A stretch of 59,523 nt of DNA, counting the filler, from Platydemus manokwari (lineage: Eukaryota): NCBI GenBank assembly GCA_037951405.1. It is 5 parts of 5 records of this genome, joined end to end, with 100 filler letters (N's around TTAATTAATTAA, not from the genome) between each part and the next. Parts side by side here need not be neighbours in the genome. Positions count along the whole stretch, not along the records: positions 24,997 to 35,482 come from JBBMOY011130330.1; 4 more parts are not named here. One strand, 5' to 3'. The position numbers were made by a program, and so were the translations under genes. Positions 1 to 59,523 of this stretch are shown here, piece by piece; the stretch's first letter is position 1, and every line of letters begins with the position of its first letter. The notes beneath the pieces are model-generated. The model was given only the letters and a program-made list of their open reading frames with translations, did no database searches and was not told the DNA's origin.

Positions 1-1705
1 CAATGGCAAGTATCTTATTATATTCATATTGAACCAATGATAATATCGGTTATAATAATTTGTCATTGCAATATCTTAAATTATAATTATTCCATTTCCT
101 GACTGGTTGTCAAATAGATTTCTTAAATAATCAATGATTATTTAGAAAAATTATAATAATAATTCGCGCCAATATGCTATTATATTAACAAGTAATGAAT
201 ATGAAAGGGGACAATCCCTACATATTTAATATGTAGAAAAGAACAATCTTCCATTTTCATGATTCAAACAATGATTACGTAAAAAATGAAAATATTTAAG
301 GTTAACTAAAATAATTTTTAATTTCAACATTTAATGATGGAAAAATGATGGGGAGTGTGCACCTCTCATACCACGAATAATATTTTAGCAAACAAAATCA
401 AAATAACGCTTGTGACAAGTGGGGATTTTCCATTAAAATATAAATTTTAATACAAGCTCATAATTAAATTAAATTATAATTAATAGGTTTCAGATCATAT
501 TTAATAATTATAGTGATTCCTAATTAGCGAATATCAAATTTTTGGAAAACCAAAGCAATTATATATTGATTTTTGTCTTTCCCTATTTCCGGTTGTTTTT
601 AATATATAAGTGTATAGATTTGGTTTGGCTTTTATCGGTTTTGTATTTGATCGTTTTGATTATGAAAAGAATTTATCAATTATTTATCGATTGTTTATTG
701 AAGCATAAAATGTATCAAATCCTAACAATCTTCATAATCGATAATCAAATCCATGTACCTATGTGTCTTCTATCTTCTTCAAAAATATTACTCCAAAAAC
801 GATCCACTTTTCTGCTATTTTCGTCACCAACAATAGCTCGTACAAACTAATCACCATCTCTCAACAGCACATCCTCTTAATAATACTCTTTAATTATTAT
901 GGATCTTCCCTGTCATTCGACTCATGAACTCGACATCTAATAATTTACTCTATCTGGATCTAAAATCAAAAAGTATCACAAACCCTCTTATCTTAATGCA
1001 TTGCTTACTAGATACGACTGACACGCCATCCCTCTACATATAACGTATTCTAAAAAAACATTGTAGGAATAGTTCTGGCACTACATCAAAATAATGAAAT
1101 AATTGTTCTGCGCTAATTACGATTATTAAATAGCCTTGTTTTATTATTGATTCCTTTGAACATCTTATCCTATTATGCATTCATTTTAAATAAATATTAG
1201 ATTATTTTCCGCCTTCTTTTTTGAAAATAACATGCTCACATTTTTATAATTATTTCGTTATTTTTTTATAATTATTTAAAATTATTTTTTTTAAAATGTG
1301 AGAGATTTCAGTAATGTTTTAAGTAATATCATTTTATAAATTTTAATATTAAATATAATTATTTAAATATATTTTTAAATTATTAATTTAAAAATATCTA
1401 AATTTGAATTATTTATGGTATTTTTAAATAAACCTGACACATTTAATCTTCGTTTACTTTAAGTTCAGTTCCCGTGTAAAGAGTATTAATCGAAAGAGAA
1501 AATTAATCTAGCTGTCTCTACATTGGTAGACGTGATAGAACTGATAACAGCTATCTCTGATAATCTCTAATAATTCTTAAAACAATTTTCCTTCCATAAA
1601 ATAAAATTATCATTCATTCTCATATATTCAGACACACGTACACTTTCATTCATACATCAATTGTCAGTTAAATACCTACTTAAACCTAATTTATAGGTCT
1701 AAACG

Positions 1706-2027
1706 CCTCCCCTCAAGACCCTTGTCTTTTAACGCAGTTTCGTTTTACTCTTTCTACATCTTCCTTTTTTTGCTTCATCATGGTCATTCATGGCATTAAA
1801 CTGACTTTGCTCCAGATTTTGAATTAAATGATCTGTTTGACTGTATATTCCGTCTGTGTAGGTTCTGAAAGTTCTCAAAGTATCGTGGTAGTGGTGCACT
1901 GTTATCATTTTTTCGGGAGAAGATAGTAAAAGCTTGGATGTATACTGTGCATTGATATTTAATTGGTTCATCTGAGAATTAATGTATTGTCAGTCTTCTT
2001 TTTACCGATGTCAATATAGGACACTTC
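1706..2027 (-). mobile_element. Degenerate 3' end of a Ty3/gypsy pol (integrase C-terminus, chromodomain-like) plus polypurine tract
   Basis: A minus-strand frame with stops reads TDNTLILR*TN*ISMHSIHPSFYYLL..EPTQTEYTVKQII, resembling the IHPVFHVSLL and EYEVE-type motifs of chromodomain-bearing gypsy integrases. It is followed by PPT GAGGGGAGG (1714-1706) and a putative LTR start. Confidence 0.4.
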
Positions 2028-4204
2028 ATCAGTACAGTAATTTATATGGAATAGGAAACTAACAACAGTACACAGGCTTTTTATTAGATATTGTTATTTG
2101 TTATTATTGATTAGATCTGTTCAGTCTTATATCGTTATTGATTATCTCGAATTTCTTGTATTGCTCCATTGATATATTTCATTGATAGTTATTTAAAATA
2201 AAAGTAAATTAACTGTTTCGAAACAATGAAGTTGTTAAAAATAAAAAAGAAAGTAAAATAAATATCCATATTCGACAAGAAGAATGAATATTCTATCCAA
2301 TAATCAATAATTTCACATGTGTACAAAGTCATCAATTCGCTTTCAAAAATATATTTGATAATAAAAATGTGAACAAGATTCGAAAATGTAGGAACGAATT
2401 AATTTATAAAAGTTAGATAAAAATCCAAAAAATTTATTGACAAGCATTGAATAGATTCAATACTATTCAATTATCATTGTGAAGAACTACTTCAAAGCAG
2501 TATGTAATAAAAACTGTATCTGTGACAGATTGTTAACAAGACACGACATATTTAAGTGAAAATTTCAAATGGTTTATAATGGAATCTCTATTTTTTTTCA
2601 ATGGCGTCGAATTTTTTTTCCATGGCGTCGAATTTGTTTTGTATGTTGTTATTGTTATTATTATTTTGTTTTTGGTAACAGCTTTTGGGAAAATGTGTTG
2701 TTATGATTTCAATTGAATATCGAATGAGTCTTCTGAACAAATTACTGTCCCATGTCACTGCAATGTTCTCGACTATTTCAGATTGAATGTCTAATATTTA
2801 TCATTTTGTTTTGTTTATGAAATCCAGTAATTATAATAAAAACAACAATCAGTGCTGCGGGTGCGTATTAGAACGATGTATTTGTCAAGATACTGCGGAA
2901 AATAAACTGAGATCAATAACCAATTATCATGATTATTAGCTAAATTCTATTGATTGTTAAAACTGTTTCAAGAATTAAGAATGCGATTATCACAGCCTAA
3001 TCCCAGAAATTGATAAGCTGATAAAAGTACCAGAATGTGTGTTATATTCATTTCAATTTCCAGAAATTCCATACGCATACATAATTATAATTGATTCATC
3101 TCATTATTTGTAAAATTTATAAATATATTATTAATATATTATGAATAAGATAACAGTATGCCAATTTGTTATGATAGAAGTTCTTTAAATATCTTTATTT
3201 TGCCTTCTCATTAGTTTAGTTTATTTTTAAATTTAGAGAGATAGCTAAGGATGGAAGTGGTTTTTGTTGAAATACATATTCGCTCCATTGATTGTTGTTT
3301 AATTATACCCATTGATTTATTCAGACTTGTCATTGTTAGGATTTAAGATAATTAATTTAAATCATTTGTGCGTGAAAATTATAACAACAGCTTTTGTAAA
3401 AATAGGTCGATAAAAACCGAACGATCAAGTACTTTAATAGCACCTATGAAAAAAATATTTGAGATCATTGAAAAAAACAGAAAATTCCATTATGAACAAA
3501 ATGGAATTTTCAATCAATTGTCAAGATTTATTGTATCTCTTAACTTATGTCTAAAGTTAGAAAAGGATTCTTTGCTCCGTCGTAATTTTCTGTAAATTGC
3601 AATTTGACTTGCATTGACTTGTTTATCAAATTTGTAGCTCTACTGTACTTCATAATTCATTTCCCACAACTCAAATTTTTCACAATTTCTTAAATAAAAA
3701 TTCAAAATGTTTTTAAAGAATATAATTAGATAAACTAATAAGATTTTTGCTTTCAATAAATTAAAATTTTAATTTGATTTATAAATGTTGTCTCGTGACC
3801 CAAAATTCGAAGATTAAATCAAAAATAACATTTTTTCAAACAAAAATGTGATTATTAGTGATTTGATATGAGTTAAATCGATCACTTTCGATTCTTTCTG
3901 TTTCTGTTCAAAGATTGTCGATTCTCACATTGGCTGTGTTTGAAAACTTGAATTTAAATGTTATTCATTTAATGTTATGGCGGTATTGATGTTTCCTCCT
4001 TAAACAATTTATTTACGATTCAGTAAATTATAAGATTGCCAGAACAGAAACAAAAATACGTTAGGAAAATTAGCAAATTTTCCACTGGCAATTAATTTAG
4101 TTGATAGAATTATTTTCAACATATGTTTGAATCATTATTGGTTAAAAATGGTGTTGCAGAAACAATTACATAAGGCACGTGTTTCAAATCATTTTCATTT
4201 CATT

Positions 4205-4518
4205 ATGAGTTCAACATTATTGTTTTTAATATTGCAGTAAGATTTTCATTTAACTAATTTTTCGATTATATTATTAACGATTTGATCAGGGTGACTTGTT
4301 TGAAACAAATATTTGTGGAGACTGCAGTTCTGACTGGTTGCACTGATTATAAGGACCAAAATTGTCAATGGTGCATCGATAATTATTCCACCAGAGATGC
4401 TTGTATGAAATGTGTTGGAGATTACAATCTGATAAAATGTTGCTTTAATCCAACTCTTAGATATTTTATGAATCCGAAACAATCGATATGCCTATCTGTC
4501 AAAGCGAATAATCAATAA
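4205..4518 (+). CDS. Small secreted 8-cysteine peptide (86 aa, 2 exons)
   Basis: Exon 4205-4236, 53-nt GTAAG..CAG intron 4237-4289, exon 4290-4518, splicing in frame to MSSTLLFLILQVTCLKQIFVETAVLTGCTDYKDQNCQWCIDNYSTRDACMKCVGDYNLIKCCFNPTLRYFMNPKQSICLSVKANNQ*. Hydrophobic N-terminus, AATAAA overlapping the stop, and an upstream in-frame ATG at 4148. Confidence 0.7.
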
Positions 4519-7500
4519 ATTGAATATTGATTAATTTAACTATGTTAACTAAGAACCTTTGTTATCAATAATTTTCAATATTAAAAAGAATCCTAGATTG
4601 AGTTACTCGTATTTAGAGAATTATAATATAATGAATGATAATATAATGAGAAGAAAAGAAAATTAAGAATATTAAATATATCCTGCTCATATAAAACCCT
4701 CCATGTATTGAAGACTACTATCAAATCAATATATAAACTGGTGCGGTTTTCTTGGTTTATTATGATTTAAAATTATTCGAAATACGTCAGGTTTTAAAAC
4801 ATTTTATACCTAATTATTATTAAACAAATGAAATATACTCCCTAATTTGAGACTATGTTATTAAACAATATTGACATTTTCGGTTAGCTAACAAAAATTT
4901 TTAACAGTTTTATTATTAAATATAAGATAAATAAAAAACAAAATGATTTTATAAAATCAGAATTTTGTCAGAGCAATTCACAGCACAATGCCAAATTCAG
5001 ATATAATTTTAATTCAAAGCAGATCACAAGGATACAGAGTTTTCTTGAATTGATTATCAAGTTCAAACGTGCAAAAGATACACTCTATCAATCTCACTTT
5101 CTAATTTAATTTTTAATTTTAAACCTTAACCATGCAATTATTTGAAATGTTTAGTCCAGCAAAGGATGGTTTAGATATCGAACCTTGTTTGTGCCGATAA
5201 AGGTGTTTGTGACGAATTTTTTCACGATTATTGACTGGTCTAAAATATATAAGATATTCATTTCTGTTGGCGTTCTCGATAAAAAAAATAGATTTCTTTT
5301 CTCTTACAGTGAATAATTCTTTTGATTTCCAATCACATTTATACAAAACTATTATCTGAGTGCAAAAAATACTGCCATTTCTTCAAGATTTTAATCTAAT
5401 GATTATATCGTGTCATTATCACAATAGGAACCCAATCGAAATTGATAAAGTAATCTATATTAAAACGATACCCACATAATGTACATTATTTCCGATATAA
5501 TTAAGTAGTTTGGGTGAATTACTTTAAAATTGGCATCGCAATTAATTTTTTCACAAGTTGATTTTATTCTCCTTGTCAAGAAATATTTAAAGAAGCTCTA
5601 ACAAAGCACTTTTGCTATTAAAATTTGAATGATACCAAGCGAATTATATCGAGATACATTGTGATTTGTGATGATACAAAAATCATTAAGTCAAAGATCA
5701 TTTGAAATGAAGTAACTGCAGATAAGAAATACATATTTGCTAATATGATGAGAATTACAGAATTTTGGCAGTGAATTGAATTATGAATATTTGAGTCGAA
5801 CATTTATTGGGGTGTGAATGTGACAAAAGCAAAGTTTGATTGGTGCATGATATTATGGATGTGTTATCAGTTATCCGTTAGCAATATCTGTTGTAACTTG
5901 TTGATTTTGATAATTAATCAGAGCTATATTCTTGAAATATAATCGCCATATTCGACCATTACAATTGACAACTATTCCAATCAATAATCCCAAGCTCGAG
6001 TTGACAGCTCTGAAAATATTATTGATAATTTTCCAATCTGCATCATTATGATTGTTACACCAGTCAATATTGATAATTTGATTGAGAAAATTATTAAGAT
6101 CTTTGAATTTCGATCAATTAAATTTGATTGATACAGATTCATTGTTTCTTTTAATGATTTGTTTAATAATAGCGAATTAATTAAATAAAAATCAATAACT
6201 GAAAGATTATCGAAATTGCAGTTATTCTAATCATATTAAAAATATACAAAAATTTACTGAATGATCGATAATGAATAATAAAAAAATATATTTGAAAAAA
6301 ACCTCGAGTTTGCTTTATGATCTGAAGTATCTAATCTGTTCTCAATAAAACATCGGATTAATCAATATAAGAGTTATAAATTATTCAAATATATTTAAAC
6401 ATTAGAAAGCTTAGTGGTCACAAACTGTATGGATTTCGATTCAATAATAATAATGAATAGAAAATAAAATCCAGTAAATGCAATCTGAGGAAGTTTTGTT
6501 TAAATAGCAGTCGAATGAAATTTCTTAAATTAAGAGGGAATTTTGTGAAATATATAAATGATAACGACAAGAAATGAAAATGAAATATACGTCCACGTTT
6601 TATCTTGAAACGTGTTACAGTTCTGCCTTGATTTCAGATAAGTTATTCTTAAGCTGAAACTACATGTTTCCAAAATGTTTCATAAAATCGGTGTGACATG
6701 GCAATATTTAGATGATATTTTTCAAATAAAAACAATACCCTATCTAATAAAGGATTATATTCTTGCTTCTTATCAATTATAGTTTCAATCAGAACCTTCA
6801 ACAATTGTTGTCTTAATCTGCATCGTAAAATGCAAATCAGATCAGATGATCTCATAATACATAAGATGAGAAGTATTAGGCCTGCCATCTAAAAATAATT
6901 TCATCAATAAATGTTATCCATTTCCTTAAATATTCCTTCCTCCAGGTCTAGTCATCCTCTATAATATTGATTTTCTTCCACCTAACCAGCAATAAGGAAC
7001 TTTACCATATGTCACTGGTAACCAATACAAGCATGTGTATCTACAACAGCAAATTATCACTCCTAGTATCCAGAATATTAAAGCAAACACACAAACTGTC
7101 AAAGATTCATAAATCGTTTTGATGAAGGATTGATGATAGAAAATGTTCAAGGGGAATTCATGGTAAAAATCGTCACCCAACATGGACAAGAAAATAATGC
7201 AAAATATGTGATGATCACCATCCAATTACAATCGATAAATTTGCGGGTACATTTATAATTAGATAAATATTTTGAATTAGAAATTCTCTCAATATTATTT
7301 ACTGCTTATAAATCTGATTAGAATATTAATGATGGTAATCATAAATCTTTAGATCATGAGAAATCCATCTATGGTGGCGCATTGCAAAAATAAATGAAAT
7401 TCCTAAAAGTACCAGAGAATTCAAAAGCAAAGGAATTATTACATTATCTTAAACACAAAACCCAATATTATTTTATTTGTTTTAATATTACTTAATATAT

Positions 7501-9329
7501 TAATGCAATTATCACATTACAATTATTTATTGAGATTATGTATTAAATGTCTAATACTTTTATCCCAGGAAATTGTCAACCAACACCTGGTTTATCATCA
7601 TCTTTTGATGTATTTCATATTTTCGAATATATTCAAGGAAAAGAATCATAAAGCAGGATTTAAAATCTAATACTTTTCATTACTGTAAATATTTAAAATC
7701 CTTGGAGACCAATGAATGGCATACTAAATCTATTGAAAAATGGTGGTGCTGTAGTCTATACGGAAATACTGAAATAACAACTAATATCATTAATTCTTTT
7801 CAACAGTTTCCAATGAAGTCTATAACTACATTACAAGCGCAATTTGTATTTCTAATTTATATTGATCATGATAATTTATTTTGGTGCTAAACCATCTCTT
7901 AGAAATGCTGCATTTACGAATTATATTTGTAATGAAATGATGTTAACAATAAACACTGAATTGTCGAAGGTAAAAATAAAATGAAAATTTTGTTTACAAT
8001 AATTTAAAACATGCGAAATAATTAAAAGTGAAAAATAAAATCCAGAAAAAATTGTTTATGAATATATAAGACGTACAATTAAAGTAGCAAATCATATTAC
8101 TAGGTCATTGATTACTAAAAATCTAGTGTAATTGTTGGACCAAAAGAAAAATGGAATTTAGCAAGACCATTTTATTGGCAATTTGAATACATATTCGAAA
8201 TTTTCGAACGTTATCTAGGTGCTATTAATGAAAATCATAAATCTGGTAGATGAATTATCATATCTTATCATATATAACTCCTCTGTTTGATAGGCTTTAT
8301 ACTAAGGATGATAAAGTATCCATAATATTTTTTAAGATTTTCGATAAAATGGAATAGTCAAAAGGTCATTATTATGGATCTACAACTTTTTTCGTGGAAG
8401 TTGTGTTACTAAATGGAAATATATGCATATATGTTTGGGCTATTTATTTACTTTCACATGAAACTTCAATAATAATATATTGGCTAATTTATTTTATAAC
8501 CTAATATTTATATTGGGTACAATTCTCAGCTTATTAGGAATCTTTTCTTTCGTATTCACATCAATAATTCTTTATTACAATAAGGACAAAGTTTATTCAT
8601 GAGATTGGATATCTGATGAAAATGTGATGGAATATATGATCAGAAAAATTTCAAAATTTTTACCCTATCCAACAAGTGAAGATTACTGTTGTCATTTAAT
8701 TGTCTTGTATTATCAAGTGATATTTATTTATAAATATTAATTATCAAATAAAGAAAGACAAAACAATCAAATATATTTGATTAATTTTAACAGTTTTACC
8801 ACTTTAGCAGTTAATGTGTAATTCTGATATCATTTATTACAACAACAATAAAAAGAATTTACTCATAATAATTGGACTGAGCAATTATAAAAATATCGGA
8901 CGAATAAATAATATGTTACGTTTAGATATGTTATATCAATTTTGTGTACTCGTAATACTCTGATACGTCTTTAACAGGATGTCACTTTAATTCATTGATG
9001 CGTATTATCATGTGTTACTTGTCTGTATGGATAAGTTACTATTTTAGTCAATGTAGTTATTATTAGTAACCTCTGTTTTTATTCTATTTTTAGATATGGT
9101 GTGATTTCTAATTTTTTTATTTTCGTTTATGACATTGAGATTGAAGTAGCAATTGATGAGATTTAACCTTTTTAAACATTTTATGTATGCATATTTATGT
9201 AAAGTTTTATTTTAATATTATTTCTTTCAAAAATTTTCTATACTTAATTTTTTTCATATATTGATTTCGCATATAGCTTAGATGGTTCCTTGTAGATCTA
9301 CAATAATGTTTCTCAAATAATGTTCCATA

Positions 9330-10060
9330 TAGTTTTATCAAACATCCAACCAATTTATATAAAATTCATTAAACTAAATATTTCTCCAACACTTTCAATT
9401 TCGTGTGTTCCTAATGTTTATTTCATGGAAATAATTAAATCTGGAAAAAAAATATTTTCTAAAATAATATTATGATTAACTTTAACATTATTTTCTTTTG
9501 TTTTCTTTAATTCAAACTCAATTAAATATCAAAGAAAACTGTTACAAATATCTACAGGATTTGAGGTTTGTCAGGATTCATAAACAATGTCAAAAGATTT
9601 ATTTAAATTAAAAAATGATCATTTAATCCAAATACTTTTGAAGTAATTTTATTTTTCTTTATTTATATTTATCCGAAATTGTATAATTTTGTCATAGTAC
9701 GATTTATAGAAATATAACGATTATTAAGTCCTATTTTTTTAGCAGATAACAATTTTCTTAATTCGTAAAATAGTTCTATTGGATTCCCTCACCATTTAAT
9801 TTTGTTCTTGGTATGCTAGGATTATTATGAATTATTCTAAAATTTTTATAGTTAAAAATTTTTAGTGCATTTGTTTTCTCTAACATTCCAAAAATAACTT
9901 TAAAAATCTTCTTCACTTTTCGTTGCATTTTTATTTCCCAAAATAAGGTTTAACAAATTATCTGTGATCTCATATTCGTTCCCATATCTAGCATATGTAA
10001 AGTAATTTTAATCGTATGATTTAAACAAGTTTTTGAACGGATAGTTTTTTAAATTTTATA
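9330..10060 (-). mobile_element. Polinton/Maverick remnant (major capsid protein-like fragment and neighbouring gene fragment)
   Basis: One minus-strand frame 9560-9330 reads DICNSFL*YLIEFELKK..NIILENIFFPDLIISMK*TLGTHEIESVGEIFSLMNF..GWMFD, the pattern of the N-terminal part of Polinton major capsid proteins. Near 9990-9910 it reads YEITDNLLNLILG. Multiple stops. Confidence 0.55.
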
Positions 10061-10893
10061 TTCTTTTTTTCAGTGCAGTGAACTATATTTTTAAATTTTG
10101 ATATTTATTATTATTGTCAAACACAAATTCATCCATTGAACATAGTTTCTTAAATAAGGAACAATTTAAAACAAATCTGAAATATCAGAATATTTTAACA
10201 AATCGATTATCAAAAGTTTTCTTTATCTAAAATTTAACTAACTTCATTCTTAAGTTGTTTTTTAAATCTTTTTCGGTCACACAATTATTCGAATTTTATT
10301 CTGTTCCTGGAAATCAAAAAGCACTTGATAAATTTATTTTTGTTTTAATTAATAATTTAATTAGACTGACTTATGCAGTAAATACAATACAAATAAAAGT
10401 TTAAAGAGTTGGCAGCATTATTAAATGAAGTCCGATATGCATTTAAACTTTATAAACCACTAAAATATATATAACCATTAACTCATATTTATTAATGCAA
10501 ATCCTTGATTCACTATTACCACAAGAATTAAATGTAGAACAGTATTTTTGATCACTACATTACTAGAGACCATAATATCTGTGAAAAATTAATTCAGATA
10601 AGAAACAAATTTTTATAAAATTTCATGTTCAGGAAGTAGGTATCCGATATATGCTAGCTATATAAATCCAATAAATATTGATAACTACGTGCTGAGATTA
10701 AGTAAAATAAAATTTAATATTCACTTCAAAGGTTTACGGTTTCATAAATGGTTTAAATCTAAAGCATTATTCTTTAGAACGATTAAATTATTTTATCGTT
10801 TCCATTAACTATTGTCGATTTCGCCATTCTACGCGTGGCTCTTTGCAGAACATGCCAATTGGAATCAAACTCTTCTTTAAAAATTAGAACGTG

Positions 10894-10993
10894 NNNNNNN
10901 NNNNNNNNNNNNNNNNNNNNNNNNNNNNNNNNNNNNNTTAATTAATTAANNNNNNNNNNNNNNNNNNNNNNNNNNNNNNNNNNNNNNNNNNNN
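10894..10993. other. Artificial scaffold-join linker (44N-TTAATTAATTAA-44N)
   Basis: Stop-codon 12-mer at 10938-10949 inside an exactly 100-nt spacer; identical construct recurs three more times. Confidence 0.97.
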
Positions 10994-11064
10994 TTTAAAT
11001 GATTTGGTAAAACAAAAACTTTAAACAACTAAAAAACATGAATAACTTTTGACTCAGCCTAATA
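10994..11064 (+). mobile_element. Mariner transposon right end with terminal inverted repeat
   Basis: Ends AATAACTTTTGACTCAGCCTAA-TA. The reverse complement TA-TTAGGCTGAGTCAAAAGTTATT matches the mariner TIR pattern TTAGGTTGGTGCAAAAGTAATT with a flanking TA target site. Confidence 0.7.
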
Positions 11065-11552
11065 TAATAAGCATACTACTAGGAGACTCTAGTAAGTAGA
11101 ATAAAATTTCATAGGGAACTTGTTCAGGTTTTTATTAAATGATACTTGGAGCTTGAGCTTACATGCCTATATGCCAATGTACATCAAATTTTCGGTTACC
11201 TTATTGTAACGGGTCTTGAGCTAAAAAGATGTGGTATGACGTTTTGATTGGTTCGTAGTTCTACTTAATCACAAAAAGTATTCACAAATCATATTTCAAA
11301 TATTTCGTGATAATAAGCAACTCAAAATCAGCTCTATTTTTTATCGATTTTAAATATGGAATTGTTAACAACGCGGTATTATGGATTTTCTTAAGGCTGC
11401 AATGATTTCACCTCCCAGCTAATATTGAAAGAAACCTGATATTATACACAATATTTTATTTTTAAATGCATTGATATCCTTAATATGGAATAATTTTATT
11501 TCTTTTATTTATTATTATAATAATGATCAACATTTTATTAAATTTTATCTAG

Positions 11553-14500
11553 AATGTTTTGTTTTTCGCGCTACATGTAACAAGACAAATCAAAGAATCA
11601 TCTTGGTATAGTCCACTCAGAATGAAACTCAACTCGTGGATTGAAGAGAGCGATCATATATTGGACGTTACTAAAACAATGGATCCACCGCAAGCTATAC
11701 AATCTCTGGAAAATCACATAAAGGAAAATGAATCAATAAATACATATATTGAAGAATTATCAATGCAAATACAATCTTGTGAAGACGATGATTTAAAACA
11801 AGAAGCCATTAATTTACAAACAGAATGCCACGTAATGGGAAAATAGAATATTTTATATTATTATTGATTTTATTGATTTTTTAAGGATAAATCGACAAAA
11901 TTCACAGAATCAATCAAATATCAACAATATCGTTTATTAGAAAGCGAATGTGTTCAACTTATTCGAAACACGGAAAAGCAACTGGATCGTGAGGAGGTGA
12001 TGGCGAAAAATGTCACCTTAGATAAAATAAAGATAATAATTCAAGAACATAGCGTAACACAATTAAGCAGAATGGCTTCATTTCTTCTAATTTTAATTTT
12101 AGAACTACTTCGAAAGCAATGATTTTCCAAGTGGTAGTAAGGAATATCTACAACAAATGAAGGCTCTCATTCTACAATTCCCTCCAAATCAGATGATAAT
12201 CAGTGGAACAGAAATGTTAGAGCAGCAATGCTTAGATGTCGAAACAAGAATCAATCGAGTAGGAAGTGATTTGAGAAATATCCAGTTATTACTTGAAGAG
12301 AAAATGCAAAAGTAAGAATTAATTCCTTTCCACAACTCCATGGAAACATTGTCATAGATTGTCTCAACTAAATATTTGGGTTTCTAATTTCGAAACCATG
12401 ACTTCCGATGTAGATGTGAAAGATCTCAATATATCATCAGACCAATACGATTTGGTATTGAATAGATTAACCACTCTCTATCCTGAAATCGACACAATGA
12501 GAGAATCTGCAATGGAATTACAAAATTATCCACACTTTTCCGACGACGAAGAAAGCTTGGAAAAAACGATTTCCGATTTTGAATCGATCACTCCGGCTCT
12601 TGAATCTTTAAAAGCAAAAGGTTTATTTAAGTGTTTTATTCACATATTTTGTATTGATTTTGTCCTTATTTTATTGATATTTTCTGAGACCCAAGAAAAG
12701 AAGCTATTATCATCATCTCCTTATTTCTCTACTCTTCGTTTCTCTATTCTCGAGTGAAGAATTAAATATTATAATTTTATTATTAATAATAAAAATTTTT
12801 ATCGTCTGAATAATCTATCGAAAAAGATGTCATTTTCATGAATTAAATTAAAAATTGATCGATATTAGCAGTAGCTGGATTTTTCATCACCATTTACAGA
12901 TGACCAAAAATCTAGTTACATCAAAATGATTCTAGATATTCTGAATGATACTTGTCACATCTCTTATATGTATACATTGACAATAAAACCGTATTGAATG
13001 AAGCACTCTTGTGTTCGTATATATCAGCCAAAATTGGATTGTGATCAATTCAATACAATGATATGAGAGACTCCATCAAAAATTGAAACTGTCATTGTAC
13101 AGCTTTATTGAATGATTTTTGTATCAACAGATCACGTTGCTATTGATATTCTATCTCCTTCAATTGTCGACGAAGCCATTCTTGAAGAATGTTGTTTGCA
13201 AATGCAACATAAACTTGTAAATATGATTTCACGAAATCACTGTCAACTGGAAACCCAAGGTAGCAATTTGAGTTGTTTATAGCGTTCTAAACCGTTTAAT
13301 AATAACCACTTAACCTTGCTGGTGTTACTCTGAATTTAAAATTTTGGTATTTACAGAAATTGTATATCGAAAATTCCTACCCTTATATCTGGTTGGTGGG
13401 CACTTCGATGGAAGAAGGCTTCATATATGCATGTGATACGAAAGTTTGAGAACGATTGACAAAATATTTTATAAAATAATTTAAAACTTGATTCCGTCAC
13501 TTTTATAATTAATCTTCGATGATAAACTCGTTTAGTTTTCCAGAAAGAGCCACATAATATTACCTGTTTCATAATTCTTCATCTTTGTCTAATAGACAAA
13601 GGTTCTCTGTAAGAAGTCGTATTAATAGTATGAATCAAATCAGATTTGGCAAGTTTTTATTTGAACTCCCATATCACATCAAATATTTGAAATATTACTT
13701 TTATTAATCGTTTGTTGAATTTATTGATTGAAACGGTGTTCCTTTAATTTTATATAAATTACAATGGATCTGTAACATTCTAATAATAAAATACAAATGA
13801 CACGTATTTTCTAGTAACATTCAGTGTATTTGTTGCTATAAGAGACGAACATAGTATCCATATGTGCTTGTGAACTATATTGTAAATTCACTTGAAGAAA
13901 ACAGTGGTTTTTTTCCAATATTTGACAGAATTCTGTTGGATAGGTAGACAAAACAATGAAAAAATATATCCCCTGTAAGCCACCTATCTTGTCTTAATCT
14001 TCTTTATATCCTCTATTTAGTCTCAAAATCTTTCTCCTTCTTTTCCGTTATTTTTCAGAGAATTGTCTTCTCAGAAACGAAACCTAATGCATGGTCGCCA
14101 TGTTAACCGCTACTATTTTGAAAAACCACTCATTAAAATCGAACTGAGAAACCGCGGCACAAAATTATATTTAAATACAAATATTTCAACAAATTAATTC
14201 AATTTTATAACAGACATAATTATTCCAGAATCAAAATTTATAGAAAATTAAATCTTTAAAAATTTTAAAAATAAGCAATTAACAAGCTTAACATTACTTG
14301 AATTGAAAATCTATTCATCACCATTCATTATAAATTGCTGCCAATCATTTTCGTTTATTGGTGAAAATCAAAAGAATTTTGAATTCAATTTATTCGAAAG
14401 TTTAATATCACTTCAACAAATGTGATTGGTTAAATCATTGATTGGCTGAATTGATGGGAAAGATTTTATTAATTCAAGATTTAAGATGGGATTTAATTTA

Positions 14501-17500
14501 TACGAACCAATTGAGGATAAATACACAAAAATAATTTTGATAGATGGAAAGAATCATTTAAAATAACATGTGAAATTCTAGCATTTTATTGATTTTTAGT
14601 AACATTTAATAACGTTATATCGAATATTATAATATTCCGAATTTCACTGTCCTCACAGATAATTTTATCTTTAAAGTACATCTGCTGAAACATTTCAGAG
14701 TCAAGAAAATATTTACCAACATCAACCTTGTGTATGCCTTTGCTTGTTAGATGGATGATGTTTGATTTGAAAATTGTGAATAAAATTTGAAAATGTCGGT
14801 GATTTTTTGACATGCTTTTTAACAATGATTTAATGCGATTTTTGCGAGATTAAAAAGCCTTCTAAACGGTTCCGTATATCTCATCGAATATTTTGCTTGG
14901 AAAATCATTATTAAACGCCATTTATCGATATAATTTTCTTTTGAACACATTGAAAATTCCGTCAATTAAATTGGCATTTTATTTTGAGTTTTTCTGAGAA
15001 TTATTTTGGATATCGATTATTTGCGATTTTTATATTTTATTGATTTTTAACAAAATTTTTAATGTGATTTTTAATATTTTATTTATCAGCAATGTTGGAT
15101 TTGAAATTATGGTCATAAAATATCAATGAAAAATTAATTAAAATCACATTTATAATTATTTTTTGACATGTTATGATTGATACTACTCGGTTTCTGGGAT
15201 CATCTTCATTATATTATCTGACACTGCTATCTAATTCTGGTTACCCACTTAGAGAAAACACTTGTATAAAGATTAACCTCCAAATGAATTTATCGTTAAT
15301 CCAATAAATATAAGCTTTTTTCTTTATTTTAGCTAATTTTTGGTCATTTTAATTATCGATTTAATATTTTATTATTTTTCTTGAATTACTTTAACTTTCA
15401 TTCGCTTTTCTCTTAACTTGTTGCCCTATCATAGTCATTCATTATTTAAAATTATTATTTGTAATCTCAACAAACTTGATAACCTCAACAATTCTTTTGG
15501 ACGAAGCTCTGCTCTATCCCACTAATTTTTGTTCCATAACAACACACAATTTTTGAAAGAAAATAAAAGCTATAATTTTCTCAACAAAATCGGCGATTGA
15601 GTAACATAATTATGCTTTGACATCGACCAGCCAATGATTGAGTTCAATTTATCATGAAAATGATTTTCATTTATATTTTTTAGCATCGAATATTTCGGAA
15701 GCCATCAAAGCAAAAGAGAATGCTGAGAGAAAATCAGAAACAATAAAAAATCTAAAATCCCAGTTGGTAATATTTGATGAAATCAATGGCGACATGGAAA
15801 ACAATTTATTAAATCAACTCAAACAACAAGAGAGAATTGTGGAACAGATTCATCGACTTTATAAACACGTCATTGAAGTGACAATGGGTAAATTTAATGA
15901 AATCGAATTAAGAGATCCAGATGTGGCCAAGATGATGTTACCGACCATAGAAAATCTTCAACTGCTTTGTGAACAAGTCGAATCAGAATCTGTGGAAATA
16001 TTAAATGGGAACAATCAATTAATGAATTCGAAATCATCAAATAGAAGCTCTGATGAAATGGAATCAGAAACTGCTATTGTACCAGTTGAAAACAGTAGCG
16101 AATTGACTAACCCTTTGGAGGATTTATCGGAATATTCCATGGATTTCGTTGACAAGAATTGCTTGGAACAGTTTGAGAAGAAACCAAACAGCGAGATTAT
16201 AAACCACTTACTAACCGATTGCTTATCAAATATAGATCACAATCTATCTATCATCAATGATGCCAATTATTCAATTCCTCTGGATAAAGCAAAACAAATT
16301 TTAATAAATGATCAGCAAATTTGCAGTAATGCTCTTGAAGAAAATGTAGAACAATTGGATAATGATTCGGAAAGGATAGCCTTAGTGAATTGTTATTTGA
16401 ATCGGTTTGATCTTATCGATATCAGATCTGATATTGCCAATCAACTTGTCGATGATTATGAAAAAATAAAAGATCAATTGAAACGGTGTTGTGAAAACCT
16501 CTCAACAATCGGCACCATTGAAGAATTGAAACAGTGGAAAGAATTAAGCATAGACATTGCAAACGAAGCTTTCTTCTTTTGCGATTCAGTGGAGAACTGC
16601 AAACATTTAACGACAAATATTCAATCACCAACCGTCCTTACGGAGCTATCATTGAATAAACTAAACCAATTGTTGCCCGAAATTGGAATATTAGAAGAAA
16701 ATTATGAGAAATTAACACGTGACTTATTGAACCAAGTAAGAAATTTACAGAGAATAGAGAACGATATTGAGAACGATCATTCAAACAATAAAGGGAATTT
16801 GGTGACGTTCAAAGTAATTCTCGATGGTTTAATAGATAAATTGAAAACATCAAAAGAGACAGTTGTAATTCCCGATATCATTAAAACTGAATTACCCATG
16901 TTTCATACTCATCCACTCATTGTTGATGCAGAAAACATTATATTAAAAGCAAATCATAACCTAGATTCGTTGCTAAGTAACAAAATGAACCAAGAAAACG
17001 AATACAATAATCAATTGATAAACAATATCTGCCTCCAAATATTCGAGGATACAATCAACACAGATAATCAACTTAATCCGGAAGAATTCATTTGTCGATT
17101 GCAACACTGTCGTGATCGGTTGGACAATATTTCAAGCGAAACGAAAAATTCCCAATTACTTCTCGAAGAATTTAAGAATTCAAGATTTCATGATCGAATA
17201 TCGAAACAGATTGAAAAAACACTGAAAAATTGTGCAGAAATATCAGATCAATGTGGTGACAAAATCAATGCCATGAATGATTGTTTGGTTTTCATTGGAA
17301 AATTGGACGTATTCGAGAAATCGTTGGATGAATTGACAAATGGGTTAGGTCAAGATGAGGACATTTTGCTGGATCAAAAAACCAAAGTCGATTTGTCAAA
17401 ATCTCAATTGTTGATATTGGACGACTTGCTTGATGATTTAAACAAGAAATTTTCCGAAGCTCAAATGCTTTTATGCCCAACAATACCGGAAAGACTTGAA

Positions 17501-20500
17501 GAACTGAAAAATAAGCAAGACACTTGCATGAATGATATTGATGAACAATTACAGAATATATTAGAGCAAAAAGAAAAGATGGAATACTTCAAAACATTGG
17601 AAAACAATTTCCTAGATGATCTTGATGTGTTGAAGAATAAATTGGATTCGGTAAATTGCGATAATAGTAATAAAGAGGTTATTCGAAATAACCACGAACA
17701 CATCAATAAAGCAGCAATGGATTTGGAAGATATAATAAATAGGATCAAGGTTTGCAAAGATAATGGAGATCCTGTTGATTTCGCTGAAATTGATCGACGG
17801 ATATCAGAGTTACAAGAGCAAGTTTTGAGCAATATCCAGACATGTGAAAAGCATATGAGCATTGTAGAAAAAGTAGAACATTTTGAATTGGAACCTATTT
17901 CGAAAATTGAGATCTTGGCATTAAACCAAGGAGTACCGAGCTTGATTGAGAATGAAATGTTGGAGATCAATAAAAAATTGAAGGAAATTGCTGACTTAAA
18001 GATTGAAGTTGTGGAACAGTTTACAAAGGATGATGGACAGTTGGATAAATCCTTGGAAAATCAGAGAATAAATTTGAAAGGAGATTTGAATTTATTAGAT
18101 GCTGCTTTAGAGCAACACAACAAATTGGTCGATATATCGAAAGAGGTGGACTCTATTTCACAAAATATGAGCGATCATGTTGACAATTTAAAAACTGTAT
18201 TATCATTACAAAACCATTCCTTAACCGATGTCAATGAAATAATGAATTCTATCGATTCGAACAAACAACGATTGAATGAGATTCGATCCACTGAACTCAA
18301 TTTTACGAGTGCCGTCCTTAATGAACAAATATCATTGATGAAAACCTCTATATCAAATAAAATATCGGAATGTGTAGAATATGTGGAAGCTGTGACTTAT
18401 CCGATCAATGAAACGATCAGTCAGTATTTAATCAATGAAGAAAAATTACTGAAATGCTCAAATGACGTAGACGTTGTGGTAGGTGGGGAACCTGTCAGTG
18501 AAATGAAAGAGATAATGATCGAGAAAAGATCAGATGAAATTCAAAAAATCATGACAAATTTGATTGATATTCATGATAATCTCGATCGATTGAAACAATC
18601 GCTTAATGTCAGTGAAATTCATATTTCTTATGAGCAATGTCTTTACAATGAAGATCGGCTTCACAAATTGATATCGGAAATTTCAGATCAGCGTTCAAAA
18701 ATAAAAGAAGAGCAAGAAAAGCTAAACGACCTGATAGGATCTTTTGACTCAATTAAAGAGGATAATACAAAGAAAATGAATGATTTTCTGGATAAAATCA
18801 ATCGAAACGAAGAATATTTGGGTTTGGATGAAATGAAACGAATCGTTGATGAATCAAACAATACATGGGATGAGTTGAATGATAAAATATCAACAATAAG
18901 AAGTATCAATCCACAACATGGAGAGAAATATGAAGTTGATCTGCTGAACTTTAAATGTGTCAAAGACGATTTTGGTCAAAGGTACACAAAGATAGTCGAA
19001 ACAGTTGAAGTGGAAGGCAATGGGAAAATCGAAGAGATTATAAATCAATATAAGAAGCTGAAACAAGACGAAAATATGGAATCGGAAAAATCAAAGAATG
19101 ATTTCATCAGTTTATTGATTCGAAGAAAAGAAAAATTCGTCAACTTATCTAAGTCATTGAGATTGATAATGGATAAAACCTATCCGAAATTTGTAGAAAT
19201 TAAAAACTTTTTAGATAAAGCAGCTTTATTGCATTCAGATATTAATACAGATCTCGATGCATTGATTTCGAGATTGGAGATTGAAAGAGAAAACCAGATC
19301 ATACTTGATAGTATGAAAAGTAAATTGGTTGCCTTGTCTGGAGAAGTAAAATTGATATCCAATGGAATATTTTCTGATTTGGAGAAAACAATCAAATATC
19401 CTCATGAGAAAATTGATGATGTCAATTTAATACTGGATAAAATCGATGAGAATGTCAGCAGAATTACTGGGATACTGACCAATGATATTAATATTGATAG
19501 TCCGATTATCGATGATCAATTGACACAAATGAGAACTGTGATATCAAATAAAATAACCGAATGTATCAAATGTGCTGATACTGTAATCGTTCCTATAAAA
19601 GAAATGTTAAGCCAGTATAGAATTTATGAAGAGAAATTGGCGAAATGTTCTGATGAAATAGATTTCGTAATACTGGAGCCGATAGATACGATGGATGAGA
19701 CATTAATTGACGAAAGATTAGAGGAAATGGAGACAATATCGATCAATTTAAAGGATATTCGAGACAATCTGGAGATGTGTAAAATATCCTCGAAAATCGA
19801 CGAAATCCAAGATCTATGTAATCGATGCGTGGATCTGAAAGATAAATTGGATTCAAGATCAACAGAACTTTTAAATGGTAAACTTAAAATTCAAGAGGAT
19901 CATGAAAAGGAGGAGATGTTATGGAAAACGTTCAAAAATATTAAAGATAGAAATACAAATAACATTATCGATTATCTGAATAAGATTGAACAACGTGAAG
20001 AGAGCTTGAATGTTGAAGAAAATGAAAAAATATTATATCAGTCGAACAGTGATTTAGAAGAAATACGAAATATAATCAAGAAAATCGGTGAAATTAATTT
20101 ACCTTTGTCAGAATCATGTACGGCAGAAATGGATGGGTTTTTAGAGGCACAACAAAAATTGATGGACATCAATTCAGAAGTTTTGCAATTGTTGAAAGAA
20201 AATAAAGAAATACTTCAAGAAACTAATAATCAGTATGAGGATGTATTGATACCGAGAAATGATCAAAGCAATAAAATAGAAAATTTAATATCAATAAAAA
20301 ATGATTTAGAAATCTTAGAACGAAAATTCCCTCTTTTCGATAAAGATCAAAGATATAATTTTCAGGAACTGAATAATGTGACCGATGATGGAAATAAACT
20401 CCATGAGAAAATATTGGAGAAAATCGATATCATAAATCGGGAAATTAATGAAGAACAAGAAAAGGCAAAACTGATATCAATATTAAACAACAATCTCCAT

Positions 20501-23500
20501 GAGATAGAAAATGATGTTACAAAACTGAACCTTAATGTTCGATCAATAGAATCTCCTTTGACGATCGGAGAAATTGATGTCAAAATTAAAGAAATCAGAG
20601 AAAATATTCATGAATTAACAAAAGTCAAAAACCAAGAACTCATCTCAAATTGTCCAGAGCTTTTGGAAATTGAGATTAAAATCAATAACTTAAATAAAGC
20701 TATTGAAAAATTCGATAATGAAAATGAGTTGATGAAAATGGACATAATCGGAAAAGAATCCATTTTAAATACTCACAAACTGATGAATGAAGGCCACGAA
20801 AAGACTTTAGATAACTTGCTAACTTCTCTTGGATTAGCAATGGAGAATGAGTTAGTTGTGAAACAGATAACAGACCAGTTAAATGCATCTAGAAACGAAC
20901 TTTTGTCGAGTGAAACACCTGACGAATTGATTTGTTGTGAGAAAATTAATACCATCAACTATCAAGGAATTGAGATACAAAGAATCGATGAACTGTTGCT
21001 GAAAATAGAACAGATATCTCAAAATGTCGATAATGAAAAACTACAGCAAGTATTTCGTAATGAGTTGGACAAAATCGAAAGGGATATTCAATTATTAAAG
21101 CTATCGATGACTGGTACTGATCCATTATTATGTCAGGAAGAGATTATCAAGACAATCGATAGAATTATGTGTTCTATTGATGAATTGCAGAAAACTTGGA
21201 AAGATAACCCTAACATGATTGATGAATTAAGCAAATTGGAAGACAAAAATTCTGATTTGAAAAATATTAAAGAAGAATTTATCGAATATTTGCAAAGCTT
21301 GCAACATAAAATCACAGTTTTAAGCCATATCGACAAAACTGTAAGTGAATTAATACCGACCATTGATACCAAACTGACACTTGTAGCAGATCCATTAGAG
21401 AAAGAAAAGATATTGAAAGAATTACAAAGCAATTTGCAATTTCCTGAAATCGAAGATATTCAAATCGAAGTCAAATGCATCGAAGCACAGGACCATAATT
21501 CACGGTTTCATGAAGTTAATGAGAATATCAAAAAATTAGCTGGTAGATTTAGTCGAGAACTTCAACTTGTAGAGCTGAAAATAAAATTACAAGATCTTAA
21601 TCCCATTCTAGCGACAATCAACAATGAAGATTATGAGAAATCCGTTGAAGATATTTTTAATTATTCTTGTCAAGCCAGTGATTCTTTGAATTCCATCACC
21701 AAGCGCGTTGATCAATTGGAAATGGATGAGGATAAGTTGGAAATGAAACATGAAATTGAACTGATGATGGAGAAAATGAATCAAAGCCAGGTGAATATAA
21801 ATAATATGTCAGATAATATGCAAAACTGTGAAGATATTCTGACCGAATATGGAAAACACAAAGAATTGTGGTTGAAAGATGATATTGAAACAATAGAAGA
21901 TATTGATCAGATGATAGAGGATTTGCAAAATGATTTCAATGAATTGAACAGATCGAAAAATGAATTGGAAAAAGGAGTGAGGTGTACGAAAGTCAAAGAA
22001 CTAATTGGAAATTGTACGGAAACCCTAATTGAGATTGAGAAAATGATAGAAGATTTAAATGACGAACGAAAGAAAATCATTGTAAAAGATATGATTCAAT
22101 CAAATATCGATGATGTCCAGAACAATATCATCAACTTGGAACTCATATTAAACTCAGGAAACAGTGAATCTTCTTGTAAGGAATTGGAGAATTCAGTGCG
22201 ACAATTACAATCGAAACTGGACACGATTCATCAACAAATAACAAACTTGGATGATATGAGAAATAAAAGAATCAAATCCGAATTGGAATTAAGATATGCA
22301 AATACGTATCAAGATTATTTATGTTTGAAGGAAGTCACTGAAAAGAAACTGAATGATCTTACTGATCGATTGAAGGAATCTAAAATTGTGAATGATAAAG
22401 CATTGGTATTTGTTGATGATGTCTCATGTGTATCTGAAGATGAAATAATAATAAAATATGAGAACTTAAATCATATGAAATCAAAATTGGAAGATATTGC
22501 AACAAAACTGGAGACAGACACATTGAATTGTCAGGAACGGCAACAAGCAATCGATGACGTTAATGAATCTTTAGCCAATATAAATGAATCATTGAAATTA
22601 CTGAAAAATCAAGAGAGAGCCATGTTAGAAAAGCAAATTGCTATTGATGAAATAAAGGATCAAGTGGCAAAGATCGATAGAGAATTGGAAAGAATAGAAA
22701 TGTCATATCCTAATGAAACGAATAGAAATGTATTTTATGCAGATATGTGTGACGAATTGAACAATATCGATAACGACCTAATGGCTATTGTTAAACCGGA
22801 AATATTGACAGGAACCGACTTTGAAAAATTGATTGGACCGACTCATGATAAATTATCGTCAATGAAAACTAATTTATTGAATTTTTCAGACGTTGCCTTG
22901 ATAAAAGAAAATAATTTCAAAGATTTACACAGTCGATTGAACGATATCATTGAAGAAATCGTTCCCGAATTTGAAGATTATGTTGGAAAATATCGATATT
23001 TTCATATGAAATTCGATGAACTAACTAATATTCGATGTGCCAACAATCAATTAATTGGAGAAATCGTCGAGTTGGAACAACAATGGAAAAGTGTTGAAAC
23101 ATCAACATTGAAAGACAAACTGGAATCGTTCGATGAAAAGATGAACTTTGAAATGGAGGCTATGACAAAGAATATGAATGACGTTATAAAGGAATTAAAA
23201 GAACAATTGGATCAAGCTAAATACAAACAAGAAATCTGGTTGAAAGAATCGATTGAAACTCTTCGGAATACGACACAAAATGTGAATTTCTCTCCAGAAG
23301 TAATCAAAATTCATGAGCAAGCTTTGGAAAATCTCATTGGAGGTCTGGAGACAGGTAATGATTTAACGGAGAGAATATATTTCCATGAAGAACAGATGAA
23401 ATTGATCAATTGTTCATTCGATGACCATGAATGCACACATCGGGATAGAAAAGCCAGTGTTATCCAATATAGAGAATTGATTCATGAATCACAGCGACGA

Positions 23501-24742
23501 TTCCTCGATATATCTGACAAATACAAACAAGCGACGAAAATATCAAAAGAACTGGAAGATTATTTGAATAACCTACAGCTAGAATTGACAACGATACCGA
23601 AAGAAAATATCAATCCTCTCGACACAACCAAATATTTGAACGACTTACAAGTGAGAAATTAATTATTTGTTTTAATGATTATCTGGATTTTCTCTTTTGT
23701 TCAGAATTTCCGCACATCTCTTGACAATAGATTATCGACTAAAGATAATTTATTGGAGCTCGAACGGCTTTTAGGTTTGGAAAATGTTCCAACGAATGAT
23801 CTAATGGTCATTGATGTTGAGAATTTATATATAAAATCTTGTGAAGATGTGGATGATTTAATAGGAATATTGAAAGATATACATGTGCAATTCCATGAAT
23901 TTCGCCGATGCTTGTCAGCAGAAAAAGAGATTTCTGTCGATTTATTAAAATCTATCGATTTACAGTTGACGAATCTGAGATCTGATAGTCTAATCTCAAC
24001 CGAGGAGAAATTAAATATTCTAGAAGTAAGTTTATTATGTAGTAGTTTTCAGATACAATCACCTCCGTTGTCTCAATATTTTATTTATATGGCACACGTG
24101 ATTATAAATATTTACTTTAATTATTTTAATTATATTTTTTATTTATTTAAATGGTTTTCATCTTTGCTTGTAGTTATTTAAGTTTGCATATCACTATATC
24201 TTAGTCAAGAATGATAGCAGATTATGATGCAACTGTAGTTCTGATGTTTAACCGAAGTTAACTAAAATTCTAATAACTATTCATCCATTACGCAAATTAT
24301 TAGGTCTTCTCCTAATTCAAAATAGTTATCATAATATATAAACACCATTAAATTTTATGATATATTTTGCATTAAATTCTTTTTGATAATTTCGTACCAG
24401 TAATTAATTATCTTATCTTGAATATAGAATTGTCGAGAGCAGCTCATTGAAAAAAATGAATCCGTAAAGAAATTACAGAATAACATAAATATATTCCACA
24501 ATGACAATAAATTAATTAATGAAATGGATGGCGAATCGAGTGAGCTTTTAATGGAAATGGATAAATATCTGCAATCCATCGATGAAGAAATAGACAAGAA
24601 CAAAAAATATAATATTCTTAGAATTAACTGTGAAAATCTCATCAATGATCTTGATAAACTAGAAAAAGATTTGGAGCAAATTTCTAGGGAAAGTAATGTG
24701 CAATCCAGTAAAGATTATCTCACGGAATCAATTAAGAAGCTC
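11553..24742 (+). CDS. Giant spectrin-repeat/coiled-coil protein, nesprin-1 (SYNE1)/MSP-300-like, internal fragment
   Basis: In-frame GT-AG exons 11553-11831, 11886-12053, 12103-12311, 12358-12620, 15684-23650, 23705-24025 and 24428->24742 (gap), with phases consistent. Spectrin-like Trp motifs (KLNSWIEE, QLNIWVSN). QLDREE..KIIIQEHSNYF resembles nesprin-1 ELDRE..KIIKEH..FF as recalled. No CH or KASH domain lies in the window. Confidence 0.8.
13995..14212 (-). mobile_element. TRIM copy A (5' LTR + PBS + partial interior), intronic
   Basis: LTR 14212-14101 with TGTTA..TAACA termini, immediately followed by PBS TGGCGACCATGCA (14100-14088) and a purine-rich interior similar to copies B and D. 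Confidence 0.75.
18130..20500 (+). repeat. Diverged ~1191-nt (397-aa) tandem duplication inside the giant exon
   Basis: ISNKISECVE..SQY..EEKLLKCS versus ISNKITECIK..SQY..EEKLAKCS. The DNA motif ATATCAAATAAAATA occurs at 18350 and 19541, offset 1191. Boundaries are approximate. Confidence 0.85.
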
Positions 24743-24896
24743 NNNNNNNNNNNNNNNNNNNNNNNNNNNNNNNNNNNNNNNNNNNNNNNNNNNNNNNNNN
24801 NNNNNNNNNNNNNNNNNNNNNNNNNNNNNNNNNNNNNNNNNNNNNNNNNNNNNNNNNNNNNNNNNNNNNNNNNNNTGATACTGAAAATAATAGAGA

Positions 24897-24996
24897 NNNN
24901 NNNNNNNNNNNNNNNNNNNNNNNNNNNNNNNNNNNNNNNNTTAATTAATTAANNNNNNNNNNNNNNNNNNNNNNNNNNNNNNNNNNNNNNNNNNNN
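24897..24996. other. Artificial scaffold-join linker
   Basis: 44N-TTAATTAATTAA(24941-24952)-44N. Confidence 0.97.
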
Positions 24997-25073
24997 TGTG
25001 TTTGACATGGGTCTTCGTGCAATAATTGTGCCAATTCTTCGTCTTCAAAGACTTTTTGTGGTCTACCATGCTC
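24997..25073 (-). mobile_element. Mariner transposase fragment (N-terminal HTH linker)
   Basis: Translates EHGRPQKVFEDEELAQLLHEDPCQT, matching the Mos1-type EHGKPPKRYEDAELQALLDED..QT segment. Confidence 0.85.
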
Positions 25074-25088
25074 AATTAAAAGTATTAT

Positions 25089-25330
25089 TTTAAATTTTTT
25101 TGCGATAAAAATAAACTCATTTTATATCATACTGAAAATGAAAGTAAAGTTGTTTTTGCTGAAAGATTTATTAGGATATTGAAAAATATTGATGTGAAAA
25201 CATTTTACAGCTATTGGAAGTTATTAATGGGATAATAATTGATTACAAATTGTTGTTAATAAATATAAAATTAAAATTCATTCAAATATTGGCGTTACCC
25301 CTGTTGAAACAAGAAAAGATCCTGAAATTC
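25089..25330 (+). mobile_element. Polinton/Maverick retroviral-like integrase fragment (degenerate)
   Basis: FKFFCDKNKLILYHTENESKVVFAERFIRILKN, a frameshift, then KHFTAIGSY*W..LQIVVNKYKIKIHSNIGVTPVE. This is the typical Polinton integrase K..AERFIRTLK..YN...HS.I...P signature. Confidence 0.8.
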
Positions 25331-27481
25331 AAACTTAAATTTAAATTTAGATAAAAAAAATAAATATATTTAGATGGCTAATAAATATATTAATGTTAGA
25401 AAATATATTTATTCGATTACTTGTGAGTACCTTTTTCTTAATGTTTCCATTTTGGAATAATAGTAATTATTTGCAATGTTTATTTGAGATGTTGTCTTAT
25501 TTTATGAAATTTGTAGTAAAATAGTCAGAGAATTTGAATATATTAAATAGCAGACAGTAGCATGATTCTGACAAGTGCGGTAGACATTTAATTACTTTAA
25601 CGCTATTTAATAATTATCGTATAACAAAATAAGTGTACTCAATAAATATTCTTACTTTCACTTCACCATTGCCTTTTTGGTTAAAATCGATTGAGAGGAA
25701 TGGGATGCGTTTACTATTGCCAAGTCATTCCAAGTCAACCAAGAATTGGTAATGCAGCAGTTTTCAAATGTTAATTCGTATTCTCGGCACAATACTTAAT
25801 CATTCAAAACTTTTGTTACCTACATTCTTTTCCAGGTAATTAATGGTTACTGCCTGCTCTGCATAATTTTTAAATGTTTGCTAATTATTTCATAAACAAT
25901 AATTTGAATTGAAAAAATAATTAAACATATTATTGATTTTCATAAAATGTGAAATAAAATATAATTGTCGGGGTTCTAGCCCAATTAGTTACTTAAAACA
26001 ATTAATTTACATTGAAAACTATTTGTATAACATCTGCACGGCAGTACGTATAAAATGTGTATTAATTTTTATTGATTTTTATTTAATCTGCATGCATTTT
26101 TATGATTGGATTTTTGAGCAACAACTATTCTGAAATATTGATATTTATAATAATTATTATTTATATATTACATATATAATATTATATATTTACATATATA
26201 ATATATGTAAAATTATAATACCAATAAAATTACCAATATCAAATCCACCGATCTCTAAAAATAATAAGTTAATTTATAAAATTTTAATACAAAATAAGTT
26301 ATCGCGCATTAACGGCGACAAATAAATCATCATGTTTCTGCGCATGAAAATTCTATAGCAGAATAAAATATATCACTCGATTAAATTTAATCGAGAAATA
26401 TTTTCTCTGTCTAAATAAATTTATTCAGAGAGAATTTCTCTCACCAGTGAATAAATTCTATCGATAAAATAATAAATATTCATTGTCATTAAATTTAATA
26501 ACAGATAATATCTGCAAATGATTCATTGCCAATATATAAGCAGTGATTTCAATCAACACTGCCATAATTTTCACGGACATAGTTTTTTTGACACCACTTC
26601 GCTGCTATTATTTTCGCTGTCACAATTCCATAGACGACGTTACATCAAGTGGAGAAGAACCATAATTCAAATATCCATTCGACCCACTGACGAAGATTAT
26701 CAGGTGCTGAAGATCAATTTTCCTGTATATGCCCGGCATTTGCTGGAAGACCCAAAGTAAGACCGTACCTATAAAATACCAATCTATATTATATACAGTA
26801 GCTTGTATCTCATACTATAGAGTTTGTTGCACAAATATCTTTATTATTCGGTTTTACTCCATGAGAAGGACGTATCAACCGCTATCATCTTTAAATTGTA
26901 AACCATATTGAAAACTTGTTGGTGCCTAGTGTAGTTTTAACATCAATTTTTAATTTATTTATTTTATGTTTGTTAATTAGTATTGGTGTCATATTTAATA
27001 AATATTTGTAACATTGAAGCCTTAGTTTTCTGAATCATATAGGGATCATTAAATCATAGTTTGTAGTAAAGAAATAAAGTTAGTAGTTTTAAAAGTGGTT
27101 AAATATTTTTGAGACTGACTATTAGGTTAAATAAAATATATCACTACTGCCAAACCTATTGTCATCATACAATAAGGCTGTGCGAGATAAAAGGACAACA
27201 ATATAAGGTAAATTACGCCTGTGACCTTAATAAAGAACTCATAGGGACTGATTATTGCGGTAGTGATATCAAATAGGATTATGCTTATTAAAACAAATAA
27301 TTCAATAAGGCCCGAACGTAACATAATAAAAACAATTTTGGCTAATTATTTCATAAGAAATAATTTGAAATATATTATTGATTTTCTTAAAATGTTCAAT
27401 AAAATATAATATAATCAAAAATTGAATTGCAAATTATTCTTTTTTACCAGATAATATATTTCATTTCAAATAAATTTTTTT

Positions 27482-28215
27482 TTAATTAATTGGACTGAAT
27501 TTCATTGTAAAAAAGTCCACGATATGGCTAAAGTACATCGGTATTGGTCCATCAAATAAATTTACCAAAACGCATATTTCGTGTGCTTCAGAATAGTGAG
27601 CCGCTAGACAAAATGATCTCTCCGTGCAACTAGTTATAAAATTTTATTAAAAATACAAGAAATTTCTAACTATAAAAATTATAACTTTTTATAACATTCT
27701 ATAACGGTCGACGTAAAATTTTCGTAACAAGATTCTATTGAATCTTCAGTGAATTCTATTTTAGGGTCAATTTCCATGTATGTGCTTCGAAAATTTCTCA
27801 AAAGATCTTTTTCATATTTGCATACAACTCGAGTTAGATTAGTACATTGCATATTCAATAATGTGTATTGTATTTGGGCGACACATTGGTCATAACCACG
27901 CTGTGGTGAATTATGTCCAGAAATGTTATAGCCTTTATGGTCTTCTTTAAATCTATATACTCCACTGTAGATATAATTCCATTTTGTTTGGTTTGACATT
28001 TTGACAAATGCTGGTGATCTAGGAACCATTACTTCATATGGTTCGATTAAATTGCCATTAATTAGATGACAGAAACGCAAACCATAACAATATGACATAG
28101 TGTCAAAAGTACGATACACGCATTTACCACATTCAGGTAAAAATGGTGGTGGGCAATCATTGCTCTTTATATGAGAGACAAATATCAGAATTAGAGAAAT
28201 ATCAATCACAATCAT
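27482..28215 (-). CDS. Secreted C-type lectin-like + PAN/Apple domain protein (2 exons)
   Basis: ATG 28215, exon to 27686, 56-nt GT-AG intron 27685-27630, exon 27629-27482. Signal peptide MIVIDISLILIFVSHIKS; CTLD-like Cys pattern (CPPPF..CGKCVY..FC..GNL..C..C..VVCKY); after splicing VIECYKNCTERSFCLAAHYSEAHEICVL gives the PAN/Apple C-x3-C-x5-C..C pattern. Confidence 0.75.
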
Positions 28216-28490
28216 TTCTAAAATCAACCAAAAATGTTAATATTTATCACAATGATTTTATTAATGAATCATTCAATATTATTATAATGATAATAATGAT
28301 TTATTATTGATATGTTCGAAAATCTCTCAGCCTTTAGAAAATATTATATAAGATAAATAATTGATAAAATAGAATCTTAAATAATGTTTAACTATATACA
28401 GCTATATACAAATAAATATACAACATAGTACATACAAATCCATAAAACATTTCGCATTTTCCATTCTTCAATTATTGAAGAATAAATCAC

Positions 28491-30009
28491 TTACTTGAAA
28501 ATATTGAAATATTTTGTAACAAATATTGTGACACGTATATCAAATAAATATAAAAAAATGTTGTTACAAGTGACCAATAATATACGAATAATAATGTTGT
28601 TGACCATTGTTGTATTTCGAATCCATAATAATATTGATTCCTTATTAAAATAAATCACAATTTTATTAAAACTGGAAATCACTAGCTTCTATTATGTTGA
28701 TACCTTATGGATTTTGTAACAAATAAAATACTAAATATGAAATTATTATTATTACTGTTTTTATTGTGAAAAATATTAATTATTATTAAAACATTTTTGA
28801 TCATGATGTGTATTGTTTAATCATCTTGAAAATTATATTGTAATTAGTTTGAATTTATAAAGAGAATAAAAACGAGGGCATGCTATTTTTACAATAAATA
28901 AGGCCACACATCAAGAAATTGAAATCAATTGAAATTGTAATGTACTATTGTGCTATAAGGCGACGCCACAAATACCCAAAAATTTCTTTGAAATCAATCA
29001 ATATCGAGGAAATCATGAGAAAGAGTGGTTACACAAATTTGGAATAATGCAAACATTTCAAATAGTTACGTCACTAGAGACGAGTCAGATATGTTGGAAA
29101 TATTAATATCAGTTAGTAAAGCTTCACAAGATGATCCAAATCTCTGAAAACTTGTTCGGCTTAATGTAGAAAGAGTCATAATTTAGTTGATTTAATGTTT
29201 TCAATCTACATAGAACGTATTATAATATAAAACAATTTAATTAATCTAAATGATGTGAAGTTTATGAAAAGGATTATCAACATAAAAAGAACAATAGTGG
29301 CTCCACAGAATATATTTGAAAGTGTACAATAGATATTTATACAATCCGTATCTAAAATGTACAATCTCTTTAATGAAACTGGAAACAAATACAAAAAGTA
29401 ACGTGAATATTACCAATCAAATAAGTAAGAGCTGCAAATATTAAAATTATAATGTTAGACACAAATCAGCAACAATGAATAAATTATTATAATATAGAAA
29501 TTATGTTTACTTTAATAAATTATGAAATTAAGAATAAAATAAATCCACAAGTAGAAGATGAATTATGAATAAAGCTAAAAATAGGAAAAAGAAAAGATTA
29601 ATATTGTATAAATAAATATACATATGATGATTTCAAAATTTAAATTTCAAAATTTTGTAAAATCAATATCAAAATATATTAAATAACTGTACTTAAATTC
29701 TCCCCAATTATCTGTCAAGCTAATGCCAAATAGGATTCATACAGTCCTTGCGACAGACTTTCACAAAATATTTGGAATAGAGCTGATACGGAAATTGACT
29801 TTACTAAATAAAGAAACAGAAAATTAACAAGACAGATACAGGACGGTTTGTGAGTAAACAGCAGAAATGACTGATAAAATTAGTAAAAATAGTAAATGAA
29901 ACAAACAAATATTTGTCAATATAGAATTATAAAAAGTACTTCGAAGCATGGAATACACATCAAGTTTGTTGGTAAAAATACATACGCAAAATTCATCGAA
30001 AATTATCAT
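28491..30009 (-). pseudogene. Degenerate multi-pass membrane protein, possibly rhodopsin-like GPCR
   Basis: Successive hydrophobic fragments with many stops (NICLFHLLFLLILSVI; IFCESL..YLALA; IVLFMLIILFINF; LILIFPTYLTR; CNNIFLYLF). Confidence 0.3.
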
Positions 30010-30782
30010 TATATAGAGTAAATAAAAAACTCATATCAATAATAAGTCTAATTTGTGAATTTATGTTATCATTATTTCCAATTTGTCTATGTCATTGTTA
30101 GTTATCATGTTAACAAAATGTATAATTAATCAAATATAAATTTTATAATTAATATTATGTAACCATTTGTTTGAGTTATAAAATAACTGTAATTCTGCAA
30201 TTCACGGAATAAAATTTATATTTCACTCACAAAACCAGGAACAAGAATTTTAGAATATATTTGCATATTTTTTTGAATAATTTGCAATATCATTAACATA
30301 TTGATTTTCAAAGCTTCACTTACGAGAGAAATCTACATATCTATATAAAATAAACTAATAAAATTTACCATTGAAAGTCTTTATCACATTGTTTGTTAGA
30401 TGACTACAATAATGAAAATTAACTTGTATACATTAAAATCAATATTTGAAACATCTCCCTGCTTATTTTTAAAATTATTATTCACTTTTATTCTGATTTT
30501 ATGCAGTAGAAAAATTCAAATATTGAAGTATGGTGACGAACAGCACTTGACACAAGTAGTCGATAGTGATATTTAAACGAATTATAAAAAAAACTCTTAA
30601 TCCTTCGAGACTCCGTGTACATACCAAATCCAATATTTAGAGAAAATTTTATAAGAAATTAAGTAATTTGTAAAAGTACAAATGTACTGAAAATAGTAAT
30701 TATTATAGTGCTCTAACTTTTTATGAATGGATAATATGATTATGTTTTAGTGGTTTTTGATTTGTATACATGACATGATAGT

Positions 30783-31294
30783 TGTTAGCCGCTTTTATTT
30801 TGAAAACCACACATGAAAACAAACTGAAAAGTCAAGACACTAATAATCTATTTAAATACAAATATTTTATGAAATAAATTTAATTTATATTAATGTATCT
30901 TTATTTAATTCATTTAAAATATATCGGATCCCTTTTCTTTAAAATCTTTGATGTTGGTAATTGCTAATTTATCGAATACTCAATAATTTTCATTACACGG
31001 AAAGTCGAAATCTTCTATCTTTTTACGTCATCTTTTATATCCCCTTTTTATCTCTTTTACAACTTCTTTATATCTTCCTTATATCTTCTTTATATGTTCT
31101 CAATATAGTCTCAGCATCTTCCTCCTCCTTTTCTTTAATCGTTTCACGATCGACTTCAAATGCGTGGTCACCATGTTAATGGCTTCTATTTAAAAAAATC
31201 ACACATTAATAACGAACTGCCAAGTCAAGACACCAATCATCTATTTAAATACAAATATTTAAACAAAAAAAATTTATTTTGTATAAATATGACT
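30783..31294 (-). mobile_element. TRIM copy B: LTR-PBS-interior-PPT-LTR (~510 bp)
   Basis: 5' LTR ~31294-31174 ending TTAACA, PBS TGGTGACCACGCA 31173-31161, purine-rich interior, PPT AAAGAAAAGGGA ~30940-30929, and 3' LTR ending CTAACA at 30783. The two LTRs align directly (shared AAGTCAAGACAC..ATCTATTTAAATACAAATATTT). Confidence 0.85.
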
Positions 31295-34139
31295 TTATAC
31301 AAAATTAGAATTAAATTCGAACTAAATTTGAATTAAAAATTTAATCCATTTAAAAAATTTCACAATCGGAATGATCCTTTAAATGATAAAAATAAGAAAG
31401 TTTAATTGAAGCTTCTGAAAATTAAATTAAAATAAATTTGGTTTGATAAAGATGCTGGGATAAGAAAAATTTCTTTTAAGTTTTATTTGCATTCGGGAAC
31501 TATTTTATATCGCATAATGTTTTCATTAAGAATTTCATTAAGTGTTCTGAAAAATATAAAATTAAAAACGAAAAGAAATAATAATCGAAAATGCTTTAAT
31601 TACTTGATTTTCGAGGTTAGAAACAACAAAATGGAACAATCATCTTTGTAAAGATACTTATTGATTAATTATCAAATTTAACTTGCAAAAATGATCAGAT
31701 TAGTTTGGATCAATATGCTTGAAGAGTGCAAGTGTTTATTAAAAATAGAAATTACCGGAGTTCACATTATAAATGTGCAATTTGTAAGAGATGTTAATCA
31801 ATTCGTATAATATAATCAGAAGAATTTGTATTATCGTTTATAATAAGGATTAACTATCACTCTATAATCTTCAACTAAGCTGGACTGCAGACAAGTAAAG
31901 TTGTTGCTGCATCTACGCTTGGATATAAAATAATATTTGAAATATAAATAATAAAGTCAATAAAATATCAAGATAAAATATATTAATCAATAAATGAATT
32001 AATAATAAATGATTTGAACAACAATGATTTTAAAAAACTTAAATAAATATAAATCTTAAATATAAATCTATTGCGGGAGCAAAAGTACCCTCTATTAACT
32101 GTAAAATGCATACCGCTTAGGTGAACTTTTAAGATGTGCTTTGTAATTTAAAAGGATCACAAAGCTAAAACTAGCCTTGGGTCTAGATTTAATTATAATC
32201 AAAAATTTACTCATTGGATAGATAATGTTCAAAAATATCTTCAGTAATCCGCCTCAGGAAATAATTTCTTCAGAACGTATCGTTTAATTTAGTAATTCAA
32301 ACGTATCGTACAAACTAATAATTAGCTTCTTGGGACGTTTAGTAGAAATTAACAATCTGCTTCTTCAAACGTGTCATACAATTCAAATCCTGCTTGTCGA
32401 TAAATTTCGTAGGCTTTTATATTATTTAATGAGCTTTGTGTGTCTACATTTGTAACTATCATTAGCAACATTTACACGTCACTGCTAAATTTAGTAATAA
32501 CTAGTAATAACGCTATTGTAGAAGAAAAGAGTTGTGTAGTCAAGTAAACAGTAAATGGCGTACTGCTAAAGTGTTCGTATAAGAATCTTATGACAAAAGT
32601 GAAAGTGGGGAACTGACAGTAGTGCTTATGAGATTTTAATAGACCACAAGGCTAAAATTAGCCGTGGGTCGGAAATAAGTTAAACAGATAATAAAATTAC
32701 TCATGATAAATTTCTTCCAAAATTGATGAACTGAATGGGCATGTAATAAAAGATAAGCTTCTTTAAAATTTGAGGATCCAAATGAGCAATCAAAGTTGAC
32801 TTCTTCGAAATCTGATAATTCAAATTTGCATACAATTGAAAAAATAAATAGCTGCGGAATTGAGCTTGCAAAAATTTATACAATTTTATAACTGTAGGTA
32901 GTCGAAGTGCGAGTGCTCTGTTTCTGCCAGTATATATATACTATTTCGTGTCTTATAGTGAATCATGCATATTTTTGATATTTTTGGTAACATTTTATGC
33001 TTAGTAGCATATGTTGCTAATTTTAGCATATGTACATCATAAGTTACCATTTTTAGTCCAAGTCTCTATTTATAGCAACTAGTGCTGATATTTACGTTTT
33101 CCATTTATCGGAGGTTCTATTTTTAGATTTCGATTCGGATTTTTCTAATGACCTTAATGTTGAATAGTTTTGGTGTAAAAAAACAAATTTAAAAATTTTA
33201 TGAATATTTTTGTAATTTCTGACGTTACTATTTTATTAATTTGATACTTAATTTGAGAAAATTTTTATATCAATTTAAAATTTTTTTGGTTAATAAGCAA
33301 TAAATTAAGATCAAAACCATCAAGCGTGATATCTTACTATAGTTTGTTTAATAAGCAAGATTCTTATCTTAAATAAACAACGAAAAAGGATCACATTTTA
33401 TGGAGAAAGTAGTGAAAGCAGCCTTACCTGGATTTAATGAGATTAGATACACCAAATGATTTACAACAATGGTACTTTATGTTACTTAATTAATTTTTAT
33501 GTGAAATTCTAAATTAGGAATTTGGCTTCTTTATCTGCCGTGGGACATTGTTTTAGCAACATCTTTTAGTGAAATAGTATCAATTTATATGTTATTTTTG
33601 TTGGTATTATTACAGTTTAATTGGTATAGGTGAGGAATTTTTGATTTAATTTTAAGATAAATTCATCATTTACCAGATATTTTGATAATATTTCAAATTA
33701 ATTAATTAATATTAATTGAAGACCAAAATTAGGATCTAACATAATTTTTATTTACATTTTTAAAATAATTGTTAAGTAATTATTTGCTAATTATTATTTT
33801 ACTAAATTAACCACATGATAACCGTTTAAAATCATTTCGTCAATGACAGATTGAACAATTATTTATAATCAGTCGGATTTGAAGCTGAAAAATAGTTCAA
33901 TAACATCGCACAGTTAGTAATTATTATGAGTGTTTTTAGTGTTGCACTTGGATTGGCATCATCGGGGCTTGTGGTTACTTATCTATTTTTCAAAAGATTT
34001 AACTATTGGTCTCAATTTGTTCCCCACCCAAGCGATCAGAACACGGATCCACGAGCCAATAGTTTCAGAACAGAAGTTCACTTCAAGCAGAGAGAAACCA
34101 ATGTATTCGATGAAATACATGGCCAAGAAACTTTACAAT

Positions 34140-35482
34140 AAGTGTCGAGGCATGCCAGACCCAAAAGAAGAGCGATTACGTGGAGACAATTGCTTTTGCT
34201 GTGGAGAAAGCGGACACTATAGAAGCTAGTGCTCCCTAAGGCACAAGAGTTTAATATGCGGAAAAGAAGGCCATCATTTCAGATCATGTCATCTAATACG
34301 AGGTACCAGACACAGTAGAAAGGAAAGAAACGATAAATTAAGGTTGTGATAGCAAAAAGAATTTGTCCCAATTTTATTGGATGTGTTGACACGATGACTG
34401 CATTCGGGATTCAGCTGAAAGAAGTGGCCACAACCGATTCATCACAATTTAACGACAAATGTACAGACGTGGAAAGATCGAAACACAAAATAGAAACGAT
34501 AAAAACTCGGAACACGGGCAGAATTGGAAGACTTATCGAAGAATATGAAAATATATTCATGGTTTCAAATTGGATCTAGGCAGAACCACTTTAGTTGTTC
34601 ACGATATTATAATTACTGGAAATCCTATTTAGCTGCTATAATACCGAAAGATTATGCCGCTTAATTTGTCAAGACAATGCACGAGGAGTTCTGCCACTTA
34701 GACTCAAAGAAAACCTTCACATATTTGAACGACAGTTTTTATTGGCCAGACATGTTCAACACCATCAAAAGGATACTGAAAGAATGTATGATATGTGCAA
34801 AGAGAAAGATTGATCAATCCAGAACGAAGGTGTTTCTGCTTCCTCGGTCGGTTAGACTCTGAGTTTCAAGAGCAAATCGTGGTGGACATTGCACAAATGG
34901 ACGCGATGCATAGTAACAAGAAAGTACCTAGTAGTCATTATCGACTGATTCAGCAAGCTAGTGAGCCTCACTGCTACATCTAAGCCAGACGAAAAGACAA
35001 TTTTCCAGGTCATTTTGAACTCGTGAATTTATCGTTTTGGAAAGCCAAAGAGCATTCTATCTTATAACGGGAAACAATTTGGAGGTAAATTTATGAGAGA
35101 GGTGTGTTCAAAATTGGGTATCAAACAGGAATTCATCTCACCATGCCAGCATCAATCAAACGGTATAGCAGAAAGCGTCATCATGACGATACGAGATATG
35201 ATAACAACTACTTTAAAGGGTAATAGCAATGTTCTGCATCAACGCAACACATCAATCAACAACGAAGTTCTCGCCTTTCGGAAGATCAATGTTCATGCAG
35301 ATGTGAGCCATGATAATCAAACTCGAGACGATATTGCACCAGCACCTAGAGGAAATTCTAAGGTGAAAGCCGACATAATGTCTAATCGAGACAGGAAAAA
35401 AAAACACATCGGGTTTTTCAGATGGGAGAGAAGGTGCTAGTTCGCGTAGATCCCAATAAGAGAGAGAAGAATGGATAGCAGT
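34140..35482 (+). mobile_element. Degenerate, internally deleted Ty3/gypsy LTR retrotransposon (gag CCHC knuckles, protease end, integrase)
   Basis: CFCCGESGHYRS*C and ICGKEGHHFRSC knuckles; IGCVDTMTAFGIQL protease tail; RLIEEYENIF..LGRTTLVVHDI RT leader; H2C2 integrase finger (HEEFCH..YWPDM..CMIC); rve core (IYRFGKPKSILS..QF..ISPCQHQSNGIAE). Stops and frameshifts; truncated by the gap. Confidence 0.9.
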
Positions 35483-35582
35483 NNNNNNNNNNNNNNNNNN
35501 NNNNNNNNNNNNNNNNNNNNNNNNNNTTAATTAATTAANNNNNNNNNNNNNNNNNNNNNNNNNNNNNNNNNNNNNNNNNNNN
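35483..35582. other. Artificial scaffold-join linker
   Basis: 44N-TTAATTAATTAA(35527-35538)-44N. Confidence 0.97.
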
Positions 35583-37103
35583 ATTATTATTAACGATAAT
35601 AACATTAATAATAAAGATAATAATAATGATAATAATAGTAATATTATATTTAGCAAAATAACAATAATAATAATTTTTCATTTTAAAATAATCATATAAA
35701 TATCGATTGATATTTAAAATATTTTAATAATAATTATTATTATTATACAGACAATAATTATATTAATAATAACCTTAAGAATTTGCTCTATACAAATATA
35801 TTTATTCAGTGTTTACAAGGAAACTCCATTTTGATAAAACATAAACCAAATAACAACAAACTCTATTCAGATTACAAAAAAATTATATCCCATCATTCCT
35901 GACGACATGGAAACCGTAGAAAATATATGCCAAATATCTGTAACCCATGTTACCATAATATCACTTCATTCATTATTCTTGTGAGATGGGTTTGCCACAA
36001 TTTATCGCATTAATTAATTTTCAACACAAGATTCCACAGTGAATTTCTATAAAGTCATTAATTTTTTCAAAAACCATCATTATTGTGAAAATATTTTGGC
36101 AGCTTATTATTCCATGGCAAATGTGTGATAGATTGTTTTAATAGATGAAATATGAATACATGTGTTATCAGTTATCGTGGGTTTTTATAAGAATTACAGA
36201 GCAACATACTTATGTTGATATTGAAATCAATCGATACATTTCCATTCAAGATATGATGCGATCAAGTGAAAGCTTTGGATAGAAAATATTTATAGAAAAT
36301 ATATTATTTTATAAAGTAAAAAAAAACTAGACAATGGGTCTCACATAATAAAATTGCCAATGAATCCCACAAGCCCACATAATCAGACAGAATCTTACCC
36401 ATATTTGATGTCATCATTTCATTGAAACGCACATCAACTAACATGATGTCATAATATTTCTTTAATTATCGCGATCATTAATTTATCCTTGATCCCAAAC
36501 CGAAATGAAAATAATGAAGACATCGGATGAGCTAGTTAACGAAAATCCAAACATTAAAACAAATACGATTCCCTATATGGAAATTTAATTTCTTATCATG
36601 CCGATATGATTATGGTTTTATCATTTATTCCTTTATCAGTTTTTTTTTAATTCGCCCAATCAATTCGGCCTGATCAACGTTATTAAGCAAATCAATACTT
36701 GGTTTTGACAGACAAACTCGAATGGAAACTTGTTTGGTGAGTTTTCTCAAGAGCTTTCCAAAGATTGGGAATGTTCGGATTATTGATTATCGACAAGAGA
36801 AAAAGGAATAGTTCATGAAGATGATAGATTGAATGATTGGCGGTTCCGTGGCTTGGCCGGTTGTTTGCGATCAAGATTATGATGTCAGTATTTAAATTTC
36901 ATCGTTCTCATTTGGCCTTGAAAATATCAGCAATATGATGTTTTGAAATTAATAATTCTCAGTAATTATTATAGAGGCTATTATTATTATTCGAAATATA
37001 TCTTTTTAACCCACAAATAGAGTCGCACTGAGGCCGATAATTAATTCGGTTTTACAAACAATTTGTTGTTAAATATGTAAGCAACTAGGTTTTTGTCTTG
37101 ACA

Positions 37104-37700
37104 TTCCCCTTTCTTTAAAATCTTTGATATCAATATATAAATATTTTAGTATTTCTTCTCAGCTTTATATTATCTCAATATCTTCTGCATATCTTATTCA
37201 TAACATCACTAAATCTTCTTTACATTTCAACTATGCATCCATGCCATGGAAATTCTCAGAATTGAATCAAAATGTATGGTCGTCATGGAAGCCGTAACTA
37301 GATGATAAAGCAAGAACTGAAATCGAGCAGAAAAGTCACGATATCAAATTATATTTAAATTTCAATAATCCAGAAAAATTAATATTTTAAAAAATATTCG
37401 CATTTCCCTTTCTTTAAAATCTTGATCACCTCTGAATTATTAATTATCTCTTTCAAATTCTCCAGATATTTATCAATATAAAATTTTGTATTTCTTCTCA
37501 GCTTTAAAAAATCTCAAAATCTTTTGTATATCTTATTTATAACTTCTACAAATCTCCTTTACATCACTTGTATTTCTTCTTCCTTCTATTCTATGCTTGC
37601 ATTTTATAGCCATTATCAGAATCGAACTGAAATCGAACCTAGAAGTCACGCAGCATTGGAATTATGAAAATCAAATTTAAAAATTTTAATTTATTATAAT
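37104..37700 (-). mobile_element. TRIM copy C, tandem-array form (two interiors sharing a central LTR)
   Basis: Two PPTs (CCCTTTCTTTAAAATCTT on + at ~37107 and ~37406), two homologous interiors (GTATTTCTTCTCAGCTTTA), PBS TGACGACCATACA 37285-37273, central LTR 37402-37286 (TG..CA), and a second LTR remnant ~37624-37700. Confidence 0.65.
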
Positions 37701-38022
37701 TCCTCACACAATACAAACCCGTAGCATGTTTTACTGTGTGATTGGTTTTTATTGTAAAATGTTATCACAAATTTCTCGACTTCTCGTTTGAGATTATATT
37801 TTGACTTAATTATTTAACTCTTTATTTATATACCTATAAATGTTGGTACCTGAAATATGTTATATTGTACCAACACAAAGATCGATTATTTTTACAACCA
37901 CCCACTCAGTATAGAAAATGCACATCAACAAGTCCAATAATCATCATCACAGAAACGTCTGTAGGTACTGCTTTGCGGTTCTACTACTTATTGATATTAT
38001 TTCACTATTATCATTTAATTCA

Positions 38023-50500: not shown

Positions 50501-53500
50501 CAGATAAAAAATCTGGAAACCGTAATGGCATAAAATTGCCTTGATTTTGTGAAAGAAAGGCAGCCGGAGAATTTCGAAAAGGAAAAGCTTGTGATGATAA
50601 AATTATTTCATTGTGATCCTTCTTGAAATCATGCTGTAATTGTGGCTTGACTTTGCAAACATTTGGAATAGGTGCTGATGGACTTGCATCATTGTTTTCA
50701 ATAATTCTCGCATTAGAAACATCTTGATTAATTGATACAGTAGCAGTATGAATATTCAAATCCTTATTAATCGATGACGAAGGTGTGACTTTAGACTCCA
50801 TAACAATTGTAGATGTTGGTTGATTATCCCAAATGGTTTTCACAGAGCTAATTTTGTCATTTAATAATTTTTGGTCATTGTTTTGTACATTGCGATCGGT
50901 AGTTAACAAATTTCTGTGATTTTTGTCAGGGTTGATATTTTTAACATCATATTCAAAATTAATATTATCGTGAATAGCAATTTCAGATGGTTGTGCTTCA
51001 ATTGTCTTTTCTATCTAAAAATGAAAACAATAACGCTTAATAATGAATCAAATGATAAAAATGTTTATCTAACCACAGAATCATCAAATACAAAATATGA
51101 GAAATTTAATATTTATTACTTGATTTGATTTTTAAGTCGCTAAAATTACAATTTTGGCTCGGATAATACACTAAAATCCAATGATAAAAAATTATTTTAG
51201 AGTCATATTTGGTGAATAATAATTATTTTTAGACAGAGAAACGTGAAAATTGCCGTTCAAAAACTGATTTAATTGAATGATTAATCACTTCAAATCATAA
51301 AATATGAATATTCTCTTTGAAATCGTAGAAGGAAATTGAAATAACTACATGATTGTTAGAAAAACAATGTTTCGTTGCTACTGTTATGAAGCAATAAAAA
51401 TTAATTGCTGATATAATACCAAAAATAAATCATGAATAGAATAAATATATTAAAATAATAGAATTAAAAATGCTTCCGGAAAAGACTTATCAGAAATCAA
51501 TTGCGGACAACATTTCATAGAATTGAATATTTTCAGTTTTTAGATAATCGAATAAAAATTAGTAAATTAAGAACACCAATATTTTAATTAGCTACAAAAG
51601 AAATTGTTGCCAAATAATTAGAGAAAACATTATTTCCAAAAACAAGAAAAATTATGTGATATGATTTATTAAGCACATTTTAACTTCAGATTTTCCTTTT
51701 CTAACAGAATCAAGAGTTCCTATTAATAATTGAAATAACTAAAACCATATGAATAAAAAATTGATTTTTTAAAAATTATTGCAAAATACAGTTAGAAAAC
51801 AGCTATTATTTAACGCCTTTTACAGAGATAAAAAATTGTAATAATAAACTTATTAAGTGTCATCAATCGAAAACATCTTTGTTTCAGGTAAGAGATATAT
51901 AAAAGAATACTTCTGTATATATAGTCACCTCGTGTCTCCCGGATAAAATAAATGGCACTTATTCAATAATCTTAAAATCATTACATTTTGATCATTGTAA
52001 ACTTTTTTAGTACAATTTAACTAAGCCTAAATATTTAAAGATTATTTTATTGAACAAAAACATATCAGTCAAATACAAACCAATATCAACGCATTTATAT
52101 AAACATAATGTTGGCAAGTAATTACAGCTAAATTTAACACAAAACTTAATATCTGGTCAATTTGCAATACTCAAAGATTAAAATGCGTAAATGAAATAAA
52201 TTTCACAGGCTTTATTTCTACATCACGTGATTAAACGTTAGTTACTTGGTGAATATATATGTATTGTATAGATCTGTTGAAATTGTTAGTGAGTATGATC
52301 ATAATTTTATGAGAATATTAGTATCCTCGTGATCAATTAATGTTTAATAATTCAATCACATTATGATAAGATTCGTAACAATTATCAAAATAAAATATTA
52401 ATGAATTTATAATCTGATGTAAAATCAATAATACCTTATTTTCTTCACTTGACCTTGCTGAAGGATTGTAAATGGAATTGTTATATGAATAAGACATAGT
52501 AGTATTGAAATTAACATCCGAATTATCGGAAGAGACAATAAATGGCTGTGATAATTGTTCAATATCAGTTGATAAATTTGTAGAATCTTTAGCTAATGAA
52601 TGTTGACAAATATTTATTGACGGATTTGTTTCGAATGATCCTTTAACTTTCTTGTTCCATGGTACAGTTGATGCAGCAGGAGTTCCAATAGGTTTTGGCG
52701 GAACTAATAAGGGAATAAATAGACATTTCGAACAAAATTAAAATACTTTTTTTCTCTGAACTAATCTCATCTGCTAAGCTATTATCCCATGAGCCGATAT
52801 GCATAGATACCTTATTACTGTCCCATTTCTTGAAACTATTGTTTGATGAATTCTCCTTTTCTCGTAGATTGGGTAAAGTTTTAGTTTCATACTTATGAGC
52901 AGACCCAGGTTCACATTTATTAGGTCTTGCCAACTGTTCTCTTTTATTCACTTGTTTCCTTGTCTGATTATTATCAGACTTTGATTTGAATTTTAATGCT
53001 TCAAGTCTTTTTTGCTCTAATCTAATTTCTTCCTTTAGACGCTTTTGTTCCTCTAGTTTTCTACTCTTTTTTGTTGCCTTTGAAAGAACCTCCTGAAATT
53101 GAGATTCTCCATTGTCATATAAAAAATCTTGCTCCTCCATAATTTCCGGAAATTTTTCTGTGCTAATTGATGTCGTTGCATTAGTCAATTCAGAACTTCG
53201 TTGAGACGAATCAGTTGATTTAGATTCATTGTTAAATTTAGAACTATCCTTGTAGCTATTATTATTATTCGAGCAATTTTTAGATGTTGAATCAGAATTA
53301 CGATTATCATTATTAGAATTTTTGTCCATACTCTTATTTTGTGTCGTATCAACTGATCGATTTTGAGAAACGTTTGAACGAGTATTTGTAGAATAGTAAC
53401 GAGCTCCCCCGGAAGAACCCGAAGCACCACCATTACCATCTTGATTTCCATTGTTATCGTTAAAAGAATTACTATTGCCATTACAGGAAAAGTCTATTAT

Positions 53501-56500
53501 TAATAAATTAAATAATTACTATTTATGAAATACAAGAAAAATGATAATATGCTCTCATTAATGCTAAAACAATTTCCATAAAATAAACAAAAATTGGAGA
53601 AAATATGTAATGAAACAATCGAAAAAACATTTTAATAATTAACAATCTGAAATCTATACAATATTTGAAAGGAAACTAACTCGATCCGGCCTTATTTATT
53701 GCAACTTTGCGAGTTTCACTCGTATTTGCCTGAATCGGCTTGCTATTATCACCAGTATTAATTTGAGAATTACTTTGTCGAGTATGTGATTTATGAAATT
53801 CTTTTGGAGCACTATTACTCCGTATACTACCACCTTCAGATGCTGTCTCCCATTCATCTTGATCATTATCGTTGTTGTTGTCTTTCGAAGCTTAATGATT
53901 AAAAATAAAATTCGAATATTATGTAACAAATTTGAATATTTCCAAAAAAATCAACAAGCAAATAGAGACCAAAACTCAAAAAAAAATATAAAATAAATAT
54001 GTACATACCATACGCAAACTGTCCACCAGGACGATACGTTAAAACGAGAGAAATATTATCTGAACATGGATATAGAAAGAATAAGTTATTCCAAATTCAC
54101 TAATATCACAAACTTTTACTCATTCATATCTTATTGCTTAATGTTTCATTTGTCAGAATTAAAATCTAACAAATCATAACTATTTAAAGACCAACAACAG
54201 AAATGTTGTGAAAGATGATAATGAGATTGATACACCTAACATTGAATCGAAGATAACATTAAGTCAAGAAATAAAAATTAAATTATATGAAATGTGATGA
54301 AACAAATCGAAAAGTTCTTGCTAATTCTCACATTACATTGTATTTAATTCTTTATAATTACATCACTTTCCCATACCAAAGCTATTTTTCTTCAACCTTA
54401 TTGTGAGTGATGGTTCGACATGTTGAAATAAGTTGTATTACACATTCATGTGCAATAAATAATTCATAAATAATAATTCATAAATAATGGCTGTGTAAAA
54501 CAGTTAAATCATTTATATTTCAGCAATATCTAATATGTCAAAAATAATCAAACAAATTTATTACAATCCTATAATAATAATAATAATGGCGAGAATAATT
54601 TGAAATGTTGACAATTATAAAAGCTAAAACTTCAACAATAATCATATATTCAGTCATTGACAACATCATTATATTTATGCAAAAATAAACTCACTGGAAA
54701 ACTGCCTTTTATCAGATTTTCGATTACTACGATTAGAAGAATTTTTATTTGATGAAGTATTATCAGCATTTGTTCGTGTATTAGATGATTTATCATCTTT
54801 ACCACTTCTCCATCCATCTGAGGATGTTGCATTTTTGGCATTTCTTTTACTGGGATATTTATTTGAAGAATAAGCCTCTTTCTCATACGGATAATAATCT
54901 TGTCCGTAATAATTAGAATCTGGATAATAGTTATCATTATCATATTCCATATATTTACAATTGGCTCCATTATTAGGTCCATAATTATTATAATATTTAT
55001 AATCTGTATAATATCGACGATTATAACTGGCATAATAATTCTTTCTACTCTCCTTCGGATTGACAGCAAAGCCCATACTATATTCTTGTGGAGAATCATT
55101 CGACTTTTCTTTATAACTCCAATTATCAACTTTTTTCGTTTGATATAACGATTTAGACAATTTCGAATTTTTTTTATTATCTTTATCTTTGGGTGGTTTT
55201 TTATCGGCAGCTTCTGTGACATCGCTATTATCTGGAGGCCAATAATCTTGAGATTCAGTTGGGAATTTTTTATTGGATAAATTATCTCTCTCAACTGTCC
55301 CATGATCAACATTGGTGGAACCTAATAATATGGGCCATTTAATAAATGTGAAAATATTTACAAATATTAATATATTCGATTATTATTATTAGAGTTATTA
55401 GTATAACCAATATAATGAAAAACCTGATGATTTCATTTCCTTAGATTTCGATGATTTTGTTTTGAGAGAATTCGATTTATATTGATAATCATTGGAAAAA
55501 TTATCTCTTGATTGGCTTGAATATGGATCGGTACCATAATGATTATATACCTGACCACGATTATATCCACGATTACTAACTTTATAATCTCTGGAATAAT
55601 GTTGTTTATATGTATTATAATCATCTTTATAAGCTAATTCATCATTGTTTTCGGGATAATAATCTCTTTCTGTTGTCCCCGTATTGGAATTATAATCACC
55701 TTTGTAAGCCATTTTATTTGGTCGATATTCCTTGAAATTTTTCCCTTTATTTCCTCCTTTCTTCGATGAATCATATTTAACTATTTCTTCATCGTATGAA
55801 TAATTCGATTCTATTAATGAATATATTTTCATATAAAAGTACAAATAAATGTGTCAACTATACTTGATTTCCTTTGCAAATCTCTATCCCCATTATCAAT
55901 GTCTTTAGAAACATTAGCATTTACTTTCTCAACGATATTCGTATGATCTTTATCAATATGCCCATGACTTAATGATGACACGTGAGATTGTGGTCTCTCG
56001 AGCTCAATTTGAGAAGATTCATTGACGTTTTTCATTTCATTATTTTCTTGACCAATTTGTGCTGAAGCTTGTTGATTAATAACTTCAGATGGTGCGATAT
56101 TATCAACACCGATTTCGCTATTTGATTGTAATTTAAGAAATTCATAAAATTTCTCCATCAATTTCGGATCAAAATTGGCATCCATTGGCATAGATGGAAA
56201 GGAAACAAGATTATATGGTTGTGTAAAACGTATTATTGATTGAGGAGCCATTGGTGGTGAAATGACAGATAAATTATGATGATGCATCATTGGTGATATT
56301 TGTGGTTGCAAATGTGGCTTGTGAAGATGATGAATCAATGGTGGACCACCAGGAGGTCCCATTTCTATTGGTGTATCTAATAAATTATTTATCAATAACT
56401 TTGAAATATTCACAAAAATTTTCATGTAGCAATTTTATTATTTTGATCATATTCGTTATGAAAAATAGTAGCAGTATTCATTGGTAGCATATTGATTCCA

Positions 56501-59214
56501 TACGTTAATTTTATCCAAATATTATATCAACCACATTTACTAAATGAGAAAAGTTGATGAAGAATAACATTGGATTATTTATCTATCAGTTGAAATGGTA
56601 TAAATATAAATAAAGAATGGTTAATAGAATGAATACATCAGTAAATATTTATATAATAAATTTCATCAAAGCAAACTCTTACAAAGAAAAATAGTGAATA
56701 ATAATAAAAACAAAGACACTGATGTTCATTCATTTATAGAAGAAAATAAAAATAAACATAGAAATGTCTTTATAAACAAGTATTGAGGATAACTTTAAAT
56801 TGTGTTTATTTTATTTTTAACCAATTAATTATCATATCATCTAATTGATTTTGATCAAAAATGGCTTAGCTGGCAAAATCAATACAATGGACAGAAGAGA
56901 ATATTTTATTGCTTATATCAGGTTTTATTACCAGATTTACCAAATGATTTGAAAAATTACACACATAAAACATCATCTTATCAGTTATTATGTGCTTTGA
57001 AAATCGAATTGATATCAAATCGAGTTTGGAAGATGAAAAATTCAATTAATTTTGATGGGATCAAAACTGTAATTATGGCACAGATAATAAGCTACCAAAT
57101 CAAATAATTATTACTAAATCTTATAAAAATAAACGATTTACAAAAAACGAATTAAAAAATGAATTCGATAAATGTTATTTCCATCATATTCTGGAATAAT
57201 AATATATAAATAATATTAAAAACAACCCCTCACAAATATATCTCCGGGTGTTAAATTCCACTACTAAATAAACATTCATATAATATCAAGCTATTAATAA
57301 TAACAAATAATCAATAATTGTTGTAATGTTTGTTTAAATATCAGAGAATAAATAACGGTAGATTGGCATTTGGTGTATAATGATAATAATAATAATATTA
57401 ATAATAAATGAGATAATGAAGTCTAATATCAACAGTTTACACAATAAATGAAAACAAATCAAATCAATGAAGGAATGTGAAAAGCAAATATATGATCAAA
57501 TAATGATATTTATGAAATCAATGTCATCAATAACATATGAGAAATGATTATTTTCAATTCAAATCGAATGCTGACGTAATAATGATGGAAAATATAGAAT
57601 TAATCAATGTTTATCACATATCAAACATGGTGCACAATCAACGAATAAATTGAATCATTTTCAACAAACACACACACACTCAATCACTCACATACACACA
57701 AACACAACCAATCACATTCATTTTCAATAAATACATTTTCAAATATCACTTTTTGTTTTGAGATCTCAACAAATACAAGCAATTATTATTCTTGACAAAT
57801 AATCTTTAATCAAACATTTCATCACAGACAAACACAGACATGCTTAATGAGATCATTTTCCCCCAAAATCCAATTATCAAAACATACTCATAGATTCCGC
57901 CGTATCACTGGTCATTGAAGTATGTCTCGAACGCATTAAAGCTTGATCCATTTGATTATGTTCATCATTTATTCCACAAGATCCCCGACTGGATTGGGTG
58001 GCGAATTTCTTCTGTCTTGCTCGTTCAATGGCAATCACATATTCCAGATTGCGTGCATTTCTTTGTTCGGCAACCGAACTGAGAAATGCCACTTGTTCAT
58101 CACCGATATTAGCAGCAATTGTGCCCGGTGTGTTGCGATTGATCAGATTCTGTGCAAACTGTGGATCTATATCAATATATTTGCTATCTCAAAACCCAAT
58201 ACAATAAAATAACGCATTCGTTTTTACTCGCCATGAATTGCCCTTGCACATTGACTGGCATTTGCATTTGTTGGAATTGCTGGAATCGGATGGCTTGATT
58301 TTGATCATGCCAAACGTCACTGATAATTGGTGGATTGTCGACGGATTCCCGTGGTTGACAACGTTCCGATTTGCTACCATCATCATTGTCCGATTGCCAG
58401 TTTTGTATTTCATTTGACGAATCTTCATCGCTGAATATAATCTTCTCGTCAAAATTAGGTTCTTCATCTTCAGCAGCCCAACCAGTGGCCGCAATATCAC
58501 CTTTGGAACTTTTACTGATACTCAACGCATCGATCCTATTCAATGTCGAAACACTGATGTTCGTATCACGATTCTTTAGGAAATAAAAATCATACTCACG
58601 TTTGAAATTTCTGACAATTATATCATATTACTTACTCGAAAATCATCAATTTTCGATTTGGATTCAGTTTCCTTACTTTTTATAGTATTTTTTGGATTAT
58701 TAACATCTTGCGACAATTCTTGACTACCATCCGATTGCAATGACGGAAATTCTTGACCCATCAAAAAGAACGCTGTGTTATAATTTTTAATTCAAAAAAA
58801 CGTAATTATAAATTAATAATACGTTTATTAGCTGTAATTTTTGAATTCCACTGACTCTTGTCGACGCCAATTTTACTGGTTAAGCTTTGAGATTTAAAAC
58901 TATTTGAATCACTATTATCTTGAGATACTGAATTAACCCATCCAGGAGTAGATTGGTTAATTATCTGACGACTGTCGGAAACACCTGTTTCAGCTTTTAA
59001 TGAAGGTACCCACCTAGGTGGAGGTACCCTTCTCATACTTGAAACTTTTCCTATGTTTTGCATACCGCTCAATTTATAACCTAATTGACACAATAACTAT
59101 AGTGTAGAGATATATCAATTTACTAGATCTGTTTTGTGGTTCAACTGCTTTACCCCTGAATACATTGTTAATATTTAATGGTGCATATTTTTTATTTTTA
59201 TCATTTCGATTCAT
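47516..59214 (-). CDS. PRRC2: PRRC2/BAT2-family (Drosophila nocte-like) RNA-binding protein, multi-exon
   Basis: ATG 59214; exons 59214-59124, 59080-58823, 58772-58636, 58573-... give the BAT2_N motifs KYAPLNINNVFRGKAVE, GMQNIGKV..RRVPPP..PSLKAE, QEFPSLQ and GWAAEDEEPNFDEKIIFSDED. Downstream conserved blocks are FQEVLSK..K.RKLEE, KISSVKTIWDN and NVCKVKPQ. Not all internal exons were resolved, and the 3' exons (49449-47516) are assigned by strand and continuity. Confidence 0.9.
57660..57715 (+). repeat. Imperfect (CA)n tract in a PRRC2 intron
   Basis: ACACACACACACTCAATCACTCACATACACACAAACAC. Confidence 0.7.
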
Positions 59215-59523
59215 TATTAACTAAATGAAAATTACAAATTAAATTCTAAAAATAAAAAACAAATTAAATATTAACAAATATAATGATATAAAATATAAGC
59301 AGTTAATAATTTAAAAAATTATATCTTAGATACAATGGAGAAACGAAACTAAAAATATTGAAATTATATCGTAAACATTAGTCAATAAAACAAAATATTT
59401 AGAAATAAATCTTAAAAGAGGATATTTTCATTACTATTAAATCAAATTTATTTTCAGCTTTAATTTTCTATTACAAAGTATTTGTGATTGCTACTTTCTG
59501 TTCTATTTAAAAATTTTGAATAA

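What the first reader, a model, noticed from the sequence alone, without database searches (positions are those of the whole stretch)
30783..31294. A non-coding miniature LTR retrotransposon (TRIM) family; copy B is the most complete
Seen: on the minus strand, a ~115-120-bp LTR ending TTAACA is directly followed by TGGTGACCACGCA, then ~245 bp of purine-rich DNA with no sense-strand ORF, a PPT (AAAGAAAAGGGA) and a second diverged LTR. The LTR carries a TATA-like GTATTTAAATA and a CAGT initiator-like motif. Homologous units occur at 13995-14212, 37104-37700 and 44337-44738, on three independent scaffold pieces. Established: LTR-PBS-short interior-PPT-LTR without genes defines TRIMs, which are common in plants and only sporadically described in animals (e.g. 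ta-TRIM of taeniid cestodes, highly expressed in stem cells). Inference: the PBS consensus TGG(C/T)GACCA(C/T) pairs with a tRNA ending ..GUGGUCGCCA (tRNA-Arg-like), and four loci in ~59 kb imply a very high-copy family mobilised in trans by a gypsy partner.
Basis: partly seen in the sequence, partly recalled or inferred. Interest (0 to 1): 0.82.

Follow-up and report, generated by a model that had tools for sequence, protein, structure and literature searches.

The report
Old miniature LTR retrotransposon (TRIM) copy
This is a dead, roughly 590-base non-coding "miniature" LTR retrotransposon whose terminal repeat occurs thousands of times in the same genome. It is an ordinary kind of selfish DNA, though one rarely described in animals.

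Summary
On the minus strand, two direct repeats (31370-31174 and 30928-30783) share 121 of 146 aligned bases (K2P 0.195). They enclose 245 nt of non-coding DNA.

- **PBS:** the interior starts with TGGTGACCACG directly after the LTR's terminal CA.
- **PPT:** the interior ends with AAAGAAAAGGGA directly before the second LTR.
- **LTR length:** An 11-nt tandem expansion in the 5' LTR accounts for most of the difference.
- **Promoter signals:** each LTR has a TATA-like box 33 nt upstream of a CAGT initiator.
- **Family size:** contigs of an independent run of the same organism pile up exactly between 30783 and about 31510. That is 3,596 contigs at 80% likeness or more. Summed depth reaches about 44,000 in the LTR core, against 8-13 for single-copy flanks.
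- **Other copies:** some carry the same PPT-to-LTR junction.

Three caveats apply. Depth is patchy, so the LTR core far outnumbers this particular interior. The commonest relatives read TGGTTAATAAT, not the tRNA-type PBS. No target-site duplication is seen.

The PBS pairs over 11 nt (one G·U) with the tRNA-Arg(UCG) 3' end known from another animal; the host's own tRNAs could not be checked. A degraded gypsy-like element nearby shows no link to it.

Verdict: a new member of a known kind (TRIM), and this copy is old and inactive.

The parts
31174..31370 (-). 5' LTR, 197 nt. It starts TCCGATTGTG and ends TTAACA.
   Evidence: Global alignment with the 3' LTR gives 121/146 identical, K2P 0.195. blastn gives E 1.5e-23. 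Contigs of other copies join 31364/31355 to 30934, which is the PPT-to-LTR-start junction.
31302..31337 (-). 11-nt tandem expansion (3.3 copies) inside the U3 part of the 5' LTR. It is absent from the 3' LTR.
   Evidence: Tandem Repeats Finder. It corresponds to the 42-column gap in the LTR alignment.
31242..31251 (-). TATA-like box TATTTAAATA of the 5' LTR. The twin in the 3' LTR is at 30849-30858.
   Evidence: Sequence. It lies in the 20-nt block that is identical in both LTRs.
31216..31219 (-). CAGT initiator-like motif. Its A at 31218 is 33 nt downstream of the first T of the TATA-like box, so this is the inferred U3/R border. The twin in the 3' LTR is at 30823-30826, within TCAGTT.
   Evidence: Sequence. 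The function is inferred from spacing only.
31163..31173 (-). Primer-binding-site-like TGGTGACCACG, abutting the LTR's terminal CA.
   Evidence: It is the only exact TGGTGACCAC in the window. It is the reverse complement, with one G·U, of the 3' end CGTGGTCGCCA of a published tRNA-Arg(UCG).
30941..31162 (-). Non-coding, purine-rich interior.
   Evidence: 67% purine and no sense ORF longer than 35 codons. The RNA fold is no better than shuffles, z +1.2. No Rfam family and no tRNA were found.
31034..31100 (-). 11-nt tandem repeat (about 6 copies; GAAGATATAAA on the minus strand) inside the interior.
   Evidence: Tandem Repeats Finder. It coincides with a depth peak in the bin 31055-31111.
30929..30940 (-). 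Polypurine tract AAAGAAAAGGGA, abutting the 3' LTR.
   Evidence: Sequence; 100% purine. Other copies have AAAGAAAG... at the same junction (tables 5 and 5c).
30783..30928 (-). 3' LTR, 146 nt, ending CTAACA. It contains AATAAA at 30794-30799.
   Evidence: Depth in run X1 jumps from 37 to 5,028 in the bin that holds 30783.
31371..31510 (-). Adjacent repeated segment 'U', relation to the element unknown. It is either another repeat or the 3' end of a different interior that shares this LTR.
   Evidence: Depth runs 5,766, then 2,928, then 1,580, and falls to 48 beyond 31510. It is no more similar to the interior than random windows of the piece.

Best explanation
Window 31370-30783 (minus strand, 588 nt) is one old, inactive copy of a non-autonomous LTR retrotransposon of the TRIM type.

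**Shown**
- Two direct LTRs ending in CA.
- A tRNA-type primer-binding site immediately after the 5' LTR.
- A polypurine tract immediately before the 3' LTR.
- No coding capacity.
- An LTR present in thousands of copies in the same organism.
- Other copies that show the same interior-to-LTR junctions.

**Inferred mechanism**
1. RNA polymerase II starts at the CAGT initiator, 33 nt downstream of the TATA-like box in the 5' LTR, and the transcript ends in the 3' LTR.
2. The RNA is packaged into particles made by an autonomous Ty3/gypsy-type (or other LTR) element.
3. The 3' end of a tRNA-Arg(UCG)-like tRNA primes minus-strand DNA at the PBS.
4. The PPT primes the plus strand.
5. The partner's integrase inserts the cDNA.

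This copy is long dead. Its LTRs differ at 17% of aligned sites plus indels, its PBS carries a C-to-T change relative to the perfect tRNA-Arg complement, and no target-site duplication survives.

The family is heterogeneous. The LTR core is far more abundant than this interior, so there are probably many solo LTRs, or several different interiors share one LTR.
For: - **LTR pair:** E 1.5e-23; 121/146 identical, K2P 0.195.
- **PBS:** it is unique in the window and sits exactly at the LTR end. It is complementary to the tRNA-Arg(UCG) 3' end printed in bioRxiv 10.1101/2021.02.06.430044.
- **PPT:** it abuts the 3' LTR.
- **No coding or small-RNA content:** no sense ORF; no tRNA, 5S or hammerhead ribozyme.
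- **Run X1 of the same organism:** 3,596 contigs at 80% likeness or more fall on 30783-31510. Depth at 30841-30844 is about 44,000 in more than 110 contig variants, against 8-13 for contigs that match the flanks perfectly.
- **Independent decay:** family-wide differences from this copy fall at different places in each LTR. For example, the majority reads AA at 31220-31221, as the 3' LTR does. That fits two LTRs decaying independently from one source.
- **Shared junctions:** joints 31364/31355 to 30934 and 31130/31134 to 30782/30822 show the same junctions in other copies.
- **Definition:** size and layout match the published TRIM definition (PMC6934838; PMC3532108; PMC4558846).
Against: - No TSD. 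The 5' flank ends ATCAT and the 3' flank starts ACTAT; ATCAT recurs there only after a 3-nt offset.
- Both LTRs of this copy start TC, not TG. Other copies seem to start TG (table 5c).
- Contigs that leave the alignment read TGGTTAATAAT after the LTR end. So the tRNA-type PBS is not the majority state among those relatives.
- Depth at 30965-30987 is only about 80-115, so few copies share this whole interior at 80% or more.
- A repeated segment (31371-31510) abuts the 5' LTR and is unexplained.
- Host tRNAs, a partner element, transcripts and full-length sister copies were not seen here.
Confidence: 0.8

Rival explanations
1. The LTRs belong to a family of long, coding LTR retrotransposons. This short unit is a rare, internally deleted derivative, present in one or a few copies, and not a member of an amplifying TRIM family.
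For: LTR-core depth (about 44,000) is hundreds of times the mid-interior depth (about 80-115 at 30965-30987). The interior shows only patchy conservation, with contigs leaving the alignment at 31063 and 31139. Degraded gypsy-like sequence exists in the neighbourhood.
Against: More than 50 contig variants share the interior core 31063-31139, and 30-39 variants share the PPT-proximal part, at depths in the thousands. Several contigs carry the same PPT-to-LTR junction, and some have an even shorter interior (joint 30952 to 31079). No coding remnant lies in the interior. The nearby gypsy remnant shares no LTR or PBS with it.
Confidence: 0.12
2. The locus is the remnant of an LTR-sharing tandem (interior'-LTR-interior-LTR). 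The repeated segment 31371-31510 would be the 3' end of a second, unrelated interior type that uses the same LTR. Such tandems arise by unequal crossing-over or template switching between co-packaged RNAs.
For: Segment U is repeated at a depth like that of the interior, and its depth rises towards the LTR. Its last bases (TTTAAAGGA) loosely resemble the PPT region. Ant TRIMs with shared LTRs but unrelated interiors are on record (PMC3532108), as are tandem ta-TRIMs (PMC4558846).
Against: U is no more similar to the interior than random windows of the piece: score 43 against a background of 40.6 ± 10, and 47 of 500 shuffles do as well. It has no real polypurine tract. No third LTR is detectable upstream, and depth falls to background beyond 31510.
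Confidence: 0.2
3. It is not a retroelement. It is two neighbouring copies of a short dispersed repeat or satellite monomer that sit about 400 nt apart by chance, with fortuitous PBS-like and PPT-like strings.
For: The genome is AT-rich and repeat-rich. Low-complexity stretches inflate some depth bins. There is no TSD.
Against: A GC-rich 11-mer matching a tRNA 3' end lies exactly at the repeat's end, in a piece of 28% GC, and a pure purine run lies exactly at the other repeat's start. With roughly a few thousand LTR copies, two in the same orientation within 400 nt are not expected by chance. There is no periodic continuation on either side. Other copies have the same junctions.
Confidence: 0.03

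Closest known systems
PbTRIM of ants (Pogonomyrmex barbatus; PMC3532108)
   Same: An animal TRIM of almost the same size: 480-781 bp with LTRs of 152-184 bp, against 588 bp with LTRs of 146-197 bp here. The PBS comes immediately after the 5' LTR and a PPT before the 3' LTR. There is a TATA box in U3 and a non-coding interior. It is abundant, with solo LTRs, and relatives share LTRs but have unrelated interiors.
   Different: The PbTRIM PBS matches tRNA-Leu, not tRNA-Arg. PbTRIM copies are young, with near-identical LTRs and 4-bp TSDs (mostly ATAT). This copy has 17% LTR divergence and no TSD.
ta-TRIM of taeniid tapeworms (PMC4558846)
   Same: A non-autonomous LTR element in an animal with TG...CA LTRs, a PBS, a PPT, no ORF, solo LTRs and occasional tandems.
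   Different: ta-TRIM is larger, with LTRs of about 198 bp and an interior of about 590 bp. Its PBS matches tRNA-Leu and lies 4 nt from the LTR, and its PPT lies 3 nt from the LTR. It has a candidate partner (lennie) and massive stem-cell expression. Neither a partner nor expression was shown here.
biv-TRIM of bivalves (PMC6934838)
   Same: A short element with terminal direct repeats in animals that meets the TRIM definition (<1000 bp, repeats of 100-250 bp).
   Different: biv-TRIM has no canonical PBS. This copy has a clear tRNA-type PBS, although some of its relatives may not.
Plant TRIMs, and the special non-autonomous LTR elements (Cassandra, Helenus/Ajax, retrozymes)
   Same: The same overall LTR-PBS-interior-PPT-LTR layout and dependence on a partner in trans.
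   Different: Plant TRIMs use a tRNA-Met PBS and make 5-bp TSDs. Cassandra, Helenus and Ajax carry 5S- or tRNA-derived LTRs, and retrozymes carry hammerhead ribozymes. None of these was detected here (ARAGORN; Rfam at E up to 1).

Membership tests
TRIM (terminal-repeat retrotransposon in miniature) | Two direct terminal repeats of about 100-250 bp | tested here: met
   197 and 146 nt; 121/146 identical; E 1.5e-23.
TRIM (terminal-repeat retrotransposon in miniature) | Whole element under about 1 kb, with an interior that has no coding capacity | tested here: met
   588 nt in all. The longest stop-free sense stretch is 35 codons. An antisense ORF has no relatives.
TRIM (terminal-repeat retrotransposon in miniature) | [quoted passage not shown] | tested here: inconclusive
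   TGGTGACCACG abuts the LTR. It pairs over 11 nt (one G·U) with a published human tRNA-Arg(UCG) 3' end. The host's tRNAs were not available, and many relatives read TGGTTAATAAT instead.
TRIM (terminal-repeat retrotransposon in miniature) | [quoted passage not shown] | tested here: met
   AAAGAAAAGGGA at 30940-30929. Similar tracts stand at the same junction in other copies.
TRIM (terminal-repeat retrotransposon in miniature) | LTR termini 5'-TG...CA-3' | tested here: inconclusive
   Both LTRs end in CA. Both start TC (TCCGAT), with TGTG 6 nt further in within the 5' LTR. Other copies appear to start TG.
TRIM (terminal-repeat retrotransposon in miniature) | Target-site duplication of 4-5 bp | tested here: not met
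   The flanks are ATCAT and ACTAT. With K2P 0.195 between the LTRs, decay of a TSD is expected, so this counts only weakly against membership.
TRIM (terminal-repeat retrotransposon in miniature) | Dispersed multi-copy family, including copies with the same structure | tested here: inconclusive
   The LTR core and parts of the interior are high copy, and the same junctions occur in other contigs. No complete sister copy could be read, and mid-interior depth is low.
ta-TRIM / PbTRIM (specific animal families) | PBS complementary to tRNA-Leu, and sequence similarity to those families | tested here: not met
   The PBS here is of the tRNA-Arg type, against tRNA-Leu in both families. Direct sequence comparison was not possible because no reference sequences were held.
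Retrozyme / Cassandra / Helenus-Ajax | A hammerhead ribozyme, 5S rRNA or tRNA-derived sequence inside the LTR | tested here: not met
   The Rfam scan at E up to 1 found no such family in the piece. ARAGORN found no tRNA.

The most novel reading that the evidence does not exclude
One roughly 110-nt LTR promoter core, present in thousands of copies, may serve as a shared module for several unrelated non-coding interiors in an animal genome. The most numerous relatives would then have lost a tRNA-type PBS (they read TGGTTAATAAT after the LTR). That would imply either another way of priming reverse transcription or spread by a route other than classical retrotransposition. As in ta-TRIM, the dispersed LTR promoters might then shape the host transcriptome.
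Probability: 0.12. Interest if true: 0.6.

Novelty: new member of a known kind. Interest (0 to 1): 0.35.

Why it matters
TRIMs are well known in plants. In animals, the papers read here describe only a few families (ants, taeniid tapeworms, bivalves). A further animal family would add to that short list, especially one with a clear tRNA-Arg-type PBS and an LTR present in thousands of copies in a very AT-rich genome. It would also give annotators a repeat that standard LTR finders miss because of its small size. If young copies exist, their dispersed LTR promoters could drive non-coding or fusion transcripts, as ta-TRIM does. Their PBS and LTR ends would also identify the autonomous partner. 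The copy examined here is itself an inert fossil.

Tried and rejected
- **Other copies in this piece:** none. blastn with word size 7 found only the LTR pair.
- **Other copies in public collections:** an LTR-core pattern gave 0 hits in metagenome contigs, genome contigs and viral contigs.
- **Sister copies through called proteins:** the 72-aa antisense ORF found no homologues. The two window ORFs tried, the integrase-fragment ORF and the lectin-like ORF, are not on record as genes.
- **Organism identity, all inconclusive:** the 182-aa lectin-like ORF had no relatives. Atlas look-alikes were weak, at 0.79-0.93, with mixed taxa. Pfam recognised only the integrase zinc domain.
- **Tandem-unit hypothesis for 31371-31700:** rejected at detectable similarity. 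The 26-nt 'third LTR' hit at 31637-31662 is background level.
- **Link between the element and the gypsy remnant:** the only match is 60 nt at 75% (33238-33293), in AT-rich low-complexity sequence and not collinear with an LTR end. The PBS and leader comparison was not significant, with 226 of 1000 shuffles doing as well.
- **Packaging structure:** the RNA fold of the predicted transcript leader plus interior is no better than shuffles, z +1.2.
- **TSD:** searched at both candidate LTR starts (31370 and 31364). None found.

Full report
**What is in the sequence**

Read on the minus strand, the stretch 31370-30783 has the full layout of a miniature LTR retrotransposon.
- Two direct repeats stand 393-436 nt apart.
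- A global alignment of 31370-31174 with 30928-30783 gives 121 identical of 146 aligned positions (82.9%). There are 10 transitions, 15 transversions and 51 gap columns, and K2P is 0.195.
- blastn of the unit against the whole 10.5-kb piece finds this pair at E = 1.5e-23 and nothing else of note.
- Most of the length difference between the repeats (197 against 146 nt) is an 11-nt tandem expansion at 31302-31337 in the 5' copy.
The rest of the description is accurate.

**Boundaries and priming signals**

- Homology between the two repeats ends at the same ...TAACA in both (31174 and 30783).
- In the 5' copy the next bases are TGGTGACCACG (31173-31163). This is a 64%-GC string in a piece of 28% GC, and it is the only exact TGGTGACCAC in the window.
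- Homology begins at TCCGAT in both repeats (31370 and 30928). In the 3' copy it is preceded directly by the all-purine AAAGAAAAGGGA (30940-30929).
- The 220 nt between PBS and PPT are 67% purine. They contain about six copies of an 11-nt tandem repeat (31034-31100). No sense-strand stretch without a stop exceeds 35 codons.
- ARAGORN finds no tRNA. An Rfam scan at E up to 1 finds no hammerhead, 5S or other family in the element. This excludes retrozyme-, Cassandra- and Helenus-type elements.
- The predicted transcript folds no better than shuffled sequence, z +1.2.

**Promoter-like features**

- Each LTR has TATTTAAATA (31251-31242 and 30858-30849) inside a 20-nt block that is identical in both copies.
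- A CAGT lies downstream (31219-31216 and 30826-30823), with its A 33 nt from the first T of the TATA-like box. That spacing suits a Pol II TATA/initiator pair.
- This would leave an R-U5 of about 45 nt.
- The 3' LTR has AATAAA at 30799-30794. The 5' LTR and the majority of relatives do not, so the polyadenylation signal is unclear.
- These functions are inferred, not shown.

**The primer**

- The reverse complement of the PBS is CGTGGTCACCA.
- A published human tRNA-Arg(UCG) sequence ends ...cccttcgtggtcgcca (bioRxiv 10.1101/2021.02.06.430044).
- The element's RNA would therefore pair with such a tRNA over 11 nt, with one G·U opposite the discriminator base.
- A tRNA with discriminator A and the same acceptor stem would also fit. 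From my own knowledge, vertebrate tRNA-Trp primes at TGGTGACCCCG, which is close to this PBS.
- One paper notes that databases disagree on labelling TGGCGACCACGAAGGGAC as Arg or Trp (PMC4724089).
- The host's tRNAs could not be examined, so tRNA-Arg remains a plausible assignment, not a tested one.

**Family evidence from reads**

One public run (X1) holds part of the stretch. Its contigs include pieces identical to the flanks (30246-30442, 30415-30851, 31390-31889), so it is the same organism, possibly the same sample. Laid at 80% likeness or more, 3,596 contigs fall on the 1.7-kb stretch.

| Region | Summed depth in X1 |
|---|---|
| Single contigs identical to the flanks | 8-13 |
| Left flank bins, 30542-30769 | 13-37 |
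| Bin holding the LTR end at 30783 | 5,028 |
| LTR cores (bin means) | 26,000-33,000 |
| LTR core at 30841-30844 | about 44,000, in more than 110 contig variants |
| Beyond 31510 | 48 |

- The majority of these contigs differ from this copy at different sites in each LTR. For example, they read AA at 31220-31221, as the 3' LTR does, and C and A at 30841 and 30844, where the 5' LTR also has a C at the first of the two homologous places. This is what is expected if both LTRs have drifted independently from one source.
- Joints show the same architecture in other copies. The LTR start (31364 or 31355) is joined to the PPT (30934) with purine-rich letters between. The interior (31130 or 31134) is joined to the LTR end (30782 or 30822). 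Some copies have a shorter interior (30952 joined to 31079).

**What does not fit neatly**

1. Depth is patchy. It is thousands in the LTR core, in the interior core 31063-31139 (more than 50 contig variants) and next to the PPT. It is only about 80-170 at 30893-30902 and 30965-30987. So the LTR core is far commoner than this whole interior. That points to many solo LTRs, several interiors sharing one LTR, or LTRs shared with larger elements.
2. The 41 contigs that leave the alignment at 31194 read the LTR end followed by TGGTTAATAAT. The 58 that leave at 31139 read a different leader. So among those relatives the tRNA-type PBS is not the majority state. Contigs that align straight through are not in these sets, so copies with the PBS may still be numerous.
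3. No TSD is present. ATCAT precedes the 5' LTR and ACTAT follows the 3' LTR. ATCAT recurs 3 nt further on, which I do not accept as a TSD.
4. Both LTRs start TC rather than TG.
5. A repeated 140-nt segment (31371-31510) abuts the 5' LTR. I tested whether it is a partial upstream unit. Its best local alignment with the interior scores 43, against 35 ± 5 for shuffles (47 of 500 as good) and 40.6 ± 10 for other windows of the piece. So there is no detectable homology, and its nature stays open.

**Surroundings**

- About 2.6 kb away, on the plus strand (33926-35482, cut by the piece's end), lies a degraded Ty3/gypsy-like element.
- It has two CCHC knuckles and an RT-start motif, followed at once by the integrase H2C2 domain (Pfam PF17921, E 1.4e-11). 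An integrase core follows, broken by stops and frameshifts.
- It has lost protease and RT. It shares no significant LTR, PBS or leader similarity with the miniature element.
- It shows that gypsy-type elements lived in this genome. It is not evidence for a partner.

**Comparison with what is known**

- By the published definition, a TRIM is under 1 kb with terminal repeats of 100-250 bp, and its interior begins with a PBS and ends with a PPT (PMC6934838). This copy works like a TRIM and meets the structural criteria.
- The closest in size and layout is PbTRIM of ants: 480-781 bp, LTRs of 152-184 bp, PBS for tRNA-Leu, 4-bp TSDs (PMC3532108).
- ta-TRIM of taeniid tapeworms is larger and also uses tRNA-Leu (PMC4558846).
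- biv-TRIM lacks a canonical PBS.
- The tRNA-Arg-type PBS argues for an independent origin from those families.
- The organism is hidden from me and its proteins find no relatives. I therefore cannot say whether the family is already catalogued for this species.

**Verdict**

This particular copy is an ancient fossil. The claims about the primer tRNA, the copy number of the complete unit, and a gypsy partner remain inferences. It is a new member of a known kind, of moderate interest to transposon specialists and genome annotators.

Noticed in passing
window 33926-35482 (+): A degraded, internally deleted Ty3/gypsy-like element. It has two CCHC zinc knuckles (~34190-34300) and an RT-start motif (~34580-34630), followed directly by the integrase H2C2 domain (34677-34862; Pfam E 1.4e-11). 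An integrase core follows, with stops, frameshifts and a D-to-Y change in the SDNG-like motif. It is cut by the end of the piece.
   Followed up: partly
window 31371-31510: A repeated segment that abuts the 5' LTR. Its depth in run X1 is 1,580-5,766 against 8-13 for single copy, and it ends sharply at about 31510. It is not detectably related to the element's interior.
   Followed up: partly
window 27679-28227 (-): A 182-aa ORF whose cysteine and tryptophan pattern recalls a C-type lectin domain. The best Atlas look-alikes are Lectin_C clusters at only 0.79. There is no Pfam hit and no relative in the word search.
   Followed up: partly
window 25873-25965 and 27334-27410: A direct repeat of about 95 nt, roughly 90% identical with a 16-nt indel, with copies 1.45 kb apart. 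It may be the ends of another small element.
   Followed up: partly
window 31739-31900: Another stretch with raised depth (320-545) in run X1. It indicates a further repeat family upstream of the element.
   Followed up: no
window 26419-26489 (-): A weak match to the C/D-box snoRNA family snoZ7 (25 bits, E 0.61, gathering score 43). It is probably chance.
   Followed up: no
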